Assembly: GCA_951406725.2 (NCBI GenBank)
Contig: OX597820.1
Span: forward strand, 127,844,001-127,908,000
Direction: 5' to 3'
Origin: Octopus vulgaris
Lineage: Eukaryota
DNA: 64,000 nucleotides
Shown: positions 1 through 64,000 of the stretch, piece by piece
Numbering within the stretch: position 1 is the stretch's first letter
How the letters are laid out: every line of letters starts with the position of its first letter
Notes under the pieces: model-generated
Databases searched by the model: none
What the model was told of the DNA's origin: nothing
What the model saw: only the letters and a program-made list of their open reading frames with translations
Position numbers and translations under genes: made by a program

Positions 1-300
1 CTGGAGTACTTCGGGAAGATTCGAACAAGTAGCTGATTTTCTCATCGAATCTGGTTCATCTTTCGAGTACGTCTCCCTTGGTGTTCCAGGTGACTGCCAA
101 TCTGGTTCATCTTTCGAGTACGCGTCCCTTGGTGTTCCAGGTGACTGCCAATCCGGTTTGTATTTTGCTTTGTTATCATTGAGGCCTGACGACCTTCGAC
201 GTTGGCATTAGAGGATGGATCTGCCTGTTTAGGGTTAGTTTTTTGAGACAACACCGCCTCCGAATTCTCTGCATGTAAACATTGCTCGTACCGTAACTTC
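1..300 (-). mobile_element. possible N-terminal fragment of an R2-superfamily (R4/Dong-like) non-LTR element; contains a 51-bp tandem duplication at 48-158
   Basis: ORF 42-254 (ANVEGRQA...RKMNQIR) continues as ENQLLVRIFPKY and resembles the N-terminus of REL elements from memory; the 51-bp period is seen directly. Confidence 0.3.
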
Positions 301-609
301 TTAAGAATAGTAGATCTGTATTCGTATGTTTTTTGTTGTTGTTGATAGAATTATCTCCCGGTATAGTATTCTTGTGGTGCTTTTAAACTTATGAATTGTT
401 CACTCTGTGTTAGTTCGAAAAATAAAAAATAGTTTTGTTTTTGCTTTTCATTTGCTTCGTTTGTGTCACGTGTTTTTATATGCGTGTCTGTGTGTCCTGT
501 AAATGTCACGTAGTTGTGTAAATATTGGGATGTATGTGAAGTGCAATGGGTAGTAAAATGTATATATGATTATGTAGACATTCGAATGTATGCGTAATTA
601 CTCAATTTA

Positions 610-1863
610 TTGGGTTGGCGACTAAGTTCCCGCCGCTATAAAAAATGGTTTATTAAAAATAACAATTAATTAATCAATAATGTATTCACCCTTGTTGTTT
701 ACAGCTTCTTCCCAACGTTCAACAAGATTTCCAATACCTCGTTGGTAAAAATCACCCGATTTCGACTCGAAAAATTGATCCAACCATCTGAATTCTGCAT
801 CAGTTTTGAACGAAACCCCGCTCATAGCATTTGAAAGAGATCGAAAGAGGTGGAAATCCTTTGGTGCCAAATCAGGAGAATACGGCGAGTGTGGCAGCAC
901 TTCCCAGCCATGCGTTTGAATAGCTTCCTTGGTCACATTGACGAAATGAGGGCGGGCGTTGTCGTATAGCAGAAGAACGCCATGCTGCCGATTAGGTATT
1001 TTCTCTTGAATAGCCGTGTTGAGTCCTTCCATCAGTTGAACATAGAGTTCTGCGTTAACCGTTTGGTTCTGTTCAAGCAATTCGTAATGGGTAATCCCTT
1101 TCCAGTCCCACTATAAACACAACATCGTTTCACATGGATGAAGAACTTGTCTCACGCGTGATGTCGCTTGTTTGCCAAGGCTAAGCCATTCCTTACGCTG
1201 CTTCATATTGATGTACAGGCACCATTTTTCTTCGCCAGTAATGATTTGGTAAAGAAATCGCTGCTTGTGTCCATGAGTTGAGCTGTGATGAGCAAGCAAA
1301 CCAGCGGAGATTGTGGCTCTTTGATTTTTGTTGTTGTCACTTAAAACATGTGGAATCCATGCTCCACACTTCTGAACCTTTCCCATCGAGTGAAGATGCT
1401 TCTCTATAGCAGTGTGGGATCATTCCATTTTCTCTGCCAGTTCCCTTGTCGTTTGACAAGAATTTCCTTGCAAAAGTTGGTTTAATCGCTCTTCATCGAA
1501 CTCAACTGGACGGCCAGAGCAAGACACGTCTTTGAGGTCAAAATTTTGAACTTGGCATACCAATCACGAGCGCTTTTTTCAGCTATGGCTCCCTCTCTAT
1601 ACACAGCACAAATGTTGCGAGCAGCTTTTAGGCTTTAGATCCTTGATTAAAAGCAAAAAGAAGGAGGTGTCAAAAATGCTCGTTTTTCTTAACTTGACAT
1701 TCCATTTCAATGATCTGAAAATATATAACAATTAACTAAAATTAACTAGAAAAAAATTCCAAAATGATTCAAAAATAGAATTCTCGAAAAAAATAGATTC
1801 CAAAATTAAAAAATGCAATCAATTCCAAAATTAAAAAAAAAAGGAACTTAGTTGTCAACCCAA
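610..1863 (-). mobile_element. full-length mariner (DD34D) transposon, inactive
   Basis: TIRs ttgggttggcgactaagttcc (610-630) and ggaacttagttgtcaacccaa (1843-1863) differ at 2 positions; TA on both sides; about 1.25 kb. Confidence 0.95.
670..1705 (-). pseudogene. mariner transposase pseudogene
   Basis: MECQVKKNEHF start, WIPH, TGEEKW, DNARPH and YSPDLAPKDFHLF motifs; several frameshifts and stops. Confidence 0.95.
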
Positions 1864-2156
1864 TATATACTTACTGTTTTGTTCCGTTTATATTTTGTAA
1901 TTTGTAAACTTCCCGGTGTTGATTTCGTGTGTGTTTCGCACATGTTTTACCGAGACATCGGATATTGGAGAAATTCTGCTTTGTATGGCAGTAAAATTTC
2001 GCTTTTGTGATTATTTTCGTTAAAAGGCCGCTTCGTTCAAGTCTTCCACAGGTTTCTTTATCCCATTCCACCAATGTTATTAGATTAGATTTGTTTTGGA
2101 ATGGAGAGCCTGGTGTAGAACATCCATGTAGCTCTTCAGCGCCGTCGTATTATTCT

Positions 2157-2176
2157 CTACTACTACTACTACAACA

Positions 2177-2231
<55 letters not shown>

Positions 2232-2262
2232 TTATTATTATTATTAGTAGTAGTAGTAGTAG
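2157..2262. repeat. (CTA)n/(TTA)n/(TAG)n microsatellite
   Basis: direct inspection. Confidence 0.95.
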
Positions 2263-2700
2263 ATGGGAAAACGGTCAGTAAGTCCTTCATACGACAGGAA
2301 ATGTTTCAATATGTAGAAGCAAAATTAAATGGAAAAGTAAAAACGAAGCAGAAAAACATGTAATTTGCAGATTTTGACATCATTAGTGGAAAAGATGTGG
2401 AGTATAAAAGTATCCAAAAGCAAATACTGTTATATAATCACATAAAAATTTTTATACGGAAGGTGCTGATACTAAAGCATTGTAGAAAGCTATAGAAAAT
2501 ACGATGAAGAAAATAACCGACTTCAGCAAAACCTGTTGCATTGACAGAATTTAAATTATATTTCTATCAAGATACAGCAAAGAAGCCGTTACAATGTGGA
2601 GAGAGAATTTCCTTGGCCCCCGTCTTGTATTGCCTTATAGTAATCTCTTTCTATGCATCACGGAAAATCAACATTTTAACTGTGTGCTAAATTTGTCGAA
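2263..2700 (+). mobile_element. highly eroded R4/Dong-like RT fragment
   Basis: traces ILTSLVEKMW and SLAPVLYCLIVIS (compare SLSPLLFCLALIPLS); abuts a trinucleotide repeat. Confidence 0.3.
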
Positions 2701-3744
2701 ACAGCACAATAGGAGAAGTGAAAGGGCTTCGCAATGGCTTTTTGACAGTTTTAGATAAAGTTTCCGAAATAAGCCTCTGACATAAAGAATTTGTTGCAAA
2801 TTAAAGAAGAAAAAGAACATAATACTAAAGCAATTGATGTGTACTATAAGCTATGGCTTATTCAACATCAGTCTACGTTAAATCCCAAGGAAGAAAAACG
2901 ACAGCAGTTACAATAAAATCAATAAATACTAGTAGAAATCGTAAGAACCAGATTCTGTATGCAACGCCATTTATACGATACCACGTGTGACAGCAACCAA
3001 ATCATTCTGAGAAAAATCAGTTTTGAAACCTTATATTTTCATTTCGTTAAGTATTTTGAATAATGTTTTTCAATTATTTGGTCAAATGAAAACGTGATTT
3101 TTAGCAGACATACCTACAAAAACTCATTGGTTTAAAATAATTCCAAATGCTTAAAGTGTTATTTGTGATTTACTAAACAAGTCGATTCTGTATTATATAC
3201 AGTTTCAATATTTCTCTTATTTCAAACACATCGATTTTACTTCATTATTTTTGTTGTTGTTGGCTATTCCTAACGACCCTGAAGTAGCAAATCTATGATT
3301 AAAGCCATTCCAACTGAAAACATGCTTAACAGGATTTTGTCAAACGCGTCCTATTTTGACACTGCCGCATGTTTCATTTAATTTATTCAGTTTTGTAAGG
3401 AGATAATTTTTTAAAAAATCTCAACAAATATATGGTTGTTGTCTTAAGACGTTCACTTTCACTTCATAATCACGGAATTCAGTTTCTATCCGATGCGCAA
3501 CATTTTGTGGAAGTGTCTCATATCATAAAATATAGATGGTTAAATATCGCGAGGAAAATTTGGTAAATAGAAAGTGAGATAAGCCAGTCAAATGTATGTT
3601 TTGGATAGCAGAATGCTATGAACCTTTCCGAAAAACGTTTTTATATTGTGCTTAAACGCTTTCATGGTTCAACATTTCAAATACACGTGTTCTGGGCTAA
3701 TCCCTATAGAGGAAGTTGCTTTTAATTATGGTGTTGACTGTTTC

Positions 3745-4410
3745 CGGTTTAGTTTCGGATTTTGAGCTCTTATAAAGTGTTCTTTTGCTGTTCGTAATTG
3801 GTAATTTTCTTCGTTTATATTGAAAAGAGGAACTGTTTCCAATTCTCCATTAGCACATGGAATATTGATGGCACTACATGGAATATTTATCACAAATGAA
3901 TCTTTAATTTGCGGTTTGCGTCTTTTCTCACGACTGGTTAGTTATGATCATATTTCTCCGGTGCAACTCACATTTTGGGCATCGGATTCAGTGGATGAGA
4001 TTGTTTTGTTTTGCAATTCATGTTTGCTTTCACCTTTAATTCATTTCCATTCTTGAATATTTTGGTCGTTCATTGTTCAATTATTTCACACGTTTCACGA
4101 CGAGGTCTCCATTGTTTGATGCCGTCCTCATATCTTTCTCCGTCCTCATCTCTTTCTCCGTCCTCGTTAGGCGCCTTTTGAGACTTGCTGATTCTCTACG
4201 TCTGTTGACAATTTGTGATGTTTTAATTATCTGTTAGAGATTTGATGACTGATGTAAAACTGGGAGGTATCGTTTGGACCGAATGTAAAGTGTTGTGGTT
4301 TCCAGGATTTTGAGTAACTACAAATGGAATATACGTTGTGCTATTTTTTTCACCTTCATAGTGAATGTTTTTCCGTAAGACAGAGATTCTGATTTCTCTT
4401 TCAGACGCAT
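3745..4410 (-). mobile_element. degraded Penelope-like element 3' fragment (GIY-YIG endonuclease)
   Basis: minus-strand peptides IPFVVTQNPGN, NLIHxIRCPKC and VPLFNINEENYQLRTAKEHFIRAQNPKLN parallel the PLE ORF at 11770-12555. Confidence 0.7.
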
Positions 4411-4414
4411 TTCA

Positions 4415-4415
<1 letters not shown>

Positions 4416-4505
<90 letters not shown>
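4416..4505. repeat. (TATC)n microsatellite
   Basis: direct inspection. Confidence 0.95.
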
Positions 4506-4514
4506 GGATCTGTA

Positions 4515-4915
4515 ACTTGTTTCCGTCAATAGACTGCGGCCATGCTAGTGCACCACCTCGAAAGATTTTAGTGTGGTACTTATTCTATAGGTCCCCTTTG
4601 CCGAACAGATAAGTTACGCGGGATGTAAACTGTGTCACCCACTATCGCTTGACAACGCCGGTTGTCAAGCGATAGTGGGTGACACAGATGCAAAGTAATG
4701 CACGCACACACACACGCATGCGCACACATGTTTATATATGTGACGAGTTATTTTCAGTTTCGGCGTACAAAATCCACACAAAAGACCTTGGTTGGCCCAA
4801 GACTATAGTAGAAAACACTTGCCCAAATGAGACTGAACCAGGGACCATGCAGTGAGAATCAACTAGGGACCATGTGACTGGAAAGTAAAGTTCTCACCAC
4901 ACACACAACATCCGC
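4515..4915 (-). mobile_element. tRNA-derived SINE family A (CORE-like)
   Basis: homologous to the + copies at 23011 and 63676. Confidence 0.85.
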
Positions 4916-4932
4916 ATTTTTATAAATATATA

Positions 4933-5326
4933 TTACTTGTTTAGTCATTAGAGCGCGGCCATGCTGGGGCACCACTTCGAGGAATTTTAGTCGAAATAAT
5001 CGACCCCGGTACGTATTTTCTTTTTAAGCCTGGTACTAATTCTATCAGTCTTTTTTGCCGAACTGCTAAGTTACAGGGACCAACACTGGTTGTCAAGTGG
5101 CTGTGTGCGACAAACATACAAATACAATACACACACACTCACACACATCCACACACACACATACGATGGCCTTCTTTCAGTTTCCGTCTTCCAAGTCCAT
5201 TCACAAGGCTTTGGTCGGCTCGAGGCTATAGTAGAAAACACTTGCGCAAAGTGCTACGTAGTGGGACTGAAACCGGGACCATATGATTGAGTAACGATAT
5301 TCTTACTTCACAGCCACACCAGCCTG
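4933..5326 (-). mobile_element. SINE family A
   Basis: gcggccatgctgg...ttttgccgaac...cttctttcagtttccgtc...acacttgc blocks. Confidence 0.9.
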
Positions 5327-5995
5327 CAGTATTGTCGTATACACATACATAAACATACATGTACAACTCTGCAGTTTTGAGATTCTTCATTCGCCTCCTC
5401 ATATATTTCTCTATTTTCAGTAAATTTCAAACTTATTTTTAGTTCAGACATTAAAATTTTTCGCATTCATTTTAGTATAAAACGAGAAATATGATCTTTA
5501 TGATATATCTTTTAATATATTCATTTGTTGCAATAAAAATAAAAACATGTATGAAGTGATACTGTAGCTATGTGATAACCAATCACGGAGAAAGCTACTC
5601 AAAATTGCTATATATGTTAATGAACTTGATTTATCGCTATTAGAATTTATATCTTCTCTCACATTACATAATTCACATCATGATAGAGTTTCATTAATAT
5701 ATTAATGTTTGTAAAAAGTGATATGTGTTTCAAGAACATTCGAACTTATAATGTTCTTAGTTATGATCATGATCGGCCACCTACTTGGTAGCAAGTATCT
5801 TATTTTATCCATCACCCTTTAAATCTTACGGTCTTGCAGATTTTTATAGTCCCAGATATCGTGATCATTTGTAGTATATGAATTATAGATTTGCATTCTA
5901 TCCCCAAGTTCAGCCATACTTTGCTTTAGACGGGTTATGTGCCCTGTTGCTTCAATAGCAATAGGCATGAAGCTGAAAGTGTATCTTGGGTAGTT

Positions 5996-6123
5996 GTATG
6001 TATGTATGTATGTATGTATGTATGTATGTATGCATGCATGCATGCATGCATGCACGCACGCACGCACGCATGCACGCACGCAAGCACGCACGCACGTACG
6101 TACGTACGTATGTATGTATGTAT
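5996..6123. repeat. compound tetranucleotide microsatellite (TATG/CATG/CACG/TACG/TATG)
   Basis: direct inspection; (TATG)n resumes at 6429-6481 after the SINE. Confidence 0.95.
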
Positions 6124-6429
6124 GTTGTTTGTTCCTTCTCGAGTCATGCCTGGCTCATAAAGGCCGGTTTCCCGGTTTCTTGGCGTATAGGTTCCCCACC
6201 TGGACGGGACGCCGGTCCGTCGCAGGTGAGCTGCAAGATGCAGGAGGAAAGAGTGAGAGAAAGTTGTGGTGAAAGAGTCAGCAGAAGTTTCGCCATTACC
6301 TTCTGCCGGAGCTGCGTGGAGCTTAGGTGTTTCGCTCGTAAACACACACATCGCCCGGTCTGAGATTCAAACTCGCGATCCCTCGACCGCGAGTCCGCAG
6401 CTCTAACCACTAGACCATGTGCCTCCACA
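6124..6429 (-). mobile_element. tRNA-derived SINE family C (V-domain-like), inserted in (TATG)n
   Basis: minus strand starts gtggaggcacatggtctagtggttagagctgcggactcgcgg with A/B boxes; ctgcgacggaccggcgtcccgtccagg resembles the V-SINE domain from memory; second copy at 48955-49229. Confidence 0.85.
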
Positions 6430-7028
6430 TGTATGTATGTATGTATGTATGTATGTATGTATGTATGTATGTATGTATGTATTTGCACACATAAGCTCAC
6501 TGTGGATAAACATGGAAATACATTTCTAAACTACCGATGAACGGAAAAGTGTGATTGAGGAAGTGAATCTCCCGATGGAACGTTTCACGGATTTCTTAGA
6601 AAACATGTATGCGGTATGATTACCCAGTCAACAGCACAAATCAGATACTTATAAAGCAGTTGTGAATCAGGCTGGCACCATATTGGATAGTCTAGTTTCT
6701 GTATTTGAGCTTTGGATAACCCTTCCTTAAATAATCAGCATGACCGCGGCCTTCGAGCTAAAACATTTTAAAGGATTTAAGGATACACGTAATTATATAC
6801 ACATATTTATGTGCGAGTGTGTGTGTGTGTGTGTGTGTCTGTGACTGTGTGTGTGTGTTCCTTGTTCTTCATTAGTGCACATTGCGAGAGGTGTGGCCAT
6901 GATTCAACTGTGAAGCCAGAAAGAAAAATCACGCGATCAGGCTAAAACTTCAATCACGTGACCACAGTAGTAACAACTATAAGCACGCATGTGCAGAAGG
7001 CAGTGTAACAATTATAAAGATATGTTAA

Positions 7029-7420
7029 AGGCAGAGCGCTGGCAAAAACCTTAGCCCAACGAGCGAAATGCTTCACGGTATTTCGTCTGCCGCTACGTTC
7101 TGAGTTCAAATTCCGCCGCGGTCGACTCTGCCTTTCATCCTTTCAGGGTCGATTAAATAAGTACCAGTTACGCACTGGGGTCGATATAATCGATTTAATC
7201 CGTTTGTCTGTCCTTGTCTGTCTTCTCTGTGTTTAGCCCCTTGTGGCTAGTAAAGAAATAGGTATTTCGTCTGTCTTTACGTTCTGAGTTCAAATTCCGC
7301 CGAGGTCGACTTTGCCTTTCTCTGCTTTGGGGTCGATACATTTAGTACCAGTTGCGTACTGGGTCGATCTAACCGGCTGACTCCTCCAAAATTTCGAGCC
7401 TTCTGCATAAAACACAAAAG
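7029..7420 (+). mobile_element. SINE family B with an internally duplicated body
   Basis: gtatttcgtctg...ttctgagttcaaattccgccg...ggtcgact...gcctttc...ggtcgat...agtaccagtt occurs at about 7078 and about 7262. Confidence 0.85.
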
Positions 7421-7496
7421 AATCATAAAAATATGTTACAGAGAAACGATGGATTTTGACTTCCTCTCGTGTATATATATATATATATATATATAT

Positions 7497-7630
7497 ACTC
7501 ACCTTCGAAAAAGGACGTAAAGCAGCTGAAACTATTCGCGATATCAAAGAAATGTTTGGTGAAGAAATGACTAGTGAGTGGTTAGCTCCAAAATGGTTAA
7601 AGCTATTTTAGCAGTGGAGACCTGAGCCCT
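7497..7630 (+). mobile_element. mariner N-terminal fragment
   Basis: KAAETIRDIKEMFGEEMTSEW; homologous to 9280-9400 on the minus strand. Confidence 0.75.
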
Positions 7631-7793
<163 letters not shown>

Positions 7794-8046
7794 TTGGAAT
7801 TTACAAAAAAAAAACAAAAGACGAAGACAGGTCTGTAAATAACAAACAGTTGTATTTGTTTAACGCTCGGAAAGGTATATATATGATTTGATTTGATCTA
7901 GTTTCAGCTCATGAGGTTTGGCCATGCTATATGTATATATATATATATACACACATACTTTTATTAAAGCTGAAAAATTCTTCACATACTGTTTGCTTTG
8001 AGTTTCACGTTACTGTTCGTCAGACAGTTATGATCACGCACGCACG

Positions 8047-8079
<33 letters not shown>

Positions 8080-8235
8080 CCACACACAAACAAACACACA
8101 CATACACACACATATTAATGCATATATGCATGTATTGAAAAAAGGTTGGTGTACATACACGCACTCGTACACACATACACACACGTATACGCTGAATTTA
8201 TGTTATACATACATATCTATCTATCTATCTATCTG

Positions 8236-9590
<1,355 letters not shown>

Positions 9591-9611
9591 TATAATACAG
9601 ATGTATTATAA

Positions 9612-9750
9612 TACAGATGTATTAGTATAACGCTCAGGAATAGAAAAAGTCTTTTACGTGTTCGAGCCTACGCTATTCTACAGAAAGGGACACAGAAAAA
9701 TCAAGGAGAGAAAAAAATGTGTGTTGTGGCTAACGATCTATCATGGCGAC
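9612..9750 (-). repeat. dispersed PLE-type terminal repeat with a hammerhead-like motif (9651-9687)
   Basis: homologous to 47000-47135 and partly to 7800-7875. Confidence 0.65.
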
Positions 9751-9842
9751 TGACTTATATATATATAACTGAAACATGTTATAATGTATATATAAAAATT
9801 AAAAATTGTATAATATAGCAGCATTTTCGAACTTCATTTTTT

Positions 9843-9880
<38 letters not shown>

Positions 9881-10750
9881 GCAGTCAATTATCGAATATT
9901 TCATTACAGTTTTCGTTATTTTAGTATTTATATACCAAATCCGGTGCACATCTTAAATAATTCCAATGTATGTTTGTATCCTATCGAGGAAAAGCCATAA
10001 ATATAGATATAAAAGGTAAATTATCGTATATTTCATTTTTTTCCTTTTCGCTTTCGTTATTTTCGATTCTAAATATTATACCCGGTGCACATATCAAATA
10101 TTAAGTATTTCTATAGTAAATAATCTTTAAATGAGAACTTCATTATGTTCTCCCCTTACTTACAAACTCCTTAGGATTATTATTATTATTATTATTATTT
10201 ATATTTTGGTTTAATATCTACCATTAATAATTTAGTACACTTGAAACTCTATCTATCAAGTAGACACCTATTAGAATCTGAATGTGTGTCCATAACCTTC
10301 TCCGCTATTCATTTACTACTTTTTCTCGCTGAAGTCAATTATCGTACATCTCATTACCGTTTTAGATATTTTTGCATTTATATATTAAACCCGATGCACA
10401 TACTCAATCGTTCCATTGTGTTTCAGCAAACTATCGACAATAATTCATAAATATAAATATAGAAAGTAAATTATTGTATATCGCATTTTCTGTTTCTTTT
10501 TCACTTTCGTTATGTTTGAATTTAGATATCATACCCGGTGCATATATTAAATATATTTATAGTAAATAATCTTTAAATGAGAACGTCGATATGTTCTCTC
10601 CTTAATTATACAATCCTTACAATTATTAATATCACATATTTTGACTTAATATCTACCATTAATAATTTACTAAACTTGAAACTTCATTAATTAGATACTT
10701 AGAACCTGAATTTATATCTATAACTTTAATCATTAAAATTATTTACTAAG
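9881..10750 (+). repeat. diverged tandem duplication, 2 x about 450 bp, with an internal sub-repeat of about 135 bp
   Basis: agtcaattatcg...ccggtgcacat...atagtaaataatctttaaatgagaac...atatctaccattaataattta present in both copies. Confidence 0.85.
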
Positions 10751-11018
10751 TAATATATACATAACATTCCCATACCTTCAGTCTTTTCTATATTCTATAT
10801 TTTTATTACTTTAACACACTCAAGCAAACAATCGTATAATTCATAAACTTTCCTTTCCAAAAGTACTTATTTATTTATTTATCTATTTATTTTATTTATA
10901 TATATATATAAAATATTATTAAAATATATTAAGATATGTTAAAAATATGTTTTAGCATAGAGTATATATATGTGATTATAAGTTGTGCAAATATACCCAT
11001 GGCTGTATGTCCGACTGC

Positions 11019-11080
<62 letters not shown>

Positions 11081-11349
11081 GAAAGTTTGTTTGTGAAAGC
11101 ACGTGGGTGAATATATAAGAAAATAGTAAAGAGTGAAAAAACGACAGAAGGCTTAAATGTTAAAGAATATATATATTTGCGTCAATATGTCTGGAGAATA
11201 TTGGAAAAATTTTTTTCCCCTTCTTATAATGACATAATTTTATAATTTTTAAAGAAAGACCGGTTTCGCATTTAGCTCTTCAAATTTCTTGCGACGTAAT
11301 GTTTATCTTTAATAGCGTTATCCTTGTTTTTTTTTTTTTTTTTTTTTTT

Positions 11350-12555
11350 ATTGCTATGGGTACAAGGGCAGCACCAGTCATTGCGAACTTAACAATGGGA
11401 TACATGGAAATAATCATTTACCAGGAATCTTTATCAATCTTTGGAAACCCCCTCTCTCAATACATAAAAGAGAACTGGAAACGATTCTTGGACGATTGTT
11501 TTATTCTCTTGAATGAAAACACAGATAAACTCTTAAAATTTAAAAACCTATTGAACAGCATAAACCCAAATATACAGTTCACAATGGAATACAACCAAAA
11601 GGAGCTCCCGTTCTTGGATATACTAATTAAAAAAATTAACCTTAAAATAGAAACAGACATTTTGTAAAAAGCCACAGACGCCAAACAATACCTTCTCTTT
11701 AATTCATGCCACCCAAGACACACTAAAACAAACATCCCCTTCAACCTTGCAAGAAGGATATGCACAATAGTGTCAGAACAAAATACCAGGAACTTCAGAC
11801 TGCAAGAACTCAAAAACACCTTAATTGACAGACATTACCCAGCTCAACTCATAGAGGATGGGATCAGACGTGCAACAGAAATCAACATAGAAACTTTAAG
11901 AAAAGTTCAACACAACAACACACCTTCCCCGAAAATACTACCTTACATATCTACATACAACCCCAGAAACAAAGAAGCTTTCACCATCATCACCCAGAAT
12001 TTACCAATACTTCAGAAAAACTCCAAATTAAAGGAAATTCTAAACATACACCAAATCATTAAAAGCTACAAACAGCCTAAATCAGTTAAAAAGATTCTCA
12101 CAAAGGCAAAATTATCTTCTGAAATTACGGATGCAAAAGTAGAAAAATGTGGTAGATCGAACTGTGCAACATGTCCTAACCTACTAGAAGGATCAGAATT
12201 CTTCTTTAAAGAGGGACAGAAATTCAAGATCAAATCTAACTTTACTTGTGCCTCTGAAAACATAATTTATGTCATAAAATGCTCGGGCTGCCACCAAGAC
12301 TACGTGGGGTCCACGGGACTATCACTCAGACGTAGATGCACACTGCATCGACAACAGATTGCATTCCCAGAATATAGAACGATACCTTTTAGTGAGCACA
12401 TTGAGAAATGCGCAAAGCAACTACAACCACAATTTTTAATCTTTCCATTTTACCAATGTGCTTTCGGATCATCAACACAAATTAGACTAAACAAGGAAAC
12501 ATTCTTCATTGAAAAGTACAAACCCAGACTCAACTATCCAAACATAATAATATAG
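11350..12555 (+). pseudogene. PLE RT (C-terminal part) plus GIY-YIG endonuclease, one in-frame stop at 11665-11667
   Basis: AMGTRAAP, WKRFLDDCF, LPFLD, HPRHTK, CxxxxCxxC, IIYVIKCSGC..YVGST and KETFFIEKYKPRLN, all in one frame. Confidence 0.95.
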
Positions 12556-12707
12556 AGAAATTCACACTAAGAGAAAAAGGAAAAAAAATTTTTTAAAGCG
12601 ATTATCTCCCTTACACCGGAAGAAATCACGCACTACCTTCCCTTATTTAGAACTCTCCGTAGCAAAAAAAACAAGGATAACGCTATTAAAGATAAACATT
12701 ACGTCGC

Positions 12708-12746
12708 AAGAAATTTGAAGAGCTAAATGCGAAACCGGTCTTTCTT
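12708..12746 (+). ncRNA. minimal type-I hammerhead ribozyme motif (inverted copy at 11252-11290, minus)
   Basis: aagaaa-t-TTGAAGA-gc taaat gc-GAAA-ccgGTC-tttctt; palindromic helix III ACCGGT; C3U core variant. Confidence 0.75.
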
Positions 12747-12898
12747 TAAAAATTATAAAATTATGTCATTATAAGAAGGGGAAAAAAACGTTTCCAATAT
12801 TCTCCAGACATATTGACGCAAATATATATATTCTTTTACATTTAAGCCTTCTGTCGTTTTTTCACTCTTTACTATTTTCTTATATATATATATATATA

Positions 12899-12953
<55 letters not shown>

Positions 12954-12980
12954 GTATATATATACATGCGTTTTGGTGTA

Positions 12981-13020
<40 letters not shown>

Positions 13021-13023
13021 TGA

Positions 13024-13070
<47 letters not shown>

Positions 13071-13345
13071 CATAAATTTTATTTGTTACTTATGCGTGTA
13101 CGTGCAAATCTTTACTTTTATATTATATTTTTTATTTTATTTTATCTTTTTAGCTTGATTTTATTAAAAAAAAATTATGCATATTTTATTTATTTGTTTC
13201 CTGATATAAGGTATATTCATGAATATATAGAACCCATCACTTGGAAGCACTTACCATATATAGCTTTAAAATTCTTTAACCCACTAATACTCTGTATGCA
13301 TCCTTCAAAGAAAAATGATTATCTAAGTTCCATGAGCTCAGAATT

Positions 13346-13460
13346 AACCCTGAAGAAGTCCTGCCACCATATAATTAGAATATGATACCTTTCTTAGCAT
13401 TTAACCAAATGTTTGGAACTTGTGATCAACTTGGTGATAGGACTGAAAAAATATGTAGTT
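13346..13460 (+). ncRNA. hammerhead-like motif with a long helix II, degenerate
   Basis: aacc-CTGAAGA-agtcct.cacca...tggtg.aggact-GAAA-aaatatGTA-gtt. Confidence 0.55.
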
Positions 13461-13931
13461 CCTTTATTTCATTTTTTGAGCTTTACAACTTGTAATCAAT
13501 TTATTTGTTCTGTTATGTTTTTTAAAAGAAATTTTCATCATTTTGTAACATACAAATATATTATTCATAGATTCATTATTTCTCAATTTTCCTTTTTCAT
13601 CAATATTGATTTCAATAATCCCTAACATTTACCAATGACTTTCGCATTATATGATAGGGATTAATTGATGGAATACCTTAGATTATATAACCCCTAATGA
13701 GGATATTACTTCCACGAAGTAACTATATTTATAAAGAAATCAGGTTTTGTAAGTTATAAATATAAAGCGACTATGGACGTCTATTTACTGAAATTGATGG
13801 GTGAGCTTATGGCCCAACCGGATGCGCAAGGTGCCATGTAAGGGTTGATTTGTGGGTTCAATTCTGATTTGGGTTAACTCATCATTTTTCAGTCAATTGT
13901 TTATATATAAATGTTACTTCAAATCAGAGTA

Positions 13932-14050
13932 TCAATAATATTAATACGCTTTTTGTTTCTGTGCGTACCTGTTGTGTGCGTCACACTTACTTCAAGGAAG
14001 TGGAAAAGCGAGAGAGAGAGAGAGAGAGAGAGGAGGAGGACAGAGAGGAA

Positions 14051-14088
<38 letters not shown>

Positions 14089-14890
14089 CAGTGAGGGAGT
14101 GAGAGAGAAAGAGAGAGAGTGAAAGAGACAGTGAGTGGTGACAGCGTTCTTTTTGTGTTTTTAAATGTTTCAGAGAGGAAGTAAGGAAGAGAGAGTGAAA
14201 GAGGCAGTGAGTGATGACAGCGTTCGTTTTGTGTTTTTAAATGTTTCAGAGACGACATAAGAAAGACATGCATAACATTAACGTAGTTCCCAGGGAGATT
14301 CAGCCTCTCACAGAATATGACAAGGCTGGCTCCATTGAATTACAGCTACGACTTGAGACATATATATGAATGTATTTGTGTGTGTATAGTTTAGGTAAGT
14401 TAAAATATGTTTGCAATAATGTGTTGCGTGGTGGAATTAAACGCAGTTACCAAACTTTCATTCATAAATCCATTTATTATTTCGTTCGTTTGCATTTTAA
14501 TTTGTATATTAAGGTTCTTTGAATATGTACGATGTATTTTAAGGTTAAATAGTAATCCCGTTTACGTTCGTGTAACAGATATTTTGGTTGGATTATATAA
14601 TCATTGGTGTTACGATACTTTCTATATTGTAACTGTCACAATATACTTTTATAGGCCTGAAGTTTTTGTGGGGAGGGGGCCAGTTGATTAGATCGACCCA
14701 AATACACAACTGATACTTAATTTCTTGACCCTGAAAGGACGAAAGGCAAAGTCGATCTCGGCATAATTTGAACTCAGAACGTAAAGACAGACCATCATAA
14801 TATACAAACATTTCTCATGGCACCAGTACACTGTTTACAGATGCTTACATTCTTTTAATTTTTCCGTGAACTTTTCACGGGTCCAGCTAG
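13932..14890 (+). mobile_element. probable non-autonomous Helitron, interrupted by a family B SINE
   Basis: 3' hairpin ccgtgaa-ctt-ttcacgg (14864-14880) then CTAG|T at 14887-14891; candidate 5' A|TC at 13932; GA-rich interior like 19273-19978; 5' end uncertain. Confidence 0.55.
14655..14792 (-). mobile_element. SINE family B fragment
   Basis: gaaaggcaaagtcgatctcgg...tttgaactcagaacgtaaag. Confidence 0.8.
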
Positions 14891-14939
14891 TATATATTAT
14901 TATTATGATATATCATTATAAAGTTATATATACGTGACG

Positions 14940-15712
14940 TGACCTTTCGTCCGATGTCACTTTGTCCAACATCACTTCGTGCACGTCTTTTGATGCGACG
15001 ATGTTTTTGTACGACGTTTTGTCCAATTTTAAATAAGCTCTTTAGAAAACAAGGTGAACAGGAAAATCAAATAATCATTGAGAATTTTATTGATAGGATT
15101 CATGTAAAATACTGTGCAAAAATGTATTTGAAAAGAAAGTTCGCTATTATGCTACACAAACTTGCTGCTATGTTTTCCACCGCTTCATGCTTTATTTCTG
15201 AAACTACTTTTCTAGCATTTAACGAATCTACATCAGCTGGATGAAGATGCTTACCAGAAAAATAATTAATTTTCGGCTCATTGTTTTCCGTTACAGTGTG
15301 AATTCACACAGAACATAGCCTTCCTATCTCATATCTCCAGTATTCTTTTCCTAGTTTTGTACTGCTTGAATGAACATCGTAGATATAATTACTATCATCA
15401 ACTACTTTTCTTTTGTTTTTGGTCGATACTATGAACTTTCGGGACGGGTAAATTAAAAATGTGTACACTAAATTTGCAGCACACTCTATACACAACACCT
15501 TACTTAAGAGAGAAAAGGAAAAAGAGAAAGCAAAATTGTTAAGAGAAGGAAAAAGAACGATAATAATAATCTTATAATGAGGCTCGTTATAGTTCTGTGA
15601 ATATTTCACCTTGTTTTCTAAAACTGGACAAAAATCGTGGGACAAAAAAATGTCGGACGAAAAGACGTGGACGAAGTGATGTTGGACGAAGTGACGCCGG
15701 ACGAAAAAAAAA
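14940..15712 (-). mobile_element. internally deleted MULE-type DNA transposon with long sub-repeated TIRs and a FLYWCH-like domain
   Basis: inverted termini of about 110 bp (14945-15060 / 15604-15712) built of 15-bp ttcgtcc..catcac units; peptide VDDSNYIY...EYWRxE...C...H...HLHP. Confidence 0.75.
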
Positions 15713-15714
15713 AG

Positions 15715-15765
<51 letters not shown>

Positions 15766-15767
<2 letters not shown>

Positions 15768-18538
15768 TGCATGATTCGTTTACGGCAGATGGAAATAGTA
15801 TATTCTCCAACGGCTACTGTGAATCAGTCACCGTGCACAACAAAGCCAATGACCTGACAGTAATTGGGCTCTATAGGCCGCCCCAAACACCCATACTGTG
15901 CTTTAAAGAATGCCTCAACAGCATTAAGTGCTTTATTCAACAGTGCCATTCTAGCAACCTACTCATGATGGGAGACTTCAATCTACCCTGTGTTGACTGG
16001 ACTACAAACTGTTTGAAACCAAGCACTCCCGCCTCAACCGCTGACAAAGAAGCAGTAGAGTCACTTTTCGACTTTATGAATGAGTTTTTCTTGTCCCAAC
16101 TTGTCCTTGCACCAACAAGACATCAGAAGAACATTTTGGACCTAATGTTTAGTAACTACACTAACACTATACATAACATTACAGTGGGTAAAAAACCCTT
16201 CTTTCAGACCATGACATGGTTCTCTGTAACATGAAATTCCACCAGCCGAAAGCTAATCCTAGTGACCTCCCTCCAGCCCACCCATTTGATAACATGGATC
16301 TCCATAATGCCAATTGGGATGCAATCAGGAACGAGCTATCGCATGTTGACTGGTCCTTTACACATACACACATCTCCACCAACCATAAAACATCTTGGCA
16401 GATCTTTGTAGACACCGTCACAAACATATGTGCAAAACACTCCCCACCAAGACCTGTGAACAAAAAGTGCAGAATCCCCCAAAACAGAAAAATAAAAAGA
16501 ACAAACAAAAAAAATAACAAACTAAAGTACTGCCAACAGCAACACACACATTCGACGGCTATCGCACTGCTTGAATCCAAAAAATATAACCTCCAAGAAT
16601 GCATGAAGACCCTCATCAATAACCAAAGATCAGCTGAGGAGAAGTGGGCCATTGAAAAAATCAAACTCAACCCCAAAGTGTTCTTTTCATTTGCGAGGAA
16701 ACACAGGGTCACTGTCCCCATTGTTGGCCCTCTAATTGATGAAAATGGCACTCTCCAAGATAATGCCAAATCCATGGCCGAGATACTGCAGAAACAATAC
16801 TGCTCTGTTTTCAGCAATCCTGATATGGCCGATCTGGGCTGTATCAGTGATGTCAACCCCCAACACACTATATCGGACATAACGTTTGGTGCTCCTGATG
16901 TCTTAGCGGCGATAAACGAAATAAAACACAATTCAGCAGTAGGCCCCGATAGGTTCCCTGCTTGTGTCCTGAAGGTGTGTCGACACCAACTTGCATCTCC
17001 CCTTGCTAATCTGTGGAGAAACTCACTGGATGCTGGCTATATTCCAAAAAACCTTCTGTCCCAGTCTGTTGTCCCAGTTTTCAAAAAGGGAAACAAGTCC
17101 CTTGCAGTGAACTACCGTCCGATCTCACTCACCTCTCATATCATCAAGGTATTTGAGAGGGTGGTGAGATCTCGAATAACCCAATTTCTGGAAAGCAACA
17201 GACGGCTGATCTCTAACCAACATGGGTTCCGTAATGGAAGGGACTGCCTAACGCAGCTCCTGCATCACTTTGATGACATTTTGAGAGCTTTGGGAGAGGG
17301 CTCCAACACCGACGTCATCTACCTTGATTTCAGCAAGGCCTTCGACAGGGTTGATCACAAGATATTATTGAAAAACCTATCCAACATTGGTGTCTCTGGA
17401 AAGTTACTGAAATGGATCAAGTGTTTCCTGACAGACAGATCTCAACATGTTGTAGTTGAAGGGGTAAAATCAAGCCCAGCCAAAGTCAGTAGTGGCGTTC
17501 CACAAGGCACTGTGCTGGGCCCACTTCTTTTCATCATCTACATTAATGACATTAATGACATCATCAAGCACAGCAAAATAAAAATCTTTGCAGATGATTC
17601 CAAGCTACAGAAGGTCATAAATGAGGCGATTGACCGGACATGCCTTCAGTCAGATCTACTGGCTGTTATCCAATGGGCAGAAAAAAACAATATGCTGCTG
17701 AACGAGGATAAATTTGAGTTAATCCACTTTGGAAAAGAGGATGCCCTGAAACTCCCATACTCCCTTCCTTCAGGTGAAACTCTCGTGGCATCCAACAACA
17801 TCAGAGACTTGGGAGTAATTGTGGACAACAACATAAGCTGGGCCACTCATATAAACACCAAAGTTGACATGGCCCGCAGAATGTGTTCCTGGATTCTCAG
17901 AACTTTCCAGTCATTATCCTTCTCTTCTCCACTTTTGCCCGACCCCACCTTGAATACTGTTGTCCACTGTGGTCTCCCCACACAAAACAAAGTATCATAA
18001 AAGTTGAAGCACCTCAAAGGGCAATCACAAAAAAGATAGATGGCATGACAGGCCTCGACTATTGGGGTCGACTAGAAAAGCTAAAACTTTATTCTCTCCA
18101 ACGTCGCCGTGAGCGCTACATCATCTGCATGATGTGGAAAATATTCCATCAGCATTGCCCAAATGATGTTGGCATCACCTTTAAGGTACATCCAAGGCTT
18201 GGGCCCCGTGCCATCCGCCCAAAACAAAAATCGCACTCTCATCTCATAACAACAATACGGCAAAATCATTTCACCTCAATTGGCCCCACTCTCTTTAACA
18301 TTACACCAAAACACATTAAAACAGAAACAGACCCTATAGGGTTCAAGAAGTCTTTGGACAGATTCCTTCAAGAAATCCCGGATAAACCCCCTACACCCGG
18401 ATATGTCTCTGTAAACAATAACTCTCTACTTGAGTCGGCCATAGTGCCCAAATTCTGACTTGAAAGACTTCACCAGGTGGTGCTATTAAGTTAGACATGG
18501 CCTGGGCCAATAATGGCCGAAACCTATCAAAGTATAAA

Positions 18539-18540
<2 letters not shown>
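15766..18540 (+). mobile_element. 5'-truncated CR1-group LINE (APE+RT) inserted in (TA)n
   Basis: APE and RT ORF2, short 3' UTR, tail atcaaagt-ataaagt; (TA)n on both sides. Confidence 0.95.
15790..18458 (+). pseudogene. LINE ORF2 (AP endonuclease plus reverse transcriptase), frameshifts near 16195 and 17910
   Basis: YRPP, GDFN, LDL, SDH; NYRPISL, QHGF, YLDFSKAFD, GVPQGTVLGPLLF, FADD; RPHLEYC and LKLYSLQRRR. Confidence 0.95.
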
Positions 18541-18581
<41 letters not shown>

Positions 18582-19272
18582 CATTTATATATATGCATGC
18601 ATCTACGCATATGTGTGTGTGTATGTGTGTGTTTATACGAAGAATGAAGATACGTAATAAATGATTTAATTAGCTACACGTGTTTCAAATAAGAGGATAC
18701 AACCAAGTGATGCACAATGCTAATAACAAAATAGATATTTAGTTGATCCCTGATTTGGCCGACTAAAATGCCATAGAAACAATGGAATTAAGTACCATTC
18801 TGTTCTTATCAAAGCCAGAAAACCTCTGCCAAAACTATTATCCATTGTAACAAAGTGGGATATGGCTTATAGTAGTAAACTCAAATAGACTGTCTACAAC
18901 ATAATTGACCAATGTCCCAGTGAAGGAGAAAGAGAGAGAGAGAGTGGAGGGGTGGAGATGTGCTTATCAGATTTTCTTACTATAATGGTATTTAGTAGTT
19001 GTATGCTAGAAGCCAAAATAGAATTGAAATTTAGTCCGTCATGTCACTAAGTACACCTAGTTAATAGCGGAAGACCGACCGACTGTATTAAAAACACAAA
19101 GAAAGATTATTATCTATTAAGAAAGATAGTAGCCATTTAGGAAAATATTCTATTGATCGGCAAAATCAAAATTATATCCCATAAAATAAATAAATCAATG
19201 AAAAATAAAATAAAGCAAAACAAATTAAAGAATCAATTCAATATTTGTCAGTTTCTAGACAATTATATCAAA

Positions 19273-19978
19273 CTAGCGGGACCCTTGGAAATTCCACGGA
19301 ACGAAATAAATAAATAAAAGGAACTACTTTAGAAAGAAAGGATGATTTGCATTTTATTGTATTCAAATCTTATTGTTGCTTCTGCAATAAATGACAGAGA
19401 AATGCAATAACAATCTATACAATACTCAATACGTATACCATTCGTTAGTATACAATTCTATCTAAACTGCAAGATCAATATATAATTGCATATTCCTTAT
19501 TACGCAATATTTTATCGTAATTCCATAACATTATATACAATTAATATACACAAAAACAATATGGAGAATAATCACAACGCTCTTATTTGCATGGTTAGTT
19601 TCAATTCAATTGCAAATCAACAAAATTTTCATCTACTGTTAGTTTGCTAAGCTATTTCACTTCCAGTCACAATAATATATTACACAATTTCAAAAGTTCT
19701 GCTGAACACTTATATTGTTCTCTCTCTCTCTCTTCTCTCTTTAGGTCTTCATCAAACTTTTTAATCATGTAATTCCCTTCTTCAAGTTGTTAACATTTAT
19801 CTTTTTGTCTTTCTCTTCACCTCTAACCCCACAGCGTCATTAATGGAAGTGGCTATCTGCTTTCTCACTCACTCTCTCACTTTTAAACTCCCCTTCCCCT
19901 CCCTCTCTCCCCTCCTCCTCCTCTAACAAACTAAAGTGCAACGTGCGAACAAACGAACAAGCAGAATTATAGTATAAA
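19273..19978 (-). mobile_element. non-autonomous Helitron
   Basis: minus strand 5' a|ttTATACTATAAT followed by (TGTTCGTT)-type repeats; 3' hairpin ccgtggaatttccaagg then CTAG|T. Confidence 0.65.
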
Positions 19979-20244
19979 TATATGTTCATCCTATGAAGAA
20001 TGTGGTCGAGGGATCGATTAAATACATATTTTGTTATTTACAATGGTTGCATCAGTCTATTTGAAAGACGTGTAGCTAATCATATCACTGAAAATGCATC
20101 TTCATTTTGTATGTTCTTTCTAATATACTTTGTGATTAGTACACCGAATTTATTTGGTGTTCGACCCTCGGATTTACTAATTAGACATTTACTAATTAGA
20201 CATGTGCAGGAAGTGAATGACAACCTGTAGGGATTCCTGTGCTT

Positions 20245-20960
20245 TTAACTAGACATTTCTCTTATCAATGCGAATAGTGGTAAATGCAATTTCGGGCAAT
20301 ACGTATAAACCTTGTATCGAACTCCATCGTCCCCTGGTAAACATTTTGCTCTTGCTTTTCTAATGAACTCAATTTCTTTTCGACTGATGTCGCTCAAATC
20401 GAATGGTACTCTTGGCTCAGACTTCTTCAACCTCAGCTTTTTTAGGAGTACTTTATCAGTGTCGCTGTATGTCTCTTTAAGATGGCGTTTGAGCTCTTCT
20501 TTAGTGCAAACTAATGTTCCGCTCTTACTTTCGGTAAACAAACGTTTAGCATATTGATGTGGGTTGTATATATACATATAGTTCTTTTCTCTCTCCTTTC
20601 TTCTGTTCTTCTTTCTTGCCTTCCTTAGTTGCTCTCCATGCCTCTTTTTTTATCACTTCATATAGTTTTTTCAGCCCTTCTCTTTCCCCCTTCTTTGCAT
20701 TACTCTATCCGGTTCTTAGTTTTTTCTTCTTCTCTTCTCGTAACATTGCCATCTATCTTTCTCTCTTCGATGGTCCAACCTTTGCCGATGATTCTCTGCT
20801 CCCTGTTATTTCAAGTTCAAATATTTTCTTTCCTTCCCGATAGATTAGGTTAACCAAGTCCCAGAGCTTTTCTTCGTCGTCCCCTTTGAATTTGGTAGTC
20901 ATTCTTGCTATCTTGTCGTCCATATTTCTTATAGCTAGCTGCATCATTTGCCTTCGGCCA
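20245..20960 (-). mobile_element. HERO-clade (R2 superfamily) non-LTR fragment, pre-RT region
   Basis: NPHQYAKRLF..KSGTL..KEEL..HLKETYSD and KARAKCLPGDDGVRYKVYTYCP; clade assigned from memory of HERO proteins. Confidence 0.75.
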
Positions 20961-21066
20961 CTTAATCTTTGGCTTCACGCCTATCTCTTTTCCTGATGTT
21001 CCGATTCAACACACACACACATACACACCACACCACACACACACGCATATATATGCATGTATGTAT

Positions 21067-21117
<51 letters not shown>

Positions 21118-21224
21118 TACACACTCACATACAGGCATACGTACACACACACGCGCGCACATACTCACGCAGGCACAGATACATATGCATGTATGCATGT
21201 GTGTGTATATATACATATATGTTC

Positions 21225-21430
21225 TTTTATTCTTTTATTCTTTTAAATCGTTTCAGACATTTGACTGCGGCCATGCCGGAGCACCACCTTTAGTCGAACA
21301 AATCGACCCCAGGACTTATTCTTTGTAAGCCTAGTACTTATTTTATCGGTCGACTCGCTAGGCTACGGGGACGTAAAAACATCAACATCTATTGTCAAGC
21401 GACCGTGGGGAGACAAACACAGACACACAA
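21225..21430 (-). mobile_element. SINE family A, 3' half
   Basis: gactgcggccatgccggagcaccacctttagtcgaacaaatcgacccc. Confidence 0.9.
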
Positions 21431-21467
21431 ATGCATGCATACATACATACATACATACATACATACT

Positions 21468-21624
21468 TGTGGTTGCGTGGTAAGTAGCTTGTTTACCAAC
21501 CACATAGTTCCGGGTTCAGCACCAATGGGTGGCACATTGGGCAAGTGTCTTCTACTATAGCCTTGGGCCGACCAAAGCTGTCTGAGTGGATTTGGTAGAC
21601 GGAAACTGAAAGAAGCCCGTCGTA

Positions 21625-21693
<69 letters not shown>

Positions 21694-21900
21694 ATATGTT
21701 TGTGTGTCTGTGTTTGTCCCCCTAACATCGCTTGACAATCGATACTGGTGTGTTTATGTCTCCATAAGCTAGCGGTTCGGCGAAAAGAGACCGATAGAAT
21801 AAGTAATAGGCTTACAAAGAATAAGTCCTGGGGTCGATTTTCTCGACTAAAGGCGGTGCTCCAGCTTGGCCGCAGTCAAATGAGTGAAGCAAGTAAAGGA
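21468..21900 (+). mobile_element. SINE family A
   Basis: tRNA-like head, ttgggcaagt core, central (TA)n and conserved tail. Confidence 0.92.
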
Positions 21901-21908
21901 ATACATAC

Positions 21909-21939
<31 letters not shown>

Positions 21940-21940
21940 A

Positions 21941-22358
21941 ATACAAAACTATGAGAGAGAATCCACTATGTGGACGCTCTAACGCTAGATATAGATCTGC
22001 AAAGGGAATCCACCACCAAAGAATTGTTCTCAAGAAATAATCCAACTGTGAATATAATCGGCTGTACTGTTCGCCTCTATTCAGCATCGTGTTGATTTTG
22101 CCGTGCAGTTCGACAAATTATATTTTGATGTACTTTACTGAAGATTCGAAAATATTTACGTAAGTAAAATTACATAATTTATTAACGATGAAACAATTGT
22201 ATAGAGTTAATCTGTTTTTTCGTTTGTCCTGCTCGCTTACGTTCTTGGTTGTGTTGGATTATTTCTTGAGAGCAATTCTTTGGTGGTGGATTCCCTTTGC
22301 GGATCTATATCTAGCGTAAGAGCATCCACATAGTGGATTCTCTCTCATAGTTTTGTAT
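21941..22358. repeat. foldback element, 106-bp inverted arms with a 206-bp spacer
   Basis: 21941-22046 is the reverse complement of 22253-22358 with few mismatches. Confidence 0.9.
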
Positions 22359-22492
22359 CAATAATATTTACTGAATCCCAGTCTTTTATACGCTAGGCCA
22401 CTTGGTGTTTAAATTGATGTTATTAATTAATATCCAATTTTTTCACCCTTATTTTGACTTATATATATATATATATATATATATACATACAC

Positions 22493-22538
<46 letters not shown>

Positions 22539-22621
22539 ATATATATATACATATACATACATACGTACATACATACATACATACATACATACATACATAC
22601 GTACATACATACATACATACA

Positions 22622-22652
<31 letters not shown>

Positions 22653-23010
22653 GCACACATACTGCCACATACATGCATATACAGCTATGAGTGTATGTAT
22701 GCATGTATGTATGCATCCCGGGAACAGCTTATGAAGTAAATACACACTGGTTACATATAAGATGGACTCGCTATCAAAGATTTCATAGAAGAGAACACAA
22801 AATGCATTCTGCTCAATCATAAGTAAACATGAATGTTACACTACAAAAGCATTATGAATAATAATGATCTTGTTAACAAGAGCCAATCTCAAACTATTAT
22901 CCTCATAATCTTGCTGCAAATGAACATTGTGACTTCTAAATGTAAAAATTGTAAACTTGACTGTTAGACAGGTCGTTAAATTACGGCTATTTTTCGGCAA
23001 ATCTCCACAT

Positions 23011-23408
23011 AGGCGCGGGAGTGGCTGTATGGTAAGTAGCTTGCTTACCAACCACATGGTTCTGGGTTCAGCACCAATGCGTGGCACATTGGGCAAGTGT
23101 CTTCTACTATAGCCTGGGGCCGACCAAAGCCTTGTGAGTGGATTTGGTAGACGGAAACTAAAAGAAGCCCATCGTATATATGTACATGTATATATATATA
23201 TATATGTGTGTGTTTGTCCCTCCAACATCGCTTGACAACCGATACTGGTGTATTTACGTCCCCGAAACTTAGCGGTTCGGCAAAAGAGACCGATAGAATA
23301 AGTATTGGGCTTACAAAGAATAAGTCCTGAGGTCGATTTGCTCGACTAAAGGCGGTGCTCCTCCATGGCCACAGTCAAATGACTGAAACAAGTAAAAGAG
23401 TAAAAGAA
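23011..23408 (+). mobile_element. SINE family A, full length
   Basis: A box tggctgtatgg, B box ggttcagcacc, core and gtaaaaga tail repeat. Confidence 0.95.
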
Positions 23409-24263
23409 TATAGGAATTAACTACAAGTTGTAATCACAAAGTACTACATCACACAATGTAACAACGCAAGACTTAAATTTCTCTGCCAAAAGATATTAAT
23501 TGTGGAAGCCATATCGATATTGCAAATCAGTGCAAAACTTACTATATTGACAAGCAAAAGTTAATTTTTATTTACTGAAAGAAAACTTGAATCAAAGGTC
23601 AAAATTTCAAATTGTGGTAATGTCCCCATTGAAAAACTATCACTATTATTACACCTGTCAACATAGGTCATGGGAAGATAATTAAGAGAAAACCGATGAA
23701 CCATGAAGATTTTATTGTTGTAAACAATATTTAAAGAACCCACAAGAAATTAAGTTAAATCTTTTGCTAGTCTTGTGTATTACTCGTACATATGTTACGG
23801 AGGATCTATTTCCCTGTCGTCCACGCATCATATATAACGCACATTGCCAATTTTTTCAACCACCAGAGTAATTTAGGACTTATGAAAGGAAAGCTTTCTA
23901 CTACCCAGAATGAATGAAACTAAGGGTAGCTGAATATCTGAATACAATCGTGGACGTTTAGAACAAACTTGTGAAATGCTTTGGAAAGGCAAGGGATTAA
24001 TTAAATAATCCCCATTAAAAAGGGTTTAACTGGAGCAGAGATGCATATCAATCTAATGCATAAATACAAATGCACTCCCATACTCTAAGGTACACATACA
24101 CTCACATGCACACGCAAACACACACACACACACTCACACACACACACATATACACACACAAACACACACATGGACACACTAACAAACACTCTCACACACA
24201 GGCACGCACACATAAACACACACACACACACACACTCACATATGCAGACACACACATATATTT

Positions 24264-24433
24264 GAAGAAGAAGAAGAAGAAGAAGAAGAAGAAGAAGAAG
24301 AAGAAGAAGAAGAAGAAGAAGAAGAAGAAGAAGAAGAAGAAGAAGAAGAAGAAGAAGAAGAAGAAGAAGAAGAAGAAGAAGAAGAAGAAGAAGAAGAAGA
24401 AGAAGAAGAAGAAGAAGAAGAAGAAGAAGAAGA
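24264..24433. repeat. (GAA)n microsatellite
   Basis: direct inspection. Confidence 0.97.
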
Positions 24434-25640
24434 AACTTACCTCCCAAATTTTCAGAACGTTAAATGTCTTGCTTGCATCTCACAAATCTTTATCTACGAT
24501 TATCTATCAGAAGATCACGTGGTTGTAAAGATCAATTATTGATCATCAAAATCTTAACTGAAAGAGAAAGAGGGTCTGCGTATAGGATGGAGAATTGCCA
24601 GAAGGCTTTGACTGTTCAACGTCCATGGATTCTGGGAAGCATTATTCATTAGTGGGGTTACACCAACAACATGCAGGGGCGTTAAATACATGAATAAACA
24701 GTAAACAATTCTGTAGATTCCAAGAGAATTCCCATATGCCATTTTTTTTTTGTCTGGTGTTAACACCTCTAATAAACTTGTTAAACTAGGACTCAGCTCG
24801 GATAAAAATACCATGGGAGGACAATTAACTGTCTTTTCTATGTTGTACGTTGCAGATAAAAACACTGGGAAAATGCTATGACATAGAGTAGACGTATCGC
24901 TAGAAGAAATTATAAGAAATTTGGTTTAGACATATACTCAAGGGAAACGTGATGAATAGAAAATAAAGTAGCCCTGCTAATGATCAAGTTATGAAAGAAA
25001 ACGGATTATTAGAATTAGATCAAACGCAGACTTACACAGACCTCAAAATTAATTATCTATACAGAGTACAGCATACACATTAATGAAAGAAAAGTTGAGG
25101 AATGAATATTTTAGATATATTAAATTATTTAAAACCTAGCTATATATGAAAAAATATGGTAATGAGCATTAGTATTTTAGCTGTTCGTGTAATAAGTTAT
25201 AGTTATAGACTCAACTAGTTGTTAAGTTAGTTAACAATATTGGAAAACGAGAAATATAATTTCAAAGGATAATACTTACCAAGAATATTGGGACATACGA
25301 AACATATCTAGTAAAGAACAAAGAGAAACTAACACAAACAGCTGAAAAATATGAACAAAACAACACTGAACTCCGTCTTCAAAGAAGCCATGGCATCCTC
25401 TGAGATATGCCAATTCACACAAACAGGGAAATTAAGACTATTGGTTAGAATATTGTTGTAAAGTATTGTCAGTAAAAGAAGTCGCTTCTGATCACTGTAT
25501 CAGTCCCAACAGACGATGCACTATATCACTGTAAAACATGGAAGCTTTGTTATTGCACAAACGTTTGGAAATTGAGATGGGAATTTAAAACAGACAATTC
25601 CCATAATGTTAGATATGATTTAAAAAGAACAGCCAGAGAA
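24434..25640 (+). mobile_element. eroded R4/Dong-like RT-REL fragment
   Basis: RGCKDQLLI and QKAxD..xPWIL; DMPIHTNREIKT..IVV..SVP matches 30956-31160. Confidence 0.7.
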
Positions 25641-26327
25641 GGCGATGCTACCTGGTTCCGGTAGGTAGTCATTTACTAGCGCTATTGAACAGGTTCTGTT
25701 GTACAATACAGTGATCCAACCATTCAACATTGCCAAATGCCGATCATCGAATGCATTGAATTTCTTCGAATCAATCAGTTCCTCTTTCAAAGCCAGATCT
25801 AAGCTCGATCTTTCGCTGTCAAGTCAGTTTTTACGTGCTAAACGGCACGAAAAAATGTTCCTTAACTTAGTTTGAGGGAAATTCAAAATACTCATAGGAA
25901 ACTGTAGATATTCCAGTCTTTTAGTTGTCCTGCTGGGTTGCATTATTATTATTGTTGTTGTTGTTGTTGTTGTTAATGATAATGCTGAAGATGATAATTT
26001 AAAGACGGAGTATTATTGATTATATCTTCGATGGTAATTGACTTTATCAACCCAGGAAAAGATGAAAAGCCAGGTGGAGGTCAGCGAGATTTGATTTCAG
26101 AATAACTTCAACTACAACAAGTATCACCAGTAACTCGACAATATAAAGTAGATGACGTTGTATTAGCCACTCATAACGTGAAGTGATGTTGCTAGATACC
26201 ACCTCACTCAGTATTCTGCCGTTTTTACAAAAAACAAATTTCCTTCTTTGAACACTGCAATGATTTCCCCACCAATCATACACACCACTTACACTGAACT
26301 TTTAATTTCTATCTGTTATCATTTATT

Positions 26328-26500
26328 TTGTACTTGTTTCAGTCATTAGACTGCGGCCATGCTGGGGCACCGCTTTGAAGGATTTGAGTCGAATGAATCG
26401 ATATCAGTACCTTTTTTCTTTAAAGTCTGGTACTTATTCTATGGGTCACTTTTGCCGAACCGCTAAGTTTCGGGGATATCAACACACCAATACTAGTTAC
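26328..26500 (-). mobile_element. SINE family A, 3' fragment
   Basis: homology to other copies. Confidence 0.85.
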
Positions 26501-26530
26501 CATAAACTTTTATGGTAAAAAATATATACA

Positions 26531-26742
26531 CTGACAACCGGACTTAGCCAACACATCGTGCGGTTGAGTAGTCACTACTGACGATCCTACGACTGATAGG
26601 CGAAACTAGTCCAGTCTAGTGATCAAAAAGACGCTCATGGACCAGTTATTTTCTAAGTCAGTGAATATATATTGCTTCTTACAGCATTAAGAGGTTTTAA
26701 CTCTTATTTCTTACAATATAGATGATTCGGCACCCTCAGTCA
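26531..26742 (+). repeat. dispersed repeat of about 210 bp carrying a hammerhead motif (26572-26623); second copy at 36205-36420
   Basis: cacta-CTGACGA-tccta..tagg c-GAAA-ctaGTC-..tagtg; palindromic helix III ACTAGT. Confidence 0.7.
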
Positions 26743-26804
26743 GAATTAGTGACAATGAAATTTTTCCTTTATAGTATTATATTTCTCCTAGGTGTTTATA
26801 TTAA

Positions 26805-26899
<95 letters not shown>

Positions 26900-26968
26900 C
26901 AAAATTAGGGTGAATACTTGATAAGTGTAAGCACCTGTATACGCCAGCTAGTGGCAGAGGTGAGAGGG

Positions 26969-27435
26969 TATATATCAAATAAAATCAAAAGCAGAACACA
27001 AAGGATGTCGCGGTACATGTGTTTCAAGCTTTATAAACGACCTGTTCTTACATCAGTATATAATAGATATAAAAGATGGTTTAAAGCTCTCTTCAGCCGC
27101 ATGCATTGTTATTCCAAAGAGTTACATCACACTATAAAAAATATGAAAAGTACATGTAGTATTATCCATAATAGTAGGTATATTATATCTCCCTAAGAAA
27201 ATGTATTTGTAAAATTTCACAACCAAAAAGGCGTGTAGAGTATCATTGGATTTCGAAATGCACTTTTCATATTTTTCATAGCGTGATGTAACTCTTTGGA
27301 ATAACAATGCATGCGGCTGAAGAGAGCTTTAAACCATCTTTTATATCTATTATATACTGATGTAAGAACAGGTCGTTTATAAAGCTTGAAACACATGTAC
27401 CGCGACATCCTTTGTGTTCTGCTTTTGATTTTATT

Positions 27436-27444
<9 letters not shown>
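26969..27444. mobile_element. non-coding PLE-type foldback element, near-identical inverted arms of about 185 bp
   Basis: 26969-27155 versus 27258-27444; each arm contains a hammerhead. Confidence 0.85.
27313..27403 (+). ncRNA. type-I hammerhead ribozyme with intact core and long helix II (inverted copy at 27010-27100)
   Basis: gcgg-CTGAAGA-gagcttta...taaagctt-GAAA-cacatGTA-ccgc. Confidence 0.8.
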
Positions 27445-27485
<41 letters not shown>

Positions 27486-27934
27486 TATAGATGAGAGACA
27501 GATATTCTCCGTATAGAATACACTTCGTAGCGCTCAAAAGATTGAAACTTGAGCAGGTAGAGGAGTAAATGTAAGAACAAGCAAGTTAGGCAAATCGATA
27601 AACAAAAGATATATTAAACACATTTAATTAAAAAAATGTACATATGTTTACATATAAAAAAGTCGAACTTACACAGAGTAGAAGTAATATCAGGAATTAA
27701 AGGGTTTGAATAAAAGTTCTACAAGTCCTTGGTGGTTTAAAATAGTGATTATAAATTGATTCCATCATCGGATAATACCAACCCCCGTCCTTAGGGAGGA
27801 ATTTTACATTTGAGGTGTTGACAGAAAGGAGCTTAAAGATTTTTGCAGTAAATGTATTTAATACCTTTTGCATATTGACTTGCCTAACTTGTTTCTCCTT
27901 ATATTTACCCCTACACACACACACACATCCACAC

Positions 27935-27971
<37 letters not shown>

Positions 27972-27976
<5 letters not shown>

Positions 27977-28085
27977 AGAGGTTTGTTTATGGAATTTGCG
28001 TAGGTGTTTTACTAAAAAACATTAGTGATAAAGTTAAGAGGTAGAAGGTGGAGCAGAAGAAGAAGAAGAAGAAGAAGAAGAAGAA

Positions 28086-28138
<53 letters not shown>

Positions 28139-29345
28139 TTTTGTTGTTTTTGTAAAATCTCAGAAAATAATTAAAAATTCACATCTTTTATCAAATTATT
28201 TTGTTATATTTGTCTATCTATCCAACTGTAAACATTTTAAATATTTCACAAACTTTTGGTAAAAGGGTACATATTTTGCCAAAAATTGCCAAACAAAATA
28301 AACAAAAAATAGTTTGCGTAAAAGAATGGCCCTGCACAGATCCCATATAAAAATTCCCCAAAACAGAAAAATAGCTTTCAGCCAACACATAGATACTTGC
28401 GCCAACAACAAAACACCAGGCTTCAGGATTTTCCCCCTCTACCAATTTAGGGACGATACAACCTCGAGACAACGAATAAGTAAAGAAACTCTCTTTATTA
28501 CAAAATACAGGCCACTTCTTAACGGGTCTACGACAAACGATTAATATACCTCAACTTTAGAATAATAGAAATACACACACAAATATTACATTCCAAAGAA
28601 TCCATTACTAATCAGCCCCAATCACAGCTATAATCCATAACATACCAACTTCAAGTCATACAATACCTCACTACTTTCACCCATTCATATTCTCCCTTCT
28701 CTGTTTTCTTCTTCTTCCTCTTCTTCTTCATCATCATCATTATCATCATCATCGTCGTCATCATCACCACCATCATCATCATCATCTTCTTCTTCTCCTT
28801 CTCCTTCTTCTTCTTCATCATCATCATCATCATCATCAACATCGCCATCTTCTTCTTCTTCTTCTTCTTCTTCTTCTTCTTCTTCTTCTTCTTCTTCTTC
28901 TTCTTCTTCTTCTTCTTCTTCTTCTTCTGCTCCACCTTCTACCTCTTAACTCTATCACTAATGCTTTTTAGTAAAACACCTACGCAAATTCCATAAAGAA
29001 ACCTCTCAATAGAAATATTCTCCTGAATTGAAATGCAACTGCTAGCCGTCACTGACCATTCAAAATACAACAATCAAGGCACTCCCAAATGTTTCCACCC
29101 CCTCTCCTTCTTCTTCTTCTACCCTACCAAGAATTCACAACGACCTCGAACACACAAGTGCAAACAAGGGAGTCAGAGAAAGGCAGAATGCCACTTATAC
29201 TTGAACACTATACAAATATTCTTTTAAAAAAACTTTTCTTCTAATTTTTCTAAATTTAATTATTTAATCGTTACAGTTGAAAAGGTCTCAAAATGACCGA
29301 AACCAGTACTGAAATGTTCTTTATAAAATTATTTTAGCATTTTCT
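27972..29345 (+). mobile_element. Penelope-like 3' fragment with an inverted repeat and a degenerate hammerhead (29274-29311)
   Basis: GIY-YIG C-terminus FSQHIDTC..FRIFPLYQ..KETLFITKYRPLLN; inverted repeat 27972-28056 / 28927-29011; cag-ttgaaaa-ggtc..gacc-GAAA-ccagta-ctg. Confidence 0.85.
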
Positions 29346-29360
29346 ATTTTTGACTTGTTT

Positions 29361-29440
<80 letters not shown>

Positions 29441-29451
29441 ACATATATATT

Positions 29452-29595
29452 TATACGATTGGACTTCTTTCAGTTTCGATCTATCAAATCCACTCACAAG
29501 GTTTTGGTCACCCCAAGGCTATAACAGAAAGTACTTATCCAACGTATCACGCCATCGGACTGAACCCGGAATGATGTGACTGGAAGGCAAATTCC
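29452..29595 (-). mobile_element. SINE family A, 5' half
   Basis: homology to other copies. Confidence 0.8.
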
Positions 29596-30234
29596 GTGAT
29601 TATTCTCTTTCTTTGTTCTTTTCTATCTCTCTGTCTTTCTCACCTTCCTCCTCCTCTTATTCCTCACTATAAACAACACAAACACCTCCCTTTTCTTATT
29701 TTCTGATCTTTTCATGTCTCACTTCAGTTGTTTTCTCTTCCTCTCAGATCTTTGTATGTCCATCTTCCTTCGAAACCGAATTTCAAATCCATTATGGCCA
29801 TATGCTGCTGTGCCTTAAATCAATCCACTCTAATTGAAACTGGATTACGCTATATTTAACCCTGGTTTATCCGATTTCCTGCAAATCTTTTGCGAGATTT
29901 CTATATAAACAAAATATTTCAGCTTCGAATTGACAACATCTGCCAACTTTGCGATACGGTTTTATGTTACCTTTCAACCAGCTTCTCATCAGGATGTATT
30001 GAACTAAAGTTCTAATGCAAGAGGCAGAGCATTCTGCCATTGTTTTATGATTGAGATACATGCCACAGCCAAGCATTTTATCCTGCTACGCGATATCAAA
30101 TAGTTTCTCTAATATCCGGATGTACAATGCAAGCTACTTTTATTTCTTCCGGTTTATCGATGTCAGGAGAAATCGCTTAAACAAGAAGACACATTGCGTT
30201 TTAATGAATACCTCTTTTCGAAATCAATTCATGT

Positions 30235-30293
30235 ATCAGCATCATCACAACCGCCACCACCACCACCACAACCGCCACAAACACCACCACAAC

Positions 30294-30326
<33 letters not shown>

Positions 30327-30678
30327 ACACGGCATCGTCATCACCATCGGCGTCGTCGTCGTCATCATCATCATTATCATGATCATAAACATCGTTCTCG
30401 TCACCACCACCACTACCACTACCATCCTTATCAACATCGTCGTCATCATCATGATTATCACAATTTCTTCCTCTTCCTCCTTATCATTATCTTCATTATC
30501 AATATCGTCATCATCGTAATGATCATTATCATCATCTTCGTCTTGGTCTACATCAGCATTTCGGCTACGAAGTCGTCGTCGTCTTCTTCTTCTTCTTCTT
30601 CTTCTTCTTCTTCTTCTTCTTCTTCTTCTTCTTCTTCTTCTTCTTCTTCTTCTTCTTCTTCTTCTTCTTCTTCTTCTT

Positions 30679-30707
<29 letters not shown>
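30235..30707. repeat. (CAT/CAC)n low-complexity sequence and (TCT)n microsatellite
   Basis: direct inspection. Confidence 0.95.
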
Positions 30708-30709
<2 letters not shown>

Positions 30710-32075
30710 ATATTCAGCGTTCTTATTTTTAACACGTGCTTTCACTGCACTACCTACCGAGCGCAGCTCTGTGTGCCTTGGGTACGTGCTGTGGTTCGTT
30801 GTGATACTCTTATCTTTATTGTAGTGAAAGTGTTCAACATAGGATGCGTGCGGTGCCTAGTAGTGCTATTTCCTGTACGTTATATATTCTTGTTAGTCCT
30901 GGTGATTTTGTTATGTATTTGCCTGAATATTTTTTATCATACCTAATGCGCCAAACTATGATAGGAATTGTTTCTGTTTTTCGAATCTACATTCGAATTG
31001 CCTCTGTTTCCATTTTGAAAGTTTCTCCGTTTCTTTTAGAGAAACATTGCCATCTGATAGTAATGATACGTCGATTAGAAAGCATTTTTTGTCTTGATGA
31101 TCTCTGACAACTATATCTAGCCAATTGGTCTTAATCTGACTATCTGTATGTATTGGCATATTTCATAGTATAGCTGCTTTCCGTGACATTTTCTAGCGTG
31201 TACCTACACCATCTTTTTTCTGCTGTTATTCCATAGTGTTGGCATAGCTTCCACTGTATATAGGTCCCAACTCTGTCTTGTCTCTGAATATATTCTTTCT
31301 TAGCCAGGACTGGGCAGCAAAAGACAATATGATATATTGTTTCTTCTCCATCTCCACATATTCTGTAGTTACTTGTATTTCTTTTCATTACGTAGTTTTG
31401 GTAATTTCCGGTGAAAGGCTTTGATCATGTGCTGCAATGAAAAATCCTTTAGGCTCTGCTTTGAGTCCTGAGCTTCTCGGTTATTTTGGGGATTTTGCTT
31501 TGTCTGTTTATTTTCTGTTTAGTTTAACCCTGTATTTGCCATGAATGGGCTTTTCTTGCCATCGTTTTATGATCCATTGCTGTTCTAGTTTTAGTTTGGA
31601 TTTTAGTTGTTTTACAGCTTTTGCTGATTCTTCTTTTTCTTCATAGTCCTTAGGTACTATGACTTCCTTTTTTGTGTTTATCAGCTTTCTTAAAGACTGA
31701 AAACAGTTTTTTTTTATTTTTCGTGTTTTGTGGCTATTTGTATTAGTTTTCTTTGCTTCTGAAGTAGGTATTTCTGTAGTCCTATGGTGATTATTTTGTA
31801 ATAGTTTTCTAGCTGTATAAGGCCTCTACCGCCTTCGATACGTGCGTATCTAACCTTTCTGTGTCATAGTCTGGGTGGTGCATCCTAAATCCTGTCGTTA
31901 TTTTTCTTGTTTTCCTGTCTATTTTGATTAGTTCATTTAGAATATTGTAGCTGTAACTGATAACTGGGACGACTAGAGTGGCGATACATATTGTCTGTTT
32001 TCAGTATACAGTATTCTTTTTTTATCTTCTCTTTCATATGTGTGTATTGTATCGTATCTAGTTCATTGACCCTTC
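30708..32075 (-). mobile_element. R4/Dong-clade non-LTR element, 3' part (RT end, CCHC, REL endonuclease, 3' UTR)
   Basis: RICGDGEETIYHIVFCCP, RxDRV, DIVVRD..KKCFLIDVS..KxTEK and QEIALLGTARIL. Confidence 0.9.
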
Positions 32076-33247
32076 TCAGACAAAAAAAGATGTCAACAAT
32101 GAACCATAACCATGTAGGGTCATACTTTCACGTTTCGCTTAGCTTTTCCACCATGACTCTCAGCATGCAGATGTTCCTGTTCTCAACACGCTCGTCAACC
32201 TGGTATCTATTTTTCGTCATATACCTCAATAGCAAATCTTTGTTTTTCACCAAATGCTGATTTAATTACCTAAGTTGATTGGTGATACATTCTTCACTGC
32301 CGGTTAATCACGACTTCTGTTTTTTTCCGTTTCACTGTCAAATGGACTATAAATGCTTGTGGATGCAAGGCAGTGTGCTGATAAAATCACGTGGATTTAT
32401 ATCAAAGCCTTTAATCTTTTCCTTAGTCGATTTAATTGTCTATTTCTTCTACTAAATGTAAGACATTTTAACTAATTAAAAAAGTCAATTGTGGTCCAGT
32501 CCCAATAATCCCTTGAGTTTCTAACTTCTATGTTTGGAATATATCACATAGTTGATTGTAAATGTTACGTTCGAAATGAATCTTCCTGTGATGTTTAAGG
32601 TGTGTATGGCGAGTGTGATACGTCTGTGAGATACTGATTTGACCCAGTTTTTGCTAGGCGTTAGTATTATTGATATTCTGCCCAAATTCTAGCTTGCATG
32701 GCTTTGACTTTAGTATAAGTATTTGAAAATGATGGCGAACGTAATAATTGTTTCAGGCTAGAGGATATTCATATTTGTATGTTTGCGATTCTTTTAAACT
32801 CCAGGACTTTTGAAGGTCTTAATTGTTTTATTGATTTTCTCGTCTTTGAAGAAAGGGCTGCTTAACACCATGCTCCAGATAGTAATTGCTTAATTTTATC
32901 ATCTCTGGAAAATGATTTTAAAAACATAGCGTTGTCAAATTTATGAAGTTGTTATTTTAACATTCGATATGATGTAATCCTTGTTATAGCAGTTGACGCT
33001 GTGGATAATATTGTATAGTGTTATATTTCTTGTTTTTGAGGTTTATGATCGATCAGTGTAGCATTGAATGTCATTATAATTAACTATTGCAGAATTAAAT
33101 ATAAAATGCAGCTTATTGCAATATTTCTCCATTTTCATGTAAATTGTTTGGATTGTTACTTCTAGTCATTCAATTTAGCACCGCTTGAGAACAAGAACAA
33201 TACAAAATCGTGGCAACTGGAATCTGAGAAGAATGGACAAAATAGCG

Positions 33248-33454
33248 ATGGCTGTATATGATTCGGTTCCTCTCATGTTTGAAACTGCTTTTAATATAAT
33301 ATTCCATGTGATCTTTAGATAATCAAGAATATTAACTACAATTAGTCCACCGAGGGGTTAAGGGCAGATGAGCTCGAAAACTAATCAAATTATAAATTGT
33401 AAGAAATTAAAGTCTATAGAAATTGAAGTCTATGGGAATGAATTCTGTCGAAGT
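33248..33454 (+). repeat. segment duplicated almost exactly at 35520-35710
   Basis: identical on inspection except for one 16-bp unit (agaaattgaagtctat). Confidence 0.95.
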
Positions 33455-34751
33455 CTAAAGAAACCAATAGAAATTATGGTCTTTAGAAAAGATTATATGA
33501 ATAGAAACACTACAAGAATTAGCAGCGATGAAAAGTGACTCCTCAAAATGTAACTTCGGTAATAGCAGAGTATAATAATGCCTTAGTGGTTTTTATAACT
33601 GAAGATAAGTTTTATTTCTTATTATCATAACATACATTGCTGACATTAGAAATCTTTTCATAAGGCATAACGTCAGGATATGGCTATACAAAATGGTAAT
33701 GTTTGAGCCTGTGGCAAGAATACTTATGAATTACATACAAGTATACTTAGATCTATACAAGAATGGAGGTATATTTTTGGGTTGCTTTAACATCAATATT
33801 TAAACATTTCTTTTTCAACGATAAATTATACTCACTTTACTCCACATACGTCCTAACGTATCGAGCGAACTTATTTTATTTAGCTATTGATTAGTGCATT
33901 TTCTTTCTCTTCTACGCACTAAATGACTTTTCATTGAAAATGTCAGCCTAGAATGCTGGAGAAAACATTTATTTTTTATTATCATACATCCACTATAATA
34001 GACCTGTTATGCGCTTACCCGTATATACAAAGATTATATACTTTTAATATACTTTTCTTTTCCTTCTTCTCTACTTCTTATTTCATTTCCATTCATTTTC
34101 TTCTATTCTCCTTTTTGAAACCTTTCTTCTTTTATACGTCCTCATACTCTTTTCAAACCAACATCTTCCAGTCATTTTCTCTTCAGCTCCAAAATCTTTA
34201 CTGTTCCTCTAACATCTCTCTCACAATTTTTTTAATGTTAAAGTATTTTTTACCAGTCTATTCATAGTTTACTTACCATTACATTTCTTGTAATTCGAAA
34301 CAGTTTTTCAAACAGCCACATGGAAATTAGTACAGCATGACTACTTGAACAAGCCATACTGAAATTGTGATAAGTTAAAATTGCTCATTCTTTTATAGAC
34401 AGAATACGTATACACAATTACTAATTACGTATATACTTATATGTTTATGCTATCTGCAGCGCGTATGCTTATATATGTATATATATATCGTTGCCATTAT
34501 GTTAAACTGTCGGCCAAATGCGTTTTTTTTTTCAATATTTATTTTTGCTTGCAAGAGCCTGTTCTTTTGATCAAACTATCGTATCCCCAACTGCTTCAGA
34601 TGCCAAGATATCAGAAATTGTCAAAGTCTATTACAACGGTTTTGCTATGGAGTGGTGAAACTACTTTTTCTTTTTCTGAAAAAGCAGCGTTTTGGACTCA
34701 CGACACTTTTGTATAATAGCATCAATATATATAAATACATACATACATACA

Positions 34752-34787
<36 letters not shown>

Positions 34788-34805
34788 TATATGCATGCAT
34801 ACGTT

Positions 34806-35900
34806 AAATAAAATGAGACAACAAAGCCAAGGCTGTGTGGAATTTTCAGAATATTTATAAAGAGAAAGTTAGTCTTACAGCTGTTTCTGGGATATTAGAT
34901 TATATCCCTTGATCAGGGACGATGGGAGGTAATTAAATAGAGGGAAATATTAGAGTTATTTTGGAAAAGGAAGCAAATAAGGAGTCTATAGGAAAACAGG
35001 AGAATGAATGTAGAAATAAAAATCAAAATGCATAAATATGTTATAGTTGCAGTTCCATTATCAAAGGAAAGTGGTGTGTAGAAGTGGTAGAAATGCTTCA
35101 TGTCCGTGGTATGTAAATTCCAATAGGAGTTCATATTTTGTTATGACAAATGGAAAGTGTGGAGACATAGATTCCATGTGCTGTTCATTCAAAGGAGTCT
35201 TGTGGTGTAAAAGAAAATTTGAGAATGTGGTTGTATTAATAATTGGATACAGAAGGAAGAAGAGATGTGTATGTTAAAATGAAGAGAGAGGTCAAGAGAA
35301 ACGGTGAGAAAAGGAGAAGGAAAGAAAGAGGAAGACAAAATGAAAACAAGAAGAGAAAATGAAAGAAAGTAAGGAAGTGAAAAAAGAGAAAAAGTGAAAA
35401 AAGGAGTGTTGGTTGGTGGTCAAGATATTATGAGAGGAATGGAAGAGAAGTAGGAGAGGAGTAGGAGGAGATAAGAATGTAAGTAACGAATATGTGTTAG
35501 GTGGGGGTGATAAGTTAGAATGGCTGTATATGATTCGGTTCCTCTCATGTTTGAAACTGCTTTTAATATAATATTCCATGTGATCTTTAGATAATCAAGA
35601 ATATTAACTACAATTAGTCCACCGAGGGGTTAAGGGCAGATGAGCTCGAAAACTAATCAAATTATAAATTGTAAGAAATTAAAGTCTATGGGAATGAATT
35701 CTGTCGAAGTTTCCCTATAGACTCCTTATTTGCTTCCTTTTTCCAAAATAACTCTAATATTTCCCTCTATTTAATTACCTCTCATAGTCCCTGATGAAGA
35801 GATATAACCTGATATCCCAGAAACAGCTGTAAGACTACTTTGCTCTTTGTAAATGTTCTGAAAATTCCACACAGCCTTGGCTTTGTTGTCTCATTTTATT
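34806..35900. mobile_element. PLE-type foldback element with inverted arms of about 190 bp, each with a hammerhead
   Basis: 34806-34995 versus 35711-35900. Confidence 0.88.
35786..35836 (+). ncRNA. type-I hammerhead ribozyme, canonical core (inverted copy at 34871-34920 with a CTGATCA core)
   Basis: agtcc-CTGATGA-agagatat..atatccca-GAAA-cagctGTA-agact; palindromic helix III ACAGCTGT. Confidence 0.8.
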
Positions 35901-36204
35901 CGACATATACATGTTCATACAATACTCGCATTAGACTTCTCACTCGTATCATTATCGAAGCGAGAGTTTAACTACGGTCCTTCCATAGCACCTTCATAGC
36001 ATTACCTTCCACCTTGGGTCTTCTGGATTCCAATACTCTTATTTCTTGCAATATACATGCTTTGGAACTCTCAGTTACAATTATTGGCGATAAAATTTTT
36101 ATTTTATGACATTATATCGCACCAAGCAGTTTATATTAATTTTTATTATACGCATTAGCATTTCGCTAAATCAGCCATAATTTTTTATGTTAAAAATGCA
36201 TATG

Positions 36205-36420
36205 CTGACAACCAGATTTAGCCAAGCCATCGAGCGTCTGAGTAGTCAGTACTGACGATCCTGCGACTGATAGGCGAAACTAATCTAATCCAGTGATCCT
36301 AGAGACACTCATGGGGCGGTTACCTCCCCTGTCAGTGTATATATATTTCGCACTTCTTGCACCATTAAAAGCTTTTAACACTTATTTCTTGCAATATAGG
36401 TACCTAGGCACTCTCAGTCA
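36205..36420 (+). repeat. second copy of the hammerhead-bearing repeat at 26531
   Basis: CTGACGA at 36252-36258, GAAA at 36276-36279. Confidence 0.7.
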
Positions 36421-36474
36421 CATATAACACACACACACACATATACACATACACACACATATATAGTATAGTAG

Positions 36475-37220
36475 GGTCAGTTGGGCTCTGCTCGTGAGAA
36501 AAACAGCTCCTTGACGCAATTCGCTCTCAGAAATTGGAAACGACATTCTGTACAGCTTGGCATTCGCACCGGAAGCTCCACTACGAACATTTCAGAGTGT
36601 TTGGTTGTCAATCTGAAGACAGTGCAATGTGAGGACATGTACTGAGAGTGATAATAATCAAACATCCAGTCAACATCATGGTTTTGGGAGCGATCGTTAG
36701 TGATGGCGACGTTATGCCTCCATTCATCTTCCGATAAGGCCTCACACCTAACACGGAGGCTTACATTAAGTGCCTAGAGGAGGTAGTGGATCAAGATGGT
36801 GGCTACTGGAAGACCCTACGTCTGGCAACAGGACTCTGAGCCATGCCACACAATCAAAGAGAACCCAGTCATAGCTGTCAAGACAATTTTGCGATCAATC
36901 AACCCTAACATCTGGCGACCTAACCCCACAGACAGCAACCGTCTTGATTATAATGTGTGGGGCGCAGTTGAGCGAGAGACCAACAAAATTCCTTGTAACA
37001 CCAAAGATGAACCGAAGGCAAGGATTATGGTAGCATTCACCAACTTAAACAAGAAGACTGTCCAGAAAAGTTGCAGGAGATTCCAAAGTCTTCTGGAGGC
37101 TGTGACTGAAGCCAATGGTGATTTTATTGAATAAATTTACTCTTTAGTATTTCAAGATAGTTTTATGCAACTTTGATAAATATATCTGTTAAAATGAGAT
37201 GTCGGTGTTATTTTCAGTGT
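36475..37220 (+). mobile_element. internally deleted maT (DD37D) transposon
   Basis: HPVNIMVLG..MPPFIF; QQDS followed by 37 aa and then D (LDYNVWG); ends approximate. Confidence 0.85.
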
Positions 37221-37229
37221 TATATATAT

Positions 37230-37580
37230 TTACTCTTTTACTCTTTTACTTGTTTCAGTCATTTGACTGCGGCCATGCTGGAGCACCGCCTTTAGTCGAG
37301 CAAATCGACCCCGGGACTTATTCTTTGTAAGCCCAGTATTTATTCTATCGGCCTCTTTTGCCGAACCGCTAAGTGACGGGGACGTAAACACACCAGCATC
37401 GATTGTCAAGCAATGCTAGGGGAACAAACACAGACACACAAACATATACACACACACTTATAATATATATATACATATATACGACAGGCTTCTTTCAGTT
37501 TCCGTCTCCCAAATGCACTCACAAGGCATTAGTCGGCCCGGGGCTATAGCAAAAGACACTTGCCCAAGATGCCACGCAGG
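37230..37580 (-). mobile_element. SINE family A
   Basis: young copy; its head is replaced by a tandem array. Confidence 0.92.
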
Positions 37581-37581
37581 G

Positions 37582-37637
<56 letters not shown>

Positions 37638-37855
37638 TATATATATACTTGCCCAAGATGCCACGCAGGGTATATATATATAAATATATATATATACATA
37701 TATATATACTTGCCCAAGATGCCACGCAGGGTATATATATATATATATATATAAATATATATATACATATATATATACTTGCCCAAGATGCCACGCAGGG
37801 TATATATATATATATATATATAAATGTATATATACATATATATATATACTTGCCC

Positions 37856-37857
<2 letters not shown>
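37557..37857. repeat. minisatellite of SINE core (acttgcccaagatgccacgcaggg) plus (TA)n, 4 copies and a partial copy
   Basis: units at about 37558, 37647, 37708, 37777 and partial 37848. Confidence 0.92.
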
Positions 37858-37920
<63 letters not shown>

Positions 37921-38324
37921 TGTATATATATAATGATATCTTTTATTCGTTTACATATATTGGATCGACACCATTCATCGAACCGCTAATGTTACACGAG
38001 ATAAGAGGACGGAGACGTAAACAACAATGGTTTCTAAACTTTAGACGTAAATGCAGACCCAGAACCACGTGATTTTGAAACTAACCTATTAAGCACAAAG
38101 CCAGCTCCGGTTACACACACACAAATATCCTCAGATGGTTTCATGAATTAATAAATACTAAATAAATTGATTTGATTTCTATAGCCAAATACAATAGAAC
38201 TAACACGATAAGAGAAACATAGAGAGGTTCTAACTATCTGTGTCTTCAACAATTTTGCTGTATGATGTATGTGCACCCGTCCATATCTGTATCTATCTAT
38301 ATCTTTTTCTTCCAGTATATATTT

Positions 38325-38660
38325 TTTACTCTTTCAGTCATCGGATCGCTGCCATGCTGGGGCACCGCTTTGAAGAATTTTTAGTGAAATAAAACGACTT
38401 TAATTTTTAAGCCTGATACTTGAACACACCAAGGGACAAACACAAAACACAGCCACACACACACACGAGCGCGCGCGCACACACACACACATATATATAT
38501 ATACATATGACAGGGTTCTATCAGTTTCTGTCCACCAAATCCACTCCGAAGGCTTTAGTCAGCCCGAGGCTCTAGTAGAAGATACTCGCTCAAGATGCCA
38601 CGAAGTAGGATTGTACCTGGAACCATGTGGTTAGGGAACAAGCTTCTTATCACACGCTTT
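38325..38660 (-). mobile_element. SINE family A, diverged
   Basis: homology to other copies. Confidence 0.8.
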
Positions 38661-38744
38661 CACCAGATATATATGTACGTATATATATAGTTGCATATAT
38701 ATATATGTATATATACACATGCATACATATATATATATGTATAA

Positions 38745-38846
<102 letters not shown>

Positions 38847-39147
38847 CTATATATGTGTTTGTGTGTATGTGTGTATTATATTTGCTAATTTAGAGCTTGA
38901 AACTATGGTCCAGGAGTTAGATGGTAAATGTTTTTATGTTTCATTCCCTTCGAAATTTTGTCTCTAATAGTGGTTTGAATTTTGGCTACTCGTTCTAGCA
39001 TGCTAAGTATCGTATCATGGTCACATCTCATGTGTTTAAATGTACACTGTATTTACATGAATAATATATAGTCCATTGACTAGTTTTATACATGCTAGGC
39101 AACTGGTAGTAAAAATTACTAAAACTTTTTCTTACACAGATATGTAT

Positions 39148-39190
<43 letters not shown>

Positions 39191-39813
39191 GTATGTATCT
39201 CTCTTCACACACACACACACTTATATGTATATATGTATATGTAAATATATATATGTATGTGTGCGTGTGTGTGTATGTGAGTATGCATATATATATATAT
39301 TGAAGTATACACTAGCGTCTCGACACACAAAGCCTACAATACTCTACACTTCCATGCAATCATTTGCAATGGTGGCACCTATCAATATTTTCATTTTTCA
39401 TCTTACAAACTAATTTTTCCCTTTTCTGCACTGTTCTCATTTCCTTTACCAATTTCTATTTCCTGACATTATTATTCTGTCTTCTCTCCTGCTATCTTAT
39501 TCAACTTATTTCCCCCCCTCTTCCTTCTATATTATCTTACAATCTTAGTTACTGCCATACTTCCATACAGCCATACTTCCATATATCTTATTTCTGCAAG
39601 TATATTTCTTCAGATTGTTCCCTCATATTTATCATTTGTAAGTCAAGATTCATTCATACTCACCATGGTTCGCCAATGTTTTGTAATTCATAGATATGAT
39701 TATGTGTGTGTTGGTGTGTGTATGTGAGTGTGGGTGTGTACGAGCATGTGTACACGCGGGTATACGTGTGTATGTATGTGTGATTACATATGTTCATGTA
39801 TATGTACATACAG

Positions 39814-39866
<53 letters not shown>

Positions 39867-39883
39867 CACACATATATATATAC

Positions 39884-39940
<57 letters not shown>

Positions 39941-39962
39941 CATACATACATACATACATGTA

Positions 39963-39998
<36 letters not shown>

Positions 39999-40054
39999 TG
40001 TATGTATGTATATATATATATATATATATATAAGAAAGTTGGTTTGCAGTGACT

Positions 40055-40110
40055 CAAATATATATTTTTTAACCTTTAAGCCTTCTGTAGTTTTTTCACT
40101 TTTTACTATT

Positions 40111-40115
<5 letters not shown>
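40055..40115 (+). repeat. solo end of the PLE pseudo-LTR seen at 12820-12885
   Basis: tttaagccttctgt.gttttttcact.tttactattttct. Confidence 0.8.
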
Positions 40116-40163
<48 letters not shown>

Positions 40164-40212
40164 GAGAGAGAGAGAGAGAGAGAGAAAGAAAGAGAGAGAG
40201 AGAGAGAAAGAA

Positions 40213-40243
<31 letters not shown>

Positions 40244-40637
40244 TGCAGATATGTATACTATACACACACATATGTATATTTATATCTCAACTCACACACA
40301 CATATATATGTATGTGGATATAAGTATACATACATATATATATATATTCATATATATATATATGTATATATGTACGACCGTGTGTAAATATGTGTAAGTG
40401 TGTGTTGTGTGTGTGTGTGTGTGTTACCTGTGTATCAGTGTAAGTGTTCATATAAGTATTACTAGACCCGTGTTGCTTTCCACTCCTTCTTTATGTTGCG
40501 ATTTCTGAGGTGAATTCACTGCCTCCACAATTTCGAAAATGCAGTGATGCATATCATAATAGGTGGCTAACTTCCAGCTGAATAAAGAGTTGGTCTGCGA
40601 AGACTCTAGAAAATAGCGAATATGAAGCAAAGAAAAT

Positions 40638-40743
<106 letters not shown>

Positions 40744-40950
40744 CATATGTATATATGTATATTGTTGTTTTATTTGTTTAATATCGGAGGATACTGCTTT
40801 ATTCAAGCTGGATAGTAATATTATTTTTAATAATATTTATATCTCTTGCATATCTTTTCACTGATGTTGGTTCGAAATTGACTGCGGCTTACAGCCGAAT
40901 AAACAGGCAGAAATGTAGAGAATATTTAAAAATTTTGTCGTTAACGGTGG

Positions 40951-41024
40951 ATTCGACTGAAGAAGACCAATTGGATTCGCTCCTACGCACACGATCCGAA
41001 AAGTTAGAAACTGCGGTATTAAAT
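40951..41024 (+). ncRNA. degenerate hammerhead motif
   Basis: attcga-CTGAAGA-..ggattcg..cgatcc..-GAAA-ctgcgGTA-ttaaat. Confidence 0.5.
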
Positions 41025-41603
41025 TATCCTTCATTCCTCTAACGGTCTCTGTAGAGGTAAGATAGAATTTTCTTATATTCACCGCCCGCAAATATCTCTG
41101 CCTGTAAACATATATTGAAGCTCTATATAGCGCCGAAAACTTACCGGCTGCTATTTCTAGCAATGATCGTTCTTCGTGTACATTCGCTTTATATTTGTAC
41201 ACACACACACACACACACACGCATACACACACACGCATACACACACACACACAGACACTCACGCACACACACGCACACATCTGCACACACACATACATAC
41301 ATATATGCATACATACATACATATGTATATATACAATATATATCTATCTATATTTCTATAGATAAAGATATAAATATAGTCATAGATATAAATATGTGTA
41401 TGCGTGAGTTTCTTTGTGTGTGTGCGTGCGCGTGTTTGTGTGTGTGCGCGCGCATATGTATTTGCATATGTAAGTACGTTTGTAGATGTATATACATTTT
41501 ATTTATGTACTAATGTGGTAATAAGTGAAGGTTCTACCCAGATGGCTGGATGCTTTTCCTTTTGGCGTGAATTATTGCATATTGCAATAATAATAATAAT
41601 ATT

Positions 41604-41880
41604 CTACTGCTTTTTAGCCCAAGAAAGCAGCAACGCATCCTGTCGGCCTTGACACATTTCCTCTGCCCTTATGCTTGCAAGGGGGAGATAAGCACGTCCA
41701 CCCAGCTAAGCTTGTACCCAGAGACTAGTCATCATGACGAGCAAAGACCCAGAAACTAGTCTCTGGATTCAGGCTTAGCTGGGTAGAGGTGCTTATCCCC
41801 CCCTTGCAAACATAAGGACACAGGAAATGTGTCAAAGCCAACAGGAAGCGTTGATGCTTCCTAGGGTTAAATAGCGGTGG
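41604..41880. repeat. diverged long hairpin, 126-bp arms with a 25-bp loop
   Basis: 41604-41729 versus 41755-41880; loop reads tgacgag..gaaactagtc. Confidence 0.85.
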
Positions 41881-42261
41881 TGTGATTCCCTTCATGGGAC
41901 TGTCACATTAAGTTGACAGTATACAACTACTCTATCGGACCACTACTGCATAAATCTCTCTGAGATATTTAGAAATATGTTATTTCTATTTTAATAATAT
42001 TCTATTATATTTTTTAATTGCATTATGTCATTTTCTGCTATCATCATTCATTCGGACATTAACTTTTAATTAAAGCAGCTTCTTCTCCTTTTTTCTGTCT
42101 GTCCTTGTTCGTTTCCATCTTTGTACGGCCTTTGTGGCCAATTTAATGAAATATAAAACTCTTGCTTCCTAGGCACGTAGATTTGGTTGACGGAAACTGA
42201 AAGAATCACGTCATATATATTGTATACATGTATGTATGTGTATGTGTATGTGTGTATGTAT

Positions 42262-44520
42262 GTCATTATTCAGTTTTATTTCACGATTTCTTGCCAATAA
42301 AGAGCCAGTTTCTAACCTAAATCCAGGTTATTGCAATTTCAACACCATCACCAGGGCATTTTTCATGTAATATATATGTGCAGTATTTGAAGTCATTGCA
42401 TGTTTTCTTTTATGTATTCTCATGCATATTGTTGCATATGTAGTCATGCGCAAATATACTTAAATAATAATTTTCTGGAAAGTTTTACAGATCTTTACAG
42501 TTTCGATGATGAATTGGACTTGTAGCCTTCGAATCAGCTTTCTCCTTTCTGATTTTGAGAAGCCAAATTTCTCAAGATAACTACTTAAGCAGTGTATGAT
42601 ATATTCCAGAGCCCCAGTAATTACAGGTATAAACCTTAACTTGTAATGTGGGTAGAGTAACTGTAAATTTCTAAATAGTTCAGCGTATGTGTTTTCTTTT
42701 TCGTGATGTTCTGCTCCACGTTAACATCCGCTGATTTCCACAAGTCTACACACTTTCTCTTCTCTATCCCAAATTACAAAGTCAGAGGTATTATGTTTAC
42801 ATTTCATTGAGGTTTTCAATGGGACATTACACCAGTACTCCTTGTTATTATGAGAGGGCTATGGTTTCTACTATTCTGTGGGTTCTTATTTCTTTGGCTT
42901 CAGGGTTATCCTTCCGTCGGATCTCATTATGCAGTGTCTTAGATACAACACCACGTCTCATTTGTAGATGTACTATAATGACATTTTCGGACAACTGCTT
43001 ATGATGTTGATGATGTCTTTGGCGTTAACTCCACAAAGTCTGCATCTGTTATCCCATTCTGCTGTTTTTCCTGCGTCTCTGTCCCTTTTGTGCAGATATT
43101 TGGTTGATATTTCATGTTCCTGGATTGCAAACGCATACCCTTCGAAATGAGAGTAAGTAATCAGATTGTTGATGTATGTTAGACTGTTTTGATGATCAAT
43201 GTTACTATCAACCAGGAACTCTCTTTTAACATCCAAGCATGATCTTCTGCTGATATAGATGATATACGCTCATCCTTTCATCTGATGATACGTTGCGGTA
43301 AAGTCGTGCGACCTTTTACGGATATGTTTAAGGTTATCAGACAAGGAATACTGCTCAAAGCGCTGCTTTCGAAGTCTCATGATGTTATTAGCCACATGTA
43401 TGCAAACTTGGTCAAGGGATGCACTTCAACACTTGGTGGTTAAAATATGTCGCCAAACGGATGTAATACGACATTCAAAGCTCAGTTTGGATCGATGTTT
43501 AGCTTCTACGCTCTTGTTTTCGTTTTAGGTAGAGGCGGTCTACGTCGCTGTTGATGTGGAAATTATATATGCTGGTTAATATTTTCCAGGTTTTCACATC
43601 AATGGTTCAAGTCTCATCAATCGTCCACTCAAGTAGCTCAAATGCTGGTATGAGTACTGGCACAGCAAACAGATTATGAGCTAGTTTTATTGAATGTAGA
43701 GAGTTCTGAGGTCCATATTTTCTTTATTCAGCTGTAATATTCTTTAGTAATACATTTCTTAATACCGGTACCATCTTACGATGGTACCGGTTTTCTTCCA
43801 CTCCTAAGCACTTGTAATATTCCTCATCAGATAGAGGGGAAACATTTAAGTTATGCTGTGAGTCAGGTTTACAGATTTCCCTCTTTTTACAACCATATAG
43901 CAACATGTATCCCGACCAAACTCCATCCTTATATCCTTTGAGGCTGTTGCAACCAGATCAAGGCTCTTTTTCATCTGATGCATATTCTTGGCATATAGTT
44001 TCAAATTATCTACAATGGAACAATATGTAATTTCTGTTTCCTTGCGAACCCTTCAGACTTTCTTAACAGGAATGACAATGGGTTTCCAGAAAGTATAAAC
44101 AGCATCACAGAGTGGCTGTCCCCTTGCAAAATACCTCTGCGATGCTGTATTTTATTAGTGATAATGCAATCACTTCAAGATGGTGGCCCACGAAGAAGTC
44201 AGGTCAGCTATGGCTTTAATTATGTTCACTGGAACTTTAGCAAGTCGAAGGGTTTCTAGCATCCACGATTGGGGGCTTTCTTATAGTCTAGCCACATTGA
44301 AATTAGGTTTCTCTAATACTCCCGTACCGCTGACAATATAGTTTTGTTTATTGACAATTGCTCGACACATTCCTAAACTCTCTTCTTCCCGGCTTCTTGT
44401 TCTGCTGTGATGATGTTATTATTTCCATTGGAGTTTTAAATATGCTGTATATATTTTGTACATTAAATTCTGACACGCTACTGGTCAGTAGTTTTAGCTA
44501 TGTGCTTTGGTTCTAGTGAT
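42262..44520 (-). mobile_element. R2-superfamily (R4-like) RT-REL element, degraded
   Basis: RGILQGDSHSVMLFIL, IVDNLKLYA, YKCLG, FEGYAFAIQEHEI, CRLCG..DIINIISSCP and NLQLLYP..RFIPVITGA. Confidence 0.85.
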
Positions 44521-45564
44521 CTGATGAGCTAGATTTCTTTTTTCTGTACTAATGTGTTAATATACAATTGTATTGCATAATACAATATTGCAATGCTGCT
44601 ATTCTTGTTCTTTAACCCTAGGTCAATTCTCATTGACCAATCAATACCATCTTCTGATTTTAGTGGTAGGTAACTCTACATCATCATAGCTAATGTGCCC
44701 TTTCCTTACTTAAGACAAGAAAATATTATATGCATGAGATTTGGTTGTTATTTCTAGCAGGCTCACCAACCACTTAAAGTGTGTCCCGTTGTCTATTGTT
44801 ATTATTACTGTCGTACGTGATGAAAGTGATATTGTTGTGCTTTGGATGTTAGTGGTATTAATGATGGAAGTGTTCATTTGGATGGCATTAGAGACGTTAT
44901 TGCTACTTTATGGTGGAAATGAATGCTACGGTTAATGTCGTGGCTGGAAATTGATATTAATGTTGTATTTGCCGCTGCTGCAGCCGCTGGTGGTGGTGGT
45001 GCGTAGCTTTTGTAATGCGTGGTGTTGGTGGTACTACAAACTTTTAAGGTGAATTCTGTTTCCGTTAATGCTGTGTGGGTGTGATGCTGGCGTTGATGGA
45101 GGTTTTGGGGAAAATATTGTAGCATGACGATAGGAAAAGGAAGAAACAAATATTGAATAAATGAGACCGAGAGAGACAAACACACAGAGAGAGAGAGAGA
45201 GAGAGAGAAAGGGAAGGAGAGAAGAAAGAAAAAGCAAACAGGACAGAGAAAAAGCACGTGATAGGCAGAGAGAGTGAGAAAAAAGGTGAATGAGAGAGAG
45301 TAGAAGACGCGAGAAAAAGAAAATTTAATAATAAAAATGGTAAAATCTATACTTTCAATGTTTCGGGTTTTGAGGTAAATATAAAAACCTCAATGAAGGT
45401 AAGGTGGAAGGGCAAGACGTAAAAGAAGGAGGAGATCGATGGGTGGATGGGTGGATCGATGGCTAGTTGGATTAGTAAGTAGGTACTTAAATAGATAAGT
45501 AGTGAAATATTCTAAGTAGGTATAAAAGCATATTTTGTACATGATGCAAGTATATATGCTTGTG

Positions 45565-45602
<38 letters not shown>

Positions 45603-45619
45603 TCTATGAATATACACAT

Positions 45620-45653
<34 letters not shown>

Positions 45654-45666
45654 TATGTATGAATAT

Positions 45667-45781
<115 letters not shown>

Positions 45782-46249
45782 TGTGTATGTATGCGTGTGC
45801 GTGTTGTGCATGGATTGTGGATGTGATACAGTAAATGTGTGTGTCTGCGTGCAACGGAAAATAGGTCGAGAGAAAACAATGAAGAAGAAAAAGTTGCATT
45901 AATAAACGTAATAAACAAATGTATAAATGTATTGTTCTGTGGTTATAATAATTACATTATGATTTATGTATGAAAGATTGCAAGAGTTGAGCTTAAAGGG
46001 GTCGATGTAAATTATGAAACTATACAAGCATGTAAATTGTATTAGAACGAACAGGTAATGTTCGACAGGAAAAATGGCTGCCGATTTGCACAAACTCAGC
46101 GCTTTGCGCGAGGCGTAAAGCTCTGATTTAAAGCTATTTATTCAGTCAACGCTCCAACAAGTCTCTGGTCATCGCTGCATCGCTGATCGTCATCGATTTA
46201 AATGATTATTTTAAATATATTTTGACTTGATTCCTTTCTTTTTGGTTTA

Positions 46250-46402
<153 letters not shown>

Positions 46403-46989
46403 ATTAGTATTTTATAATTTGTATTTTTTTAAGTAGTATTATCGATAAAATTCATTTTCACTCCGTTGTTTTTCAATTTATGATGAATTTTTTCCTAACC
46501 TGTTTTCCAGTTTTCTTTCGTTCTCTCTTTGGATATTTTTTTTCCGTATCTTATTTTTATGAAACTTTTGTACTTCTTTGTTCTTTTTCGTTAGCATTTT
46601 GCCCTTTTTTGTTTTGTTTTGTTGTTTCTACTTATTTTACGGCTTATTTGTATGTGCGTATGCATGTATGTAAATATTCATGGCTTCATACGCCTAAAAA
46701 TGAATATGCTGATACATGAAATAAGCGTATATAAATAGAAACTACACTCACAAAATGCATACATATATATATTTATGCATTAGTCCAGAGGAACATTCAC
46801 ACGCACAACAACGCATATATATATATATATATATATCGAAAAAAAGCTACCTTTAGAAGCAGATGTATATATGCACACATGATGCTCGCTTATGTATATG
46901 GATATGTAGATTAAGATAAAACAATATCCAAGGAAACTGGTGGTGGTATGTCTTGGCAACATTTGTAATCTATGGATAAAGTATAGGGG

Positions 46990-47135
46990 GAGAATTCACG
47001 AAAAAAACAAAAGACGAAGACGGCTGGTGTAGAAAACAAACAGATGTATTAGTATAACGCTCGGGAATTGAAAAAGTCTTTTACGTTTCAAGCCTACGCT
47101 CTTCCACAGAAAGGAACACAGAAAGAAACAAGGAC
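46990..47135 (-). repeat. PLE-type terminal repeat with a hammerhead-like motif at 47078-47113
   Basis: minus strand cttt-CTGTGGA-agagc gtag gctt-GAAA-cGTA-aaag. Confidence 0.6.
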
Positions 47136-48554
47136 ATTTTACCCTCCGTCTGCACCTCTCCTACCTATGGATTACTCTGGACTCTACTTTTGATGGATAA
47201 AGTATACATGCTTAAATATGTGCATCATGGGAAAAAATAACTTCTAACTTTTCGGAGAATCTTCTTTAATCAGGGAATGAAAATCTCTCTCTCATCGCTC
47301 GTAGTCAATGTGATAGCAGACACAGTGTAAAATGATAAGAAATGGCCGAGAATTTGTTGATTTACATAAATGGAGAGGAAGTGGTTAGAATGAGAATTTT
47401 TATAAGACTGAATTTGCATATTGAGAAATAATAAAAGCATTAGGAAATGGGCTTTAGAATGATAAATCGGCTTTAAGGTAGAAAGGGTGTGATATGTTGG
47501 TCGGATCAGTGAACGTGGAAATGTGTTGTTTATGGCATCATTCACATTAGTGTTTTTTACGTACATACACATACGAACGGTCAGAATCAGATCACTGGCT
47601 AAAACCTTCACGTTTACAAAAATTCTTTGGGAACAATTGAAACTTTGTACGAGTCCATACCACGTACAATTCAAGCTGTAATTACTACCAAAGGCTGTCC
47701 TACCCCATATTAAAATAGATTTGTTTTAAATTTTAAAGTGTTTCAATTATTTTGTCCAACCCCTGTGTATGTATATTTATACACCATAGTGTTTCGGGTT
47801 CTCATATTCTCTCACAAAACATTGCTTGACTCGGGTATGAAGTAGAAAGTACTTGTGTAGGGACTGAAACCCCTTACTATCTAGTTGCAGAGCGGAATCC
47901 TGCGCCTATTTTATGTAACATCTAATAATAGAAGAACGTGATATAAACAAAATAAATAAATAAATAAATGATAAGAATTACTAATAATTTAGTTAAACGA
48001 AGATTATGTTGATCTCAACGGACCCAAACTAGTGTCAAAAAACAAGAATTTAGCAAAGTAAAGTAACTCACCAATACAAGAAGAAGTGATTTTGGAGCAA
48101 GCACATTAGGAACCTGGAAGAAAAAATACGATTCTGAACATAAATAAATAAATAAATAAATAATTTTAAAAAAATTAATCTCTTGAAAGAAGTTGTTCAC
48201 AATCTGAAATCTAAAACCTCACCGTTTTCATATTAACTTTAGCTTTTACGTGTTTCTTTCTTGCCTGCATTTTCGGTAATTTTTTTAAATAATTAAAATG
48301 TTTTAAATAAATATATTTTATTTATAATTATTTTTACCATATATATTAATTTTCCACACAAACACGCATACGTATATATATATATATATATATATGTGTA
48401 TATGTATGTACATATATACACACATATGTGTGTGAATGTGCATAAATATATACATACATATATATATATAAAATGTATATATGTATATATATATGTATGT
48501 ATATATGTATATATATATATATATATACACATATACTTATACATATATATACAC

Positions 48555-48615
<61 letters not shown>

Positions 48616-48954
48616 CATATACACACACAAACACACACACATATACATATATATACATATATGTCTATACATATATATTAAGTTTTATTTAGATAACTAT
48701 CTATATTCTTCGTGTATCGTCATTTTATGTACATTTCTTTGTGTTGATGCGTTCAGTAATCTAAAGGAAAGAAGCTAAAAAACGAAAAAAGGAATATTTT
48801 ATTAAAGTATGGATTTTCTCTTAATACTTCCACTGTTTCATTTTCGTTTTGATACTTCATTTCAATTTTTGTTGTATAACATCATAACATCATAAGATCA
48901 GTTTCAAATTTTAGCCCAGGATTTCAGCGAGTATTTTATTTATTTATTTTTTGT

Positions 48955-49229
48955 TTATGCGCCCTTTTCAAGCCTAGCCAGGTTCATGGGTCTGGTTTCC
49001 CTGTTTCTATGGCGCGTGTGTTCCCCCCAGCTGGACCGGACGCTAGTCCATCGCAGCGTTACCCAAGAAACAGGAAGAGAGCGTGAGAGAAACAGGGGTC
49101 ACCACCACCCTCGTGCAGCTTTAGGTGTTTCTGCTCAATAAACACACACAACGCCCGGTCTGGGAATCGAAACCGTGATCCTCCGACCGCGAGTCCGCTA
49201 CCCTAACCACTAGACCATTGCTCTTCCAC
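48955..49229 (-). mobile_element. SINE family C
   Basis: homologous to 6124-6429. Confidence 0.85.
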
Positions 49230-49412
49230 GATTTCAGTGAGTGGAGTAGTCGATTTCATCGACTCCAGTGTTGAACTGGTACCTATTTTCTCCACCACGG
49301 AACAATAAAAGGCAATGTCGATCTCCACGAAATATGAACTCAGAATGTAAAGACGGACGAAATGCTGCTATGCATTTTATCCGGTGTGCTAACGATTCTG
49401 CCAGCTCGCTGT
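49230..49412 (-). mobile_element. SINE family B
   Basis: homology to 7029-7420. Confidence 0.75.
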
Positions 49413-49924
49413 CTTACCTTGAATCATACTATCAACATTAAGAAAAGTTTCTGTTTCTTTAACATCAGCCCAATACAGTGCGGGGATGTATACATATGTG
49501 CGTTGTGTGTGTGTGTGCGTGCGTGAGTGTTTGTGTGTGTGTTTATGTGTGTGTGCATATATATATGTATATATATATGTATATACACATATGTATGTAT
49601 AGATATGTTGATATATACATATAAATACATACATATACAAAACGACCATTAAAGAATTATCCATTTATGGATAGATAAACACATACGACGCATGTATATG
49701 TATGTGTGTGTATATGTGTATGTGTGTGTGTATATGCGTATGTGTGTATGTTTGTGCGCGTATGTATGTTTGCGTATGTGTGTTTATGTATGCATGCGTG
49801 TGTTTATCTTCTTTGTGTCTGTATGTGTCCGTGTGTATCTTTCCATTTATGTGTGTGATTTTGTGTTTTCAGTGTTTGATAGTGTTTGGGTGTGGGTGTG
49901 TTTGAGCGTATGTGTGCTTGCGTT

Positions 49925-50481
49925 TATTGAGTTCGTGCCGATTTTTAAAGGAAAGAAATAGGTCAATAAATACTTGCCATTATACTTTTAATCAACCAAA
50001 TATGAACCATTTTATTGCACAATGCGTCTCCATCTTTCCTTTAACTTGAAAATACTCTCTTCCCAGAATTGAGGGGGTTTCATGGCAAATAATTCATCAA
50101 GGTAACTTTTTACGTCATCCAAGGAATTGAAATTTCTATCATTAAGACTATTCTGCAGAGACCTGAATAAGTGGAAATCCAAAGGAGCAATATCTGGTGA
50201 ATACGGAGGTGGGGTAACACATCCCAGCCGAGCTGCAGCAGTTTTTGTCTGGTTCCCAAAGCATCAAGTGCCGAAAATGAACTTTCTTATCTTCCATTTT
50301 AAAGTTTTACAGAATTAACACAGATTATAGGAACATAAATCTTCTTCCATGGAAAGATAGCTTAAACTGTGCTCTAAATGGAGGCGTAGTCAAATCCTAT
50401 TTTATGGACTCAACCATGTTTTAAAATAAGTCGAAAGGTAAGCTGCTATAAATCGGCACGAACTTTCCTGACAACCCAATA
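49925..50481 (-). mobile_element. internally deleted mariner of about 550 bp
   Basis: agttcgtgccgattt / aaatcggcacgaactttcctgacaacccaaTA TIRs; MEDKKVHFRHLML joined to WDVLPHPPYSPDIAPLDFHLF. Confidence 0.9.
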
Positions 50482-50744
50482 CTATGTTACATTGAAATAC
50501 GCTTTCATGTAGAATAATATGTACAATATTAAGTCTTCAAAATGTATAATATCCATAAATATTGTAAGTTTATCAATTGCTATATAACTCACCCAAGCTC
50601 CAAATTGGTTAACCGTCGCTGTCACATTCAAGCGAAACCTACAGGTGATGTATTCAGGTGAAAGGGCAAAACATTTGTGATTCCGAAATATCCATCGTAG
50701 ATCAGGAAGTCTTTCCAATACTGGTTTCAAATTTTGAACCTATA

Positions 50745-50918
50745 ACAGCAATTTTCGAAAGATGGTGCAAGTCGATTACATCGACCCCAGCGCTCAACCG
50801 GTGCTTATTTTATCGACTCCCAAACAATGAAAGGCGAAGTCAACCTCGACAGAATTTGAACTCAGAACGTAAGAACGGACGAAATGTCGTTATGCATTTT
50901 GACCGACGTGCTAACTGC
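50745..50918 (-). mobile_element. SINE family B
   Basis: homology to 7029-7420. Confidence 0.8.
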
Positions 50919-51915
50919 CTTATGTGTTTCCTAAATTGTGATGGCTTTAGTGGCTACCTGAAGCTTGCCCTATAGCTAAGTAGGACCTGAAGTTCCTGCG
51001 TGGAGCAGCAAAACAAGCCTGATGTTTATTTCACCTACATGATATCTATCCTTTTATACCTGTAAAGCACACACACTCATTTGAATATATATGTGTAAAT
51101 ACATTATTTATTTATCATCTTTCTACCACCCTACCAACCTATATATGTGTGTGTCTGTATGTATCCATTCTTTTGTTTAGACGTCCATATTTACACATAA
51201 ATTTTTAAAGTTTATGTATAAGTTCACACGAATACACGCTTCAAATTTGCATATACACAGTTGTTATTTGCATGCACTCACTCACATACACACACACACA
51301 TCCAAAAGCCTAGATGCACATGTATTTCTGTACAGTATTGTCTATTTACCAGTCGTAGATCTTCTCAATATTCGGAGAGTCATATTACGTGCTACACGCA
51401 AGCCTGATGAGGGACTGAACAGTTAGGAAACCGCCAACCATATTGCCTAATCATGTATGTGACATGCCAAACGTCTCAAATGTTTCTATTTTACTTCATG
51501 TCAAAATATGTTTGGTAGAAAGTATTTACACGCTAGAAATATCAAAGAATATCTAAAAAATGCTGCAAATTCTATGCTATTGAATCAACAATACGAAATC
51601 CGCTCGTCCAAAAATACAGATTCCAGGGATCTAGCATTTGTCTAAATCAATAATAAATATATCAAATCCTCATATTTCTCTTTCTCTCTCCCCTTCTCAC
51701 TCTCCCCTCCTCTCTCTCTCTCTCTGTTCCTCTCTCTTTGTGTCATTTCTTTCTATGACCTTCTCTCACTGTCTTTCTCTCTTTCTGTCTTTCTTTCTTT
51801 CTTTCTTTCTTTCTCTCTCACTCTCTCTCTGTCTATCTACCAGTCTGTCTGTCAGCCTCTCTCTCTCTCTCTTTTTCTCTATCTCTCTTTCTCTGTCTCT
51901 CTCTGTCTCTCTCTG

Positions 51916-51964
<49 letters not shown>

Positions 51965-52014
51965 AGGAAACTTCTTCATCAATGGAACACGTTTGTAGAT
52001 AATAACCGTACTTA

Positions 52015-52640
52015 ACTACCGCACCCCCCCATCATCACTTTCACACTGCTATCACTAATACAGCTACCACCACCACCACTATCCACTACAGCTACCATCA
52101 CAGCCACCGTCGCCGCCGCCGCCGCTACCACCACCACCGCCACCACCACCACCACCACCACCACCACCACAACTACAACCACCACCATTACCACCATTAC
52201 AACTACCGTCATCACCACTACCACCACCACTACCATCGTTCCTCCACCACCACCAGTATCAACACCACCGCCACACTGCTACAACGAAGACGAAGACCAC
52301 CTCCACCAAACCACCACCACCACCACCACCACCACCACTACCAAATCACCACCAAACCACCACCACCGCCACCACCACCACCACCACCACCAAATCACCA
52401 CCAAACCACCACCACCACTACCACAATTACCACCGACTCCATTACCACATCACCCCCAGCTGCTACAACTATCATCACCAATACTAGTGATCACCACCAC
52501 TAGAGAACCACCACCTACACAGAACCACTTCCACCATAGCACCCCTACTAGTATTACCGTAATCATCACCGCTACCTTTATCGACTCCACTGCTCCTCTT
52601 CCTCACCACCATCACTAACTACACAGTAGTCATCCCCACC
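52015..52640. repeat. (CCA)n-rich low-complexity tract
   Basis: direct inspection. Confidence 0.9.
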
Positions 52641-53169
52641 TCCGACATCATCACCTCTTTCTCCAAGCCAAAACAAGCCAATCTTTCTCCAAGCTAAAAC
52701 TAGTCATCTAAAGAAATCGGTGACACTGCGATTATATCTGGCGATCGATTCGCCAGAATATGTGCTCAATCATTCTTAAGTTATCCTTCTCAAACATTCT
52801 GTTACCATAAATGATTTCATACAATTATAAACATTTCCGGCACTAGCAAAAATATTTCCTTTATCATTTCCTTCAAGTAATTTAAGTCTTTCGTGGTTTC
52901 GGTGCATCTGACATGCTACGTGGAAAATAATGTTCAAATTGAGATTAAAAGTTTCCTGAAATTTGGCAATTATTGGTTTTATTTTTAGTTCCTGAATTTT
53001 GATAAATTGTTTAAGCAGAGCTGAACGTATAATGATTTTATATAAACGAACTAGAATGAAAGGTTTCAGTTTGTATGCAGTGTGTGATTGAATGTAAGCG
53101 GGAGGCGGCATGTGAGTGCATTTGTATGTGCGGGTGAGAGGGAGTACTAGTGCGTGTGTGCGTGCGTGC

Positions 53170-53207
<38 letters not shown>

Positions 53208-53508
53208 ATAGCTACTTTGTAGATGCAAATCTGAGGTGTGTATGTTTGTGAAATTTTATGTAAACTTTAAAAGTATGCATAAACATCTGATTAAGTAAAA
53301 GAACGGGGATGTATACATATGTGAGTTTGTGTGTGTGTGTGTGCGTGTGCGTGTGTGTGTGTGTGCGTGTGCGTGCTTGCGCGTGTGTTTGTGTGTGTGT
53401 GTGCATATATATATGTATATGCACATCTGTTTGTATAGATATGTTGATATGTACATATAAATATATACATATACATATTTATATATTCTACACACACACA
53501 CGCACACG

Positions 53509-53574
<66 letters not shown>

Positions 53575-53793
53575 CATATGTATATAATACAATCTTTTAG
53601 AAAAATTTCTTGATAAAGTCACAACATTTGAAAGATTTTCTTAAATTGAAAATTATTTATTATATAAGAAATCTTTTTTAAAAGTGTAGTTTAACACAGA
53701 TCTGATGGAAGGAAGTGCTTTTCGCTGTTTTCACCTATTCAAACACACGCATTATTTTATATATATTGTATATATGCACACACACACACACAT

Positions 53794-53837
<44 letters not shown>

Positions 53838-55629
53838 GGACATCCGCACGCACGCACCTCGCACGCGCACACAACTGCACCTACACACACATTAGATATA
53901 ATCATTTCTTTTAAAATAATGAGAAAGAATATATTTATGGCCGACAGTTTCGAAATATATATATATACTCTTTTACTCTCTCTTTACTCTTTTTACTCTT
54001 TATGTACAGAAAAAAAACCCAAAAGAAAGTGGAGATTCGTTTAATAAACTATTTAATTACGTCATCTTACACATGTTTCAGTAAAGATAATGGCCGGATT
54101 ATGCAATCTGGGTCATTTCGTTTTCCAGATCTTCAATTCGTCAGACAAAGTAGAGATGGCAAAAGCGATGCATATACGTATCTAGCACAGTGAACGGGCC
54201 TAAGTTAGAAATATTTTACGCCATATTTGATTTGATCATTTCAAATATTTTAAAACACTTCTACGGTGCATCGCATTTCTATAATTCATTTGCATTCATT
54301 TGGAAATAGAAAGCGATCATATTGAACACAATGGTAAAGTAATCAGTTGTGTGAAATATATGATATCGATATATCAATTGATATGAAAGATGAAATATTC
54401 CATTTTAAAATCAATACACGAATCAAATATTCCTTGGAACCCATTTCCATTCTATCAATTGAATTATTAAACAAAGTTTTCTCAGTTACATCTTGAAATA
54501 CAATTCCCTAATGTAATTATAACATTTCATAGCTTCTTTTTCCTTTTCTATTCTTTTTTTTTTTCGCTACAGCTTACAAGTCACAGCTGAACAGGATGAA
54601 AGATCTTTAGATGTTTCACTGTTTTAGCTCGTATGAAGAATGTTATAAGATCAAAGACATGTTAAGAAAGGTTATCTCATGTGGGGACCTTAACAGTCAA
54701 ATCATCTCTTGCATGTGAACTTAATTACGAATCTGTAATTGATGTCTTTGCTAGTTGTGAGGTTGAGAAAGTTCCCTTGTAATTAATATTATGAATATAA
54801 TTTTATTTTTTTGGTTTGCCAAAATAAACTTATTTTTATAATGTTTTGACTTGATCCTAATGTATAATATTTTTACATATTTATTTATTTATTTATTTAT
54901 TGCATATTATTATCTGGAGGACTGGGTTGGCAAGAAAGGAGGAAAAAATCTTAAAATACTGCCAGGCGAAATGGTGGGCAAAGTAGCTGCAGGTGTTGTT
55001 GTCGTCGTTGTTGTTGATGATGATGATGATGCTGCTGCTGCTGATGATAATGATGATGATGATGATAACGACGACAACGATGATGACAATGATGATGAAG
55101 AAGAAGAGAACAAATACAAAAGAAAAACTATTTTTAGAAAGAAAGAAAGAAAGAAAGAAAGAAAAGCGAAAAAAAATGGTGATGAATCGAATGTCAGAAA
55201 TTATAATTGACAAGAGGCATTGACCGACAGAAAGACGGACAAAAAGCTTGTGGGAATCCATTATACTGTTTCTTTAGTGTTGTTCTAAATACAGCGTTCA
55301 TTAACATGTAGCTTAAGCCATAGTATATAGAATGGTGAAATCACCACTACTAACAAACTCTGCTTCTGCCACCATGCGCCATAACATTCACACCATCTCC
55401 AACACCACTGCCCTCGCTGCAGCTACTACTACCACCACCATTCCACCTCCTCTGCCAATGTCACTACTACCAGAACGACGACCCCGACCACGATGACTAC
55501 CACCACTACAACCAACACCACCTCCACTACAATAACCACTTCTATATCATATAATCATGCATATACATAATCACACACACACATACACATATGTGCATGT
55601 ATGTATATATATGTATATGCATACATATA

Positions 55630-55990
55630 TCTTTTATCTTTTACATGTTTCAGTAATTAGGCTATGGCCATGCTGGTGCAACGCTTTGGAGAGGATTATT
55701 AGCCGAATGAATCGACCCCAGTACAGTTTTTAAAATAAATTTTTGATATTTATTCTATCGGAATGTCTTGCCAAACCGTTAAGCAACGAAAACGTAAACA
55801 CACCAACACCGGTTGTCAAGCGGTGGTGGGGAACAAACGCAGACACAAAGACACCCCCCCCACACAGTTTTCGTCTACCAAATCCATTCAGATATCTTAG
55901 TCGGCCAGAGGCTAGAGCAGGAGACATTTGCCCAAGGTCTCACACAGCGGGACTGAAACAGGAACCATGTGGTTCGGAAGCAGGCTTCTT
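55630..55990 (-). mobile_element. SINE family A interrupted in its tRNA head (continues at 57933-57968)
   Basis: ggttcggaagcaggcttctt at the break, then accactcaaccatgcctg after the insert. Confidence 0.9.
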
Positions 55991-57932
55991 TATTTCATAT
56001 AATTTGCCACAAGGGCATTACACAGATGGAAGCTTTGCGGGATGGACATGGACATTAATGGTATGAATGATGGTGATGCAAAAATTATGATGGTGGGAGA
56101 AGTCGAAAAGCGCCCGCCGACTATCGCTTCTCTAAAACAATGTTCTTTTTTCCTTTTTCCCCAAAAACACAATGAGGCAATAAACCTCTTACTTAAATAA
56201 CACAATGTTCAGAAAAACACACAAAAAGTCACATGTTTCACATTTTCTAGACTTGTTCAGGTTATCCGGCCGACCAGTATCCTTGCTTCATTGAAGCATG
56301 CACCCGGTTCCAGGCCGGACCACACAGGTATAAACTTATAGGAGTCCTCCGGGAAGGAATTCATGACTCTGCACAGATCACTATACCATAGGACCTCTGC
56401 AGCCACCTGCGAAGGTCACTCAGGATCCTCCGTGCAGGACAGAAGTCCCTCTCATCGGCCCCTCCTTTCCATTTTCTTTACTTCGTTTTCTATGGTTCCT
56501 CCTTTGTGGAAGAGGGCCACATATTCAACCTTCAGCGGCACACCCGCCGGAGGAGTATTGGGACACGCCCGCAGTGTGTCACAACCCGCCGGCGATGTCC
56601 CGTTTTTCTTCTTTCTTTTTTTCTTTTTCCCTTGGGCCGCGAGAGGGTGAGGTTCCTGTGACGCACGCAACAGGTCCTCCTTTTCTCCCGCAGCCCTTGG
56701 GTCCTCCGGTGGGCAACCATTGTTGCCCACCTTTCGTTTTAATTTTTTTGAGGATGTAGAAACCTCCTCATCATCCTCCTCCTTCTCTCCCTCCATTGAG
56801 GGAGCAGGGGGAGATTCCACTATTAACTGCTCCCGGATCCTATTTTGGTCCTTGGGGCAGTTTTTCTTAATGTGGCCAGTCTCCAGGCATAGGTGACAAT
56901 TGGGGGGGGGCGTTCCTCGACCATCACCGGATACCTAGACCCGGCCATCCTCAAAAAATCTGGAAAGACCAGACTTTTGGCTGATTGGGTCCATAGGGTC
57001 AAAACAGCTTTTGACCCCTCCCAATCAGCCGCAGGCAACACTTTCACATTAAGCAGCTTGGTACTGCTACCACCCAGAGCCCGGCGGATAGAGTCCTCTA
57101 TCCACTCGGGCTCAACTCCGGGTGGCAAACCGCAGATCCAAGCTCTCAATAATTTCTTTCCTCAGTAACTTGGAAGAAACATTATTTCCTCGCCCTCGAG
57201 GGGTTGACTTGCAAAATCGCAAGCTTCTTGGGGGGGGAGTCAAATAGCAACCAGACCGTTGCATACTTGACTCCCCGTGAAATAAATTTAATGGCTGGCA
57301 TGTAATCTGCGAGCTCATTCAAAATTGTGGCCCTCAGAAAGACGGTTATGGTGTCGAGCGACTTTGAATAAGTCCTCAACACCACCGTCTTCCTTTCGAG
57401 CTCTTTTAAACATTTTTTGGGAAGTGTCAAGTCCCACACAAGAAATTCCTTTGCCACTTCAACACAAATTTCAATTACAGTTCAAAATGTAAGAAAATAA
57501 AATAAGACACAAAAAAAGAAGAAGGAAATACACAACAGAAGGGAAGAAATAAAATAAAAATAACAGTTCAAAAAAGTTCTTTTTTTTTTAAATAAACGAA
57601 AGCTTTGAAGAAGAGAGTTCAAATCCAGGCAAAGGAATAAATTAATTTTCGCCCGAAAAGGTACTCCTGGCCCAATAATCCACAGGTAAAAAATAATTTC
57701 TCACAATTATGTGAGAAAACACATACGTCTCCACTGCAAGGCAGACAACAAGCTTCGAATCCGGTAAAGACTCCCTGCCTGTTCAAAAAAATAAAACCAA
57801 CAGGCAACAAATCCTACCGGACCCAAAAAGCAAAAAGTCTTACCTTACTGTAGAGCGTCTTTTAATTTTCGCCAGCTGCGAACCAGCGTGACGACTTCAA
57901 CGGCAGAGAGAAGAAAGACTAACGACCGGAAA
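55991..57932 (-). mobile_element. ORF1-only non-autonomous non-LTR element (L1/Tx1-like), 1942 bp, 16-bp TSD
   Basis: TSD cggaagca(g/a)gcttctt at 55975-55990 and 57933-57948; the 3' end runs into AATAAA; no RT or endonuclease motifs seen. Confidence 0.8.
56452..57457 (-). pseudogene. gag/ORF1-like protein (RRM-like region, CCHC zinc knuckle, low-complexity C-terminus), frameshifted
   Basis: WICGLPPGV and PDFLRMAGSRYPVMVEERPP; CHLCLETGHIKKNC (CX2CX4HX4C) at 56857-56898. Confidence 0.8.
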
Positions 57933-57983
57933 CGGAAGCAAGCTTCTTACCACTCAACCATGCCTGCACCTTTACATACATAA

Positions 57984-58024
<41 letters not shown>

Positions 58025-58155
58025 TAGGATATGCTTTCAGTTAGCGTCAATCAAGTGCATTCACAAGGTTTTGCTCGACTCGGAGCTAGAGAAGTACCAC
58101 GCAGTGGGACTGAACTCGTAGTTATGGGACTGGAACGCAAACTTCTCGCGACACA
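58025..58155 (-). mobile_element. SINE family A fragment, diverged
   Basis: homology to other copies. Confidence 0.65.
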
Positions 58156-58329
58156 ACTTTATATATGAAAAAGTCAATTTGCATGATGCAATTACACACA
58201 TACACACACCTAAAAAGACCTCATGGTCATGGATGGAATGCATTTAATCATAAATTTGCTTGATCAGAGCTGACCTCCTTTCGAATAGCACCCTTAAGAA
58301 GATACGACAGTATCATGAGCCTTAGGTAA

Positions 58330-58629
58330 TAAGCGACGATGATCGTTGTAGTGATGGTCGTGTTGATGGAAGTGATGTTGATGTTGGTGGTAGTGATGGT
58401 GGTGGTGGTATTGGTGGTGGTAATGGTGATGTTACAGTGGTGATGGTAGTGATGATGGAGTTAAGGGAGATTGCTGTAGTCCTTGTGGTAGTGGTAATAG
58501 TTGTAGTAGTGATTTTGTTGGCTATAGCAGTTGCGGTATTACATGTAGTAGTAGTAGCAGCAGCAGCAGCAGTTGTAGTGGTAGCTGCAATAGTAGTAGC
58601 AGCAGTTGTAGTAATAGCAGGTAACAGCT

Positions 58630-58672
<43 letters not shown>

Positions 58673-58820
58673 CAGCAGCAGCAGCAGCTGCAGCAGTAGT
58701 AGTTGTAGTTGTTGTTGTTGATGTTGTTGTTGTTGGTGGTGGTGATGGTGATAGCGATAGAGGTTGCAGTGATGTTGGTGATATATATAGTGATGTGGTG
58801 GTGGCGGTGGTGTTGGTGAC
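58330..58820. repeat. (GTA/GCA/GTG)n low-complexity tract
   Basis: direct inspection. Confidence 0.9.
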
Positions 58821-58971
58821 GGTAGAGGAACAACCTTTCAACATATGTTTACTTTATCACAACAGAAAGTTGATCTAAACAGCAACAACAACACCAACAC
58901 CCTTCAAACGTCGTGATGGCCATGACCAGAATGTCTGTAATTATAAGTATCCTGGAACAGACTTCCCTTTG

Positions 58972-59180
58972 GAAGCGGTGGTGGGGAACAAACACAGACG
59001 CAAGGACCCCCCCCCCCCCACACACACACTCACAGAGTTTTCGTCTACCAAATCCATTCAGAAGTCTTGGTCGGCCAGAAGCTAGAGCAGGAGACATTTG
59101 CCCAAGGTCCCACGCAGCGGGACCGAACCAGGAACCATGTGGTTAGGAAGCAGGCTTCTTACCACTCAACCATGCCTGTA
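58972..59180 (-). mobile_element. SINE family A; local duplicate of 55817-55990 plus 57949-57990 lacking the insertion
   Basis: shares private variants (gctagagcaggagacatttg) and the flank cctttacatacataaatacac. Confidence 0.9.
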
Positions 59181-59198
59181 CCTTTACATACATAAATA

Positions 59199-59231
<33 letters not shown>

Positions 59232-60414
59232 ACACACACACATACACACACACACTAACATACATGCCAGCATTTCACTACAACTTCCATCCACCACAAC
59301 AACAATAACAGGAACAACAGCGGCACCAACAGTAACAAACGTAAATCTACACGTCCATCAGTTTACGTCTTGACAACAGAATCTCGTCGTAGAATCGTCC
59401 ATCTTGTGAAAATCCAACGAAGTTCACTTAACCAAAAAGCACTTCCATATTTGCTTCTCCCTGCAAACAATCGTTTCACGCTAGACTGTTGATACCATCG
59501 CAACCACTAAATACCACCATTGTTGTCCTAAACAAAATAAACAAATTTCCCATCTAAACACAAACCTTGACCAATGCAGCCATCATTCAGTGCCTCCATT
59601 ATTGTCATTAATGCTTTTACTTGCATTATGGCAAACTGAAATTGACAATGACACCAGCAGCAGCAGCAGCAGCAGCGAAAGCAACAACAACAACAACAGT
59701 AGCAGTAACAGCGTGACACATACATACACTCACACACACACACACACACTCACACACGCATACACTCAAACACACATACAAATGCACACATATATACACA
59801 AATACAAATTCACACGTCGATAATGCCAGCATTTCACTACAATTTCCATCCACCACAACTATTTGGTCGGCTAGAAATAGCAGTCACCAGTAAATCATAC
59901 CTTACAGTATCAGAGTTGGACCCTTTGGGAAATATGGAGTCTGGTCCCGTCTTAATTTGACTTGTCTCTCATTGGGCTTTCATCTTTTTAATGGGATCAT
60001 AGGGGTGCCGTCGTGACATATGGCGTATCGTGGGCAATTTTTATTTTGGCAGAGAACGATGTTTTGCCTAAAACAATCCTTAAAGTGGCGGGGTTGTCTT
60101 AACCAGTATGCCATTGACCGTAGGTCTCTTCGACAAGGGTCTTCCCAGACCTAAATAATAACAGCAACAAGAACAAAAACATCTACATTCTTCCAGATTC
60201 AGCTTGCTCTCTACGATGTCACTCTACATTCAAGAGGTAGCACTTCCTTCTACCTTACATCGCACATTACCATACTTAATGCAGAAGGACACATTAGGTA
60301 TGTAATTCTAGATATTTGAGTGGACTAAAGAAAGAGTGATCCTGGTTGGAATACATTTTAACTAAGGTCAGCTTAATATCAGGGCTGATCAAAGTCTAAA
60401 AGATCAAAGTGAAT

Positions 60415-60894
60415 AGTTGAATGACCAAATCCAAGCTTCCCTGCTGGTTCCTCAACAGTTACGATGGGATTTTGTTCCACCAGGGTTTGCAGAACGTCTT
60501 CGACGAGCTCTACAGATCTTAGAGGACTAGGTTTGTCTTCTAGGCTGTAATTTCCAGCTCAGAATTTCTAGAACCACCGTTGACAGTGGCTTACGTTTAT
60601 TGTCCGATCCCCATTTACTGCATTAATATTCCTCGTACTTTCTGTTCCGTTGTTGCCGTTATAGAACTCATAAAGCAAAATATGCCGGATATAATCCCTT
60701 GTCCCTTCCATTATAGCTCTGAAAAAAAAATAACTGTTAAAATTGAACTGCATTCTTCAAATCTTGCACTAAGAATAAGTAGAAAGTAAAATTACTACCT
60801 TTTATAGGAAGTTAATGCAGGTAGTTTATCCCGTCCCCCTCCGACTTTTAGTTCATACAATTGAAAAGCCGCATTATTAATGGGTTGACCCAAT
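60415..60894 (-). mobile_element. mariner 5' fragment with one TIR
   Basis: MEGTRDYIRHILLYEF...CQRWF..SLED; terminus gggttgacccaaTA. Confidence 0.85.
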
Positions 60895-60914
60895 ATATAC
60901 GACGGTATATATAT

Positions 60915-61050
60915 TTTCATCTAGCAAATCCACTCATAACGCTTTGGTCAGCCCGAAGCTATAGTAGAAGACACTCACCTAAGGTCTACGCAGTGGGATT
61001 GAACCAGGTACCATGTGGTTAGAAAGCAGGCTTCTAACCACACAGCCTCC
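60915..61050 (-). mobile_element. SINE family A, 5' half
   Basis: homology to other copies. Confidence 0.8.
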
Positions 61051-61456
61051 TTGCATATAGAAATTTTAACCCTAGGTCAATATTCTTCGAGCAAATCTGT
61101 GATCGATGTCATTCGAATTGTAGTGGTTTCGTCGTTTAACTAAACGGTGAGTTCTTTTAACTTCATCATATAAAAATATTTTTCTCTCTTTTCTAAGGTG
61201 TTTAGGAATTTGGTTGCTATTTCTAGGATGTGTAACGACCGAGTAGAGTCTTTCTTGCAGGTTCACCACTTTATATGTAAATGATAGAAGAAATCTTAGT
61301 TTGAACTCCGTTGTCTTTTTGCATTGCAGGAAAAAGAGATGCAAATTTGTCCAATCTGAAGACAAACAAATGCAATCTAACATGAGTCATTCATCCATAT
61401 GTGATGTGTGTATGCGTATCTGTCTGTGTGTGTATATATGTATGAACATATCTGTG

Positions 61457-61495
<39 letters not shown>

Positions 61496-61752
61496 GCACA
61501 GATACACACACATATGTATGTGTGTGCGCTTGCATATGTCTGGATGCATTTGTATCAGCAGAATAGTTTATTATTTGCTTGGAATACATGAATAACTTAC
61601 ATTGGGTATGGAAGTATAGATCGACTGCTTCATTACACCTTCGAACGCCAATTCTTATTCAGGCGGTAATCAGATTAATGAGTTGAAATGAGTCGAAATG
61701 GGCGAAGAATAGCAGAGTAGTGGGAAGAACGTAGATACATTGACAGATAGAT

Positions 61753-61846
<94 letters not shown>

Positions 61847-62581
61847 TTGTAGCCAGACAGAAATAGAAACGAGGGGGGTAGAAAGTGGGAGAGTAAGAGA
61901 GTGAGAGAGCGAGAGAGACAGATGGTAAGAGAAAATGAAGGAGTGTAGCATATTTCAAAATGAACATACATTGGGTTTCGTGAAGAGAAAAGTGTACGAA
62001 TGCAAGAATGAAGAAGAAATAAATAAAAAGGATAATAGAAAAGGTAAAGAATGACAAGGGAGGTAAAAGAGGAGGAAGTGGATGCGTAGAAAGTATTAGA
62101 GATGAGCAGGGAAATGAAAGATTAAGAAAAAGGAAAATTGGTGGAGGATTATGGAGAAAGCGAGGAGACAAGGCTGTAAATGGTGAGGAGATAAGCGGCA
62201 AATGAGAATAGAGCAATATCTAAATGATATTTTGATGTCGACGAAACAATGGAAAGTATTTCGAATCGAATTGTGCGGCAAGAAAAAGTTTGTCATTCGG
62301 CTTCGATTCTCGATTAACATTACATCACTTCATTTAATTCTTCTAATGCATCGGAAGAAAGAGAGGAATGTCACAATGTCCCGGTCCTTAAGTATTCCTG
62401 AAATAAAGGACGTCTCTGTATAGAAAAAGTATAAATACAGTTGTGGACCGATTCTTTTAATCACTTTCAATCCCTAGGTGGAACCGCCTCTCTCCATTTC
62501 GGGAAAATATTCTTCATGGAATCATAGACAGACTGTTGATATAAAACTATAGAATTCTCCAGGAAGAACACATTGGAATAC

Positions 62582-62630
<49 letters not shown>

Positions 62631-62636
<6 letters not shown>

Positions 62637-62748
62637 ATCACGTGACCGACCAGAGCATCAGATGTTGTTACACTTCGCTGGTCACAATGCGTTCGCATTG
62701 TTTTAGCCTTCGAATGACGCCACCCTGCTGGCTAAGCGAGCAGGCCAA
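62631..62748. repeat. short GC-richer interspersed repeat fragment embedded in (TA)n
   Basis: bounded by (TA)n on both sides; resembles a common octopus repeat from memory. Confidence 0.45.
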
Positions 62749-62862
62749 TATATATATATATATATATAGTCAATAATAGAAGGGTAAAACTAATTAATTA
62801 TTAATTAATAATTTTACCAAGTACTGTTCAGTATGTAAGAAGACCATTTACGGTATATTTAA

Positions 62863-62954
62863 AACATTACGTTATATAATTAGGGTTCAGTAAAAAAAAT
62901 TACTTTACCACACACCGAACTTTTTGTACTGAACCCTAATTATATAACGTAATG

Positions 62955-62956
<2 letters not shown>
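62863..62956. repeat. inverted repeat with 36-bp arms
   Basis: aacattacgttatataattagggttcagta / tactgaaccctaattatataacgtaatgtt. Confidence 0.9.
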
Positions 62957-63036
<80 letters not shown>

Positions 63037-63675
63037 TTACATCGCATTTTATGAGTAACGCATCGATGGTTTGATAGTCCCAACGTGGCACACATTGGTT
63101 CACTGTTATTTACGATGACAAAAGGAACAAAGGAGCGAAACATGGACAGATGAAATAACACAAAGTATTCTTACTCGAAAACCTCGGTGTACTTTGCTTG
63201 TCTCGTCGATGCTTACATCTTTTGCTGATATGAATTCATAAAAAAACATAAACATATGAGGGATTGCTGAAAAGTTTCTGTCATTTACGGTATTACGAAA
63301 TGCCAGGCTGGAGGCCCAACCATCCTTGTTCTTTTACAGGGCTTAGAAAAACTGAAGAGCCACTAGAATAAGTGTTATAGCCTCAATAAATATCTACTTA
63401 GTTGTAGAGCTGTCTACAGATGAAATACTTCGTTTAGGCGAATTAGAATGCGCTTTCTGGGGTAGATTTATGTGTGTGTAGTAGCTATACATGTCTATTT
63501 GCGCATGTGTGTATATGTATACACACATACGAGGGTGTGTGTATATGTATGTATATATTTACATAAATACATATATATATATATATATATGTGTATATAT
63601 ATATATATGAATATATGCATATATGCATATATGTATATGTAGGTTGGTGTGAGTACGAATACACACATACATATA

Positions 63676-64000
63676 TGCGCACAAGTGGCTCTGTGGTAAG
63701 TAGGTTGCTTACCAAACACATGGTTCCGGGTTCAGTCCCACTGCGTGGCACCTTGGGTAAGTGTCGTCTCCTACTATAGCCTTGGGCCGACCAAAGCCTT
63801 GTGAGTGGATTTGGTAGACGGAAACCGAAAGAAGCCCGTCGTATATATATATATATATATATGTGTGTGTATGTGTGTGTGTGTTTGTGTTTGTGTTTGT
63901 CCCCCCCCCCCCCAACATCGCTTGACAACCGATGCTGGTGTGTTTACGTCCCCGTCACTTAGCGGTTCGGCAAGAGAGACCGATAGAATAAGTACTAGGC
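63676..64000 (+). mobile_element. SINE family A, young copy running off the window end
   Basis: A box tggctctgtgg, B box ggttcagtccc, core ccttgggtaagt. Confidence 0.95.

Follow-up and report, generated by a model that had tools for sequence, protein, structure and literature searches.

A decayed ORF1-only retroelement in the tRNA-like head of an octopus SINE, and a likely helper LINE with the same target

The insert analyzed here lies on the minus strand of a 64,000-nucleotide stretch of Octopus vulgaris DNA, referred to as the window in the following. It is best read as a dead copy of a non-autonomous element that encodes ORF1 only, is specific for the head of a tRNA-like SINE, and likely depends for mobilisation in trans on the ORF2 protein of an L1/Tx1-type LINE with the same target. 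We assign this reading a probability of about 0.85, where mobilisation in trans and the specificity of the endonuclease are the parts that we infer.

As stated in a preliminary description, the insert has 1,942 bp and splits a SINE just past its A box; its sequence places it at 57932-55991, flanked by two 16-mers (57948-57933 and 55990-55975) with a single base difference. These had been taken for a 16-bp target site duplication (TSD) with one mismatch, of which the two 16-mers stand, but they appear to be partly carried by the element, as judged from an empty paralog (see below). The long 5' leader measures 475 nt, and 5' ends vary from subfamily to subfamily. The single ORF is frameshifted as described, although it has two frameshifts, both in C runs (around 57230 and 56905), plus three in-frame TGA stops (57164, 56454, and 56418) and a GTG where the relatives start with ATG (Table 1). 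Since intact relatives run past the stop first taken as the end of the ORF, ORF1 read through its stops reaches 56257, leaving a 3' UTR of 266 nt and not the about 460 bp given earlier. The CX2CX4HX4C knuckle is present and is the sole Pfam match, a zf-CCHC hit of E=0.0038 and 17.7 bits, below the cut-off of 20.8. Three translated pieces had no match to a reverse transcriptase or endonuclease family in Pfam, in agreement with the initial failure to see such motifs. The AATAAA at the end of the insert is there but spans the junction, with the last two As derived from the target, and it is not followed by a poly(A) tail. The insert is a decayed, older copy on an older SINE type; it is 91-92% identical to its closest relatives and deviates from the majority of its cluster at 53 of 1,162 ORF1 bases. 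Contigs from four sequencing runs contained family-wide pieces only, none of them spanning the insert locus.

Table 1 Features of the insert, its host SINE and the empty paralog in the window.
Feature	Position	Strand	Basis or remark
Host SINE head, 5' part with A-box-like motif (57960-57950)	57949..57970	-	sequence
15-bp target, 5' copy	57934..57948	-	probably part target-derived, part borne by the element RNA
5' UTR, 475 nt	57458..57932	-	putative internal promoter
ORF1, decayed	56257..57457	-	2 frameshifts, 3 TGA stops, GTG start; intact relatives compared
CX2CX4HX4C zinc knuckle	56857..56898	-	sequence; Pfam
3' UTR, 266 nt	55991..56256	-	homologous among ORF1-only subfamilies
4-bp stem, 5-nt loop	56005..56017	-	common with the autonomous LINE; predicted ORF2p recognition signal
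AATAAA over the element/target junction	55989..55994	-	sequence
15-bp target, 3' copy	55976..55990	-	retains private allele of the host SINE copy
Remainder of host SINE, with B-box-like motif (55959-55949)	55640..55975	-	sequence; SINE alignment
Uninterrupted local SINE paralog	58973..59182	-	empty site at 59160-59146; pre-insertion allele

The target SINE, which we take to be the one known as the OK family, is present in high copy number and has a tRNA-like head with A and B boxes. When an intact SINE head was compared with 25 distinct genomic tRNAs (sampled from 30 loci of 34 matches) it aligned best to genes of the tRNA-Lys(TTT) type, with a z of about 5. The Rfam tRNA model did not match the SINE head, and the tRNA origin of the head therefore rests on this direct alignment. 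ARAGORN returned zero tRNAs within the 64-kb window, and the 15-bp target was absent from all 25 distinct tRNAs sampled across the genome. Insertion takes place at one base position of the tRNA-Lys-like SINE, between the two boxes. We counted 5,693 exact empty heads with one allele and 64,971 of the other type, and the younger SINE type accounts for 92% of exact heads. Separating the A box from the B box would presumably silence the SINE copy concerned, but suppression of the SINE through insertion is doubtful in view of about 1,400 exact junctions as compared with over 70,000 exact empty heads. Within the window the SINE remainder has matches at about ten further places, and a local duplication (59260-58973 and 58024-55800) comprises a (TG)n tract together with 210 bp from the 5' end of the SINE; the site is empty in one of the two copies.

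The ORF1-only elements constitute a multicopy family in the octopus genome, with a length of about 2 kb each. When the best 40 of 2,618 candidates from a DNA search for the family were scored, they were mostly matches of 1.6-2.0 kb at 78-92% identity. Out of 30 loci examined, 23 top copies could be aligned through the last base and all 23 then continued into the target, while the other seven were interrupted or 3'-truncated; past the SINE head the flanks of the top copies were unrelated. To keep the choice independent of the 3' end, a set was chosen by the ORF1 C-terminus alone (90 loci taken from the best 150 of 1,826 candidates scored, some also in the first set), reduced to 88 by removing two segmental duplicates. 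The terminal motif was kept in 72 of the 88, and directly after the intact 3' end 65 of these 72 had the target (with no more than 4 mismatches), a test passed by 0.16% of random window positions. In most of the seven 3' ends that failed, the target begins but is cut short after its first bases. A SINE body follows 52 of the 72 copies, and most of the others run into another element or a degraded SINE. Among exact terminal 20-mers genome-wide the exact target 6-mer came next in 155 of 190 and was missing in 35, the 20-mer across the 3' junction had 318 exact matches against 0 for the reversed control, and for the younger SINE type 1,080 exact junction 20-mers were counted (control 0). It is clear from these results that the flanks of other copies are non-random, and the landing-site specificity that had been suggested from one insertion is thereby borne out. 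The insertions are base-precise and in the same orientation as the SINE, and signs of independent retrotransposition are seen in 5' truncation, target duplication, and unrelated flanks.

Some of the first 30 junction matches carried ORF2 ends, and a search with an ORF2 piece gave 150 scored matches, many of them with open frames of 1,140-1,150 aa. One of these LINEs, L114, is intact over 5,455 bp and encodes an ORF1 of 467 aa and an ORF2 of 1,133 aa with Exo_endo_phos, RVT_1, and zf-RVT domains; most copies of this putative helper are 98-99.7% identical to it. The best PDB match of ORF2 is L1 ORF2p (E=8e-67, compared to 1e-20 for R2), so the sequence supports membership of the L1 group and sustains the L1-group part of the Tx1/L1-like affinity suggested at the outset. 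The 3' end of the helper lies at the same SINE base in 30 of 30 top loci, and in all 70 of the ends recovered among 80 full-length copies. By the criterion of PMC4494074, target preference requires that over 20% of flanks agree, and the octopus figures are 70/70 for the helper and 65/72 for the ORF1-only family.

An autonomous partner had been expected to share the 3' 150 bp of the insert. A partner LINE with the same target does exist, but about 40 nt are common, and the only DNA shared by helper and window insert is 33 of the 40 terminal nt. A short stem-loop is located in this end. We aligned 31 diverse termini, namely the 30 junction matches without a non-element and a near-duplicate, supplemented by three others, and found 91.9% of the cells of the 4-bp stem to be paired, with 13 double changes that fall at 2 of the 4 stem pairs only. 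None of 500 shuffles, a control that ignores relatedness, gave a pairing as high, and the value was above all slid controls. We therefore regard the approximately 40-nt 3' end with its stem-loop as a candidate recognition signal for the helper ORF2p, as predicted from the pairing pattern. More diverged ORF2 copies (50-85% at the amino acid level) also occur, and three older ORF2-bearing copies (L061, L062, and L070) end on the older SINE type. The window copy is of an older subfamily and occupies a SINE of the older type, so the helper of this particular copy was probably not the young LINE itself but a relative of greater age. One young LINE copy has an internal deletion and a short inversion in ORF1 (L109:4352-4492, oriented). 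One ORF1-only copy is followed in tandem by an old autonomous element whose 5' region contains a transposase-like fragment (L006 3' flank; L071:1-1300, minus strand), presumably of the hAT type judging from its motifs.

The empty paralog at 59182-58973 has the same upstream flank as the insert and agrees in its allele with the 3' target copy, while the 5' target copy has the family-wide base at the mismatch. Because the paralog equals the 3' copy at this position, the mismatched base of the 5' copy is most likely derived from the element, and the mismatch in the presumed TSD is probably not decay. Among 65 young LINEs with a SINE body next to them, positions 11-15 of the 3' copy are divergent in 19, and in these 19 the 5' copy is of the element type, a count that shows the existence of overwriting and not its frequency, as the 5' search pattern required an element-type ending. 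Hardly any variation is seen at target positions 1-10 across the 65. An extra T at the 5' junction was present in 10 of 15 insertions with a target mismatch and in 5 of 40 otherwise (P=2e-4). Private target variants occur on both sides of the truncated copies L167, L179, L189, and L199, and also of the full-length copy L162. Duplications at 5'-truncated copies range from 2 to about 16 bp; from the automated 5'-junction table only rows confirmed by eye were used. The 3' target copy might also be RNA-templated over its first ~10 nt, in line with three young copies that have variants there in the 5' copy only, but these three are compatible with mutation after insertion, and variants at positions 7-8 are shared in older truncated copies.

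A mechanism that could produce such junctions would begin with transcription starting inside the upstream target copy, at about position 8-9, and reading past the AATAAA that the target completes. The element's own ORF1p would package the element RNA in cis. ORF2p from the helper would then bind the 3' stem-loop, nick the bottom strand at the SINE site and reverse-transcribe the RNA (target-primed reverse transcription, TPRT), and a second nick would be made up to about 15 nt downstream. With 5'-truncated copies this should give true duplications of 2-16 bp, whereas the target-like leader of a full-length RNA could anneal and overwrite part of the 5' copy. The duplicated 15-mer would constitute a new site and allow stacking in tandem.

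Mixed tandem trains of LINE and ORF1-only elements are common, as expected if duplication of the target recreates the site for further insertion. In the longest train (L329-L330; G000 C1, about 223.69-223.71 Mb) 19.4 kb are placed in one SINE, made up of seven head-to-tail 2-kb ORF1-only units and one full LINE. The seven units are 98.7-99.9% identical, one of them with an intact ORF of 415 aa, and units related to the train are found at three other loci with 96-99% identity. Part of the growth of such arrays may be due to unequal crossing-over.

Alternatively, the elements could reach their target through tethering to those factors of RNA polymerase III that occupy the SINE promoter, the mode known from Dictyostelium TRE5/TRE3. 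The site is indeed located between the A-box-like and B-box-like motifs, the ORF1 of TRE5-A binds TFIIIB and needs box B (PMC5911963), and tethering would explain the conservation of ORF1. On the other hand, the octopus insertions are precise to the base, compared with windows of 14-110 bp given there for TREs (PMC5911963); stacking takes place at 15-mers within trains, kilobases from any B box; and target positions 1-10 are nearly invariant while positions 11-15 vary, as mentioned above. We therefore consider tethering unlikely.

Intact ORF1 relatives have 392-415 aa with two predicted RRM domains, a CCHC knuckle, a basic linker, and a family-specific C-terminal region. An AlphaFold2 model of the N-terminal 215 aa had a pLDDT of 80 (alignment of 23 sequences), and the top Foldseek matches of the model were all tandem-RRM proteins, with a low global TM of about 0.27. 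The layout of RRM plus CCHC knuckle, termed Type I ORF1p, is linked to Tx1 in the literature (PMC5203782), and helper and passenger ORF1s both show Type I features (zf-CCHC match; predicted tandem RRM). Pfam gave no Transposase_22 match in the ORF1s scanned, which sets them apart from the Type II ORF1p of mammalian HAL1; the intact ORF1 of L050 had no Pfam match, its knuckle being damaged. The only homolog in the protein database is an Octopus sinensis protein with 66% identity; O. sinensis LOC115225585, annotated as an uncharacterised gene, was placed inside the ORF1-only clade. ORF1s of the window type are 28% identical to that of the helper (E=5e-16), and their clade is far from all ORF2-linked ORF1s with 100/100 support (midpoint root).

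From 83 unique ORF1 copies three clusters of 37, 14, and 12 copies were used for quantification of selection. Between cluster majorities dN/dS was 0.27-0.32; for private mutations it was 0.68-0.86, also below 1, which makes the neutral baseline imperfect. According to these values, ORF1 has evolved under purifying selection among subfamilies that are separated by a dS of up to 0.35. All three clusters have a common 3' UTR directly after the ORF1 stop, so the loss of ORF2 predates their split.

The preliminary description had left open that most copies might carry ORF2 and this one be a one-off deletion. ORF2 was not found in the 1.5 kb downstream of window-type ORF1 at any of 90 loci (taken from the best 150 of 1,826 candidates), nor inside 30 further window-type elements, and the single ORF2 piece at L167 sits upstream of its 5' junction; the insert thus represents a family without ORF2. 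It could still be argued that the ORF1-only copies are repeated deletions of an unseen autonomous LINE with a window-type ORF1, in which the selection acted. Internally deleted copies of the autonomous family do occur (L062, L063, L064, and L081), and the genome searches scored the best candidates only. We find this explanation quite improbable, considering, apart from the 0/90 loci, that subfamilies separated by the dS above have one 3' UTR right after the ORF1 stop, that every ORF2-linked ORF1 seen belongs to the other clade, and that young ORF1-only units are 96-99.9% identical at separate loci. In a further young subfamily with ORF1 only, copies are 95-98% identical and their ORFs have 384-396 aa.

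It is very improbable that the copies stem from one old insertion amplified as a SINE-plus-insert composite or by segmental duplication, with the flank hitch-hiking. Segmental duplicates exist (L137/L138 and L151/L153), as does the local SINE duplication in the window, but 5'-truncated copies of 52 bp to 1.3 kb with their own junctions at the same site contradict amplification of a composite. In addition, the site is used by different families with and without ORF2, near-identical LINEs are found in different SINE alleles, the flanks are unrelated past the SINE head, and an empty paralog exists inside the window. A gag-only derivative of an LTR-type element, suggested by the gag-like CCHC knuckle, has a negligible probability, being contradicted by the homology to a non-LTR ORF1 (E=5e-16), by predicted tandem RRMs in place of a capsid, and by copies that are 5'-truncated with a fixed 3' end, with no terminal repeats apparent besides the target copy.

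A second ORF1-only lineage of 1.4-1.5 kb shares the target (L033, L041, the middle unit of L126, and L213) and has an ORF1 closer to the autonomous type than the window-type ORF1 is, suggesting that ORF1-only elements arose at least twice. A young subfamily (L294 and L298, 98% identical) combines a window-type ORF1 N-terminus with a different C-terminal part; ORF2 was not found within the part examined. Unrelated 5' UTRs recur between families (L016, L018, L022, L029, L049, and L329-L333), which by analogy suggests promoter swapping as in mammalian L1. Many of these 5' ends start with GCGCATGCG-like or TTCCGG motifs, which we take to resemble NRF1 and ETS sites.

Both kinds of element are known, target-specific Tx1 LINEs on one side and HAL1 on the other, and the SINE-targeting ORF1-only family of octopus is a new variant. 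The following comparisons refer to excerpts of the papers cited. The octopus elements share with target-specific Tx1 LINEs a fixed site in a dispersed repeat, a 15-16-bp duplication, tandem copies sandwiching the duplication, and non-autonomous passengers with a common target (PMC4494074). Tx1-clade targets comprise DNA transposons, LTR elements, snRNA and 5S genes, satellites, and microsatellites (PMC4494074): Xenopus Tx1 inserts into the piggyBac-type Tx1D (PMC4494074), and crocodilian Tx1-Mar, with SINEU passengers, into Mariner-N4_AMi (Kojima 2015, PMC4494074). In contrast to these named targets, the site in octopus lies in the Pol III promoter belonging to a tRNA-derived SINE, and the passenger is a protein-coding ORF1-only element where that of the Tx1-Mar system is an snRNA-headed SINE. 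Like HAL1, the octopus passengers are non-autonomous derivatives of the L1 group with ORF1p only, and have more than one origin (Kojima 2018, PMC5753468). They differ from HAL1 in an ORF1 of Type I (RRM plus CCHC) and not of the mammalian Transposase_22 type, in being sequence-specific without a poly(A) tail, and in a 3' stem-loop common with a helper whose ORF1 is as distant as stated above (28%).

Drosophila HeT-A is likewise Gag/ORF1-only, under purifying selection and targeted, and forms head-to-tail arrays with the RT-bearing partners TART/TAHRE (PMC5537684). HeT-A is added to chromosome ends with Gag-based targeting (PMC5537684), whereas the octopus elements use an internal site defined by DNA sequence, with duplication. 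As with R1/R2 in Drosophila rDNA, the first-strand junction is precise and the second-strand junction variable, and as in R1 arrays insertion occurs in tandem into the duplicated target (PMC2718515). The SIDEs of R2/R1 are also non-autonomous elements retaining the 3' end (PMC3414825), but R1/R2 belong to other clades, their target is rDNA, and SIDEs are non-coding. Promoters or surroundings of tRNA genes are targeted by Dada (PMC8869645) and the Dictyostelium TREs (PMC5911963) too; unlike the octopus elements, Dada belongs to the DNA transposons and occupies real tRNA genes (PMC8869645), and TREs insert beside and not inside tRNA genes, using Pol III factors (PMC5911963).

In the literature consulted, mostly titles and abstract openings, we found no description of a cephalopod LINE that targets a SINE, nor of a cephalopod Tx1 derivative with ORF1 only. 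An octopus repeat paper from 2026 lists 13 L1-Tx1 families and 421 young insertions averaging 5.4 kb (PMC13282606), and as this average is close to the helper length the helper LINE is probably catalogued there already. The word "target" is absent from its main text, supplements aside, and target and passengers seem undescribed in that main text (PMC13282606); the supplements may name these families.

The promoter of a tRNA-derived SINE thus joins the targets of sequence-specific L1/Tx1 LINEs, and ORF1-only elements can last outside mammals as a long-lived, selected, and target-specific lineage, which makes it testable why a non-autonomous LINE retains ORF1. Should mobilisation in trans hold, parasitism would here be stacked three deep, with the insert exploiting the LINE and the LINE the SINE. 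As hundreds of insertions share one site and differ in their alleles, they provide an unusually clean record of junction chemistry. The young LINE, being intact and having a short target, is a candidate for a site-specific integrase. The elements, and trains of up to 19 kb, deserve a place in repeat annotation, at least one relative being annotated as a host gene (LOC115225585). Older subfamilies reside on the rarer SINE allele and young ones on common alleles. As a tentative, rather unlikely extension, three tiers may co-evolve, with LINE and passengers tracking changes in the SINE head, the leader carrying the target allele, and the ORF1-only lineage being an active HeT-A-Gag-like partner that would compete for the helper ORF2p or help to target it. 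Plain chronology could also account for the apparent tracking, given that most of the exact heads are now of the younger SINE type.

Two element 3' ends stand inverted, about 20 bp apart, at G000 C1:111116893-111116966. Within the window, a 61-bp tandem array within TA repeats (37609-37838) holds a short SINE-like piece on the reverse strand, and long near-perfect inverted repeats are found at 11111-11334/12664-12887 (224 nt at 99%) and at 26969-27444 (187 nt at 98%), which are possibly the ends of DNA transposons or MITEs.
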